A stretch of DNA of 64,000 bases from Octopus sinensis (lineage: Eukaryota): contig NC_043011.1 in the NCBI RefSeq assembly GCF_006345805.1, forward strand, positions 27,912,464 through 27,976,463, given 5' to 3'. The first letter of the stretch is position 1; each line of letters opens with the position of its first letter. Positions 1-64,000 of the stretch are shown here, piece after piece. Position numbers and translations under genes: made by a program. A model generated the notes under the pieces. It was not told the origin of the DNA. It did no database searches and was given only the letters and a program-made list of their open reading frames with translations.

Positions 1-122
1 TCGATGGAATAAGACTGTGACGCTGGAACAAATACAGTGAAAATCGAAGGGATTGTGTCAACGAATGATGTAATTGTTTAACTCCTGCTTTTGTTTTAAT
101 AAATCGCAAATTTTTGACTTAC

Positions 123-207
123 CTTCGTATTATCTAATTAAGATGTTTTCAGTAATGTGTTGAGTACCATTTTAATTCGCTCAGAAACTGTTTCTGTTCT
201 CATCATA
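123..207 (-). CDS. Candidate internal exon (85 nt) of an unidentified minus-strand gene; contains an in-frame TAA
   Basis: Minus strand reads TTTTTTCTCTCAG|TATGATG...ACGAAG|GTAAGTC, i.e. a strong acceptor and donor. Best frame is MMRTETVSERIKMVLNTLLKTS*LDNTK; the other frames stop earlier. Confidence 0.3.
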
Positions 208-894
208 CTGAGAGAAAAAAACACCTATTGCATAAACGACATACTTATTTGAATCACAACACTTAAATATATCTTTACAAACGTTTCGGCTTTCAGATAT
301 TGTATTCATTAAATAGATGTTTGTATTGATAATTTTGGCAAAGATTTTCGTCTTAGAGGAGTGTTATAGACTTGAAAAAATATATTTACAGGATGTGATT
401 TAGTGAAAGAGATAATAGAGAGGATTAACAGAAGAGAAATCAGTCAAATATGTAGTAATTGGGAAGTTAACCGTCAAAAATTTGAAGCCAAACAATAAAA
501 CGGACGGGCATCTATAACTTATACAGAGACGTAACGAAATGCGTAGCTAGTGACACTTAGAGACAATGAGCTGATTATAGACACACATGTGCCGAAACAT
601 ATGCACATCTAGAAGCATAAACACATACCACACCGACATACTATGGTAGATAGAACTGGGTGGGGAAAGGTTGTCATGTAGGGAGGCAGTGAATGCACAT
701 GCATATGTCTGTGTAAATACCCACAATTTACAAAAATTTGAAAGGGAGGGAATTCTAGGCAACCGGGTAACTAGAATAGAAGATAAGAAAAAATCGTAAT
801 TCCAAGTCTTAAACACTGGTCTGCATACACCACTGGCATGAAAAACATTACTCCATACTCCCGCATATCCTTTGCAGTGATGGTCAAGGACTGT

Positions 895-927
<33 letters not shown>

Positions 928-1389
928 GCGTTCTGTAAGCTTTGGGGTTTTTGGAAAGCAGCGTCGATCTTTATGCGAGGTGATACGTTGGTTGTACGCT
1001 AGTGTAAATGAGTAGTACCCTTGTCGCGGAAACAAATATTCGCGGGTTTGAGTCCCACGCGTACGGAAAACATATTCTTTTCCGTAGAGGGCTTATATGA
1101 CCCTTTATTAGACTATTTTCGTTATTAATTGCTCAGTGATAACTTACAAGGTTTTAGCTTATAAAATACTATTATTTTTATTTATAGAATTGTGGGAATC
1201 GAAGCTGATTACCAAAAAGTCATCGCAAAAAAGTACATGAAGTTTGTTTACAAAAACAACACAACGAACTAAGTATAGCTCTTAAATCTGATGATAAAAA
1301 GTGAGGTTGTACGTTGGTGTAAATGGTATGCTACTATCACTTTTTACAGAATTGTAAATATAGATGCTGCTTACCAAAGATCATTTCAC

Positions 1390-1430
<41 letters not shown>

Positions 1431-2024
1431 GTGTGTGTGTGAGTGTTTGTATGTATGTATATACGTATATGTATGTGACCTCGTGTGTACCGTTGGCGAT
1501 TTTTTTCCTCTGTCTTCTCTTTTCGGGATCTTTCCTTCTCCTGTTTTTCCGACGAAGAGCTCCGCTCAAACGTTAAACCCTCCTTCTTGCCTTCTTTCTT
1601 GAGCGTCCAATAATATATTTGTTCCACGTCCTCGCGTTGTTGTGTTTTTTTGTGTTATCTTGTTTGGATTAACTATATATATATATATATATATTATATA
1701 TATTATATATATATATATATATATAAAGGGCTTAGTAAAAAAATTATTAATACTCTTTCGCATACTGAACTCATTAGAAATAGCAGCTAAAAACTTTTTT
1801 AAGGCTATTTCTAATACTTAAAGAAAATCTCTCTCATATATAGTGTTTGCATAATTTAACTCACAAAAGTTTGGGGTAATGACATCGAAAAATCAAATGC
1901 AAAGTATTTATTTTACTAAGCCCTTTTATATAATGTAATAATTTGAATTCGCCTTGAATGGTCCCTTTGCATACTGAACACTTGGTGAATTGATTAATAA
2001 TTAATTATTTTGCCCTCATTGTTG

Positions 2025-2089
<65 letters not shown>

Positions 2090-2134
2090 TAATATACATA
2101 TATATATATATTATATACATACAGGGAAAAGAAC

Positions 2135-2461
2135 CCCTTCGGTCATGAATGATCATTGGCTTGCAAGAAGAAAGTTTCCCTCTGGTGCTCAAGTCCGGGT
2201 AAGGTTGTTCATGGAAAACCAGCAGTCAACCATGCATGACACCGTCCCCTCTCCGCGCCACTGATGTTATTCAAGGGAAACGCAAAGGCAGATGCATCTT
2301 GGGGCCAGTGACGTCGCAACTCAATTCTACAGCTGAGTGAATTGGAGCAATATGAAATAAAGAGTCTTGCTCAAGAACACAACACACAGTCCAGTCCGGG
2401 AATCGAACTGACTACTTCATGATTTTGAGCCCGACGCTCTAATCACTGAGCCATACACCTT
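2135..2461 (-). mobile_element. tRNA-head SINE (family B-related head/core, different tail)
   Basis: Minus strand begins GAAGGTGTATGGCTCAGTGATTAGAGCG with a B-box-like GTTCGATTCCC. It has the same CTTGAGCAAGAC...TTGCTCCA core as 22310-22560. Confidence 0.7.
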
Positions 2462-2893
2462 CATATGTGTGTGTGTGCGTGTGTGTGTGTGTGTCTGCGT
2501 GTGTGTGTTGTGTAAGTGCTTGTGTGTGTGAGAGTATGTGTGCATGTGTGTGTGTGTGTGTGTGTGTGTTGCTGGGCTGTGTCTTATGGCCATCAGACAT
2601 CTAAATTGGACGTTCAAGTATACCGATTCCACGTGTTATTTTTACTTACAATGGACTGCACAGTAGAATGCGGCGCTATTCTATACTTCGACTCGCAAAA
2701 ACTGTCTGACTACTGAAGAATAGATCATTATTTTTGCCTGTGTGTCGATTTTCATGACATAAGATCGGAACTATATAGACGTTATATAACTGGAATGTAA
2801 TACAATCAATGTAATTGCTCCAAGGAGTACTTTGTTAATAATTGACTTCAATATCAGCTTCTCATTCTATTTTGTGTATGTATGTGTGTGTGT

Positions 2894-2942
<49 letters not shown>

Positions 2943-3488
2943 TGGCTTTTCCATCGATCTGAAAATAATGCTTTTGAAATAGTAACAGGTTGAATGGCGT
3001 ACGCGTTCTCTATAAGTAAAAAACGCATATTTTCATGACGATGTATTCATGATCGGTGTCTTGAGAATAAACATTTGTCAGCAAATATCACACAGAAAAC
3101 ATGATTTGCGAACTTACTTCATGTATAGTTGCAATAACTATATATTTTTCACGGAAATGTCGATATTAAGAGTTGATTGTTATGAACGAAATGCGGACGT
3201 ACCCGTGAATCGACAGTCCGATTAATGTTGATTTGAAATAGAAGTAAAGTCGGCGATATCCTATACTTCCACTGGCTAAATTCAATTAGTAAATGCAGAA
3301 CATATTACTTACAAGTCCGATGCATGTTTCTTGTCATAGTAACGATTTATATTAGACAGTAAAGTTGTGTCTGCCTCTCCCTCTCGTCGAAGACGTTGAC
3401 ATTCATACTATTGGTTCACATAACTACAGATGATTTATCTCGTATTCCATACCTACCTACACACACACGATTATATATATATGTATTA

Positions 3489-3525
<37 letters not shown>

Positions 3526-3574
3526 GTACGTGTGTGTGTGTATCTTTTATCATTTCTTTTTTTTATTTCAATTT

Positions 3575-3835
3575 ATTGATTGCGGCCATGCTGGAGCACC
3601 GACTTGACGTAAACACACCAGCACATACGCATAGACATACGTATACATACGCATGCATGGATGTATACAAGAGCCTTCATTAAGTTTCCATCTACCGAAT
3701 CCTCTCACAAGGCTTTAGTCGGTCCGACGCTATACTACAAGAGATTTCCCAAGTTGTCACGTGGTGGGCCTGAACCCACAGCCACGTACGTAGTTGAGAC
3801 ATAAGTTCCTTATCATGCAGTTACGCCGGCACCTA
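3575..3835 (-). mobile_element. Decayed, internally deleted SINE family A copy
   Basis: GCGGCCATGCTGGAGCACCG and CTCACAAGGCTTTAGTCGG match the reverse complement of 14845-15250. Confidence 0.6.
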
Positions 3836-3854
3836 TATATATATATTTAGTATA

Positions 3855-5120
3855 TTGAGTCATCCCATAAATAATGCGGTTTTTTATACTTAATTTTTCA
3901 AAATTGAAATAATCAAAGTTCTTTTTTAATCTAAAATATACTCTCCTTCATTTTCTACAATGCTCTTCCATCTATCTGGTAGACCTGCAAAGACCCTCTT
4001 CCAAAATTCACTTGTCCGTGACGAAAAATACTCCTCCTGTACTGCTCTGACCTTGTCTACATAATTCATATTTTTTCCCTCCAAACAATTTTGAAGACTG
4101 CGGAATAAATGATAACCATATTTAGCGATAACCGGCGAATATGGTGGGTGGGGCATCGTTTCCCATTGAAACTAATTTGGCCTTTGGAATGTCATCCTCG
4201 CTGCATGTGGCCGAGCATTATCCTGATGGAAGAACACCTTTTTTCTTGAAACCAAAGATGGCCGTTTTTCTTCTAGAACTGACTTAAAACGTTCTAGCTG
4301 CTCGCAAAATAAATCCTTTGTTTTAGTTTGGTTTGGATAAAAATCTTCAAAGTGGACTAAACCTTTCATATCCCTCCAAAAAAAAAAAGAACACCTTTGT
4401 GGTTGAGGAATGTCTTTAGCCTGGGGTGTCGGTGTTTCTCCTTTCCCTACCCACTGTCTTCGGCGCTTGACATTTTTATAGAGAGCCTATTTTTTGTCAC
4501 CAGTCACCATACGGTCCAAAAACGGTTCATCCTTGAGACGTGGCAGCAAAGAAGAGCACACATTCACTCTCTGCCCGCGATTAGACTCGATAAGTTTGTG
4601 AGGAACACATTGACCCAGTTTGTTGACTTTTCTGATATTACGCAGCAGTCGATGAATGGCTGGATGACAAAATCCAAGCTCCTCTGGTAGTTCTTCACCA
4701 GTTACGGTGGGATTTTGTTCCACCTGTACGTCCTCGTCGGGCTCTACAGATCTTCCAAGACGAGGCTCGACTTCTAGGCTGCAGTTTCCGGCTCGGAATT
4801 TCTGGAACCAGGGTTGACACTGGCGTACCCTTATTGTCCGATCCCCATATACTGCATTAATATCCCTTGCACTTTCCATTGCGTTGTTGCCTTTATAATG
4901 CAAAATATGCCGAATATGCTCCTTTGTCACTTTCATTGTTAGCTTTGAAATAGTATCTGTTAAAATCGAACTACACTCTTGAAAACTTTCACTAAGAATA
5001 AGGACAGGGTAAAGTTACTACTTGCTTTTATAGCAAATTGATGCACGTAGTTTACCTCGTCCACGTCCTACTTTCAGTTCATGCAACTGAAAAAATCGTA
5101 TAATCTATGCGATGACTTAA
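3855..5120 (-). mobile_element. Full-length defective mariner transposon (DD34D type, ~1.27 kb)
   Basis: Imperfect ~30-bp TIRs (TTGAGTCATCCCATAAATAATGCGG / reverse complement TTAAGTCATCGCATAGATTATACG) with flanking TA. Frameshifted transposase pieces include WFQKFRAG, VPHKL, MVTGDKK, HQDNARPH, HPPYSP..YHLFRSLQN and WKSIVENEGEY. Confidence 0.93.
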
Positions 5121-5530
5121 TATATGTATGTATACGAGTGAGTGAACAAATGGAAGAAGAGGGCGCTCAACGCGCTTAGTAGAAGTGCATGTATACATGT
5201 ATCATTTAACAGTTTGATGCGACTTAAAGTATTGCGGGCCCCCAATGGAAGCCCGTGTCTTTTAGATTTTACATTACCGAATAGATAACTACAGGAAATC
5301 CCAGATGACAACCGGAGAAATAGGTTGCTGTTGGTTAGGGCGGATCATATGGTGCTATCACAGTAATATCAGTTGCGCAGGAACAGCAGTCCCTTTACTA
5401 AAGGAAATATTGTTGACACCGTGACTAGACAAGAAGCTGGTGACGCCCCAAAAACTGGATGCGGTAGACGAAAGACCAGCGACTGTGTTAGTGTACGTAC
5501 ATATATATATATATGTGTATATATGCATGC

Positions 5531-5571
<41 letters not shown>

Positions 5572-6447
5572 CCAAAACAAATCAATAGCCACGAAAAGCA
5601 CTGTGTTAATGAGCTGACAAAGGAGACAAGCTCCCCACGGTAGCAGAGAGAGCTACATCTCCGATGATTTCGCATTTCGATGCTTAACGCATCCTAATGC
5701 TCATCAGTAGCTACCATTTCGCCTAGGGTTAAAGTCATCTCGCCTTGTCATATTATAAGATCTCCGTTAAAATCATAAGCTGAGTTCATAAACGGTAACA
5801 GTGAGGATTATAAATTATGTGGGTGACTAATTCGCAATTTTACAACCTGACGGCAAAAAATATGTGCATCACTAAAGTGAACAATGGCATTAATCAGTAC
5901 CAGTATTGCTAGAAATCAGAGTGAAAACAACTCAATATCTTCATGAGCTGAAAAGGGAGACAAGCTAGTGCTTTTGTTGGCTATTGCGTTGCTTTGACTC
6001 ATATTTCTAGCAATACTGATGTTGATTAGTGACTTTGTTAATTTTAGTGATGTATATATTTTTGCATTGAGGTTATAAAATTCGAAATTAGCCACCTATA
6101 TTATATAAATGTGTGTGTGTGTGTATGTGTGTCTGTGTGTGTATGCATATATATGTATACATTCGATGCTTTCATCCAATGAATCTAATGCTCTTATCAT
6201 AGTTTTTCCTTGGGGCTGGCCAGATTGGAGCAATCTCAAGAATAATCAGCCGAAATTGCGAGGATAATCCGGTTCTTGACTGAAGATAGAAAACTTTAAC
6301 TGACCCGTCCTTGGTTTCTTTGTATCGTCTATCTGGATGTTATTTTGTCCCTTTTTCTATCACCCAACTGTCCGGATGTCTTGCGTTGTTGTCCCATTTT
6401 GTATTATATATATATATATATAGCAGCGTACGTACACTTTGTTCTCT

Positions 6448-6497
<50 letters not shown>

Positions 6498-6713
6498 TGC
6501 AAGAAGCAACGAAAATTTTAGAACGAAAGGCAAAAATATATGAGCGGGAATTGAACAGGTAAGAGTGTTAATTATTATGGCATTAAAATAGAATGATTCT
6601 CCCCAGTCACAACAAATTATACCTCAACGCGTGAATTCACAAGACAAATCTTATATGTGTGTGTGTGTGTGTGTGTGTATGTGTTTGTGTGTGTGTGTAT
6701 GTGTGTGTGTGTA

Positions 6714-6746
<33 letters not shown>

Positions 6747-6853
6747 GTAATATAATTTTGTCTGAAACTTCAGATTTTTCAATATACTAGACCACTGGTT
6801 TTAAATTGATATTAATCAAATTAATATTCAATTTTTTACCCTTACTATTTTAA

Positions 6854-6895
<42 letters not shown>

Positions 6896-7700
6896 TGAGA
6901 GAGAGAGAGATTTACGAGATGTATGAATGTTTGGATGTGGGTGTGTTATTAGTTGTATGGGTGTGCGTATGTGTATGTATGCATGTATGTGGGAGTCGTG
7001 TCGATTGGTATGCGTTCGTGTCTGCTACATACGCCTGCACGCGCGAACACATTTCGGGTGCGAGTGTGGGTGTGTGTACGTAAGTATGTGCATTTTTGCA
7101 TGTCTGTGTGAACATATAAGTGTCAATGTGTATGTGCATGTCTGAAAGAACATCCGCCACACTAGCACGCCCACACATGAAAAACAAAAAGCATGTATAT
7201 ACAAGCATATAAAAAAAGGGCAAAAGGAAATCTAAATATATGTGTCTTGTCGACAAACAGAAATTATCATGCCATTGATCCTTCGCTAAGTGCGACAAAC
7301 TGTTTGTCAATCTGACACAGAATGTATACCAAATGTAGTGAATGAGACAATCAAATGTAGTTCAGCTCAATATCTTCATATCTTATGTATTCATATGCTT
7401 ATGGAATGGAATAACGACAACGGGTGATATCGAAAGTTATTGTAGCAGAATAGAAAGTTTGTATAGTGTAAAACGTTGATTTGTTTTAGTTTTATATTGT
7501 TTTCACCTGGCTACAAATCCTGCACATTCTAATCCATTTCAACCTACGCAATAGAAGTAGGCCTCTACGGACACTCCTATTCAAAACGGTTGACTATGTG
7601 GTCGTACGCGTTCACAAACAAGTCTAGGCTGCTAAAGTGTACTGGAGGCGGCGTCATATTAGAAAAACGGTGACCCAGCTCTGAGCTGTAATCGCGATAT

Positions 7701-7797
7701 ATAGGGTAATCCTATAAATAATGCTGCTTTTTTTTATACTGCTTTCATTTTTCAAAATTAAGATGAACAGTTCTTTTTCAATCTAAAATATACATCT
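7701..7797 (-). mobile_element. Terminal fragment of the same mariner family as 3855-5120
   Basis: ATCCTATAAATAATGC...TTTTTCAAAATT...AATCTAAAATATAC aligns with 3863-3942. Confidence 0.55.
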
Positions 7798-7979
7798 AAA
7801 ATATACGTATGAAAGTACAATAAGATAATATAACGATTTAAAATACATTGTAATTGTTGTGTGAGAAAGTATATATAATCTGATTATAGAATATAGTGTC
7901 TTTCAAAAACATCCTAAATTTGAAGGCTATATCTCGTGTTTAAGAAAAAACAAAGCATTTTACACTTTTATTTTTGATG

Positions 7980-8310
7980 AACGCTGTCACACACACTCTC
8001 TCACACTTTGTCTGCAACTTTTTTTGCTAGACACAGTCAAACTCTTTCCCACTTTTCTTTACCTTTTTTGTTAGACGCTGTCAAACTATCTCCTTCTTCC
8101 CTTTACACATACTTTTTCTTTACTTGTTTTGTTAGACGCTGTCAAGCACTCTCTCTCCCTAACACACACACATACATCAACACACAACTTCTCTCTCTCC
8201 CTCACACACACAGATTCATCAACACACAACTTCTCTCTCACCATCACACACACACACATATATATCAACACACAACTTTTCTCCCCCCTCCCCCACACAC
8301 ACTCTCACTT
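7980..8310. repeat. Degenerate minisatellite: ~55-60-bp units (TTGTTAGACGCTGTCAA) followed by ~40-bp units (CATCAACACACAACTTCTCTC)
   Basis: Each anchor motif recurs about 3 times at regular spacing. Confidence 0.55.
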
Positions 8311-8610
8311 GGGTATGGCAGAAGGAACTTAACTCATGTTAGCAAACATCAGAATTGGTAAAATCTATGGTTGAAAATAGACTTTTACCCCTATCCGCGT
8401 GTGCCTCGAGAAAAAAATAAGTTGACAAAACTCACGAATGTCCTCCTAAAGGTGGAGTGACATGCGTGCTAATTTGTGGATGTGCATAAGCTACATTCAC
8501 GTACACACACATACATCCTGCCTTTTATATGTAAAGATATGTGAGTGTATGTGTGTATATTTATGTAAGTGTATGCGTATATATTTATATATGTATAAAT
8601 ATTTGTGTGA

Positions 8611-8649
<39 letters not shown>

Positions 8650-9296
8650 ATATGTGTATGTTTGTATGTGGAAAATATGTTATATACCTCTGGGAATTAG
8701 AATTTTAAAACAGTTGGTATTAAGTGAATATAATATAATAATAACTCAATTTTTTAATCCCCTAGCATAAAAATATTCCTGTGTAAGAAATGTATTTATA
8801 AAAATAATCTTGCGTATCAAAATCATTGATATTGCTTGGAAGAGAAACTAGCAAATTAATACAAAAGATATGATTCTAGAAAACAAAAATTGCTATTTCA
8901 AGATATCTTCAAACGATTTTTGTTGTTGGAAAAGTGTATATCAACTTAAATTATCAAGAAAATCGTTGAGAAAATAACGCGGCTATATTAATGAATGCTA
9001 AGGTATTCGTATTCGTTAATTTCCCCAAGGCCGAAGTTTTGTCGCATTTTATTGTAAAATACAGTATCAAACGTAGAAGTACATATGATAAAGTTTACAC
9101 ACATACACAGACATACCCACACATCCACACACGAGTGTGTGTGTGTGAATGGATATTGAATATATATATACATATACATATAATATATACATAGATATAT
9201 ATATACATATATAATATATACATATAATATATATACATATATAATATATATAATAATATATAATATATATATCTATATATATGTATACACACACAT

Positions 9297-9372
<76 letters not shown>

Positions 9373-9924
9373 TATATATATATATATATACATGTATGTA
9401 AGTAAACATATATTCATATATTCACTAACAGACATTTTTAGCATCTGTATGAGAAATGTAGAACCACAAATGTTGACACGATATTATAGTTGATTGAATT
9501 AAGTTGAAGATATGATTGAATGAAATACTCAGTTGACGTCGTAATCATTCGAAAAATCAGATCGAGATTAAATATTTTATGATTTTCTTGTTTTTCACCG
9601 TTTTATATACACCACTTCATTTCTGGACAAAATATTGATTTTTACGGCTGACACAATGTTGGATAGTTTGAGAAAAGAATGTGATACGTTACGTCTAACC
9701 AATTCCTTCACTAGTAATTATTTTATCAACATTGATAGAATGAAAGACAAAGTTGACCACAGCGAGCTTGTGTTTGTGAAATGTTGTAACACCATTAAAT
9801 ACCACAAGTCATTTATAGTTTTTTTTCCCCAAGAAATTGCAGCAGTTCCTAGTTGAATGAAATACGTAACATATGAACTAAAGAATGGAAAATTTTGAGT
9901 TCATTATTCTTCTCTACTCTAGGA

Positions 9925-10050
9925 ACGAGGCCCGAATTTTTTTTTTTACTTAATTTATTGACCCTGAAAGGATGAAAGGCAGAGTTGACCTCGGCGGAAT
10001 TTGAACTCAGAGCATAAAGACCGATGAAATATCGCTAAACATTTTGCCAG
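9925..10050 (-). mobile_element. Partial SINE family C
   Basis: GAAAGGATGAAAGGCAGAGTTGACCTCGGCGGAATTTGAACTCAGA is the reverse complement of the family C core. Confidence 0.7.
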
Positions 10051-10306
10051 GTGTTGAGAGGAATTCTTTGCCGTTTGGACAATTCACCTCTGGAAACATG
10101 GGTGTTTTGTTCATCATCCTTAAACAAGACCCCACCTACAAGGTCATGCCCTGTTTATCTTGATATCAGAGCACCATGTCGCGCACATATGATTGTGATG
10201 CATGTGCACAGTCTCCTCTTATTAGACGAGTAGACACGATGGGTATACTGGGCTTTGTATATTTGCACCCCAGTGTCGTTTGAGGGCATGCACTGCTCTC
10301 TAGCTC

Positions 10307-10341
<35 letters not shown>

Positions 10342-10350
10342 TAATAATAA
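10051..10350 (+). mobile_element. 5'-truncated copy of an (AAT)n-tailed non-coding retroposon
   Basis: Clearly similar to 10592-10910 (GTGTTGAGAGGAATTCTTTG...GCATGCACTGCTCTCT..CTC) and ends in (AAT)n. Confidence 0.7.
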
Positions 10351-11060
<710 letters not shown>

Positions 11061-11061
11061 G

Positions 11062-12570
11062 CTTACGATGATGATAACAAGATATAGTGAGGATGCTGAG
11101 CCAATATATTAGAGAAGACCAGAATCAAGCACCCACTAATCTGAGGTATACTGATCGACGCAAGCTCAAAATTGAAACCGAAAAGATAGATTCAGTATTT
11201 GGGCTATTCCAGACGAGAAAAATAACTGAAACTAACAAGATTATTTGGGCTGCTGCTATGGTTGCTGCAGATAGAGAGGATACAAAAGAAGAGAACAAAT
11301 AAAACGTAAAGAACCATTCTGTCGTAGACGAATTGTTGAGAAACAAATAAAGTTAAAAAAAGACATTTAGGACAAGTTGATAGAATGAGTAGAGTGGAAT
11401 TGCAGAACGAAAACATAAGAATAATGCTGGAAAGAACATATAGAATAAGAAATAAAGGTTATGATGTGATACTAGAAGAATTGAAACAAAGAGTAGTTGC
11501 AATCAAAGCAAAAATGGAAAGATATGACATTAGAACTAAGCAATTCAGGGAAAACAGATTGTTTGAAGTTAATCAAAAGAAATTAGATGGGCAATTACAT
11601 GTAACAATGATACTAGATACAGAGGAAGGCAGAGCATTCTGGAGAGGGATCTGGCACCAACGTGTAGAGCATAATGATGAAGGAGATTGGCTGCATGAAA
11701 TCCAAGATAGGTTAAGAAATATAGATCTAGAAAGCAAAGAAAACTACAGAAATGTTTAAAAGAGCACTTTAAAACTCCCAAATTGGAAGAGCCCAGGATC
11801 GGATGGGGCCCAACGTTATCGGATGAAGAAGCTGAGAGGGTTCCATGAAAGGATAGCGTCATTACTAGATGAGTGCTTGCAGAAAGACGCAGTACCCAGC
11901 TGGATGACAAAAGGAAAGACATTTTTATGCGCCAAGGATCCTGAAAGGAGAAACGTTTGTTTCATCCAACTTTTGGGCAATATCGCGTCTTCGGTCATGT
12001 GGAAACTAATGTCAGGGGCTTCGTCCAGTTAACTGTACAAATACTTGTAAAATATAGCAACCCATTGGAGCTGGAAGACATTGATAAATAGTGATGAAGA
12101 ACAGCTGCAATATGTTGCGAAAGATATGGGTGTAAATGCAGATGAAATGATGGGCGAGGAAGAGTTTGACCAAAGAGCTGAAGAGAAGAGAAAAGAAGAC
12201 CTTCATGAAATGAGAATGCATGGACAATTCGAAAGGAATACACAGGACGTTAAGGATAATAAAACTTCTTGGGCATGGCTTGAGCGAGGTTATTTGCAGC
12301 GTACCACCGAAATCCTGATCATTGCTGCACAATACCAGGCTCTCTCTACCATTTCAGTGAAGTATAACATCTATAAAACGTCTGACACCCAGAAATGCAC
12401 ACTCTGTGGAAGTGTGTAACATGTAACCCACATGGTTAGTGGATGTGAGAGACTTGCACAAAAAAATACAAGCGCCGCCACGATGAAGTGTGTGTGTATC
12501 TATATTAGCTCTTATGTCGTTAATACCAATATGAAGTAACAGAGAACTGGTATGAGCATGTACCAAGATG
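11062..12570 (+). mobile_element. Decayed R4/Dong-like non-LTR retrotransposon with internal deletion of most of the RT
   Basis: Broken frames give LEELKQRVVAIKAK, FWRGIW...EHN, PNWKSPGSDG, VPSWMTKGKTFL, MHGQF...SWAWL, AAQYQALST, the KCTLCG..HMVSGC zinc knuckle and YKRRHD. These are typical of RLE-clade R4 elements. Confidence 0.85.
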
Positions 12571-13254
12571 CATCGGGGATTAAAAACGTTTTAATAATTT
12601 TCTATAATACTGTCCGACTTGAATAAATCATTATCAGATTATTTCGGCTTCGTACCGGAAGAAAACATGGAGATTAATAAATGACGCTGTTCATACAATA
12701 CTAAATTTATCGGGACTTGATTTACCAACATTGTTATCACAAAACGGAACGAATTTGAAGAAACACCTTCAAGGGGAGAAACAATACAGGATGTAATATC
12801 GTTCAGTAGTTCACTATTTCTGGAATTTCAAGTATTTAGTATATATGTTAACATTTAAAAATAAAGCGTAGGATAGCAGCTGTTAACCTGGCTTTTCTAT
12901 TATATGATTTGTGGCCATGTGTCCCTTAAAGTTCTGAAATTTAGATGTACTTCAATTAACTACTTTACCTTGTGTGTAAAACTATCTCTCAGCAATATGA
13001 AATATATTTTTACCATTAACGTTCTACGTTAATGGTTAAATTTTTTCGATATGTGTCATAAAATTAGCAGTTAATAAGCGAGACATAGATGTCTGTGTGA
13101 CAGAGCTTGCTCATCAAATAACCAGAACAACATGATTACACCAACGAGTCAATTCTAAGTATACACACATAAATTTCTCTTTCTATATACAACACATGGA
13201 AGGCCGAAACTAGATAAAATTGGGTTGGTCTGGTCAGTGAAAGTAAATATATTT

Positions 13255-13490
13255 TATTTCGTTTTGGGATTTGGTTTGCAAGATTCGTATGTTGAAGCAT
13301 ATTCTGTTGTGTCTGGGGAGAGTCCTTTTAACGGACAGAGTTAAAACTATTGAAAAGGTTGCAAGACGCAACGAAGATTTTAGGAAAATACAAATAAGAA
13401 AAAAAGTGGAAATTTTACCGGTGAGTGTGTTACATTATAAGGCACAAAAAAATGCCTCTCCCCTGACACAACTAAATATATTTTGTTTCA
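13255..13490. mobile_element. Partially inverted repeat element, same family as 53590-53942
   Basis: TTCGTTTTGGGATTTGGTTTGCAAGATT... switches to the opposite-strand arm AAACTATTGAAAAGGTTGCAAGACGCAACG...GACACAAC. Confidence 0.65.
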
Positions 13491-14332
13491 TAACTATTAA
13501 GGTGTTAGATAGAAATGTAAGGAATTAATTATTATTCTTAAAGTTAAAAATAACTGGTATGGATGGAAAGAAGGTAAATATAAAGAGCAATAGCTTGAAA
13601 GAGTAAAATATACTATATATATACATGTGTGTGTGTGTGTGTGTGTTTGTGTGTGTCTTTGTGTGTGTTAGTGTGTATTAATTAAATGGTGAAGAGACAG
13701 CTAGAGATAAAGATTAAACCAAGAAATACTTTTGAACAACAGTTAAGTTCAAATAGGGTTAAACTATCTTAAGACCTCGCATAAAAGTATAGGTACCTTT
13801 CAATTGTAATCACACTTTTCTCAGTCATACTTCAAAATAGTTTATAGCCCAAAGAAATGAAGTAAAACCGAAGACGTAACCACAACTACATAGAAGCACA
13901 AGCACTGTAGCAGAAATATATTAATAAGTACAAATATACACAACCAAACTCAAACAAACGTACACAGCCATAGCAATTTCAGATTCTAAAGTAGAATTCT
14001 AGTCTCTAGGAAGCAAGTTTTGTTATACTAGTAACATAGGACACCAGGGAAGATTTCCAGCCACAAGGAAGTCTAGCAATTTTTTTATAGTACACATGTT
14101 TTCTGCATCAAAGAAAACAATACCGACCTCTCATTATTTCTATTAATAAGGTTTAACATTAATTTATAGAGCGGCGTCACTGTTTTCTAAAGAAATTAAT
14201 CTGTTTGGACATTCTTAATATTTAGTTGAGGCAACCCAGTTGTTTGATGATAGTTTGAACAGCATTTCCACCAGATTCTTTCCCTACATATCCAGCCTTA
14301 TTTGTCCATGATTTATGTTATTCGTGCAACCT

Positions 14333-14740
14333 AGGCAGCGAATTGGCAGAGTCGTTAGCACGCCGGGGAGAATGCTTAGCGGTATTCGTCCGTTCGGAGC
14401 TCAAAATCTGCCGATGTCTATTTTGCCTTTCATTCCCTCGGGATTGATAACATAAGTATCAGTTGAACACTGAGCTCAATGTTATTGACTTACCCCTTGC
14501 CCGAAATTTCTTGCCTTGTGCCAGAATTTGACATCAATATTATCCGTGCAAATTAGGCGGCGAGCTGGCAGAATGGTTGGGACGTCGGAAGAAGCACATT
14601 TTAATCTGAGTTCAAATTCCGCGCCGACTTCACTTTGCACTTCATCTTTTCGTGGTCGATAGAAAGAACACCAACGAAGTACTGGGGATGATACAACCGA
14701 CATATCCCTCTCCCCTCAAAACTGTCGGTCCAATTGACTA
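14333..14740 (+). mobile_element. Two tandem SINE family C copies (14333-14530, 14555-14740)
   Basis: GGC(A/G)GCGA(A/G)(T/C)TGGCAGA head, GAG(T/C)TCAAA B-box-like motif and a CCTTGTGCC-type tail. Confidence 0.75.
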
Positions 14741-14844
14741 AGAATAATTATTTGGACAAATTATGTTGGTCAATTATAAATAACCAATATGAGTTATGTC
14801 AAAGTGAAAAATGCTACTAGAAATAAATCGGCAATAGATATATA

Positions 14845-15250
14845 GGAGTGGCTGTGTGGTAAGTAGCTTGCTTACCAACCATATTGTTCCAGGTTCAGTC
14901 CCATTGCGTGACACCTTGGGCAAGTGTCTTCTACTATAGTATCGGGTCGACCAAATCCTTGTGAGTGGATTTGGTAGACGGAAACTGAAAGAAGCCCGTC
15001 GTATATATGTATATGTATATATATGTATACGTGCGTTTGTGTCTCTGTGTTTGCCCCCCACCACCAACATCACTTGACAACCGATACTGGTGTGTTTACG
15101 TCCCCGTAACTTAGCGGTTCGGCAAAAGAGACCGATAGAATTAGTACTTGGCTTACAAAGAATATGTCCTGGGGTCGATTTGCTCGACTAAAGGCGGTGC
15201 TCCAGCATGGCCGCAGTTAAATGACTGAAACAAGTAAAAGAGTAAAAGAG
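14845..15250 (+). mobile_element. Near full-length tRNA-head SINE family A
   Basis: GGAGTGGCTGTGTGGTAAG A-box, GGTTCAGTCCC B-box, internal TA/TG microsatellite and AGTAAAAG tail. Nearly colinear with 58748-59230. Confidence 0.88.
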
Positions 15251-15489
15251 TATACATTCACAAAAAATATCTGCAGGACAATACAATTTCTCTAAGATAA
15301 GAGTGATTCATATATTTAATACTACAGACTGCAATAAAATTCTGACACAAATATATATAGAAATCCTGGATTATAGCTCTCTTAGTTGTTTACTGTAATT
15401 AATTTATGAACACGAAATGATGGAGAAGAAAAAATGATTTCAGTAGAATTTGTATGAAGCACTTAGAGTGGCATGACTAAATAATAGTT

Positions 15490-15700
15490 TCTAATTCAAG
15501 ACGAACAGCTGGCAATTTTGAGGGGAAGGGGCTTAGTCAGTATCACCCACTCCGGTATGTGGCTGGCAGCTTTGTGTATCAACTCCGAAAGGATGAAAAT
15601 CAATGAAAATCTCCACCTCTGAACTAAGTGTCAAAAGAAGCAGCGCAAAGTCTTTTTCTATGCTGTAACAGTCTGCCAGCTGGTTGCCTTCCTGGTGCAG
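15490..15700 (-). mobile_element. Decayed SINE family C
   Basis: GCAATTTTGAGGGGAAGG...CCGAAAGGATGAAA...CTGCCAGCT matches the family C reverse complement. Confidence 0.55.
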
Positions 15701-15829
15701 TTCAGGAACGCGCAATATTATGCTTGATTCTGTAGAGATTTGGACGTCTACAGGGATTTTGCTAAATACTTCTTTTTATTCAATTATAAGCTCGAATGGG
15801 AGGTGTGTTCCGTTTAACGTTTATCTGTT

Positions 15830-16031
15830 ACTTGTTTCAGTCACTGGAGTGCGGCCATGCTGGGGCACCGATTTGAAGAACTTCTAATCGAATGAATCGA
15901 CCCCAGTAATTTTTTAAAACCTGGTAATATTCTATCGGTTTTTTGCCGAACCGCTAAGCTATGGGGTCGTAAACAGATTAACACCGGTCGTCATGCGGTG
16001 GAGGGGGGACAAACACACATACACACACGCA

Positions 16032-16063
<32 letters not shown>

Positions 16064-16335
16064 GTATACAGGGTGTCCCCCAAAAATGTATACACATAGT
16101 GGTTCGGCAAAAGAGAACGATAGAATAAGTACTAGGCTTACAAAGAATAACAAATTTACTATTATTTAAGGTGTGTATACATTTTTTGGGGACACCCTGT
16201 ATATATATATATATACCATATTTCCCCCTACCAACTCCACTCACAAGGCTTGGGTTGGCCTGAGGCTGTAATAGAAGACACTTGCCGAATGCGTAGGACT
16301 GAACCCGGAAGCTACTTACCACATAGCCAAGCTCA
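15830..16335 (-). mobile_element. SINE family A copy interrupted by a MITE
   Basis: The tail (CTTGTTTCAGTCA...GCGGCCATGCTGG) and head (CTCACAAGGCTT...CTACTTACCACATAGCC) flank the insertion at 16069-16199. Confidence 0.75.
16069..16199. mobile_element. Tc1/mariner-type MITE (131 bp) with a SINE-derived interior
   Basis: 28-bp TIRs CAGGGTGTCCCC(C/A)AAAAATGTATACACA with 1 mismatch; TA on both sides. Confidence 0.85.
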
Positions 16336-17127
16336 CGTTCCTTTGCCTATTCTAAACTTCACTAACTTATATCAAAATACAAAGATTATTGTTTCTTTGT
16401 AAAATCAAATGGAATTTAGTCATTTTAACAAGATTTCAAAATTAATTAAACATCATATGAAATAACTGCATTATGACAGCAATCCTAATCAACATTTATT
16501 TCCATTGCATGCAGTTAATGATTTTAATAATTGCCTTTTATTTCATAATCTTATCGTTGATAAAATAAATTCGGCTCTCCTCCGGCCATTATTGTCAGAT
16601 TAGATTGCTTTGAAATTATACTGCTCTCATTAGGGAATTACAATTAATGTTTAAAATGTCGTTTGATATTGATAGTGATTTCCCATTCTGGCAGTCAACC
16701 ACGGCTACATAAGTGGTCTTTCAATAACTGTTAAAAAATCTCATTTAATTTCTTATTTAACAGATTATGTACACCATAACATTACATTATTTCATTCAAA
16801 TATGAAGTGGAGAGATAATATTTGGTTAAAACATGGAAATAGTCTTCCCCCAACGATCAATTATTTGAAATAAATTCAAAATAACCACCATGGGTGTCCA
16901 AAAACATATCTTCGTAGCATGTGTGATTGAAGCTATTTGAAATGTTATAAATTTAAGAAGACTAAAACGTACACGTTTAAGACTTTTGCCTGTGAAAGCA
17001 GATTAACAGGATGTCATAAATATATGTGTAAAATGCTAAAATATTGGAATAGTTAATCACCAGGATTCGTGGATGTAATATTCTAGAGTTCCTTTTTTTA
17101 TTATACTTTTCAACATCATATTTCCTC

Positions 17128-17570
17128 ACGGTGGTGAGCTAGTAGACTCATTAGCACGCGGGACGATATGCTTAGCAGTATTTCGCCCGTCTTTACGTTC
17201 TAAGTTCAAATTCAGACGAGGTCGACTTTGCCTTTTATCTTTTCAAGATTAATGAATTAGATACTCGTGAAACACTGGGTCGATATAATCAATCACTCCT
17301 CTACTCCAAACTTTCAGGCCTTGTGCCGTTATTAGAAAAGACAATTGTTATTAATGTCAGGCGGTGGGCTGGCAGAATCGTTAGCACGCCGGGCAAAATA
17401 CTTAGCAGCATTTCGTCCGTTTTTACGTTCTGAGTTCAATTTCCGCTGAGGTCGATTTTCCTTTCATACTTCCCAGATCGATCGAGTAAGAGCCAGTTGA
17501 GCATTGGGGTCAGTATAATCAACTTACACCACTCCAACGTAATTGCATTCCTTGGGCCAAAATTTAAAAC
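17128..17570 (+). mobile_element. Two tandem SINE family C copies (17128-17340, 17358-17570)
   Basis: Two successive heads (GGTGGTGAGCTAGTAGA, GGCGGTGGGCTGGCAGAATCG) each followed by the GAGGTCGA.TTT.CCTTT core. Confidence 0.8.
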
Positions 17571-18740
17571 TAATATTATTATTTTCAAAATTTGAAATTA
17601 CTATCATGTTTAACCACTCTTACAGAGATATAGAGTTATAGGTTAGCAAAAGGGGATTAAAAAACACAGACTCACGGGCTATTTTTAGACAAGAATCTTG
17701 GTTTAGATGTTTGCAGTAGAGAAAACTCGGTTAAACATGTCCAGGGATATATTTTCCTGACAAGTGAACCTGTATAGGCTTTCCATTTGATTTGAATTCC
17801 TACAGCAGTGATACGGTGTTTTGAAATTGTTACATAGTCCGTTTGAGAAGAGTAAATCCAGTAGTATACACTTAAGCCGCTATAGACAATAAAATTATAT
17901 ATACTTTCGTTTCGGAAAGAATTTAAAAGAGTACAAAAAAATGTTGGACACCGGAGAAGCAGTGAAAAGAAGAGTAGAGTAACGTCACTTAATATATAGT
18001 CATCAGTTTAATTCCCAGCGATGAGTTTTGTCCTTCAGCAAGTCTCTTTACCTCAAGTTGATCCAGTCCACTCAGCTGGCGAAAATGGCCATCCTTGTCT
18101 TTCAAATGTTTTACATGTTTCTCGCTGGATCTCCCTGAGAACTACGTTAAGGATAGACGCGTTTGTAGTGTGCTCAGCCACTTGCACGTTAATTTCTCAA
18201 GCAGGCTGTTCCGTTGGTCGGAGCAACTGGAACCCTTGTCGTCGTCGTAACCGGCGGAGTGCCAGTTAACAGCGTCAGTCCCTTCTGTGTTCTCGAGCAT
18301 ATTGGGCTGCACTGGTTTCTGTTGGTGGCCATATGTTTGTGTAGCTGCCACTGGTTTGTGTTCGCTGCCACTGGTTTCTCGTGGCTGCGATTTTCTCTGC
18401 ACTTAATTATGTGATTTTTTCACATCGTTTACAAAAATGCACTGCACCATGAAGTTTTTCCATCTTCCTCCCTTTTCAATTCTCTCCGGTGGTTTCTATT
18501 GAAGGCTGTTTTATAATGGCATCATTTTGGTTAGCGGAGTGTGTGACCTGACAGTTTTCATATTCGTTCTGTGACAATTGTGCTTAGTGGTCATCAACAT
18601 CAAGATAAATATTTTTTTATAAGTAAATATATGATTCTATTAAGAAGTATACAAAAGTGAATGCTAATCTAAATATGCCATACATGTGTGTGTGAGTTTG
18701 TGTGATATAAGTGTGTGTATCTATCTATCTCTCTTTCTAT

Positions 18741-18773
<33 letters not shown>

Positions 18774-18880
18774 ACAAAGTGGAGTTGTAAGGTACCACAC
18801 GAGTGGAATTATATACGAAAGGTTTGAAGGTGCAATTTTAGATGTTTATTTACATCTTTTAAAATTGTATTTTCAGACAT

Positions 18881-19030
<150 letters not shown>

Positions 19031-19404
19031 GCAATAATAAATCTCTGAAGGATAAACAGATATTCATATACATATATGTATATAATTGTGAGTGCGTACG
19101 TGTGCGCGCGTGCGCATGTGTTCATAGATACAAAAACTAACATGTTTGCATATGCCACTGTAAGAAAGATTTATAGACTTACCATCGCTTTCCAGTGAAA
19201 AGAAGTATATTTCATTTTGTTGAATGCTTTCTTAGCGAGACTCTATTTCAGGTTTCACGTCATAAATAATTAGCACGAAAATACGAGGTTGCTAGATAAA
19301 TATATAAACTTAGAAATTCCCGAATGCGTTCTTAATGAGATTCTACGAAGCGTATGATAAATGAAATCAATGTAACTTCATTGTGCGATCTTATTTTGTT
19401 GTAT

Positions 19405-19620
19405 CCTTTTACTTGATTCAGTCACTTGACTGCGGTTATGCTGGAGCACCGCCTCCAGTCAACTTAATCTTTGTAAGCCTAATACTTATTCTATCGGTCT
19501 CTTTTGCCGAACCGCTAAGGTACACAGGACGTAAACACACGGTTGTCAAGCGAAAGTTGGGGACAAACACAGACACACAAATACACAAACACACATATAC
19601 ATATATATATATATACATAC
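19405..19620 (-). mobile_element. 3' half of SINE family A
   Basis: GACTGCGGTTATGCTGGAGCACCGCC...CTATCGGTCTCTTTTGCCGAACCGCTAAG. Confidence 0.75.
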
Positions 19621-19662
19621 ATGTATATATATATACATACATGTGTATGTATATATATACAT

Positions 19663-19697
<35 letters not shown>

Positions 19698-19920
19698 GTA
19701 GTAACAGAAAGGAGCAATTTCAATTATCCCCACGTGGTGAGTTGTAATGTATATAGGAAATTAAAAATGGAAAATACGCACACTTTACATAGTTTTAACA
19801 TAATCTTTAATATATCGACCGGTTTTGCCATCACTATTCATGATATTACGTTTTACTTATTTGAATATGTATCTTTTCTTAAAAAGAAATTTTGTCCATG
19901 TTGTGTGTGACGATATATAC

Positions 19921-20680
19921 GAGTGAATGACTTCACAAGTAGAAAAATAAGGTGAGGTAATTGGTTATTGTTATTATTGTTATTGCTGTGGGTAAGGGAG
20001 ATAACTGTTCAGCTTTCGGTAATGGGAGGGGAATACGTATGTACAGACAAAAATAGGTTTCGAAAAGCTTGTTTAGTGAGGGGATTTATATACAGTGATG
20101 TAATCGTGAATTGAAATATGTAAAAAGATAAAAGTTGGTTATGTGTGCATATTAAGACGTGTTCTGTATTTTCCGATGAAAAAATTTCTTTATTTAAACA
20201 TTCTTGCGGAGATATTGTGTCTTTGCACTAGTAGAAGGGGAAAACTGTGAAATTTGGCTTGATATTATCAGCACATTTTTCTATATGTTCACTGAGAGGA
20301 ATTTGACTGTATTGCGGGAAACGGATTTGCTCTTTATGTAGAGTGGTTCTCTTTCTCAAGATCATACTCGTCTGTCCAATATAGTTGTGTCAGCAACCCG
20401 AGCAGGTTATTACATAAATTAGGTTCCCAGAGGCACAAGTGAAACTAGTTTTAATTGTGAACCTCTGTCCTTGTTTGAAAATAAATCCGAGCCTTCAAGT
20501 AGGTTAGGGCGGGTTCCACAGTTTGGGCGTCCACATTTTCCAGCCGTTGGTTTCGTGGTTGTTTTGTAAAGCTTCGCATTTGTTAGTAGTTTCTTTACAT
20601 TTGATGAGTTTGTGCGTTTTCAGGATGTCGTTCATTTTTGGATGGCTAGTTAGTAAAGGAAAATTTTGCACAATAGTGTT
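19921..20680 (-). mobile_element. Penelope-like element relic: GIY-YIG endonuclease region and 3' flank
   Basis: Minus-strand translation gives GQRFTIKTSFTCASGNLIYVITCSGC*HNYIGQTSMILRKRTTLHKEQI..PQY..IPLSEHIEKC, a GIY-YIG signature. Strongly similar to 34769-35380. Confidence 0.85.
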
Positions 20681-20699
20681 GAATGTCCCCCAAAGAGAT

Positions 20700-20975
20700 C
20701 CTTTGTAAACCTAGTACTTATGCTATTGATCATTTTTGTCGAGCCGCTAATTTTACGGGGATGGAAACGCACCGATATCGGTTGTCAAGCGATGATGGGG
20801 GGCCAAACAGAGACACACAGATATATATACGACGGTTTCTTTCCGTCTACCAAATCCACTAAGTCTTTGATCGGCCCAAAGCTATAGTAGATGACTCTTG
20901 CCGAAGGTGCCATGTAGTTTGACTGAACTCGGAATCATGTGGTTGGTAAGCAAGCTACTTACCATATAGCAACTC

Positions 20976-20977
<2 letters not shown>
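20700..20977 (-). mobile_element. SINE family A
   Basis: Ends ...GGTTGGTAAGCAAGCTACTTACCATATAGCAACTCC, the reverse complement of the family A head. Confidence 0.78.
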
Positions 20978-21013
<36 letters not shown>

Positions 21014-21017
21014 TATA

Positions 21018-21070
<53 letters not shown>

Positions 21071-21929
21071 GAATATATAAAATTTTATATACAGAAGGGT
21101 GAAAATTTTAAATAATTTATACAAGTGATTAGCATGCGTAATAAAAGTGAGAAGACATATTTTTTAGATATAACAGTGTATGAAATATACACGAAGAGAA
21201 AACAATCCATGCTAAAAATGGCAATCAAAGGCCAAAACCATGAAAAATCATTATTAAATTAAAGCACATTGTTTGTACTCGAGCAAGACAGTTGAGTGAA
21301 TAAAAATTTCAGTTAACCTTTATACCCTCGAGTTTTACCATAAATGCCCTTATAAATAAACTAATCATCTGTAGCTCGTCAGTAAGGCCGCTCTAAAATG
21401 TATAAATATAAGACTACAATACGTACCGAAAGCTCAAAATAACCACATGTGCATTCAGTTCCATCTTTATACACCAAGAATTCAAATCAATTGCTTTCAA
21501 GCAACGTACCAAGCCAAAGTAGTACAGCATAGTAATAAAGTGTGTACTATCCGGCCGGAGAATTTAAATATTTAACTTTATAAATACAAGGGTAAAAATT
21601 ATTAAATAATTTACACCAGTGGTTAGCATGCGAAATAAATGTCAGCAGACATAAATGTCTTTATATATAATAGTGTATAAAGTATACAGAGAGAGAAAGC
21701 CATCTTGTGGGTTTCTTACATGCTAAAACTGGCAGTCATAGGCCATGCTTGAAGGCATTCGATTTGAATTTTTTTATGCATAAAGGTGAACCTGAATGCG
21801 TATGTGTTTACTTTGTGTTTTCGGTACGTATTGTAGTCTCATATTTATATATTTTAGATCTACCTTACTGACGAGGTATGGATGCACAATGCTTCAAGCG
21901 AACTACAATACTCTCCTATATATATATTT

Positions 21930-22150
21930 ATGTGTGTGTGTTCTTGTCTCTGTGTCTGTCCCTACGACATTGTTTGACAATACTGGTGTGCTTATGTCCA
22001 CGTAACTTAGCAGTTCGACAAAAAAAAATAGAGCCCGATAGAATAAGTACTAGGCATACAAAGACTAAATCTTTGGTGCTGACTTTTCGACTAAAGTTAA
22101 GGTGGTTCTCCAGCATGGCCGCAGTCGAAGGACAGAAACAAAACAAGTAG
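21930..22150 (+). mobile_element. 3' half of SINE family A
   Basis: TGACAATACTGGTGTG...CGATAGAATAAGTACTAGGC...CTCCAGCATGGCCGCAGTC. Confidence 0.75.
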
Positions 22151-22309
22151 AATATAATTTCTCGTCGCTGATTTACTATAACAGACATGTGCGTACAAAA
22201 CACACACAGGGAGATACACACAAATATATGATGATGAAAAAGTGTATCTACATATCTAGAAGGTAACGAGTGAAACGTGAAAATATAAAGGCGGCGAAGA
22301 AAAATACAA

Positions 22310-22560
22310 AATAAATGCGCCCTTTTAAAGCCTGGCCAGGCTCATGGGCCCGGTTTCCCGGTTTCTATGGTGTATGTGTTCTCCAGCTGGACGGGACGCC
22401 AGTCCATCGCAGCGTTACTCATTTTTGCCAGCTGAGTGGACTGGAGCAACGTGAAATGAAGTGCTTTGCTCAAGAACACAACACGCCATCCGGTCCAGGA
22501 ATCGAACCTACAATCTTACGATCATGATGCTGACAGCCTAATCACTAAGCCACGCGCCTC
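22310..22560 (-). mobile_element. tRNA-head SINE family B, well preserved
   Basis: Minus strand reads GGAGGCGCGTGGCTTAGTGATTAGG...GGTTCGATTCCTGGACCGG. Homologous to 59385-59595 and 52068-52290. Confidence 0.85.
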
Positions 22561-24009
22561 CACAAAGGCAGCGAATAGATAATGAATAAATATGAAAATT
22601 AAAGAAATGATGGATAGCAAAGTATTAACAATTTTTCTAATAATGATGATGCTGACTGTCATTATCATACTGATATTTTAACCCATTTCTTCAAACGTTC
22701 CAGAAAATTCACAAGTGATTCTCAAAAGAAAATATTCTAGATACGAAATCGTACGAAAAGATTTCTTTAAAAAATATCTGTAAAGAAGTTGTGTACATTA
22801 TGGCTTTATGTTAATCTTTAAAGAAAATGTCTAAGAATATCTCTTGAGTATTATTGTGAAAAAAAAAAGAAAAGTCCGCATAAAATAAAGATTTGACATG
22901 GGAAAAAGAGACTGCATATGCGTATGTGGATTGACTACATAAAGTAAATTTTGGGTGATATACATTGATGAGAAGAGTCGATAACTATTTTAAAAAGTAC
23001 GAATGGTTATGAAAATAAAAATATTGATAGCAGTGATAATGCAAGTGAAGTAACGATGATACTACTGTCTGTAGTATTTTATGTAAGGATAGGGCTATGC
23101 TGTTGAAAGTGCGAATGAGATATACACCCAGCGATTTCTGAGAACACTTACATACAAATTGGAAATTCTATTCGTAGTATAGATGAATATTAAGATGGTA
23201 GATTTAATAACTCTTAAGTTGAATTGGAAAAAATTTAAATAAAAGATGGCATGTAAGTTTGAGGCCGATTTTCTTGTGACCCTTTGGAATTTCAGGAGTT
23301 TACTCTCCATAAGCTTTCAATTGGTAAATATGTTTTTTATTTATCTCTAACCTTGATTTCGAGATGGATCTTTTATTGAGTAAGTTGGACGTGTTTCCTC
23401 AGCGTAAAATTTTAAATATCTTTTTAATCAATTAAAGTTATCCGTGGTCTAACGCTGTCCATTTGACGATAAAATATTTGATGTTTTGGCTTTCAATGAC
23501 CGCATATAACCTGATAGATTTACGGTGGTCGTTCTTGAACTTTGAGTATGAGAAGCTGGTTGAAGTCTCCAAGTTGTGTCTCTGATATATGCGCTCAATG
23601 GACTGTTCTGATCGTTCTAAGATAGTAAGAGAGACGAGTAGTATATGTTTATCTATGAACCCTTAATTTACTCCCAATTTTCTCATCAGTAGAGTGCAGA
23701 TTCAAACTTATTAGCCTATGACTTAAACATTACTATAGACACCTACTTAAATGTGGGCAACTTCCTCGCCTTCACACCAAAATAAAGCACTTACAGTATA
23801 CAGTTATTTGATGTCCATAGCGAAAATGAGTTTAAAAGAGCAATGAAGAGACAGACAAACCTGTACACACAAATACACACATATACATATCAATATCTAT
23901 ATTTGCTTATTTGTTTATGAAGAGTATCAAACATTCACTGTCACTATATACAAGTCCAGTCTCGAACAATGTGTTTTCTCTCTCAGAAAGTCATTAAGAA
24001 AAGCCGACA

Positions 24010-24420
24010 TGGCGGCGAGCTGACAGAGCCTTTAGCACACGGTCAAAAATTCTTAGCGACATTTCGTCCCTCTTCGCGGACCGTGTTGAAATTTCGCTGA
24101 GGAAGACTTTGGCTTCTATCCTCTCAAAGTCAATAAAATAAATAACAGCTGGTCACTGGGATCGATGTAATCAACTTATCCTGACCCTGAAATTGCTGGC
24201 CTTGTGCCAAAAGATTAAAATAAGGCGGCGAGCTGGCAAAAAAGTTAGCACGCCGAGCGAAATGCTTAGCGGCATTTCGTCTGTCTTTCTTTACGTTCTA
24301 AGTTCAAATTCCGAGGTTGACTTTGCTTTTCATTCTTTCGTGGTCAATAAATTAAGTACCAGTTGCGCACTATTCGACTGGCCCCTCCCCCAAAATTTCG
24401 GGCCTTGTGGCTAGAGTAGA
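24010..24420 (+). mobile_element. Two tandem SINE family C copies (24010-24220, 24223-24420)
   Basis: Two GGCGGCGAGCTG heads; the second directly follows the first tail (CCTTGTGCCAAAAGATTAAAATAA). Confidence 0.8.
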
Positions 24421-24734
24421 AAAGAATAAGAGCCGACACAAACCTAGTCAAGCACATCTCTTTGAAAATTATGGCAAGCTGAAGTAGAAAACGTTAGACA
24501 ACGTCAACATCTTCACAGAAACTCTTGCACCGCAGAAAAGATAACCATTTTCTTGCACGAAATCACGGACCTGAATTCATCATAAGAATTAGTGTCTTTT
24601 CACAAACATTTTTAACAAGCCAATCTTGTGGTAGGAAAACAAAACAGAAATAAAGCATACGAGATGTAAAATTACTAAATTATAATCGCATTCTCAAATT
24701 CTTGAAAAGATAATCTATTAGTTATCATCTAAAT

Positions 24735-25066
24735 CAGGGGTCCTCAATCATTTTGGGCTTATGGAACCCTTTGATTACTATTTTATTGTGGTGGACCCCC
24801 ATAGTCATTAATGTTTAAAAATTAGTTTTATAGAAACTTCTCTTTTGTTTCCGTGTAGGTTAATATATGTGAAATGTTAGAGAAAGAAACCTAGTTGGGC
24901 ATTTTTCAATAAAAACCAATACATACATCTAAAGCAAAACATTTTCAGGATCTCTTAAAATACTATTGTGGATTCCCAATTCACTATTTTCTTACTTTGA
25001 CCACCAACCGCACCAAATCATATATGGACCCTCAGGGACAATATGGGCACTAGTTGAGAACCACTG
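24735..25066. mobile_element. hAT-type non-autonomous DNA transposon (MITE, 332 bp)
   Basis: TIRs CAGGGGTCCTCAA / reverse complement CAGTGGTTCTCAA. 8-bp TSD ATCTAAAT / ATATCAAT (6/8 match). Confidence 0.7.
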
Positions 25067-25867
25067 ATATCAATTTCTTAACGTATAATTTCCTTTATTA
25101 TCCTATTCTTATCACATCTCGTATTTTTTTTATGCAGTGATACTACCTTAAACCGAAGTGCGTTAACAGACTTATGTGTATACACATATGTATAGAACAT
25201 ACAACAATCGCATCTTTAACATCTTCGTCCCTGACGTTTCTAAAAATATGTCCTATTTTCAGCATCCTCATCATTAATTTATTAGCCTCTTCACTGTTGT
25301 TATTTTCATATCCATCACTATTTTTACGACTTCCAGCTATCATTTCTTGTATTAAATCATTATCCTCTATACTTCATAGACTCCATAGACTCCACTTTAT
25401 GAATTTCACTCCACAAATTCTTTTGTCCTTGCTATTTCGCCTGAAAAATACTTTTGCTGAATTATTAAAAAAAAATATCTTGATAATTTTATTGAAGAAT
25501 ATTTAAAAACTTTTGTTGGAAATGAACTCGTCATCAATAAAAATTTTGAAGGAGTCTTTTTTTAAAAATACTTATGTTGAAAATCATATATAGTCTTCTT
25601 TTTACATCACTAGACTATTTTTAGATATCTGAAAATATTTCATAAAATATAGGTATCATTTTACTATTACTATTGTTATTATGATTATCGGTATTAGCAT
25701 CATCACAATTTGTTTTTATTATAAAAAGGAATATTTAATACTACTACCCTACACTTTTACCCCCACGCTTTTATGAGTTATATTTTCTTTTTGGATTTTA
25801 TATCTATTATTTTCCTATTTCTATGACTACAATTTCAATGCAATATCATGTTAATATTTTATATTCG

Positions 25868-26050
25868 TAAGGCGTCGAGCTGGCAGAACCGTTAGCACTC
25901 CGTTTGAAATGTTTAGCGGTCTTTCATTTGTCGTTACGTTCTGAGTTCTAATTCCGCCAAGGTCAACTTTACCTTTCATCGTTTCGGAGTTGATAAATAA
26001 AGTACCAATTGCATACTGGGGTCGATCTAATCGACTGCCTCCCCCCACAA
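25868..26050 (+). mobile_element. SINE family C
   Basis: GGCGTCGAGCTGGCAGAACCGTTAGCAC...GGTCAACTTTACCTTTCATC. Confidence 0.8.
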
Positions 26051-26365
26051 TAAAAAAACTTACGGGTTTTTGTGAATATTTAGGATTCCTTTTTATTAAG
26101 TTCCACTGTGGGGCCCCATCGTTCATTTCGCTTGCCGTTCATAGCCAATTTAAAACTTCGCAACTCATACTATTCGGTTATACACTTCCATATCCCCGCA
26201 GCAATAGATTCTCAAAGGTCGATTCATGTATATTTTTTCATGATCTGATCTTATTTTCATCGTTCTATATGTTCAATAATATTCAATTAAACACTAATCA
26301 ATTATTATTCACATGAAAGCAATCAATCAACGATCATCTATTCATGACTATATATACCCTTGAAT

Positions 26366-26416
<51 letters not shown>

Positions 26417-26456
26417 TGTTATATACAATATATATATATATATACTATAACTCATT

Positions 26457-26514
<58 letters not shown>

Positions 26515-27055
26515 TAATTAAAAATAAAAGTAATAATTTTAACGCATGTGTACACGCACACATATACATACACACATAATGAACATGCCTATATTCTCTG
26601 AGTATTTCAAACGTATATTTCAAACGCAATCCTTGTATTGTCCTTCCTACACTCTGATGATTTCCCATTCAAGGTATTTAAAATGGAAAATTGTATATTT
26701 ATATGTTTTGAAATTTCAGTTTTATTTGTGAAATGGAAAAATTGTAGGTGAATATGTTAATTGATTAATTAATTTGTATCCATCAGATCTCCTTGTTTTC
26801 TAACTTAATAATAACGTTTGATATTTTACGATATTTTATGTAATATATTCATTGAAGAAATATCTACAAAATACAATATATTGACCTGTGTATCTTAGAT
26901 ATAATATCACTATAAGAGGTTTAAGTATCCTTATTGTGACTACACACACACACACACTCGCACACATATATATATTCACATATATGGATATATATATTCA
27001 CATATATGGATATATATATATATACATATGCATACATACATAAATATACACATGC

Positions 27056-27739
27056 ATGTATACATACATACAGCTATGTTTTATTTCAACGTATAGCAAA
27101 AATATATCAACCTTTCAATCTTTGCACTTTATTCCATATATTTTTAATAATTTTGAAATCAATATTTTGCCAGTTGATTGTAAAAGTTGTATTAGTGAAT
27201 ATTTCGCTGTAGATGTTATACATTTAAATAACGATATCTCAAATTCCGTAAGAGATTCCGAAAATCGAAATGTTTGGTTAAAAGAACATTTTGCAATTGA
27301 CATCAACAGCCCGTTCGACTACTTTAACCATGAAATTATCTACATTGATTTCCTATCCATAGAAGCAGTCCCTTTAGTCGGATGCTTTCATTCAGATTAC
27401 AGCACTGCAGCTTGTACTGATTCACCTCTCGCTAAGTCACACCAGACGAATTTTTGTATATCACAAAATACAGTTGCATCCATCACAATCCTCCTCATAC
27501 ATCAACAGCCTACTTCCCGAAACGTGCTTTGTAAAGCAGGTGGCGTTACATCCTTAATTTTACACGCGAGCGTCATTGAAATCGTCACATCCGAACCGCC
27601 ACCATTTTCTAATAGTGCCATAGCAATATCCTCTCTGTTAAAGAAACTATCACTATACATAATCATAAAATCTTTTCTAACCCACACTCTTCCATTCAGG
27701 GATGACATGCAAAAAAGAAAGGAACAAACCTTCAGATGA
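27056..27739 (+). CDS. 227-codon stop-free frame outside any recognisable repeat; probable coding exon of an unidentified gene
   Basis: Only long non-microsatellite, non-TE ORF in the window. Candidate acceptors at 27072-73 and 27095-96, and a GTAAGT donor at 27764-27769. No family recognised. Confidence 0.45.
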   Translation: MYTYIQLCFISTYSKNISTFQSLHFIPYIFNNFEINILPVDCKSCISEYFAVDVIHLNNDISNSVRDSENRNVWLKEHFAIDINSPFDYFNHEIIYIDFLSIEAVPLVGCFHSDYSTAACTDSPLAKSHQTNFCISQNTVASITILLIHQQPTSRNVLCKAGGVTSLILHASVIEIVTSEPPPFSNSAIAISSLLKKLSLYIIIKSFLTHTLPFRDDMQKRKEQTFR

Positions 27740-28339
27740 ATACAAATGCAAGACCTCTGCTGAGTAAGTATCTTCCTAAAGAATTCGTATCCATAAAATC
27801 CACAAGCTTTATCTTAGAATCATAGAGAGCAGATGTTCGGACTTCGATTTTAAAACTCAAATTGCGCAGTCTTAACACTGCTTTCATATTAGGAATGTAA
27901 TCTGTTTGTAACTGAAATATGCGTGGCACAATAGAGATGACAGATGAAAGTTTGAAACATTTAAAGTGCTAAAATGAAACAAAGCTTCTTCTCGAATATT
28001 AAAGATAGTGAAAGTCAGATTTAATATTTTAATTTTCTCAGTTACATAATAATTTCAATCACTAACACAACCGTTGCGCCGTTTCGTTCCCGAACTTGTT
28101 TTTTGTATATTATAACAGAGTTAACTCATTGTGTTTTTTACTTATCAAAAATATTTTATGAAGAAATGACATTGTTCTTGGTTCACTATATACACGAAAT
28201 ATGTTTTACACATTGCGTTTTAAAGATATTTTCAAACCGACACTGCGAAATATTGGTGAAGCAAAAATATTTGCAAGATATTTAACAAAAGTAGACCGAA
28301 TATGAACGTCTAACTCAATATAAATTCAACATAATGTTG

Positions 28340-28800
28340 GTTTCAAATTTTGACACAAAGCAAGCAATTTCGGAGGAGGAGCTAGTTAATTACGTCGACG
28401 CCAGCCTTCACCTGAAACTTATTTTATCGGCTCTGAAAGGATGACAGGCAAGTCGCCCTCTGTGGGATAACGGCTCAGAACGAGAAGACGCAGGAAATAC
28501 AGCTAAGCTTTTAGACGTCGTGTTAACGATCCTGACGACTTGCCACCTTAAATACGACTTGATATTAATGGGCAATAAGGCGGTAAGCTGGTAGAATCGT
28601 TAGCCTGTAGGACCAAATGCTTAGCGGCATTTCGTCTGTTTTTACATTCTGAGTTCAAATTTCGCCGAGGCTTATTTTACCTTTTGCCGTTCGGGATCGA
28701 TAGAATAAGTACCAGTTCAGCAATGGTATCCATGTAATTGACTTAAACCCTACCACTACCACCACCACTGAACCCGCTGGCCTTGTGCAAAAATTTGAAA
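28340..28800. mobile_element. Head-to-head pair of SINE family C copies (28340-28550 minus, 28578-28800 plus)
   Basis: The minus copy ends ...GACTTGCCACCTTA and the plus copy starts TAAGGCGGTAAGCTGGTAGAATCG. Confidence 0.65.
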
Positions 28801-29372
28801 CCTATAATTGATGCTGCATTCACATTCAGAGATTCAATCTCGCTGAAGTTAACTATGCTTGTTATCCGTCGGAGGTCGACAAAATGGACTTGTCGCGCTA
28901 AACTCGGGTTCTTGAGTGGTTCATTAACTTTCATTTAAATGTAGTCAATCTTAATGTATTGAAATCTAATTTATCGCTTTCCAAATTAAAAAAAAAGATA
29001 TACAAAACACACACAAAACATGAAGACACGCATTAACGAGTACTCACATACACATATATATGCCTTTATAGAAATGCTATAGCATCACGTTCTATATTCA
29101 TAACTATATCTATGATGCACAAATGCATACGCATATTTTCAATTCTACATATATAGACTACTTCTTTCTCTCTGAAAGTTTTATTCCGGCAACTGATCTG
29201 TTTCTACTATATATGTACATATATACACATATATACATACACACACGCACATATGTAGATATATTTGTGTGTGTGGGGGTATACATAAACACATACTTAC
29301 ACCTTGTACGCATACAAACGTTTGTACGCATACAAACGTTTGTATGAGCGTGAATGTTCGCATGTTGCGATG

Positions 29373-29415
<43 letters not shown>

Positions 29416-30910
29416 TGAATGTGCGTGTGGGTGGGTGTTTGTTGGTTGCTTGTGTGATTGTATGTGTGTGTGTATGTCTGTGCAAGTGTGTGTATGTGCG
29501 CGTTTGTGCTTATAGATTAAGTCGCCTGAGAATGGCGTGAATAATCATATATGTGCATTACATTCCTCAATATAAATCACATTTGAAATCTGTCTTGTTG
29601 AACGAGATATTTAGTTAATGCGAGAAATGAATGAATCATATAGCAGACGTATGAGGTGATTGCTTTCAGCCAATTCCCTTAATCATCTCATCAAAGAACG
29701 TCCAAGAAAATCAATATTTATATTACAATATTAGCAGCTTTACATCAGACCAAATACTAAAATCGTTTATCACTAGCCACTTTAACCTGCAAATGTTTCA
29801 TTTACATTATGATAGTATTTCGTTTTCAGTACTTTTCATGAGTGTTTTTAACGAAGCATTTAAATACGATTCCCAATCGTTTATCTAATTTTCTTATCAA
29901 ATTCATATGGACAATCAAAGCAGATTCTTTCCTTTTAGTTTTAACATTCAAGTGCCTAACAAAGTCATTTTATCTTTAGGAAAATAGATATCATTTAATT
30001 ACTCGAGATATGAACTGAGATTTAAAGTGTGATTATCTCTACTGAGCATGCTACTGGCAAAAATCTTTTCAGCAATGAATATCAGTCTATTGTATATATT
30101 CGGAAGTAATATATCTACATCGGGAATATATAAATACCGTTCTTCTGTGGAAATAGTAGTATATGACCCTGAGGGAGAACTGACTAATATGCCGAGCAAC
30201 GACGTAGATATAATTTCACAGAGGATTATTTCTAACTGAATTACGAGTGAGTGCTCCTCTTGATATTAAGGAACAAGAAATACGTATACTCAAAGACCTT
30301 GTATACGCATCTCTTTTGCAGTATATACGAGAAAGAAAACCACCTTCTAAAGTACGATAGATTAAATTTGATACGAGACGAATGAATGAAATCTTTGAAT
30401 CTGTGAATTGATTCTCTAAAATGTCACCCAGCTGAGTCTTCAAAACTCCATCTGTTTGTCTGTTTGTTTGTCAGTCTCTTTGCCTGTCCGTCCGTCCGTC
30501 CGTCCGCCCGTCTGCCTGTCTATCTGTATACTGAAAACATATTCGGGGATACTAAAACAGGCTTATTAATTTAAAGCCTTTTAAAATGGCACCAGACAAT
30601 CTATTTATGGCGAGTAAGAGACAAAGAGAGTAGAGGCAAATTTATTGTGATGATCTACTTGACAATATACATGCAGGCATGTACACGCAAACGTTCACAC
30701 ACTCACACACAGACACACACACACTCATACACAGACACGAACACACACACTTAATGAAATAATGAGTTACGATGTAAATACGGCTGCAACAATTTGCTCA
30801 TAAGTTCACCAGATCAGTCTCGTAATTAGGCAAAATAACAACAACAACAACAAGAATAACTAGTACAAAATTTATGAAAGAAGAAATATTAAATTTATAG
30901 AAGCAATGTA

Positions 30911-31467
30911 TTGGGTGTTCGGAAAGTTTGTGCCGATTTATAGTAGCTTGCCTTTCGACGTATTTTAGAATATGGTTGAGTCCATAAAATAGGATTTGAC
31001 TACACCTCTATTTAGAGCACAGTTTAAGCTATCTTTTCGTGGAAGAAGGTTTATGTTCCTATAACCCGTGTTAATTCTGTAACCCTTTAAAATGGAAGAT
31101 AAGAAATTTTCATTTTCGGCACTTGGTCGTTTGCTAACCAAACAAAAATTGCAGCTGCTCGGCTGGGATGTGTTACCCCACCCTCCACATTCACCAGACA
31201 TTTCTCCTTCGGATTTCCACTTATTCAAGTCTCTGCAGAATAGTCTTAATGGTAAAAATTTCAATTCCTTGGATGACGTAAAAAGATAGCTTGATGAATT
31301 CTTTGCCATGAAACCACCTCAATTCTGGGAAGAGAGTATTTTCAAGTTAAAGGAAATATAAAGATGCATTGTGCAACAAAATGTTTCATATTTGGTTGAT
31401 TAAAAATATAATTTATTGACCTTTTCCCTTCCTTTAAAAATCGGCACGAACTTTCCGGACAACCCAA
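30911..31467 (+). mobile_element. Internally deleted mariner (557 bp)
   Basis: TIRs TTGGGTGTTCGGAAAGTTTGTGCCGATTT / reverse complement TTGGGTTGTCCGGAAAGTTCGTGCCGATTT with TA flanks. MEDKKF is fused to LGWDVLPHPPHSPDISPSDFHLFKSLQNSL. Confidence 0.92.
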
Positions 31468-31479
31468 TATTTAATGTTT

Positions 31480-31670
31480 AAGGCGATGAGCTGGCAGAAT
31501 CGTTAGCACACAGAGCAAAATGCTATACGTTTTTTCGTCTGTCTTTAGGTTCTGCGTTGAAAATCCACCGAGATAGAATTTGCCTTTCATCTTGTCGGAG
31601 CCGTTAGAAATAAGTACCTGTTACGCACCCGTTCCTTTAAAATTTCTGCCATTGTGCCAAAATTTGAAGC
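31480..31670 (+). mobile_element. SINE family C
   Basis: AAGGCGATGAGCTGGCAGAATCGTTAGCAC...TTTGCCTTTCATC. Confidence 0.72.
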
Positions 31671-32349
31671 TAATGTGTCTAACGATTTTCATTAATTTGG
31701 ACCAGTAGGCAAATGCTTTTCTTCTAATTTGCTGAGTCTGGCGGAAAGGGCATAGTTTATGACTTTCGCAGGCACTCCAAGTCAGGCGCTATTGAAGCAA
31801 GTAATGTTCTATTTAAACATGTAAACGCCCCCACAAAATTCTTGGATGTTATACGAAATTTTAGAACGTAAAGAATGCTAGAAATCGTATTGTAGGTTTC
31901 TGTCACTTGCCTGTATTAAATGGAATCGAATAAAAAACCATAGATGTCTAATCAATTCATAAATCGATTTCCTATATCACGGAAACGGAAATGATTTACT
32001 CTCAAAATGATAGACATTAATACCGACAGAATAAAAAATATAAGACTATAATTTCCATTCGAACGATCACCTTGTATTATCACTATAACTATGAAATATA
32101 ACAAAAATAAAACAGAGCATTCAAAAATATATGTTGGAAAGAATTTCAATATTTATGATTCATAGAAGGTATGTGTTTAAAGCACATTTCTTGGCTATAA
32201 TAAAATTTATAACAGACTGAAATCATAGAAGCTGTAGCCAATGATAATATCATAAAAAGCAAATTGTAGGAGACAATTTTCTTTTTAGAATTTATGTGAA
32301 TGAATGAATGTATGCATATATATATATATATAGGTATACGTTTCCGCCA

Positions 32350-32580
32350 TTCCGCTTTGCTTGTTAGATCGCGGTCATGCTGGGGCACCGCTTTGAAGAA
32401 TTTTTAGTCGAATGAAACAACTTGAGTATTAATATTTTTTAAAGCCGTGTGCTTATTCTGTCGGTCTCTTTCTGCCGAACCGCTGATTTTACGGGGACGC
32501 AAACACACCAACACCGGTTGTCAAGTGATGGTGGGGTACAAACGCAGAGACAAAGACCACACAGACACGACGAGCTTCTT
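32350..32580 (-). mobile_element. 3' half of SINE family A
   Basis: CGCGGTCATGCTGGGGCACCGC...CTGCCGAACCGCTGA...GGTTGTCAAG. Confidence 0.7.
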
Positions 32581-32704
32581 TTAGTTTATCAAAATCACAT
32601 TTCTAATATGAACAAGAGCTCCATTGAGCGACTTATTAAAAAAAAGGCGTAAAGTGGAATTTGTACACTAAGTGCCAGAACACTTTTGAAGAAAACATTC
32701 TTAC

Positions 32705-32807
32705 CTCAGATCTGTCCTCAGCACATTACGTTCCTGGATTAGGTGCAGTTCTAGTTCATAAATACGATGACGGATGTACAAAACCAGCAGTTCCTGTTTT
32801 GCACTCG
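32705..32807 (-). CDS. Candidate internal exon (103 nt) of an unidentified minus-strand gene
   Basis: Long pyrimidine tract TTTTTTCTATTTTATTATATCTGTTCTCTGTCGTTATCAG| and donor GAG|GTAAGA. One open frame: SAKQELLVLYIRHRIYELELHLIQERNVLRTDL. Confidence 0.4.
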
Positions 32808-33039
32808 CTGATAACGACAGAGAACAGATATAATAAAATAGAAAAAAGGCCCGAGCAATTATTTTTGCAGTTAAATACATTCCCAAGTTTCTGCACGGCA
32901 GAAGTTTTTTTTAATTGCAAACAGATTATAAAACTTTTCTGTCAATTTACGTGTTTTAAAAAGAGTTACCGACTCATACTGCAAACCGCCTGCAACGCTG
33001 GCGTGTAATATTACTAAATTATAATTTCAGAATGCAATA

Positions 33040-33850
33040 TATTCCATCGTAAAAAAATCAGTCATGCAGACTGCCTTTCGAGATTCATTTCCAAAAATAT
33101 GGAACCACTAAAAGAGACTTTTATAGTCGCTCTACTGGCAGAAATTGAAATTAAAAATGTTATGACGGACGCCATCCAAGAACTATCAGTGAAGATACAG
33201 GATATAAAAATGAGAGCTGTAGGTAATGAGTATATTACGAAAATAAGAGAAGCTTAAAAGAATAAACAGAGTAAAAATTCAGATGCCAGTAGTTTTCAAT
33301 TTGCGACGATATTCTGATGCATGCTCAAAGAGTGATGGTTCCAACTACATTACAGAAAGGTGTTTTGCAACGATTTCAGAACTAACATCCAGGAATGGCA
33401 AGGATGAAGGCTTTGATGAAGAGTTATATCTACTGGCTGTCTGTGGACCGAGATATCGGAAACGTGGTGAGAACGAGCCGAGGTTGCACGTTCGCAGGCC
33501 AAAGCCTCACCTGTAAATTATCATTGCGATTACCACCTATTCGTAGTAGATCGCTGTACTAAGTGGCAAGAGGTTTGCAGGTGCTATAGACCAACCTCTC
33601 AGACAACTATAAAGTTCTTATACGAATTGATTGCGCCACACTGTGTCTCTGATATGTTAGTATCAGACAACGGAACGGAGTTTTCTGGGTATGGATTCAA
33701 GAACTGTAAAAGGCATGCGGTGAAGCATATTTTCTCTCCACCCTACTACCCGAGGTTAAACAGGCAGATAGAACGATTTGTGGACACCTTTAAAAGAGCG
33801 TTAAGAAAAGTGAGGAATGAAGTAAATAGCGACGAAGCACTGACAAATTC
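33040..33850 (+). mobile_element. Gypsy/Ty3 pol relic (end of RNase H, integrase zinc finger and core)
   Basis: HADCLSRFI, HPGMARMKALMKSYIYW...RGC, LVSDNGTEF and SPPYYPRLNRQIERFVDTFKRAL. Confidence 0.9.
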
Positions 33851-34215
33851 ATTTTTTCATTTTTCATATTCATCCGAAATTATAAGGTATTTGTTCATAT
33901 ATGTAATATCATTCGATAAGCCCCCAAGCCCATTTGTCTTGTGTATTGACCGCTCTTTTTTTAATCCTTGTGGCTTGAATAAAACCACCGTGCTGTATGT
34001 TGATAGTTCAAAGTTGGAGTTCAAAATTTACAGTTCCAGTTAGCGTGTTGGATTGCCGGTTCTTAAAAGATCGTTGTTACGTTCTGTGTGGTTACTGACG
34101 TTAAATCTGTTACTGCCGTTACATTCTGTGTGGTTACTTCAGTCATATTGTTATTACACTGTTGTAGTGTATTTGTTTGATCCATAAGGATATAACATCT
34201 GGTGATGGGGATCTT
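33850..34215 (+). mobile_element. Probable LTR ending ...TAACA (34197), followed by PBS-like TGGTGATGGGGATC
   Basis: The CA terminus, 2-nt spacer and TGG are visible; the 5' LTR boundary is uncertain. Confidence 0.45.
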
Positions 34216-34340
34216 TCGACACTCACATTGGTTATTTGATCATTTCTGTGTCATAGAAAACCTATTAGCCGCAGTAGTACAGCTCCAACAGAATTTATGA
34301 ATGAATATATGCATAAATGTGCATACCTTTCCGCCTTCAC

Positions 34341-34750
34341 GTTTTACTTGTTTCAGCCGTTAGACCGCGGTCAAGCAGGGGCACCGCCTTGAAGAATTTT
34401 TAGTCGAATGAATCGACCCCAGTACTTATGTTTTTTAAAGCCTTGTGCTTAGTCTAACGGATCCTTTCTGCCGAGCCGCTGAATTACAGGGACGTAAACG
34501 CACCAACACTGGTTGTCAAGTGGTGGTGGGGTACAAACACCGAGACAAAAACAACACACACTCACACGCACACACAAACACAACAGGCTTCTTTCAGTTT
34601 CCCTCTATCAAATCCACTCATAAAATTTGGGTCGAACTGAGTCTATAGCAGAAGGCACTTGTCCCAGGTAACACATGCCTAAGGTGCCTCGCTGTGGGAC
34701 TGATCGCAGAACTATGTGGTTCGGAAGCAAGTTTTTTACTACAAAGCCAC
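34341..34750 (-). mobile_element. SINE family A
   Basis: Colinear reverse complement of 14845-15250, with divergence. Confidence 0.75.
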
Positions 34751-34768
34751 GTGTGTGATGAAATTCAC

Positions 34769-35380
34769 GAGTGAATGACTTCACAAGTAAATAAATAAAG
34801 GGAGGCAATTGGTTATCGTTATTATTGTTATTGTTGTGGGTAAGGGAGATAACTTTTCAGCTTTCCGTAATGAGAGGGGAATATATATGTGTACAGACTA
34901 AGACAAGTTTCGAAAAACTTGTTTAGTGAGGGGATTTATGCACAGTGATGTAATCGTGAATTGAAATATATAAAAAAGATAAAAGTTGGTTATGCGTGCA
35001 TATTAAGACGTGTTCTGTATTTTTCAATGAAAAGAGTTTCTTTATTTACGCGTTCTTGTGGAGAGATTGTGTTTTTGCACTGGTAGAAGGGGAAGACTGT
35101 GAAATTTGGTTTGATGTTATCAGCACATTTTTCTATATGTTCACTGAGAGGAATTTGCCTGTATTGCGGTAAATGGATTTGCTCTTTATGTAGAGTGGTT
35201 CTCTTTCTCAAGGTCATACTCATTTGTCCAACATAGTTGTGTACGCAAACCGAGCAGGTTATTACATAAATTAGGTTCTCAGAGGCACAAGTGAAACTAG
35301 TTTTAATTGTGAACCTCTGTCCTTGTCTGCAAAAGAAATCCGAGCCTTCAAGCAGGTTGGGGCAAGTTGTCTTCGCACAT
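34769..35380 (-). mobile_element. Second copy of the Penelope-like GIY-YIG relic
   Basis: ORF 34990-35223 (LRKRTTLHKEQIHLPQYRQIPLSEHIEKC) and upstream NLIYVITCSVCVHNYVGQ; same 3' junction GAGTGAATGACTTCACAAGTA as 19921. Confidence 0.85.
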
Positions 35381-35699
35381 AAATCGTCGTCCTATGTTTA
35401 AGGTAATTCACTTAATAAAACCCGTTTACATATTTCTTATGTATTCTCTTTTTTATAGTTGTCATTTTGCTTGTAAGTACTCCTTTTCTGTTTTAAAATC
35501 TTAAAAGGATGTTTTTGGGTGGTTTTGGCGGGCTGGAATGGATTAATTATGTTTTAGTTAATTTCAAAGGGGAAAATTGATTTGTAAAACGAGTAAATTG
35601 TAAAAGGAGATCGGTCATCGTACTGAAAATGTATCACTGTATACACAAACACCCCCCCCCCGACGCACACACCCCATATATATAGAGAGAGATTTCAAA

Positions 35700-35880
35700 T
35701 TTACTGAAAACAAAAGACGAAGACAAGTAAAGGAACAACAAGGTGATGTATTAGTTTAACGCTTGGGGCGAATGGAAAAAGAAGGTTTTTAACGTTTCGA
35801 GGCAACTCTCGTAAAGAGAAATCAAGAGAGAAAAAACCGAGGGAGAAAAAATATGTAGGTGTTAAAGGTTCAATATAAAA
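35700..35880 (-). mobile_element. Penelope pseudo-LTR-like fragment, related to 55880-56050
   Basis: The reverse complement shares CTCGAAACGTTAAA, AAACTAATACA..T.TTGTT and TTGTCTT.GTCTTTTGTTTT. Confidence 0.5.
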
Positions 35881-36175
35881 TATAAATGGCTAAGCATCTA
35901 CTTAATGACATCTACTGTTCATATAAGAAAGTGTGTGTGTGTGTACAAAGGACCGCGAGTGTGGGTATGGAAGTAATTACATCTGAGTACTGACCCACCT
36001 AGTATTTTACTTTATTGTATGTTTTATTCTCTTCATTCTTCGTATTTTTCTTAACTTTTAAAAATTCTTTCTTGATTACTCTCTGTGTCAAAGCAATTTT
36101 CACACGCTATTCCTGTATTAACAACATGCCGTAGCAAATTCGAGCAATAAAGTTACCCCTGTATTCCATTTTACC

Positions 36176-36176
<1 letters not shown>

Positions 36177-36274
<98 letters not shown>

Positions 36275-36291
36275 GTATATATATATATTTA
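36177..36291. repeat. (TA)n microsatellite, left flank of the array
   Basis: Directly visible. Confidence 0.97.
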
Positions 36292-36595
36292 TAGTGGGTG
36301 AATGGCCTATTATGGCCGTTCCTTGAATGTTGATGTTGAACTTAAAAATGGTCTATGACTATTTAAATTTTTCCCACTAGGCCGCTGGTGGCAAAAAAAT
36401 TCTACAAAATTTTTTTTGCCACCCTATATTGATTAATTATGAATTTTCTGGTTAATTCCGTAATGGAATCGACGGCTTATATTTATTTGCTGCCGATAAA
36501 TTTGGCGCGAGTGCGATGATTTGAAAATTTTAGGTCAGATATTACCTTGGCAGGGTCGGTAATGCCTCGTGAAAATATCTGTTCCGACTTGGGCT

Positions 36596-36702
36596 ATTTC
36601 TTACTGAAGAATCTGAGGGCCTATGGAAGATTGGCTTGATTTAATTTAATCAGGTTAGTTTACCATTAAACAGCAGATGAAACGGTGCATCGTATAAGAA
36701 AT
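36596..36702 (+). ncRNA. Type I hammerhead ribozyme, copy 1 (predicted cleavage after A36694)
   Basis: Stem I AUUUCUUA(36596-603)/UAAGAAAU(36695-702); CUGAAGA 36604-610; stem II AUCUG(36611-615)/CAGAU(36674-678); GAAA 36679-682; stem III ACGG-UGCA-UCGU; GUA triplet. Confidence 0.85.
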
Positions 36703-37086
36703 TACAGGGTAAATGTTTTTTAATTTTCTCCTGGTTTACGGAATTGATTTTTATTTGCGGTTGAAGCTCTGGCTGTTATTTCTAGTGGGTGAATGGCCTA
36801 TTATGGCCGTTCCTTGATTGTTGATGTTGAACTTAAAAATGGTCTATGACTATTTAATTTTTTCCCACTAGGCCGCTGGTGGCAAAAAAATTCTACAAAA
36901 TTTTTTTTGCCACCCTATATTGATTAATTATGAATTTTCTGGTTAATTCCGTAATGGAATCGACGGCTTATATTTATTTGCTGCCGATAAATTTGGCGCG
37001 AGTGCGATGATTTGAAAATTTTAGGTCAGATATTACCTTGGCAGGGTCGGTAATGCCTCGTGAAAATATCTGTTCCGACTTGGGCT

Positions 37087-37193
37087 ATTTCTTACTGAAG
37101 AATCTGAGGGCCTATGGAAGATTGGCTTGATTTAATTTAATCAGGTTAGTTTACCATTAAACAGCAGATGAAACGGTGCATCGTATAAGAAAT
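37087..37193 (+). ncRNA. Type I hammerhead ribozyme, copy 2 (cleavage after 37185)
   Basis: Same core and stems as copy 1. Confidence 0.85.
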
Positions 37194-37575
37194 TACAGGG
37201 TAATGTTTTTTAAATTTTCTCCTGGTTTACGAATTGATTTTTATTTGCGGTTGAAGCTCTGGCTGTTATTTCTAGTGGTGAATGGCCTATTATGGCCGTT
37301 CCTTGATTGTTGATGTTGAACTTAAAAATGGTCTATGACTATTTAATTTTTTCCCACTAGGCCGCTGGTGGCAAAAAAATTCTACAAAATTTTTTTTGCC
37401 ACCCTATATTGATTAATTATGAATTTTCTGGTTAATTCCGTAATGGAATCGACGGCTTATATTTATTTGCTGCCGATAAATTTGGCGCGAGTGCGATGAT
37501 TTGAAAATTTTAGGTCAGATATTACCTTGGCAGGGTCGGTAATGCCTCGTGAAAATATCTGTTCCGACTTGGGCT

Positions 37576-37682
37576 ATTTCTTACTGAAGAATCTGAGGGC
37601 CTATGGAAGATTGGCTTGATTTAATTTAATCAGGTTAGTTTACCATTAAACAGCAGATGAAACGGTGCATCGTATAAGAAAT
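37576..37682 (+). ncRNA. Type I hammerhead ribozyme, copy 3 (cleavage after 37674)
   Basis: Same core and stems as copy 1. Confidence 0.85.
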
Positions 37683-38064
37683 TACAGGGTAAATGTTTTT
37701 TAAATTTTCTCCTGGTTTACGGAATTGATTTTTATTTGCGGTTGAAGCTCTGGCTGTTATTTCTAGTGGGTGAATGGCCTATTATGGCCGTTCCTTGATT
37801 GTTGATGTTGAACTTAAAAATGGTCTATGACTATTTATTTTTTCCCACTAGGCCGCTGGTGGCAAAAAATTCTACAAAATTTTTTTGCCACCCTATATTG
37901 ATTAATTATGAATTTTCTGGTTAATTCCGTAATGGAATCGACGGCTTATATGTATTTGTTGCCGATAAATTTGGCGCGAGTGCGATGATTTGAAAATTTT
38001 AGGTCAGATATTACCTTGGCAGGGTCGGTAATGCCTCGTGAAAATATCTGTTCCGACTTGGGCT

Positions 38065-38171
38065 ATTTCTTACTGAAGAATCTGAGGGCCTATGGAAGAT
38101 TGGCTTGATTTAATTTAATCAGGTTAGTTTACCATTAAACAGCAGATGAAACGGTGCATCGTATAAGAAAT
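38065..38171 (+). ncRNA. Type I hammerhead ribozyme, copy 4 (cleavage after 38163)
   Basis: Same core and stems as copy 1. Confidence 0.85.
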
Positions 38172-38556
38172 TACAGGGTAAATGTTTTTTAAATTTTCTC
38201 CTGGTTTACGGAATTGATTTTTATTTGCGGTTGAAGCTCTGGCTGTTATTTCTAGTGGGTGAATGGCCTATTATGGCCGTTCCTTGATTGTTGATGTTGA
38301 ACTTAAAAATGGTCTATGACTATTTAATTTTTTCCCACTAGGCCGCTGGTGGCAAAAAATTCTACAAAATTTTTTTTTGCCACCCTATATTGATTAATTA
38401 TGAATTTTCTGGTTAATTCCGTAATGGAATCGACGGCTTATATTTATTTGCTGCCGATAAATTTGGCGCGAGTGCGATGATTTGAAAATTTTAGGTCAGA
38501 TATTACCTTGGCAGGGTCGGTAATGCCTCGTGAAAATATCTGTTCCGACTTGGGCT

Positions 38557-38663
38557 ATTTCTTACTGAAGAATCTGAGGGCCTATGGAAGATTGGCTTGA
38601 TTTAATTTAATCAGGTTAGTTTACCATTAAACAGCAGATGAAACGGTGCATCGTATAAGAAAT
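38557..38663 (+). ncRNA. Type I hammerhead ribozyme, copy 5 (cleavage after 38655)
   Basis: Same core and stems as copy 1. Confidence 0.85.
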
Positions 38664-39047
38664 TACAGGGTAAATGTTTTTTAAATTTTCTCCTGGTTTA
38701 CGGAATTGATTTTTATTTGCGGTTGAAGCTCTGGCTGTTATTTCTAGTGGGTGAATGGCCTATTATGGCCGTTCCTTGATTGTTGATGTTGAACTTAAAA
38801 ATGGTCTATGACTATTTAATTTTTTCCCACTAGGCCGCTGGTGGCAAAAAATTCTACAAAATTTTTTTTGCCACCCTATATTGATTAATTATGAATTTTC
38901 TGGTTAATTCCGTAATGGAATCGACGGCTTATATTTATTTGCTGCCGATAAATTTGGCGCGAGTGCGATGATTTGAAAATTTTAGGTCAGATATTACCTT
39001 GGCAGGGTCGGTAATGCCTCGTGAAAATATCTGTTCCGACTTGGGCT

Positions 39048-39153
39048 ATTTCTTACTGAAGAATCTGAGGCCTATGGAAGATTGGCTTGATTTAATTTAA
39101 TCAGGTTAGTTTACCATTAAACAGCAGATGAAACGGTGCATCGTATAAGAAAT
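39048..39153 (+). ncRNA. Type I hammerhead ribozyme, copy 6 (cleavage after 39145)
   Basis: Core and stems intact; 1-nt deletion in the stem II insert. Confidence 0.85.
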
Positions 39154-39537
39154 TACAGGGTAAATGTTTTTTAAATTTTCTCCTGGTTTACGGAATTGAT
39201 TTTTATTTGCGTTGAAGCTCTGGCTGTTATTTCTAGTGGGTGAATGGCCTATTATGGCCGTTCCTTGATTGTTGATGTTGAACTTAAAAATGGTCTATGA
39301 CTATTTAATTTTTTCCCACTAGGCCGCTGGTGGCAAAAAAATTCTACAAAATTTTTTTTGCCACCCTATATTGATTAATTATGAATTTTCTGGTTAATTC
39401 CGTAATGGAATCGACGGCTTATATTTATTTGCTGCCGATAAATTTGGCGCGAGTGCGATGATTTGAAAATTTTAGGTCAGATATTACCTTGGCAGGGTCG
39501 GTAATGCCTCGTGAAAATATCTGTTCCGACTTGGGCT

Positions 39538-39644
39538 ATTTCTTACTGAAGAATCTGAGGGCCTATGGAAGATTGGCTTGATTTAATTTAATCAGGTTAG
39601 TTTACCATTAAACAGCAGATGAAACGGTGCATCGTATAAGAAAT
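39538..39644 (+). ncRNA. Type I hammerhead ribozyme, copy 7 (cleavage after 39636)
   Basis: Same core and stems as copy 1. Confidence 0.85.
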
Positions 39645-40027
39645 TACAGGGTAAATGTTTTTTAAATTTTCTCCTGGTTTACGGAATTGATTTTTATTTG
39701 CGGTTGAAGCTCTGGCTGTTATTTCTAGTGGGTGAATGGCCTATTATGGCCGTTCCTTGATTGTTGATGTTGAACTTAAAAATGGTCTATGACTATTTAA
39801 TTTTTTCCCACTAGGCCGCTGGTGGCAAAAAATTCTACAAAATTTTTTTGCCACCCTATATTGATTAATTATGAATTTTCTGGTTAATTCCGTAATGGAA
39901 TCGACGGCTTATATGTATTTGTTGCCGATAAATTTGGCGCGAGTGCGATGATTTGAAAATTTTAGGTCAGATATTACCTTGGCAGGGTCGGTAATGCCTC
40001 GTGAAAATATCTGTTCCGACTTGGGCT

Positions 40028-40133
40028 ATTTCTTACTGAAGAATCTGAGGGCCTATGGAAGATTGGCTTGATTTATTTAATCAGGTTAGTTTACCATTAA
40101 ACAGCAGATGAAACGGTGCATCGTATAAGAAAT
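40028..40133 (+). ncRNA. Type I hammerhead ribozyme, copy 8 (cleavage after 40125)
   Basis: Core and stems intact; 1-nt deletion in the stem II insert. Confidence 0.85.
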
Positions 40134-40518
40134 TACAGGGTAAATGTTTTTTAAATTTTCTCCTGGTTTACGGAATTGATTTTTATTTGCGGTTGAAGCT
40201 CTGGCTGTTATTTCTAGTGGGTGAATGGCCTATTATGGCCGTTCCTTGATTGTTGATGTTGAACTTAAAAATGGTCTATGACTATTTAATTTTTTCCCAC
40301 TAGGCCGCTGGTGGCAAAAAAATTCTACAAAATTTTTTTTGCCACCCTATATTGATTAATTATGAATTTTCTGGTTAATTCCGTAATGGAATCGACGGCT
40401 TATATTTATTTGCTGCCGATAAATTTGGCGCGAGTGCGATGATTTGAAAATTTTAGGTCAGATATTACCTTGGCAGGGTCGGTAATGCCTCGTGAAAATA
40501 TCTGTTCCGACTTGGGCT

Positions 40519-40625
40519 ATTTCTTACTGAAGAATCTGAGGGCCTATGGAAGATTGGCTTGATTTAATTTAATCAGGTTAGTTTACCATTAAACAGCAGA
40601 TGAAACGGTGCATCGTATAAGAAAT
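40519..40625 (+). ncRNA. Type I hammerhead ribozyme, copy 9 (cleavage after 40617)
   Basis: Same core and stems as copy 1. Confidence 0.85.
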
Positions 40626-41006
40626 TACAGGGTAAATGTTTTTTAAATTTTCTCCTGGTTTACGGAATTGATTTTTATTTGCGGTTGAAGCTCTGGCTGT
40701 TATTTCTAGTGGGTGAATGGCCTATTATGGCCGTTCCTTGATTGTTGATGTTGAACTTAAAAATGGTCTATGACTATTTAATTTTTTCCCACTAGGCCGC
40801 TGGTGGCAAAAAATTCTACAAAATTTTTTTGCCACCCTATATTGATTAATTATGAATTTTCTGGTTAATTCCGTAATGGAATCGACGGCTTATATGTATT
40901 TGTTGCCGATAAATTTGGCGCGAGTGCGATGATTTGAAAATTTTAGGTCAGATATACCTTGGCAGGTCGGTAATGCCTCGTGAAAATATCTGTTCCGACT
41001 TGGGCT

Positions 41007-41112
41007 ATTCTTACTGAAGAATCTGAGGGCCTATGGAAGATTGGCTTGATTTAATTTAATCAGGTTAGTTTACCATTAAACAGCAGATGAAACGGTGCAT
41101 CTTATAAGATAT
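41007..41112 (+). ncRNA. Hammerhead ribozyme copy 10, probably impaired
   Basis: G>T at 41102 turns GUA into UUA and breaks the C15.2-G16.2 pair. A>T at 41110 and a T loss weaken stem I. Confidence 0.6.
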
Positions 41113-41498
41113 TACAGGGTAAATGTTTTTTAAATTTTCTCCTGGTTTACGGAATTGATTTTTATTTGCGGTTGAAGCTCTGGCTGTTATTTCTAGTGGG
41201 TGAATGGCCTATTATGGCCGTTCCTTGATTGTTGATGTTGAACTTAAAAATGGTCTATGACTATTTAATTTTTTCCCACTAGGCCGCTGGTGGCAAAAAA
41301 ATTCTACAAAATTTTTTTTTGCCACCCTATATTGATTAATTATGAATTTTCTGGTTAATTCCGTATTGGAATCGACGGCTTATATTTATTTGCTGCCGAT
41401 AAATTTGGCGCGAGTGCGATGATTTGAAAATTTTAGGTCAGATATTACCTTGGCAGGGTCGGTAATGCCTCGTGAAAATATCTGTTCCGACTTGGGCT

Positions 41499-41605
41499 AT
41501 TTCTTACTGAAGAATCTGAGGGCCTATGGAAGATTGGCTTGATTTAATTTAATCAGGTTAGTTTACCATTAAACAGCAGATGAAACGGTGCATCGTATAA
41601 GAAAT
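41499..41605 (+). ncRNA. Type I hammerhead ribozyme, copy 11 (cleavage after 41597)
   Basis: Same core and stems as copy 1. Confidence 0.85.
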
Positions 41606-41989
41606 TACAGGGTAAATGTTTTTTAAATTTTCTCCTGGTTTACGGAATTGATTTTTATTTGCGGTTGAAGCTCTGGCTGTTATTTCTAGTGGGTGAATGG
41701 CCTATTATGGCCGTTCCTTGATTGTTGATGTTGAACTTAAAAATGGTCTATGACTATTTAATTTTTTCCCACTAGGCCGCTGGTGGCAAAAAAATTCTAC
41801 AAAATTTTTTTTGCCACCCTATATTGATTATTATGAATTTTCTGGTTAATTCCGTAATGGAATCGACGGCTTATATTTATTTGCTGCCGATAAATTTGGC
41901 GCGAGTGCGATGATTTGAAAATTTTAGGTCAGATATTACCTTGGCAGGGTCGGTAATGCCTCGTGAAAATATCTGTTCCGACTTGGGCT

Positions 41990-42095
41990 ATTTCTTACTG
42001 AAGAATCTGAGGGCCTATGGAAGATTGGCTTGATTTAATTTAATCAGGTTAGTTTACCATTAACAGCAGATGAAACGGTGCATCGTATAAGAAAT
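41990..42095 (+). ncRNA. Type I hammerhead ribozyme, copy 12 (cleavage after 42087)
   Basis: Core and stems intact; 1-nt deletion in the stem II insert. Confidence 0.85.
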
Positions 42096-42224
42096 TACAG
42101 GGTAAATGTTTTTTAATTTTCTCCTGTTTACGGAATTGATTTTTATTTGCGGTTGAAGCTCTGGCTGTTACTTCTAGTGGGTGAATGGCCTATTATGGCC
42201 GTTCCTTGATTGTTGATATATATA

Positions 42225-42293
<69 letters not shown>

Positions 42294-42330
42294 TGTGTGT
42301 AAGGTTCAAAAGGAACACACGAGTTGATAT

Positions 42331-42768
42331 ATATGGAAAAAAGAAGTCAAGGTAGAAAATGCTAAATTAATTTTATAAAAAACATTTCAAAACCGGTTTG
42401 AGTCATTGAAACTTTTTCAACCGTAAGTATGGAAAACAACTAAATTTTGGAAAAATTAAAAGAAGAGATTTTAAAAAGAATATTTGTATAGTATTCAAAT
42501 ACAAAGAGCCTTTTTCCTTCTTTCTGCCTGTCTCTGTCTCTCTTGTTTACTCTTGTGGGTTCGCGGTCGTTGTGAATTCTTGGTCTTGGTAGGGAGAAGA
42601 AGAAGAAGAAGAAGAAGAAGAAGAAGAAGAAGAAGAAGAAGAAGAAGAAGAAGAAGAAGAAGAAGAAGAAGAAGAAGAAGAAGCATGAGGGAGTACCATG
42701 ATAGTAGTACTGAAATGTTTTTTTATAAAATTATTTTAGAATTTTCTACCTTGACTTTTTTCCATATA
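42331..42768. mobile_element. Element bounded by ~58-bp inverted arms (42331-42389 / 42711-42768) enclosing an (AAG)n tract
   Basis: ATATGGAAAAAAGAAGTCAAGGTAGAAAAT...AAAAAACATTTCA versus TGAAATGTTTTTTTATAAAA...ATTTTCTACCTTGACTTTTTTCCATAT. Confidence 0.6.
42595..42683. repeat. (AAG)n microsatellite
   Basis: Directly visible. Confidence 0.97.
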
Positions 42769-42795
42769 CATATATATATATATATAATATATATA

Positions 42796-42836
<41 letters not shown>

Positions 42837-44849
42837 TATATATATATATTACTTAATGTAGTATATATATATGTTACTTGATGTGGTGTATATAAAACAA
42901 TAAGTTCAAGCGGTATGAGAGGTGAATATATATTTATTCAACCACGTGACTTCCACAGAATTACGCCTGCTTCGCAAACTTCGGCCTTCCATACAGTGCA
43001 TATATAAGAAAGTAAAATTTATATTTATGACTGAATTGTTGGTGTACCCATGATGCTCCTTGTTACACAAATGAAAAAGACACAACAAGAGATTCTGGTC
43101 ATTGATTGTACAACAGCCAAGAGACATCATGAAGGAAGCGAAGATCAGAAATACCCCCATCCAGAACAAAGTTAAACTCACTAGCGTAGACGCAATATTC
43201 GGCGCAGTGAAATCTTCAGTGGATTGGTTGTGTTCAGAATAAAATAAACGGTGCTCGTAAAGGTCTAAATTTACTAGAAATAAGGGTAGAGCTTTCATTT
43301 AGGTACAAGAATCTGGCTAAGACTAAGAGACAGCAACTGGACATCAAAACCCAGCAAACAGGCTATAGTAGTTGAGAGATGAAATTGGAGGAGATCGATT
43401 CACTTGAGATATTCACGATACTGATCGCGAATTTCACACATTCGACCAGCGTTGGTTATCCACAGATTACCTATTATGATGCCATAAATGTGATCACAAT
43501 CATGTTTCAGGTAGTGAAAACTAACAATACCTAATTTTATTTCGTCATCGATCTATATGCCTTCCGATTGTCTTTGAAGTTAAACTTATCTTCACTGATA
43601 AATATTCCAGTGCACATGTAGATTAGCACATTAAATACTTCCGAATGAACAATGGTATGAATTGACACTAATACCTTAAATTCGTGGTGTTAACTCTGCA
43701 AAATTATGATCAATATTGAACCTCACGCCGATTCATAACAAAATCAAGATACATTATTTACATAGAACAGATAAACACATTGAACAATATATCATGTAAG
43801 ACAGTGATAAATGTACTGCTTTCATCTTCGTACCGAGCCAAACATAACAGATATAAATCACCAATGTGTAAAATGAACTCAAAATCACAATTATCATAAA
43901 TCAAACTTTCGAACTAACACCACTTTACCATTGGATGAAATATCATCCGATGTGTTTTGCCACAAATTCATTGCAGGTTTTATTCTGTTTATTATTCGAC
44001 ACAAGATCATTCAATTCAACCTGGAGGAAGTACGAAAGGATAATTTATCAAAAGTATTCACTAATACTCATTGTTGGTTTGTAAATGTCAGATCTCAAAT
44101 CAGTAGTAAAATGCATTAGAAATTCAATATTGGGGCTTTTTCCCACACACAATTGTACCTTATATTCTGAATATTCTCCCGCTCGCTAAATCCAGACGAT
44201 GAATTCAAGTGATAAAAATTTTAAGTTATTGAAATTTTCCGTTTCTTTTATTATCAATATCCTTATAGAGATGCTGCAGTGTTGATGAAATATCTTTAAA
44301 TATATATTAGGAATGTTAGGAATCATCATTACGGTTTATTGTCAATAGCCGTTGTATTTTGTCGTTAATTTTGACATTTATTAATAAAAAAACCTTATAA
44401 TTAAACTAGAATATAGTCGAGTAAATTAATGCACAATTTACTAACATCTGATTATTGCCCCACCTATCAATGATTCTAGTTGTACAACAGTTATTATGAT
44501 AAGGTGTTACCAGCAATCCCGATTTCAAGCATGTGCATAGAGGGCTGGTGGTAATGATTGGGGGTACCGAGTGTCCAGTGGCCCTGAGTTTCTAGGGGAC
44601 CAATGATAAGCTATGTACACTTTGGCGTGCGTGTAAAGGGTCCAGTGCAACTTTTGCCTAGCAGCTTGTAAAGCTGGCCTCTTGCTTAACTTTTCTGCAT
44701 TCCTGGAGAAATTGGGGTTGGGAGTAGTGCCACAATAATCCATCTAGCGACGAAAAAGAGAGACGTTTTTGAGGGAATAAATATATAAGAACAAACTAAT
44801 CGACGAAAATACTTTACTGGTACATTAGTTACACATCATGTAAGGACAA

Positions 44850-45140
44850 AATGCAATGTAGGCATCAAGGAAATTTGAACTCACAGGTCGGAAGGACGAA
44901 ATGTACACGGCAAAGCATCCTGTCTGACACTTCAATGATATTGCATTTTCGCCGTCTTTAGAAAATATATCTTTAGATTTACATGCGATTACGTCGACCT
45001 CGGTGTTTGACTGTTACTTAATTTATCGATCCAGAGCGGATAAAAGGGAAAGTTGACCTCCTCCTCGGAAATTGAGCTCAGAACGTAGCGACGGAATAAT
45101 GCTAAACATTCTGCCCGGCGTGTTAACGGTGCTACCGGAC
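44850..45140 (-). mobile_element. Two decayed SINE family C fragments
   Basis: GGAAATTTGAACTCA and GTTGACCTC..CGGAAATTGAGCTCAGAACGTAGCGACGGAAT..GCTAAACATTCTGCCCGGCGTGTTAACG. Confidence 0.55.
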
Positions 45141-45466
45141 TTACGACAAGTCAACAATATTAACAACTGTCATGGCAACAAAAAGGTAACACAAAAATTG
45201 AAAATGACTATAATTATAATATATGTAGTTTCAATTTTAGTTGAACTGATCAGTCATTCAATATATCTCCAAAATAAAAGAGATAAAGTAATTAAATTGA
45301 TTCGTTCATATCTGATTGAAGTTATTAAATTGATCCACTCATACCTGATTGAATTGTGCAAAACAGGGCATTTTTTCATTTGATCTTATTAAATATATAC
45401 ATACATTAACAGACACACACGCACACATCATCCCCATCACCACATACACACAGCAGCATATAAGTA

Positions 45467-46471
45467 TTAGGTTGTTTCACATGAAATGTCGTATTTAGAA
45501 GGTAACAATAAAATGTTTCAGAAATGTTAGAGAACTGATTTATTTAATCAGAGTATGATCCATGTTCATTTACGACGTTTACCCAACGTTTCTCTATGTC
45601 ATATATTCCCATCTTTAAAACAAATTCATCTTTTGCTGCGATAAACTGTCCGAATATTTCAATTACCTCTTCTCTATTTAAGAATGTTTTATTTCGAAAA
45701 GTCCAAAATACTTAAATAAGTGATAATCAGTAGGAGAGATAACAGGGGTTTAGGGAAGATGCTGCAAAATCTCATAATTCAGGATTTGCAACTATTGGAC
45801 GGTAGCTTGAGGAGTGTGAGGACGTATATTGTCGTGGATCAAAATCGGGCCTTCTTTCTTCATTAGTCTGGGTTCCTTCTTTTTCAAATGTTTTTTTTTT
45901 CCAGTCGAGAAAGCAATAAGGAGCATACTTCGAGGCGTCTGTTTTTTTTTTAATCTCATTCAGTTAATGTGGAACAAACCTGTCCATTATCTTGAATTTT
46001 CCAAGTTTTTACAGGTATCCAGAAACAGTTGTGCGAGATGTTTTCAGTTCTGTTGAAAGCTTTCGAACCTTTGTTCTCGGATTTTGTTCAGCGAAAGCAT
46101 TTAATCCACCAAGCCGAATAACTGATTTTGGCCTACCCGTTAGTTTATTTTCAAGGCTATCATCTCCTGAATGAGAGCTTAGGAACCATCTCTGAATAGT
46201 TCTGCTGCCAACAAAACCATTATGAAGGCCCGCTTGATATTCCGTAAAGATCCTGTGGCAAAGTGACCCAGTTGGTACTCATACGAGAAAATAATTCAAC
46301 ATAGTCGGGTTGATATAATTTTCATAGGGTCTGTCGGTACGAATTATGTATACCAATATTTTTGAGAAAGAAAAGAAGTCAAGATTAAATGCAAGATATA
46401 CATAATTGAGTTTTTAAATGATTGAAATAACAAGTACTTAAAATTGCGGCATTTCATGTGAAACAACCTAA
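45467..46471 (-). mobile_element. Defective mariner transposon (~1.0 kb, deleted and frameshifted)
   Basis: TIR TTAGGTTGTTTCACATGAAATG at both ends with TA flanks. Transposase remnants HDNIRPHT, SPTDYHLFKY and KRWVNVVNEHG. Confidence 0.88.
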
Positions 46472-46677
46472 TATATATGTAGGTAGGTAGGTAGACATTT
46501 ACTTATGTGTGCGCGCACGCGAGCTTCAGCTGTTGTGAGTGTGTCATGAATGAGTTTTTTCATCTCTCTCTTCCTGTCACTGGATACTCATATACCCACA
46601 CACACATATATATATATACACATGTATACATGAATATACATATATGTATACATAGGTATGTGTGTATATATATATAT

Positions 46678-46759
<82 letters not shown>

Positions 46760-46769
<10 letters not shown>

Positions 46770-47626
46770 AAACTGTAGTTGTGTGAGTGTCTGTCTCCTA
46801 CGACTTAGATTCCTAACTACTCCCACATTTTGCGGTGCAGTTTAACCAAAACCGGGTATCTCACAGTCGTGATACATATCGAGCCCGTGTGGCAATTAGC
46901 GCGCGTCTACGATGAGTCTACGATTTTAAAAATAATTTAACATTATTTTTTATTCCATTTTAATGCATAATTTTTCGTGTGTCGATGGCGGCGGAGTTGG
47001 CGTCCATGGTCACACCAGCACCTGTTTGCTTCTCCCTCGTGAAGCTGTGGGAAGGGAGTGCAAGGAAATCAACGTCGTAATGAGTTGTCAAGGAGACCAG
47101 CGTTCTTTTAGAACAACGACTTCATGGCTTGAAGTCGCCAAAACAGAAATCGCTAAAAAAGCTGAAACAGATCCACAAAAACGGCAATTACAAACAATTT
47201 GCACAACCGAATGTTTTAGTTGTTGCACAAATCTTTATATATAAAAGTGAAGTTGTGTGTCTGTCTCCTACGATTTAGATTCCTAACTACTCCCACATTT
47301 TGCGGTGCAGTTTAACCAAAACCGGGTATCTTATAGTCGTGATTCATATCGAGCCCTTCTGGGTATTAGCGCGCGTCTACGATGAGTCTATGATTTTAAA
47401 AAAAATTACCATCATTTTTTTCCATTTTAATGCATTTTGTCGCTATTATATAAGGGAAGTAACTCTCTAAAAATGTCTACGATGAGTCAACGATTAAAAA
47501 AAAATTACCATAATTTTTTTTCCATTTTTAATGCATTTTTTTGCTATTTTTTTGCTGTAACTCACTAAAAATGCTTATATAGTTATTTCTCTTACAAACC
47601 CGAGCAATGCCGGGCGATACTGCTAG
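46760..47626 (+). mobile_element. Non-autonomous Helitron, tandem/composite (unit 1 ~46760-47231, unit 2 47232-47626)
   Basis: Unit 2 starts A|TCTTTATATATAAAA and ends with hairpin CCCGAGCAATGCCGGG, 8 nt, then CTAG|T. About 190 bp of the 5' part is duplicated in unit 1. Confidence 0.82.
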
Positions 47627-47830
47627 TATTATATAAAACCCGTTCTGCCTGTCTGTCTGTGTCTTCTAGGATCTCAATCTCTATCCGATTGCGCTCAAAT
47701 TTGATATGCAGATACCGACGGTATCAGGGCGTGTATAAGTCTTGAAGAAATTACAAAAATCGATCCCAGGTGGGAATGCAATTGATAAAGCCATGGGAAC
47801 GTGCACTTGTACGCGCAAGTACATCAGCTG
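47627..47830 (+). mobile_element. Probable 5' part of another Helitron-type non-autonomous element
   Basis: TATATAAAA...(TCTG)n...ATCCGATTGCGCTCAAATTTGATATGCAGAT is typical of such elements; no 3' end found. Confidence 0.4.
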
Positions 47831-48379
47831 TTGCGATCGATACTACGCGTACGCGAGAAAACTTCTCGTGCATTTTGCGCAAAAAAAGCCAGCTGGCTTG
47901 AAATAATGCCACAAAATGCAGTATATTTAAGAGACCAAAAACGTAAGATGCACAAGAGATATTTTCTTCAAACTTGGCACGAAGAAAGGAAAGACTATTT
48001 GGTTTCTCAAGAATTTTTTTTTGCCTTAACTTCGTTTAACAAAATCAAAAATTTTATTGAAATAAACCTTTCCTGCCAAGCTTACTGTTTAAACCATATT
48101 TGTGTTCTCCCAGTCAACAGCCTTATCATTACAGGTACTTTAAACACTTCGGTTGCATATTTGTGTGAATAAAATCGTTTTTCTTTGGAATAGAAAAACG
48201 TCTACCGTTATTTCTTCATTTGCTGGTGTCTCAAATTTAGGTTAAATCAGTGTTTCTTAAAGGGGAGGCCTATGGGACGATCGGACAAGTTGTTTTGAAA
48301 AAAATTGGTTTAAGTGTTTGGCAACCCAGCACCGTCCATTTGACGGGTGGCATTTTGCTCGTATATATATATATTAAAT

Positions 48380-49420
48380 TAGAGATAAAACTACTATTAG
48401 GCAAATCAAACAGTGAAAAACATAAACCAAAACATAGAAATAAATTAATTAATATAATATACAAAATATATAAAATATAAAATTCAAAATTTAAATTATT
48501 TAAATTTAAAGCTAAAATCAATTTTTTTTTAAATTATTAATTTATACTTATAAAATTTATATATATATATATATATTATATATATATATAATATATATAT
48601 ATATATTATTAATATTTTTATTTTTATTATAATTTTTATTTTTATTTTTATTTTTTATTTTTTATTTTTTTTATTATATATTTATTTAATTTTTTAAAAT
48701 ATATATAACTATCAAAACGTATTGAAAAGTTTAATATAAGATAAAAAGTAAAACCATCACGATCGTTTCATGCCCATAACCTAATTTGAATAATAATAAT
48801 TTAAATTCAATTAATAATTCGAATTATGGTTATAGTCAATCTTCAGGTTAATGATAATATTTAAATAAATAATCAAAAATATTTAAACAATATTTTTTAA
48901 GAAATAAATAAAATAATAATTTTTCTTATAAAAAAACTCTATTACCAAACTAGAAACTTTAACGATTATGATTATGTCATACAATCGATTATAATGTTAA
49001 ATATAAATTTTTAAGTATTAATTTTTAAGGTAAGAATAGATAGAAAATGTATTTATCTATTCAGATATAATATGGCTTTAAAAAAACATAATAAACCCAC
49101 AAATAATCTAATCTCAGTTATAGTCAATATCTAATTACCTAAATAATTAACAAAAAAAAATCACTATTCATATTAAATTTAATTTTAAGTCAAATAATTA
49201 TACAATATCTGAATAATAACTAAATTATCAATGAATATATATAAATGTATATAAGTATAAGAATTAAGATCTAAAATTATCTCTATCAATAAATATATAT
49301 GCACGTATAATAAAGACCTAATAAATTAATTATTCATTATTACTTAAAAATATATTAAAAGATTAAAGATGAAAAAGCAAATTGTAAACAAATTAACAAA
49401 CTATCTTAAAAGAACGCTAT
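48380..49420. other. Extremely A+T-rich low-complexity block
   Basis: Two sampled 60-nt lines contain only 7-8 G+C each (~87% AT). Confidence 0.8.
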
Positions 49421-50018
49421 ATGTATGTATGTATCCCTCTATATGTGTATATATATATATGTTAGATATGTATGTATGTATATATATATATATATATACA
49501 TAATCGGTATGTGAGGTAGAGATTAAATGTGCTTTTGAACCAAACCCAATACGACACTCATAAAAGCGCATATGCGACGTAAATACAATATTTCTTTAGG
49601 GGGTTCTTTTAAGAATGATGTCAAATATAAATAGATTTACAATGCAGTTTTATTCCCTGTCGTCCAAGACAGAAATAGATTCAGATTTACAATTTATATC
49701 AGAATCTCATCTCATCAGTTATATGGTAAACAGTGACGTCAAGCTATATGTTTGTTTGTGAGAGAGAGAGGTGTATATGTGAATGTATGTATTTATGTAT
49801 CGGTGTATAATATTAAAACGGACACAATTTTTTAATACCAAAAATGATTGCGAAGGTGACGTATATATTTAGCCCTGACGGATAATTCTGGCGGTAATTG
49901 GAAAGGTTAAGTTTCTTGGTTACAAGAGGACGAAAATGAATATATGCGTGTGTTTGTGCGTATGTGCGTATGCGCATGTCTGAGTTTGTGTATGTGTATA
50001 CACGCATTTAAAGAAACG

Positions 50019-50050
<32 letters not shown>

Positions 50051-50185
50051 TATGTATATATGTATAAATGTGGATTTGTGTGTGCATGTATATAAATATA
50101 TTCGTTCATTTATATACAAACTAATACACATATATATAGATAATTATATATGTATGTATATATATATATATATATATATAGATAT

Positions 50186-50219
<34 letters not shown>

Positions 50220-50240
50220 CGTATATATATATATATATAT

Positions 50241-50333
<93 letters not shown>

Positions 50334-50485
50334 TGTTCATATAAATACATACACAAACACTTACACACACAGTTGTTTTGAGAGTTATTTGAGAAATTAT
50401 TTGCTAATTTAATACAACTCTAATCTAGCAAAAATCCAATATATTCAAGCAAAGTTTTGTACCTATAATCTCGATGACCTTTTTT

Positions 50486-51450
50486 ATATTTTTATTCCAT
50501 GAATCCGCTTTCGATTTCGATGCATCCTATAATGCGAGCCCTCAATCTTTTACACCCATGCACTCAATGATCTCTATATATATTCCACTCAATGATACGC
50601 ATGTATTCCGGACAAAGGCTGCCTTAAGATGTTATTGTATTGTGAGGATGTTCATCAAATTCTCTTTCATTAAATGGTGTAGTCCATGGGATTTAAATCT
50701 GGCTAGTTTGGAGCACATATGTTTGGTGTTACGTGATAGTAAAAACTGTCTGACGTTTATTTTTGGGTTACGTTGGCTTGTGAGAGAAATGCTTAGTTTT
50801 GTCGAATCACGTATGTCCTTCCACTGTGTATTTCAAATATCCAGAACTTAACAACTGTATCTTGGTTCCCAACGTAACCAGGTACATTAACGCTAAGGCC
50901 CTGTGTAAAGATGTGAGATAGCATAACATGGATTTCATTATTCAACACTCCTAAGACAAACCCAGTTGCAGAAAACTGCATTACTGTTGGAACATCAGAA
51001 AGATCTTCACATGAACTGTTATACTTCATGATTTTGGTCTTCGTTTTTCTCACCAAAGAAGCATGCCATGTTCTTGAGGTGATTAATTTTTTAAGCAACT
51101 CCATTGCAAGGATCAAGCTGTTTTTTCTGTATATTTGCAAGCATGAATTGCCCTCTCTCTGTCCTGACGTAGGACATGTATGTGCTCGTGCAAGGCATTC
51201 CTGATGTTCCACCCCGACAGCTGAAAGTTTTGAGTGATAGCCCTCATTCATTTTCCGGGATCATCATCGATGAATTTTAAACTCTGATGTTCTTATAGTG
51301 CCCGAATGTTTAGAGTATGTTTCTTTCATACAAGCTGGACATATACGGCAAGGGCTTCCAATTCCGTGCTATCTTTGTGTACAAATGATCTTGCAAGATT
51401 CAGAAAGATGACAATTTCTATGTTCCGCACATATGTTTAAAATGATGCAT
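50486..51450 (-). pseudogene. Decayed maT (DD37D, Bmmar1-like) transposase
   Basis: Frameshifted pieces IRNALHE, FFGEKNEDQ (for FSDEKNFDQ), DVPTVM...VLGVLNNEIHVMLSHIFTQGLSVN, GRTYVIRQN and PDLNPMDY. Confidence 0.82.
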
Positions 51451-52067
51451 GTAATTTAATTTCCTATGTTAATATTTAATTTGCCATGGAGATCTGAAAG
51501 AAATTAGCACTTTTTAACTAATTTGAAGATAATTAAGTGTTCGGAAATACCTGTCACAATCTATTTAGAATAAAAGGAAAAGAAAGCATACTTTTCAGAC
51601 CATAATCAAATTACTCCCCACAAGTGCTTTATTAGGAATAACTGTAATTAATTCTATAGTAATGTAATTAATATACATGATTAATGAAAATTGATTTAAA
51701 ATCTATTAATATAACTTAAATATATTTGAAGCAATGCTTATCCCAAATCATCAGGAATACTAACGGCCATTTTAACTGCAAACTGTTCTGGGTTTAAATA
51801 GACCTATTCGTTTAATTTTAAATAATTTTATTTGATTTTCATTACTTGTGTATCTTAAGTAATTATCGAATTAATTGCACTTATTTCTAACGAAACAGCT
51901 GTTGAAAGTAATTAAATTACAATCAGTCTGTAAAATGTATGCCTTACCACTTTTCATTCTAAATATACGCTGTACATAAATATATTTTAGCCGATTGCAT
52001 GTATGCATGCAAGTTCTTCCAGTGGATTTGTTACCTGTTTGGCATTTAACAAAATATTATTAATTGT

Positions 52068-52290
52068 GGAGGTGCGTCGCTTAGTGGTTTCAATGTTCGA
52101 ATCATGATTGTAAGATTGTGGCTTCGATTTCTGGACCGGGCTACTTGTGTTATTGATTAAAACACTTCAGTCCACGCAGCTCCAGTCTACTCGTCTGGCA
52201 AAAATGAGTGTTCTTGCGATGGACCGGCGTCCCGTCCAGGTGGGGAATATGTACGCCATGTAACCGGAAAGTCGGTATGAATCGATAAGT
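52068..52290 (+). mobile_element. SINE family B
   Basis: GGAGGTGCGTCGCTTAGTGGTT...CTTCGATTTCTGGACCGG...GATGGACCGGCGTCCCGTCCAG. Confidence 0.75.
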
Positions 52291-52330
52291 TAACTTTACC
52301 TTTCCTTTTTTTACCTATTATTCTTAATTA

Positions 52331-52371
<41 letters not shown>

Positions 52372-52436
52372 CATACATACATACATACATACATACATAC
52401 ATACATACATACATACATGCATACATATATATATAT

Positions 52437-52800
52437 AAGTGGAAGCGCAATGACCTAGTGGTTAGGGTAGCGAACTCGGGGTCGTAGGATCGCGGTTTCG
52501 ATTCCCAGACCGGGCGTTGTGAGTGTTTATTGAGCGAAAAAACACCTAAAGTTCGACGAGGGTCCGGCAGGGGGAGGTGGCGATCCCCGTTGTACTCTTT
52601 CGCCACAACTTTCTCTCACTCTTTCTTCTGTTGGCCTGCTCGTTTAGCCAGCGGGGTGGCGTCATTCGAAGGCTAAAAGGATGCGAAACGCATTGTGACC
52701 AGCGATGTGTAGCAACATCTGAGAGACTAGTCAGTGCGAAACGCATTGTGACCAGCGATGTGTAGCAACATCTGAGAGCCTAGTCAGTCATGGTGATCAC
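52437..52800 (+). mobile_element. tRNA-head SINE family D with a 53-bp tandem duplication near its 3' end
   Basis: GGAAGCGCAATGACCTAGTGGTTAGG A-box and GTTTCGATTCCC B-box. Duplication at 52682-52734 / 52735-52787. Confidence 0.75.
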
Positions 52801-52801
52801 G

Positions 52802-52838
<37 letters not shown>

Positions 52839-53557
52839 TTTTGATGTTTAAAATGCAGCGCTGCTTTATATATATGTAATATTTACATATACAGCGTGTT
52901 CTCACTAAATTTGACGATTTGTTATATCTTCTTATTTTCAGGAACAACTTGTATTGGGGAACATTCAACGGTGTTGGAGATCATAAGCATTAATGTTTAG
53001 TTCAGAAAATTTAGCTGACATGAAGAACTGGAAGCCATCTGGATATAAGAAAAGAGATACTTCTATCATGATTAATTGCGCCTGGATATCAAAATGCTGA
53101 CACAATGACTTTTGCTCAATGATCTATAAAACCTCCAAAAGCTGCTGGGACAGCTTCATTGGAGACTACGAAACTGAGATTAGCAGGGAGTGGGTTACCT
53201 ATCTATGTATATCACGGGAGGGTGATGTCAAACCGTCCCATATTAGATAACCCCACTTCGACATAACTTCTGTAACTTTTTAGCTTTATATGTCCGTGCC
53301 TCATTCAACATTATTTCCAGTGAAAGAAAGAACAAACAACTCCATTATATCCCAAATGAACCCGCACGCATTCCTCCAAGAAATATCAGAAAAAAACACC
53401 TGAAACAAATACGTTACAGCAATTGACAACAGTCTACTCGAATTGGTTGTGAAGTCTTAAAACATGACGTAAAAAACGAGTCTGGGTGATGAGATATGAT
53501 TTGGATATTATCTAAGTAGTACCTTTACATACATACATTGATATATATATATAATAT

Positions 53558-53589
<32 letters not shown>

Positions 53590-53591
<2 letters not shown>

Positions 53592-53940
53592 GTTCGTTTT
53601 GGGATTTGGTTTGCAAGATTCTTTATGTGAGTTCGTGTGTTGAAGCATATTCTGTTGTGTCTGGGAATAGTCATTTTCTTTTCGTGCCTTATAGTATAAC
53701 ACACTCACCGGTAAAATTTCTACTTTTTTCTTCTTATTCTTATTCTCCTAAAATTTTCGCTGCGTCTTGCAACCTTTTCAATAGTTTTCAATATTCAATA
53801 GTTTCAAACTATTGAAAAGTTTGCATGACGCAACGAAAATTTTAGGAGAATAAAAATAAGAAAAAAAAAGTGGAAATTTTACCGGTGAGTGTGTTATATT
53901 ATAAGGCACAAAAAGAAAATGACTCTTCCCAGACACAACA

Positions 53941-53942
<2 letters not shown>
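53590..53942. mobile_element. Foldback element with ~140-bp inverted arms (53652-53795 / 53806-53942)
   Basis: CTGTTGTGTCTGGGAATAGTCATTTTC...CAACCTTTTCAATAGTTT is followed by its reverse complement, ending ...GACTCTTCCCAGACACAACAG. Confidence 0.8.
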
Positions 53943-53978
<36 letters not shown>

Positions 53979-54019
53979 TATTATATATATATATTATAAT
54001 ATATATATATATATGTATG

Positions 54020-54071
<52 letters not shown>

Positions 54072-54112
54072 ATATAGTATATATATTATATATGTATGTG
54101 TATATATACATA

Positions 54113-54390
54113 CAGTCGTTCTCAAAATTATTCATACCCTTGTTAATTTTTGTGATGAAATGAATGTATTTTGTCAAGATTGTCAAGCTGGTATCTTCCT
54201 TCAGATGACATCTAGCAAAGGCAAGGTGAACCTCCAGATATTTCTGCCGAAGCAGCGGCGTCTTCCGAGGCCTACATACACGGAGATCTCCTCTGTGCAA
54301 AACACGTTCAAAGGTAGACCGTGACACCTGGTCAAGCGGTTCAATTAGGGCCTTGATTGTGATCCATGGGTTGTTGTTCACCTCTCGCTA
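54113..54390 (-). mobile_element. Tc1-like fragment (one TIR fused to a transposase HTH-region fragment)
   Basis: TA|CAGTCGTTCTCAAAATTATTCATACCC end; minus-strand NPWITIKAL...RPRKTPLLRQKYLEVHLAFARCHL. Confidence 0.8.
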
Positions 54391-54427
54391 GATTTTTTTT
54401 CTCGTTCAATACAAACATCCACACATA

Positions 54428-54623
54428 CGAGGGAAAAGTTCCTGGCTTTAAGGGTAACATGAAAGGCCTGATTGTAGGCCAAACATTCCGAGTTTTTTTT
54501 AAAGCTGAAAGACTGTTGCAATAAGTGTGTTAATCTAAGAGAAGATTATATTTTTAAAATCCATAATTAACTAATCCACCTATATTTTCTTTACCAAACC
54601 AGGTACTTTTCAGCATACTCTCG
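54428..54623. mobile_element. Mariner-derived MITE (~196 bp)
   Basis: TA|CGAGGG---GAAAAGTTCCTGG versus reverse-complement end TA|CGAGAGTATGCTGAAAAGTACCTGG. Confidence 0.6.
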
Positions 54624-54656
54624 TATATACGCATATACGAAATGTATTCTGATATA

Positions 54657-54748
<92 letters not shown>

Positions 54749-55278
54749 ACTATCTATCTATCTACCTATCTGTGTGTGTGTTAGATATAAAGACAAAGAT
54801 AAATGGTGTGTCTGTGTGTCACGAGATTATATTAATGCTTTAAACCTAATAATTGTTTTCCATTTTCATGAAGCTCACTCTTAATTCTTAATTGTCTCAT
54901 ACAAGAATATTTCGCTTGCAATTATAAGGCACGTAATTTTAAAATTATATTAGAAGCTTATGTGTATAACAATTCATTTCTGTTCTTTAATATTTATTTC
55001 GGTGACAAATGCAGCATTTTAACGTACCTTAGAAGCAAAATGAAATCATTTACCTATTTTAATCTTCAGACATTCGCTGCATCATTTTGTTTTCGATGTC
55101 AAGGTGTAAATAGAACATACAATAATACACTCACGTTCCTAATATTCGCTTATATATGTGCCAAAATACTTTTTTTTTGATTACCGGTAACAAAATTGTG
55201 CCCGTAGAGGATATAGGATGTAAAAGTGGTAATTTCAATAAAGAAAGGTTAAATATTACCAAGAGCTTCTTCATTTTA

Positions 55279-55321
<43 letters not shown>

Positions 55322-55402
55322 TGTGTGTTGTGTGTGTGTGTGTGTGTGTTGTGTGTGTGTGGTGTGTGTTGTGTGTGTGTGTGTGTGTGTTGTGTGTGTG
55401 TG

Positions 55403-56050
55403 TAGAAAAATAAAAGACAAAGACAAACGTATGAACAAGTAGACAGTTCGAACACAGACATATGTTGTAGTGAATGACAAATAGAGACATTTCTCTCAGT
55501 ATACACCACCCCGCTCACTACCTCCATCCACTACAAACACACCGACTCACATTCCTACTTTAAATTCTCCTACTCATACCAAGCTCTCCATCCCCCTACT
55601 CCCAATTCCACCGTCTGCGCAGGCCCTGCAGTGACAACCATAACTTTGAGATTCTCGTTACTTCATCCTACCTTGATCAAACGGACGCCGCTTGGTTGAC
55701 CGGTTCGCGGAGTACCTCCGAGACATCAGACTCGGCAATGACACCCCGTTCTCGCGCTATTTCCGCTGTATTTGTCATTCACTACAACATATGTCTGTGT
55801 TCGAACTGTCTTGTTGATACGCTTGTCTTCGTCTTTGATTTTTCTATAAATTTCAACTATATATACACAGACTAACCGCTAAATCCATAATTTTTTATTC
55901 TCTCTCTGTTTATATCCTCGTGTTCCTTCCTGTTGAAGCGCGTAGACTCGAAACGTTAAAGACTTTCTCGCCTTCACAAGCGTGAAACTAATACACCTGC
56001 TCGTTGTTTATACACCTGTCCTTGTCTTTTGCTTTTCTGTAAATTTCAAC
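55403..56050 (+). mobile_element. Internally deleted Penelope-like element with a 5' inverted arm
   Basis: RT thumb LTTSIHYKHTDSHSYFKFS is fused to the GIY-YIG tail GRRLVDRFAEYLRDIRLGNDTPFSRYF. 55403-55480 is an inverted copy of 55765-55846; a pseudo-LTR-like region follows at 55880-56050. Confidence 0.8.
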
Positions 56051-56094
<44 letters not shown>

Positions 56095-56381
56095 TGCGTG
56101 AGTGTAGTTATGTATACGTATGCATAACATTCATAAGCATACATTATATCATCTCTGTTTACAGCTCTCAAGATGATTGTTTTCTATTAGCATATTCCTA
56201 TGGTAACTGAATTGCTCAAAGAACATTTTCCCTTATAAATAGTTTACGTCAGATCATCTATCTATCTATCTCTCTATCTCTCTATCTATACACTCACCCG
56301 CGCGCAAACAGACATATATATGTATACATATTTATAAATAAATATATATAAATATATATTATATATTATATAATTTATATA

Positions 56382-56444
<63 letters not shown>

Positions 56445-56455
56445 CATATGTATAT

Positions 56456-56488
<33 letters not shown>

Positions 56489-58444
56489 CATACATATACA
56501 TACATACATACCACTTCAAATTCCCTGAAATCTCATTTCTTCCTTTTTCCATCCTACAACATTTTGTCTAACTAGACATACAGTGTGTGCATGTATGCGC
56601 GTGCATGTATGTGCGTCCATGTGTGTGCATGTATATGCATATGTGTGTGCGTGTGTGCTTTAGATTGCAACAGTGTAACCTGAATTGATTAATAACTCTT
56701 AACAATGTAATAAAGTATTTTTTCAATTGTAATTATTCGATAAGGATTCATCTCAATCATTGCTAATTCATTAAATGAGGCAAAACTATTGCTATTAATG
56801 GGATTCCTACTTCACTAATTCGGCGCCTTATGCTGGCTAAATGTTAAGAAGATACGCTACAGATTGTAAAGAGACAAAATCATATGATACACAACTTCGG
56901 CATTTGTATTTGTTAATTCATATCTGAGTTTAAATTGTTCATGACTTAGTTTAGGTTTTCACCCCATCTTCGATATAAATACACGTCTTCTACATGAATG
57001 ATGTAGAATATATATATAATAAATCGTCATTTATAGGGTGTACAGCAAGAATCAAAACAATCACTCATATTCATTTCCGATAGGTTCCCAACAGATTTGA
57101 CCGTGAATATGATAATCAATGTCGAGTTTTGTCACCGGAGAACAATTTCTTAAAGACGTATGTGTTCGTAACACTCGATCGACGAGTATAAGGATATTGT
57201 GAAAAATTGCTTTGATATCATTGTGTCTCGTAAGTCAAAGGCACTGTGAACGAGAGTGCCTAACAAGACTTTGTGGCTCTTGTTCAGGAAACAAACTATT
57301 TGCTGACGCTTGCAGATATTTGGCAATCTATAATAAATCGCCATGGACGAAATGAACGGTGAATATTAAAACGATGCCATGAATATTATTCATCAATATG
57401 TTCCTGACAGGTTCGAACGTATATATGATGTTATGTGTTTTCATTGGAGTACAACTTCTTTCCAACAAATGTCTGCGTAGCTTTCCGGAAAGTATTACAA
57501 TGGCGTAAGCATTTGAGGTTCGAATGAGATGAGTCTTTGAACACACATTAACCTGAAACCTATGAGTTTTCTGTTGTTCTTACTTTTGTGAGTCCTCATC
57601 CAAGTGACTCATGAACTAATGGATTTCATTCATGACGATGCCCAGCATTCTTATATTTTATACATAACTTGTATGTTTTTCTCGCTTCATTCATTGGACT
57701 GCAACCCGTCTATATCACCATCTAGATGGGTTTATCCGAATGAATTGGTTCAAATACTAGCTTTTAAGTCTCATACTTTTTTCTATCGAAAAATTTACGG
57801 GTAATGTAAAGAAACCAAACGGAATGTCAAGCGCTAACGCTATCGCACAGTCAAAACGACACGTGCACGTGCACACACACACGCACACACACACACACAC
57901 ACACACCACACACACACACACAAACAAACTCACATACACCAGCACACACACACACACACATATAGAGCGTTCTGCAATTTCTTGCTAAACAAGCTACATA
58001 TATGATTTGTTTAAAATGCTTGAATGTATGTGCTGTACATTAGCTTATCCTATCCAACAAATCAAAGTGATCGACGATTGACATGACACGAAGTATTTTA
58101 GTTTAGAACACCGCATATGCAGGTGTTGAAACCACGATCCCGCGATCGTAAGCGTCACACTTTAACCACAGTCTCTATGAACCGGATTTCCTCACAATGC
58201 ATTGGTCTGCTGAGGCTATATAGAAAACAATTGCCTATGGCTGCACCATGTATGGGTCCACCCAAAACTAAGTGCTTGCGAAGCGAGTTTCTTAACTGGG
58301 CTAGCCTTCCAACGTTTTCTACATTTATACTATCGTTTTTAAGATTGTAGCCTGTGAGGTGAGGGATATTTACCAATCAAGTGTCAAGATTTTGAAGAGA
58401 TTAACTTTACTTCTTTGTTTCTAAGAAATATAATGTGATATTGT

Positions 58445-58650
58445 CAGATAGTTGGCAGAATCATTAGCACACCGAGGAAAATGCTAAGGAGCAAATATTC
58501 AGTGTTTTCTCTCTGAGTTCAAATATCGCCGAAGTCGACTTTGCCTTTAAACATTTTGGAGTCGATAAGTACTAGTCAAATATAGGAGTCGGTGTAATCG
58601 ACTACCCGCCTTCCAAAATTTCAGGCCTTTTGCCTACAGTAGAAAGCATT
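58445..58650 (+). mobile_element. SINE family C
   Basis: GTTGGCAGAATCATTAGCAC...GAAGTCGACTTTGCCTTT...CAGGCCTTTTGCCTACAGTAG. Confidence 0.7.
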
Positions 58651-58747
58651 ATTATGTTTATTTCCTCTTTTCGGTTTTATGGATTCATTAGATGCTAAAA
58701 TGTTAGACTCATCATGCCAGGATTTCTTCGTCTTATTGTTGTTAGTA

Positions 58748-58916
58748 AGTGGCTGTGTGGTAAGTAGCTTCCATACGAACCACATGGTTCCGGGTTCAGT
58801 CCCACTGTGTGGAACTTTGAGCAAGTGACTTGAACTATAGCCTCGGGTCGACCAAAGCCCTATGAGTGGATTTGGTAGACGGAAACTGAAAGAAGCCCGT
58901 CGTATATATATATGTG

Positions 58917-58964
<48 letters not shown>

Positions 58965-59230
58965 CGTGTGTGTGTGTGTGCGTGTGTGTGTGTGAGTGTG
59001 TGTTTGTGTGTCTGTGTTTGTCCCCCCAACATCGCTTGACAACCGATGCTGGTGTGTTTACGTCCCCGTAACTTAGCGGTTCGGGAAAAAGTGACCGATA
59101 GAATAAGTACTTGGCTTATTGAGAATAAGTCCTGGGGTCGATTTGCTCGACTAAATGCCGTGCTCCAGTATGGCCACAATCAAAGGACTGAAACAAGTAA
59201 AAGAGTAAAAGAGTAAAGAGTAAAGAGTAA
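58748..59230 (+). mobile_element. Near full-length SINE family A
   Basis: AGTGGCTGTGTGGTAAGTAGC head, GGTTCAGTCCC B-box, internal microsatellite and (AGTAAA(A)G)n tail. Confidence 0.88.
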
Positions 59231-59384
59231 ATCGGTAATGCTTATTATGTCAAGTAAATATTGACATTCATCTATTCACTTCAAATTTCTTTCGAAACAA
59301 CCTTTGTATACACGCAAGAATATTTGTTGTTTCAGGTATATTTTGGGGCAATATATCATTATATGCCAATGATTATATAAACGT

Positions 59385-59595
59385 GGATGCCTCTGGCTTA
59401 GTGGCTAGGCTGTCAGCATCATGATCGTAAGATTGTGGTTTCGATTCCTGGACCGGGCGACGCGCTATGTTCTTGAACAAAACACTTCATTTCACGTTGC
59501 TCCAGTCCACTCACCTGGAAAAAATGAGTAACGCTGCGATGGACTAGCGTCCCGTCCAGCTGCGGTATCGGAAACCGGATTTCAAAACCGGCCTT
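59385..59595 (+). mobile_element. SINE family B
   Basis: TGGCTTAGTGGCTAGGCTGTCAGCATCATGATCGTAAGATTGTGGTTTCGATTCCTGGACCGG. Confidence 0.82.
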
Positions 59596-60644
59596 CAACA
59601 TATACACCAAAAGCGTTTATCATTTTATTTTGAACAGGCACAAACTTCCTATATGAAGTGACGACAAATATCATGAATATCAGGCAATTGATTTTACACA
59701 GGAGGAAGTATTTCAGAGGGAATCGTAAAGCAATGGAAAAGGAAATTGTGATTCACAAACAGGACGGATATTTTATCGTCTTGGCCATTGTTTGTTGAAT
59801 AGCATTGCAACGAAAATTGTTACCGTGATATTGAAGATATTATTTTTCTCTAGATTACATTTCTGTAGTATATATCATAGAGAATGATGAAAAAGAAACC
59901 TCAACACAAAGACTGTATTGATTAGTTACATTGCTGTTAGATAAATTTTTTTAAGACAGTGATAGAGTCGATAGCATTGAGCTGAACAATATACAATTAC
60001 AGGGAATTATCCAACAAAGGTGAAACGAACATATAGTAAACTTGGGTAGAATTTAGATACAGTACGAAGATGGGTAGCGTTAAAAAGTGTAATGTATTTA
60101 GCAGGAAAAAGTAAAGAAAATACACTAAAGATAACATATTGTAGAATAACAAAAAACTGATTATTGCTCGACCTAGTAGAAATGAAAGGTAAACCTCATT
60201 ATAATAGGATTTAAGTTTGATGCCAAGAAGGATGAAATTAAATAATGGTGTATATTTAGTATGAAGTGTAAATACATATAATTTCTACAAATGGCTGTCC
60301 AATATTTAATATCAAACTAGGCTTATGTATTTATCATCTCATTTCTGTGAAATGTTTCTTGATCATTTCAGTTCTAAGATAATTCTCTCTTTCAAATTGG
60401 CAATTAATTTTTCCCTAGTTTTTTTTACAACTACTGTATTTTTTTAAAGCGAGAAAAACTTCCAATTCAAGAAATATCTTTCAGATTTTATCTGATTGCG
60501 GAAAAGAATCTATAGTTTCCTTTGTTATATTTCGTTTCTATTTAGTCACGTATCTGTCTGTTTGATATAATCCTCTCATTTTATTGCAACGCCCACTAGC
60601 AGTTCGAAGACATTGGGTCACAGTGGGGTGGAAGAAAACATATA

Positions 60645-61595
60645 CGTAGCTTGGCTGAATAGTTCATAGGCTGACCAACATACTCTCATGGAATGTAACC
60701 AAATGTGGTTTATTTTTCAACAAAGTCCGTGCACTTCTTCTATCGGTGCTGCTGTTCATAGATGCTATTGGTGCAGAAGCTTCATCCTGTTGGTCAAAAA
60801 GTCATCATTGGCAGATATGACGTCATCATAATTGCGATACTGGTTTCCAGCCAAGGGCTTTTTCATGTTGGGGAACTGATAATAGTCAGATGGGGCCAAA
60901 TTAAGGGAATAGGTACGACAATCAACCAGTTCAAAGCCACTGTCATGCACAGCAGCCATTGAAACTAAGAAATTGTGTACTGGACTATTGTCAGTTTTCC
61001 TGGATGACTGATGTTGATAGGCTTTCGTAACTGCCTCAGCAAGTTGACATAGTACTCTCTATTAATGGCGTGGCCCTTTTGATAATAGCCAATAAACACA
61101 ATGTCTTTTGAATCCCCAAATCGGAGGGGACCACCTTACTTGCTGGTGAGGTGGGTGTTCCTACTGCATGGATTGTCTCTGTCCCTGGCTCAAAGTGATG
61201 AAGCTAACACTCATTGTCGATTAGATTTTCCTGTGATGTGATAAGCCTAGTGCGTTTTCGATCAGTTGTGAGAAGGGGCACCCACCAAGCTACCCACTAA
61301 GCTGAAATCTTCGTCATGCCAAGTTCATTATGCAGAATATTCTTAACTCACGGGATATGCGTATAGGATTGGCTATTTGAGTGATAGTCAGTTGCCTGTC
61401 ATCAGCATGTGGTGAAAACTATCAATGCTTTTCACTATGGCGGCAGTTGCAAAATGGCCAGAGCTTGGGTCATCTTCAGTACTCTCCCTTCTCGTCTTAT
61501 ACTCAGTCTCCTACTTTTGCACTGTTGATAAAGTTAGAAGTTGGAGCGTCATCCCCAAATGTAGCAACCATGTCAACAGAAGTTTTCTTGGATGG
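60645..61595 (-). mobile_element. Decayed mariner (irritans-like), 5'-truncated
   Basis: DMVATFGDDAP, EDDPSSG, ILHNELGMTKISA and GFELV...LAPSDYYQFPNMKKPLAG; 3' TIR-like CGTAGCTTGGCTGAATAGTTC. Confidence 0.8.
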
Positions 61596-62684
61596 GAGTG
61601 TGTGTGTGTGTGGGGGGGGGGCTAAACCACTACTTGGTAACCCCATGATGCTAAATTATGTCCATTTTCAAAAAATTCTATATTTTTGAAGACATTTCAA
61701 GTCTTCTGTGAACAATCAGATATATGTTTACCTGGAAAGAAACAATGCAGATTTCAAAGAGAAGGGCTGAAATTAATGCATGCAGGCCCTTACAGCTGAA
61801 GCATCATGGCTTCACAATCAGCCTATGAACCATTTTGCCCATCCTCGTAGGATTGTAAGGTATACTTTCACATCGATTAGATACAAAATAAAAACGGTTA
61901 ACATGTATTTCTTACTCTTTATTTTGTCAATTGTTTCTCTTTAAAAAGAGCCAAAGTTGGCTAAATAATTACTTGTCATCCTTCAAATGCACTGCACTCT
62001 ATTTGAGAAAATAATATATATGATTTAATAATCCATCTTCGTATTTGACAGCGAGATAAGGGACGAAAGTTATATAAGTAAGTCTTGATATTACTGTTGT
62101 TATTGTTTAAAATTTGCTTAGACTGTATGAAACAGATCTGTGTACAACAGCTTCCTAGTCGGGCCAGGGCTGTATTCATGATCACATCATCTAATGTCAA
62201 AATGGTTAATTTATTGTGTACATAACAAGAGTAACTTATGCATGATTAGAAATATAAAATTGTTGGATCCGCATTTGACACTTACTTCATACTACGACAA
62301 ATGCCATTGCAATTTTTTATCAGTCAATTTAGTTTTGAAATCTATATTCTAGATAGTACACAGTGTATTTGAATTTGTTTGTCCAAAACAAGAATCTAGG
62401 TTTTACTTCACTTACACATCAGTGAATAAAAGAATGGCAGAAAGCGATAGCAAACTTATTGCACGGTGGGAAAAGGTGTTCTTGTTTATATCGCGTGAAT
62501 CCCTCTCCCCATTTCTCTTTTGCATGCCACTGACCCCACCCTCAAACGCACTGAGTAACACCTGGTATAGGTATAAAGTTTATAATACTACAGTAAACCA
62601 TTTGTTTTATATGGACGTTGTGAAGCTGTTTGCTGGAAATAACTAAGAGCTAGCTAGTAGGGCTGCTAACAACTGTTAAAGAAT

Positions 62685-63460
62685 TTAGCAATGACATTGG
62701 GATGAATCTGGCCACGATAAGTGCGTTAAAGGAACTTTTTGTTAGAGGCAATCTCAAACAACTTCCATTAAATTAGATACCGACACAATCATCAGGAAAC
62801 CTGACCGACAAGAAAGTCATAAATACCTGGGGATAAATAAAAGAAATGATATACGAAATGCTACCATAAATGAGAAAGTAAGAAGGGAGTACTACAGCAG
62901 AATAAGACTCATGTTAAAAACAGAACTCCAAAAATTGCATCGAAACCATTCATACCCTCGCACGTCCAGTAGTCCAATACAATTTTTACATCATTAACTA
63001 GAAACATACAGTGCTCCAACGCCTGGAGCTACTAACATATAACAACATGCATCACCCAAACTACTAACTGATAAGCATATATCTGTAAAGGAAATTGACA
63101 AATTAAGAAATTATAACGACCTGGAAATTAAAATACAAAAGTTGTGGCATCTTAAAACGAGAAATGTTCCTATTATTGTAGATGCCCAAGGTATGATTTA
63201 AAAAAAAAGGGATGCCAGAAACATCTAGATACATCCCAAAAGAACTATGTCTCAGAGAAATCCAAAAGGTTGTACTGACAAGTACCATTTACATCTTTAG
63301 AAAAACCCTATCGATTTAAATGTCTGTGCTGCTTAACGTAAACATATTTAGCTACTTCCCTGTCACTTCCCCACCCCAGGCTTTCAGTCGTACTGTAACA
63401 TCACTTATCCTTCACTCGCCCTATCTCAAGCGATTGTAACAAACGTGCAGATTAAAAGTA
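62685..63460 (+). mobile_element. R4/Dong-like LINE 3' relic with 3' UTR
   Basis: DIGM, HKYLGI, EKVRREYYSRIRLMLKTEL, NMHHP, KLRNYNDLEIKIQKLWHL...VPIIVDAQGMI and EIQKVVL. Confidence 0.85.
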
Positions 63461-63467
63461 AAGAATG

Positions 63468-63468
63468 A

Positions 63469-63522
<54 letters not shown>

Positions 63523-63645
63523 AACGACTACTAGTACTACGACTACTACTACTAGTACTACTATTCATAATAATAATAATAATAATAATAATCATAATGA
63601 TAATAATAATAATAGTAACAATAATTATTATTATAATGATGATGA
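63468..63645. repeat. Compound (TAC)n/(TAA)n/(TGA)n microsatellite
   Basis: Directly visible. Confidence 0.95.
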
Positions 63646-63649
63646 TGAT

Positions 63650-64000
63650 AAATTTGGGCAGAAGAAAAAACGCACAAATAAAGGGCCCCTTGGATTGATA
63701 GAATGACTTAGACGCCTTAGAAGAGTAAAAGTGGGAGGTATATCAAGATAGACGATATAAGATCTGCTCTCAGGAAGTCAAGCAAATGGAAGTCTCCAAG
63801 GAAGGATAAAATTCCTAACGTCTGGTTGAATGCTTTCCCAGAGTCATGAACTGCAAACAAAACTTTACAACAATGTCTAGCAACAATCTAGTATGTTTCC
63901 CTCTTGGCTAGTTAATGGTTTAACATTCCTACTTCCAAAAAATGAAGAAACAAATGAACCAAAAAATTATCGACCCATAACTTGCTTAACAACAATGTAT
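63650..64000 (+). mobile_element. R4/Dong-like LINE RT fragment running off the window end
   Basis: KWKSPRKDKIPNVWLNAFP...FPSWLVNGLTFLLPKNEETNEPKNYRPITCLTTMY. Confidence 0.88.

What the first reader, a model, noticed from the sequence alone, without database searches (positions are those of the whole stretch)
36292..42217. Hammerhead-ribozyme satellite: 12 tandem ~491-bp units resembling a non-LTR retrozyme
Seen: 11 of the 12 units contain on the plus strand AUUUCUUA-CUGAAGA-AUCUG...CAGAU-GAAA-CGG-UGCA-UCG-UA|UAAGAAAU; copy 10 has a mutated version. That is an 8-bp stem I, the CUGANGA and GAAA core boxes, 5-bp stem II, 4-bp stem III and an NUH (GUA) triplet in type I order. Predicted cleavage sites recur every 487-493 nt and the unit is non-coding. 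Established: type I hammerheads in tandem genomic repeats are known from newt satellite 2, schistosome Sm-alpha and cave-cricket pDo500, and non-LTR retrozymes of mussel, coral and axolotl yield abundant small circular RNAs. Inference: a read-through transcript would self-process into ~490-nt monomers that can circularise and be copied back as concatemers. I do not recognise this family and the monomer looks larger than typical metazoan retrozymes, so it may be an undescribed cephalopod family.
Basis: partly seen in the sequence, partly recalled or inferred. Interest (0 to 1): 0.92.

Follow-up and report, generated by a model that had tools for sequence, protein, structure and literature searches.

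The report
Hammerhead-ribozyme tandem repeat (retrozyme-like array)
A 5.9-kb block of twelve near-identical 491-bp non-coding repeats, each carrying a complete hammerhead self-cleaving RNA motif, sits inside an (AT)n microsatellite and looks like a new family of the already known animal 'retrozyme' repeats; it is interesting but not unexpected.

Summary
Window 36286-42217 is a 12.1-copy tandem array, period 491 bp, 98% identity. Eleven of 12 units carry an identical type I hammerhead (HHR) motif on the + strand: 8-bp helix I, CUGAAGA, 5-bp helix II, GAAA, 4-bp helix III and a GUA cleavage triplet. A descriptor scan finds it nowhere else in the window. Dinucleotide shuffles almost never produce even a much weaker version.

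The unit is non-coding, 36% GC and strongly self-paired on the + strand only. The array is embedded in an (AT)n microsatellite, the kind of site some Penelope-like elements (PLEs) prefer. Two PLE endonuclease fragments lie in the same window.

This fits the definition of a metazoan non-LTR retrozyme, that is, an HHR satellite.

Caveats:
- No Rfam hammerhead model matches, nor does a model built from four validated retrozyme HHRs. The likely cause is a 58-nt insertion in helix II.
- The 10.1-11.1 pair is A-U, not the usual G-C.
- No homologous copy was found anywhere, so there is no covariation evidence.
- Cleavage, circles and mobility are untested.
- The cephalopod origin could not be verified.
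- 491 bp is within the published retrozyme size range.

Verdict: a probable new member of a known kind, of moderate interest.

The parts
36286..42217 (+). Tandem array of 12.1 units of about 491 bp: a 5' partial unit of 409 nt, 11 full cleavage-to-cleavage monomers of 487-493 nt, and a 3' partial unit of 130 nt
   Evidence: TRF; unit alignment
36596..36702 (+). HHR copy 1, 107 nt. Helix I 5' strand 36596-36603; CUGAAGA 36604-36610; helix II 5' strand 36611-36615; 58-nt helix II extension 36616-36673; helix II 3' strand 36674-36678; GAAA 36679-36682; helix III with UGCA loop 36682-36693; A17 at 36694 (cleavage after it); helix I 3' strand 36695-36702
   Evidence: Sequence; pattern search; descriptor; constrained fold -29.2 against MFE -30.7 kcal/mol
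37087..37193 (+). HHR copy 2, intact; cleavage after A37185
37576..37682 (+). HHR copy 3, intact; cleavage after A37674
38065..38171 (+). HHR copy 4, intact; cleavage after A38163
38557..38663 (+). HHR copy 5, intact; cleavage after A38655
39048..39153 (+). HHR copy 6, intact, with a 1-nt deletion in the helix II extension; cleavage after A39145
39538..39644 (+). HHR copy 7, intact; cleavage after A39636
40028..40133 (+). HHR copy 8, intact, with a 1-nt deletion in the helix II extension; cleavage after A40125
40519..40625 (+). HHR copy 9, intact; cleavage after A40617
41007..41112 (+). HHR copy 10, degenerate. One T is lost from the helix I 5' strand, G16.2 is changed to U (breaking C15.2-G16.2), and A is changed to U in the helix I 3' strand. 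The core boxes are intact
   Evidence: fails the descriptor
41499..41605 (+). HHR copy 11, intact; cleavage after A41597
41990..42095 (+). HHR copy 12, intact, with a 1-nt deletion in the helix II extension; cleavage after A42087
36387..36423 (+). Perfect 13-bp hairpin GGUGGCAAAAAAA/UUUUUUUGCCACC, repeated in every unit. Units m3, m7 and m9 have lost one A from the 5' arm and one U from the 3' arm together
36176..36293 (.). Upstream (AT)n microsatellite, directly abutting the first partial unit
42216..42300 (.). Downstream (AT)n, followed by (TG)n, directly abutting the last partial unit

Best explanation
The array is a family of HHR-bearing tandem repeats of the metazoan non-LTR retrozyme type, the class that now includes the classical HHR satellites.

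Proposed mechanism, step by step:
1. The + strand is transcribed as a multimer.
2. In each unit the 8 nt before CUGAAGA pair with the 8 nt after the GUA triplet to form helix I. A 5-bp helix II, extended by a 58-nt imperfect hairpin, and a 4-bp helix III with a UGCA loop complete a type I hammerhead.
3. The ribozyme cuts after A17, for example A36694. It acts either alone or as a two-ribozyme dimer through the quasi-palindromic helix III.
4. Cleavage releases 487-493-nt monomers with 5'-OH and 2',3'-cyclic phosphate ends.
5. By analogy with coral, mussel and axolotl retrozymes, a host tRNA ligase would circularise these monomers. A Penelope-like-element reverse transcriptase would copy the circle or multimer into concatemeric cDNA. 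The PLE GIY-YIG endonuclease would integrate the cDNA at a (TA)n site.

Shown here: the motif and its periodicity, the lack of coding capacity, the strand-specific RNA structure, the position inside an (AT)n tract, and PLE remnants in the same window.

Inferred: transcription, cleavage, circularisation, reverse transcription and the PLE partnership.
For: Motif:
- All invariant core positions are present: C3 U4 G5 A6 (N7 = A) G8 A9, G12 A13 A14, A15.1-U16.1 and H17 = A. The motif also fits the field's CUGANGA / GAAAY / RUH rule.
- Helices of 8, 5 and 4 bp in type I order occur in 11 of 12 units and nowhere else in 128 kb of sequence, both strands.
- Shuffles give 0.003 hits per window for a much weaker descriptor and none at the observed quality.
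- The catalytically competent secondary structure lies only 1.5 kcal/mol above the MFE of the 107-nt domain.
- Helix III plus loop 3 (ACGGUGCAUCGU) is quasi-palindromic, with a self-duplex of -17.5 kcal/mol. The validated coral, mussel and axolotl retrozyme HHRs have the same property.

Unit:
- No ORF longer than 45 aa within the repeats.
- GC content 0.34-0.37.
- The linear monomer folds at -142.2 kcal/mol, z = -4.7 against shuffles.
- The circular + strand folds at -136 kcal/mol, against -96.9 for the - strand.
- No ribozyme on the - strand.

Setting:
- Both array ends abut (AT)n. Such tracts cover 3.4% of the window, so two independent ends would both do so about 1 time in 1000.
- (TA)n is a documented preferred target of Naiad PLEs, and the endonuclease linker motif thought to mediate microsatellite bias is shared with Neptune PLEs (PMC8557442).
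- A 133-aa GIY-YIG fragment lies 0.9 kb upstream at 34993-35391(-), with a second copy at 19903-20478. Its full-length homologues are about 740-aa RT + C-terminal GIY-YIG proteins, that is, canonical PLEs.

Literature: retrozymes co-occur with PLEs and appear to derive from them.
Against: - No Rfam hammerhead family matches, at gathering thresholds or at E<=10. A covariance model built from four validated retrozyme HHRs gives no hit on the array with filters off.
- The 10.1-11.1 pair is A-U, whereas G-C is described as highly conserved in canonical HHRs.
- No recognisable loop 1-loop 2 tertiary contact.
- A 58-nt helix II insertion is atypical for metazoan type I HHRs.
- The unconstrained MFE pairs part of the core instead of forming helix III.
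- No second locus was found in the window, and no homologue in any collection searched. Mobility, copy number and covariation are therefore unknown.
- Units m3, m7 and m9 share four variants at non-adjacent positions. A single rolling-circle copy of one circle does not explain this without later gene conversion, unequal exchange or a heterogeneous template.
- There is no depletion of variants in the HHR part of the unit. The array is too homogeneous to tell.
Confidence: 0.68

Rival explanations
1. Ordinary satellite DNA amplified purely at the DNA level, by unequal crossing-over, replication slippage or eccDNA rolling-circle reinsertion at a fragile (AT)n tract. The hammerhead would be an inherited relic that is weakly active or inactive, and the array would never pass through an RNA intermediate.
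For: - Only one locus is seen.
- The edge units are more diverged than the inner ones, and there is a mosaic of A-type and B-type units (m3, m7, m9). Both are typical of homogenisation by unequal exchange.
- The HHR is atypical (A10.1-U11.1, long helix II) and invisible to covariance models.
- (AT)n tracts are break-prone, so a DNA-level insertion there is also plausible.
Against: - The motif is complete and identical in 11 of 12 units, and far beyond chance.
- RNA structure is strong and strand-specific.
- Every classical HHR satellite tested so far (newt, schistosome, cricket pDo500, coral, mussel, axolotl) is transcribed and self-cleaves.
- PLE remnants are present in the window.
Confidence: 0.2
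2. The internal tandem-repeat core of a non-autonomous DNA transposon, Helentron- or MITE-like, of the kind that carries satellite arrays next to microsatellites in bivalve molluscs. (This comparison rests on my own background knowledge and was not checked here.) The HHR-like motif would be incidental.
For: - The array is adjacent to microsatellites.
- A 64-nt inverted repeat lies in the downstream flank, 42327-42389 against 42711-42771.
- The window is full of DNA-transposon remnants, Tc1/mariner.
Against: - Both array ends abut (AT)n directly, with no unique left or right arms, terminal hairpin or terminal inverted repeats bracketing the array.
- No paralogous copy of the flanks carries or lacks an array.
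- The HHR is too good to be chance.
Confidence: 0.05
3. A chance hammerhead look-alike fixed in a tandem repeat, multiplied 12 times by amplification, with no ribozyme ancestry or function.
For: - The 12 copies count as one independent event.
- There is no covariance-model support and no covariation data.
Against: - The expected number per 58.5-kb window is 0.003 even for helices of >=5, >=4, >=3 bp, and zero in 300 shuffles at 8, 5, 4 bp. The best chance hit had 13 bp, against 17 observed.
- The extra hallmarks were not part of the descriptor: GAAAY, RUH, palindromic loop 3, location in a tandem non-coding repeat of retrozyme size, and PLEs nearby.
Confidence: 0.04
4. The tandemly arranged pseudo-LTR region of an autonomous Penelope-like element, not a separate non-autonomous family.
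For: PLEs insert as partial tandems and carry HHRs in their pLTRs. A PLE endonuclease fragment lies 0.9 kb away.
Against: - There is no RT or EN ORF between the repeats.
- The unit has no similarity to either PLE fragment or to anything else in the window.
- The PLE fragment is on the opposite strand.
- PLE HHRs are minimal, with helix III of 0-2 bp, whereas this one has 4 bp.
Confidence: 0.03

Closest known systems
Metazoan non-LTR retrozymes (Cervera & de la Pena 2020, PMC7229834), e.g. mussel Mg353 and coral Amil224
   Same: [quoted passage not shown]
- No LTR and no coding capacity.
- GC below 50%.
- Self-paired predicted RNA.
- GAAAY / RUH rule and a palindromic helix III / loop 3.
- PLEs coexist in the genome.
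- Like the mussel HHR, no recognisable canonical loop 1-loop 2 contact.
   Different: - Helix II carries a 58-nt insertion instead of a 4-7-nt loop.
- A10.1-U11.1 instead of G-C.
- Helix I is 8 bp, not about 6.
- The monomer is 491 bp, against 170-400 nt in that paper, although it lies within the 51-972 bp of the 2026 preprint.
- No sequence similarity to the published coral, mussel or axolotl units.
- RNA circles and cleavage have not been shown.
pDo500 satellite of Dolichopoda cave crickets (PMC2837043)
   Same: - A tandem satellite of about 500 bp with one HHR per unit.
- Helix III contains a G-U wobble.
- Both single-ribozyme and double-hammerhead modes have been proposed.
- The HHR fold is often not the MFE.
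- Natural variation occurs at the 10.1-11.1 pair.
   Different: - pDo500 has a compact 49-nt HHR.
- It is backed by in vitro cleavage and by conservation and compensatory changes across 12 species. None of that exists here.
Newt satellite 2 / axolotl retrozymes and Schistosoma Sm-alpha
   Same: Type I HHR in dispersed or tandem repeats. A GUA triplet also occurs in axolotl Ax353. Dimeric action runs through a palindromic helix III.
   Different: The amphibian HHRs have helix III of 1-2 bp and depend on dimerisation. This one has a 4-bp helix III with a tetraloop that could work alone. Sm-alpha is a SINE-like element, not a long array.
Minimal HHRs of Penelope-like elements (Cervera & de la Pena 2014, PMC4209133)
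   Same: Type I topology, association with retroelements, long helix II, and a possible shared retrotransposition machinery and (TA)n targeting.
   Different: PLE HHRs lack a stable helix III, have helix I of 4-5 bp, keep G10.1-C11.1, and flank an RT-EN ORF. No such minimal motif is present in this window.

Membership tests
Hammerhead ribozyme, type I | Conserved core: C3-U4-G5-A6-N7-G8-A9 and G12-A13-A14 | tested here: met
   CUGAAGA and GAAA are exact in all 12 units
Hammerhead ribozyme, type I | A15.1-U16.1 pair and a cleavage triplet NUH with H not G (field rule GAAAY / RUH) | tested here: met
   GAAAC ... G-U-A followed by U in 11 of 12 units. Copy 10 has U-U-A
Hammerhead ribozyme, type I | Three helices around the core, with helix I open (5' and 3' ends in helix I) | tested here: met
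   The descriptor scan gives helices of 8, 5 and 4 bp in 11 units. There is no hit elsewhere, and shuffles give <=0.003 per window for weaker versions
Hammerhead ribozyme, type I | G10.1-C11.1 pair typical of canonical HHRs | tested here: not met
   The pair is A10.1-U11.1, while G-C is called highly conserved. Natural departures do exist: compensatory changes in pDo500 and U/U in active axolotl Ax353
Hammerhead ribozyme, type I | Loop 1-loop 2 tertiary contact (helix I about 6 bp, helix II about 4 bp, conserved loop nucleotides) | tested here: inconclusive
   Helix I is 8 bp and continuous, and helix II is 5 bp followed by an internal loop. No canonical loop nucleotides are recognisable. The mussel retrozyme HHR lacks them too and still cleaves
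Hammerhead ribozyme, type I | Match to curated covariance models (Rfam hammerhead families) | tested here: not met
   No hit at gathering thresholds or at E<=10 on 36200-42300. A custom model from 4 validated retrozyme HHRs also gives no hit. The 58-nt helix II insertion is the probable cause; that is an inference
Hammerhead ribozyme, type I | Site-specific Mg2+-dependent self-cleavage | not testable with these tools
   Needs in vitro transcription
Hammerhead ribozyme, type I | Conservation and compensatory changes in homologues | tested here: inconclusive
   No homologue was found in the window or in the metagenome, genome, viral or protein collections. The 12 units are 98% identical
Metazoan non-LTR retrozyme | [quoted passage not shown] | tested here: met
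   12.1 units of 491 bp. Published ranges are 150-450 bp and 51-972 bp
Metazoan non-LTR retrozyme | No LTRs and no protein-coding capacity | tested here: met
   No ORF longer than 45 aa within the repeats. The array abuts microsatellite directly. PBS and PPT were not searched for specifically
Metazoan non-LTR retrozyme | GC content below 50% | tested here: met
   0.34-0.37 across the array
Metazoan non-LTR retrozyme | Stable, highly self-paired predicted RNA | tested here: met
   -142.2 kcal/mol, z = -4.7. As a circle, -136 kcal/mol with 59% of bases paired, which is moderate
Metazoan non-LTR retrozyme | [quoted passage not shown] | not testable with these tools
   No transcriptome access
Metazoan non-LTR retrozyme | Multi-copy family dispersed in the genome, showing evidence of mobility | tested here: inconclusive
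   A single locus in 64 kb, and the genome is not available. Position inside an (AT)n tract is suggestive of insertion
Metazoan non-LTR retrozyme | Co-occurrence with autonomous PLEs in the same genome | tested here: met
   Two PLE endonuclease fragments lie in the window, at 34993-35391(-) and about 19903-20619(-). Their homologues are RT + GIY-YIG proteins. Only truncated copies were seen
PLE pseudo-LTR hammerhead | Minimal HHR (helix III 0-2 bp) in repeats flanking an RT-EN ORF | tested here: not met
   Helix III is 4 bp, no ORF lies between the units, and the unit is unrelated to the PLE fragments
Viroid-like / HDV-like RNA replicon | Self-cleaving ribozymes in both polarities | tested here: not met
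   No ribozyme motif on the - strand, by descriptor or by Rfam

The most novel reading that the evidence does not exclude
The array represents a structurally distinct class of metazoan type I hammerhead, with a long helix II extension of about 58 nt, A10.1-U11.1 and a stable palindromic helix III. Current covariance models miss this class systematically.

Its clean embedding in an (AT)n tract beside PLE remnants could be a direct genomic footprint of concatemeric retrozyme cDNA integrated by a (TA)n-targeting PLE GIY-YIG endonuclease. If the host is a cephalopod, it would also be the first retrozyme family described in that class.
Probability: 0.25. Interest if true: 0.6.

Novelty: new member of a known kind. 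Interest (0 to 1): 0.4.

Why it matters
If the ribozyme is active, four things follow.
- Another animal lineage joins those that make abundant small circular RNAs through hammerheads.
- Covariance-model annotation (Rfam) would be shown to overlook retrozyme families whose helix II carries large insertions, so current counts of genomic hammerheads are underestimates.
- This would be a natural A10.1-U11.1 variant on which to test the role of that pair.
- The array provides a well-defined insertion in a (TA)n site, which bears on the open question of which enzyme mobilises animal retrozymes. The PLE hypothesis comes from the 2026 preprint.

It does not change the overall picture. Hammerhead-bearing tandem repeats are already known to be widespread in metazoans, molluscs included.

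Tried and rejected
- **Rfam.** Searched at gathering thresholds on the whole window and at E<=10 on the array. There were no hammerhead hits, only weak chance miRNA- and sRNA-like matches to the 13-bp hairpin and the microsatellites.
- **Custom covariance model R1.** Built from the coral, mussel and two axolotl retrozyme HHRs, whose sequences came from the supplement of PMC7229834. With filters off it gives only chance hits of <=11.8 bits elsewhere and none on the array. The model is probably too sequence-specific and cannot span the helix II insertion.
- **Other copies in the window.** blastn with word size 7 found nothing.
- **Metagenome contigs.** The pattern CTGAAGAATCTG-N45-75-CAGATGAAAC gave 28 hits. 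None has HHR helices or any similarity to the unit, so they look like chance matches.
- **20-23-mers from the unit.** Genome contigs gave 4 bacterial hits, the number expected by chance for a 20-mer. My follow-up script on those 4 loci printed nothing for them, so they were not inspected further. Viral contigs gave none.
- **Protein-database trick.** I concatenated all stop-free peptides of the unit in six frames, to catch ORFs wrongly called on related arrays. There were no hits. An exact-product look-up of a unit ORF also found nothing.
- **Identifying the organism.** Exact look-ups of window ORFs failed. The PLE fragment has no word-sharing homologue. The LINE fragment has one 37%-identical hit, on an unnamed ENA contig. 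The closest PLE endonuclease relatives come from a TARA ocean metagenome, another metagenome and a Logan run. This is compatible with a marine animal but not diagnostic. ARAGORN finds no tRNA-like sequence.
- **Empty site.** I looked for a paralogous empty site for the array flanks and found none.
- **PLE-type minimal HHRs.** I searched for these and for bare CUGANGA...GAAA cores in the window and found none.
- **Rejected readings.** A coding gene, because there are no ORFs. A viroid-like replicon, because only one polarity has a ribozyme. Pol III transcription of the + strand is unlikely because each unit has T6-T8 runs; this is an inference from the sequence.

Full report

Yes.

Tandem Repeats Finder reports a single array at 36286-42217: period 491, 12.1 copies, 98% matches.

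Exact-string searches find ATTTCTTACTGAAGA 11 times. They also find GAAACGGTGCATCGTATAAGAAAT 11 times, in register with it.

Reading one copy gives, 5' to 3' on the + strand:
- AUUUCUUA, helix I 5' strand, 36596-36603
- CUGAAGA, positions C3-A9, 36604-36610
- AUCUG, helix II 5' strand, 36611-36615
- a 58-nt insertion, 36616-36673
- CAGAU, helix II 3' strand, 36674-36678
- GAAA, G12 A13 A14 A15.1, 36679-36682
- CGG-UGCA-UCG-U, helix III and loop 3, ending in U16.1
- A17, at 36694
- UAAGAAAU, helix I 3' strand, 36695-36702

Predicted cleavage sites are 487-493 nt apart.

The tenth copy has three changes, all in helices: a lost T in helix I, G16.2 changed to U, and an A changed to U in the other strand of helix I.

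No ORF within the repeats exceeds 45 aa. The only longer ORF in the interval (56 aa, 42185-42355) runs out of the last partial unit into the flanking microsatellite.

**2. Is it more than chance?**

I wrote an RNAmotif-style descriptor. It requires CUGANGA, a helix II of up to 120 nt in span, GAAA with A15.1-U16.1, helix III, H17 other than G, and helix I.

On the real window, both strands, it returns only the 11 intact array copies, each with helices of 8, 5 and 4 bp. A very lax version returns nothing else either. A PLE-type minimal version also returns nothing.

In 300 dinucleotide-preserving shuffles of the window, with the array reduced to one unit:
- the lax descriptor hit 0.037 times per shuffle;
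- a (>=5, >=4, >=3 bp) version hit 0.003 times per shuffle;
- nothing reached more than 13 paired positions, against 17 observed.

The 12 copies count as one event. Even so, the motif is not a chance look-alike.

**3. Does it behave like a hammerhead in other respects?**

For it:
- The sequence satisfies the CUGANGA / GAAAY / RUH filter used by the retrozyme authors.
- Helix III plus loop 3 is quasi-palindromic. ACGGUGCAUCGU forms a 12-bp self-duplex of -17.5 kcal/mol. Canonical metazoan HHRs have this property, which lets two neighbouring ribozymes form a double hammerhead.
- Its 4-bp helix III with a tetraloop could also support single-ribozyme cleavage.
- The catalytically competent secondary structure costs only 1.5 kcal/mol more than the MFE of the 107-nt domain (-29.2 against -30.7). 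That is 2.5 kcal/mol at the ensemble level. The MFE itself pairs part of the core, as is common; in pDo500 it happens for 113 of 146 sequences.

Against it:
- The 10.1-11.1 pair is A-U, while G-C is described as highly conserved. Natural departures do exist: compensatory changes in pDo500 and a U/U opposition in the active axolotl Ax353 ribozyme.
- No canonical loop-loop contact is recognisable.
- Helix II is interrupted by a 58-nt imperfect hairpin.
No Rfam hammerhead family matches at gathering thresholds or at E<=10.
- A model I built from four experimentally validated retrozyme HHRs does not find the motif either, with filters off.

I attribute these failures to the insertion and to the sequence-specific helices of a four-sequence model. 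That is an inference I could not test, because custom sequences cannot be scanned here.

**4. The unit and the array**

Composition and structure:
- The unit is 34-37% GC and is G+T-rich on the ribozyme strand, with GC skew +0.18 and AT skew -0.18.
- The + strand monomer folds at -142.2 kcal/mol, z = -4.7 against shuffles.
- As a circle it folds at -136 kcal/mol with 59% of bases paired. The - strand gives only -96.9 kcal/mol.
- Only the + strand has a ribozyme.

Variation among units:
- Variation is minimal and is mostly 1-nt indels in homopolymer runs. These could be assembly errors.
- Units m3, m7 and m9 share T281G and C288T. They also share the joint loss of one A and one U from the two arms of a perfect 13-bp hairpin.
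- The two partial edge units are the most diverged.
- This mosaic implies some unequal exchange, gene conversion or a heterogeneous template. A single rolling-circle copy alone does not account for it.
- With 98% identity there is no power to test selection on the HHR.

**5. Surroundings**

The array begins and ends inside (AT)n: 36176-36293 upstream, and 42216-42262 downstream followed by (TG)n. AT microsatellite covers 3.4% of the window, so two independent ends would both land in one about once in a thousand. The simplest reading is insertion into, or birth within, a pre-existing (AT)n tract. That also hides any target-site duplication.

(TA)n is a documented preferred target of Naiad Penelope-like elements. 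The endonuclease linker motif thought to mediate microsatellite bias is shared with Neptune PLEs (PMC8557442).

A 133-aa stop-free segment lies 0.9 kb upstream on the opposite strand, at 34993-35391:
- It carries a GIY-YIG motif with the two internal cysteines typical of PLE endonucleases (Pfam E = 0.006).
- An exhaustive HMMER search finds 1269 homologues.
- In the full-length homologues of about 740 aa the match lies at the C-terminus. P0007 has both RVT_1 and GIY-YIG, so these are canonical PLEs.
- A second copy, about 90% identical, lies at 19903-20478.
- Neither copy resembles the 491-bp unit.

The rest of the window is gene-poor animal-type sequence, with Tc1/mariner, LINE and LTR-integrase remnants and very many microsatellites.

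I could not identify the organism. The closest PLE relatives come from marine metagenomes and a Logan run. That is compatible with a marine invertebrate, but it does not establish a cephalopod.

**6. Comparison with what is known**

Cervera and de la Pena (PMC7229834) define metazoan non-LTR retrozymes by these features:
- tandem repeats of 150-450 bp with type I HHRs;
- no LTR, PBS or PPT;
- GC below 50%;
- long target-site duplications, when present;
- occurrence in cnidarians, molluscs (mussel) and many other phyla, alongside PLEs.

A 2026 preprint reports consensus lengths of 51-972 bp and argues that the elements derive from PLE pseudo-LTRs. The pDo500 cricket satellite is about 500 bp. 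So 491 bp is not unusually large.

All sequence-level defining features are met here. Expression, cleavage and dispersal cannot be tested.

The library holds no paper that links hammerheads or retrozymes to cephalopods, apart from a count of 235 Rfam Hammerhead_1 hits in the giant squid genome.

**7. Verdict**

The most likely explanation, at about 0.68, is a new family of HHR-bearing, retrozyme-type tandem repeats whose transcripts self-cleave into monomers of about 490 nt.

Circularisation and PLE-mediated retro-integration at (TA)n are reasonable by analogy, but they are not shown.

The main rival, at about 0.2, is a DNA-level satellite with a relic ribozyme.

This is a new member of a known kind. 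The atypical ribozyme architecture and its invisibility to covariance models are the most interesting aspects. Interest 0.4.

Noticed in passing
window 34751-35391 (-), ORF segment 34993-35391; second copy 19903-20619 (-): 5'-truncated Penelope-like element remnants. A 133-aa GIY-YIG endonuclease segment (LIYVITCSVCVHNYVGQ...) has 1269 homologues. The full-length homologues (about 740 aa) carry RVT_1 plus a C-terminal GIY-YIG domain. The two window copies are about 90% identical. No hammerhead motif was detected in their 3' regions.
   Followed up: partly
L036 (Logan SRR26668469 contig, 2587 nt), 3' end: The contig encoding the full-length PLE homologue P0007 ends in ...ACCTGATGAGCCG. That is the start of a CUGAUGA-G hammerhead box, cut off by the contig end, as expected for a canonical PLE pseudo-LTR.
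   Followed up: no
window 36387-36423 and the equivalent position in each unit: In units m3, m7 and m9, a perfect 13-bp hairpin (GGUGGCA7 / U8GCCACC) has lost one A from the A-run and one U from the U-run together, which keeps the arms matched. The same units share T281G and C288T. These B-type units sit at non-adjacent positions.
   Followed up: partly
window 11078-12416 (+): A degenerate non-LTR (LINE) retrotransposon fragment with in-frame stops (motif ...KLPNWKSPGSDG...). Its best database relative is only 37% identical and lies next to an RVT_1 ORF on a 1.1-Mb ENA contig.
   Followed up: partly
window 4487-4936 (-), 53899-54381 (-), 33471-34040 (+): Remnants of a mariner (HTH_48), a Tc1/Tc3 (HTH_Tnp_Tc3_2) and an LTR-retrotransposon integrase (rve). 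They show that the window is a transposon-rich, gene-poor animal region.
   Followed up: no
window 42327-42389 vs 42711-42771: A 64-nt inverted repeat, 89% identical, brackets an (AGA)n and an (AT)n tract just downstream of the array. It may be a MITE-like element.
   Followed up: no
whole window, e.g. 14777-15187, 17126-17464, 24007, 25867, 28575, 31478, 34439-34645: A short dispersed repeat family with at least 6 copies, 68-79% identical. It is often adjacent to (TG)n/(TA)n tracts and may be a SINE. ARAGORN finds no tRNA-like head.
   Followed up: no
window 1-64000: Very high microsatellite density: 97 TRF rows, with (AT)n tracts alone covering 3.4% of the window. Mean GC is about 35%.
   Followed up: partly
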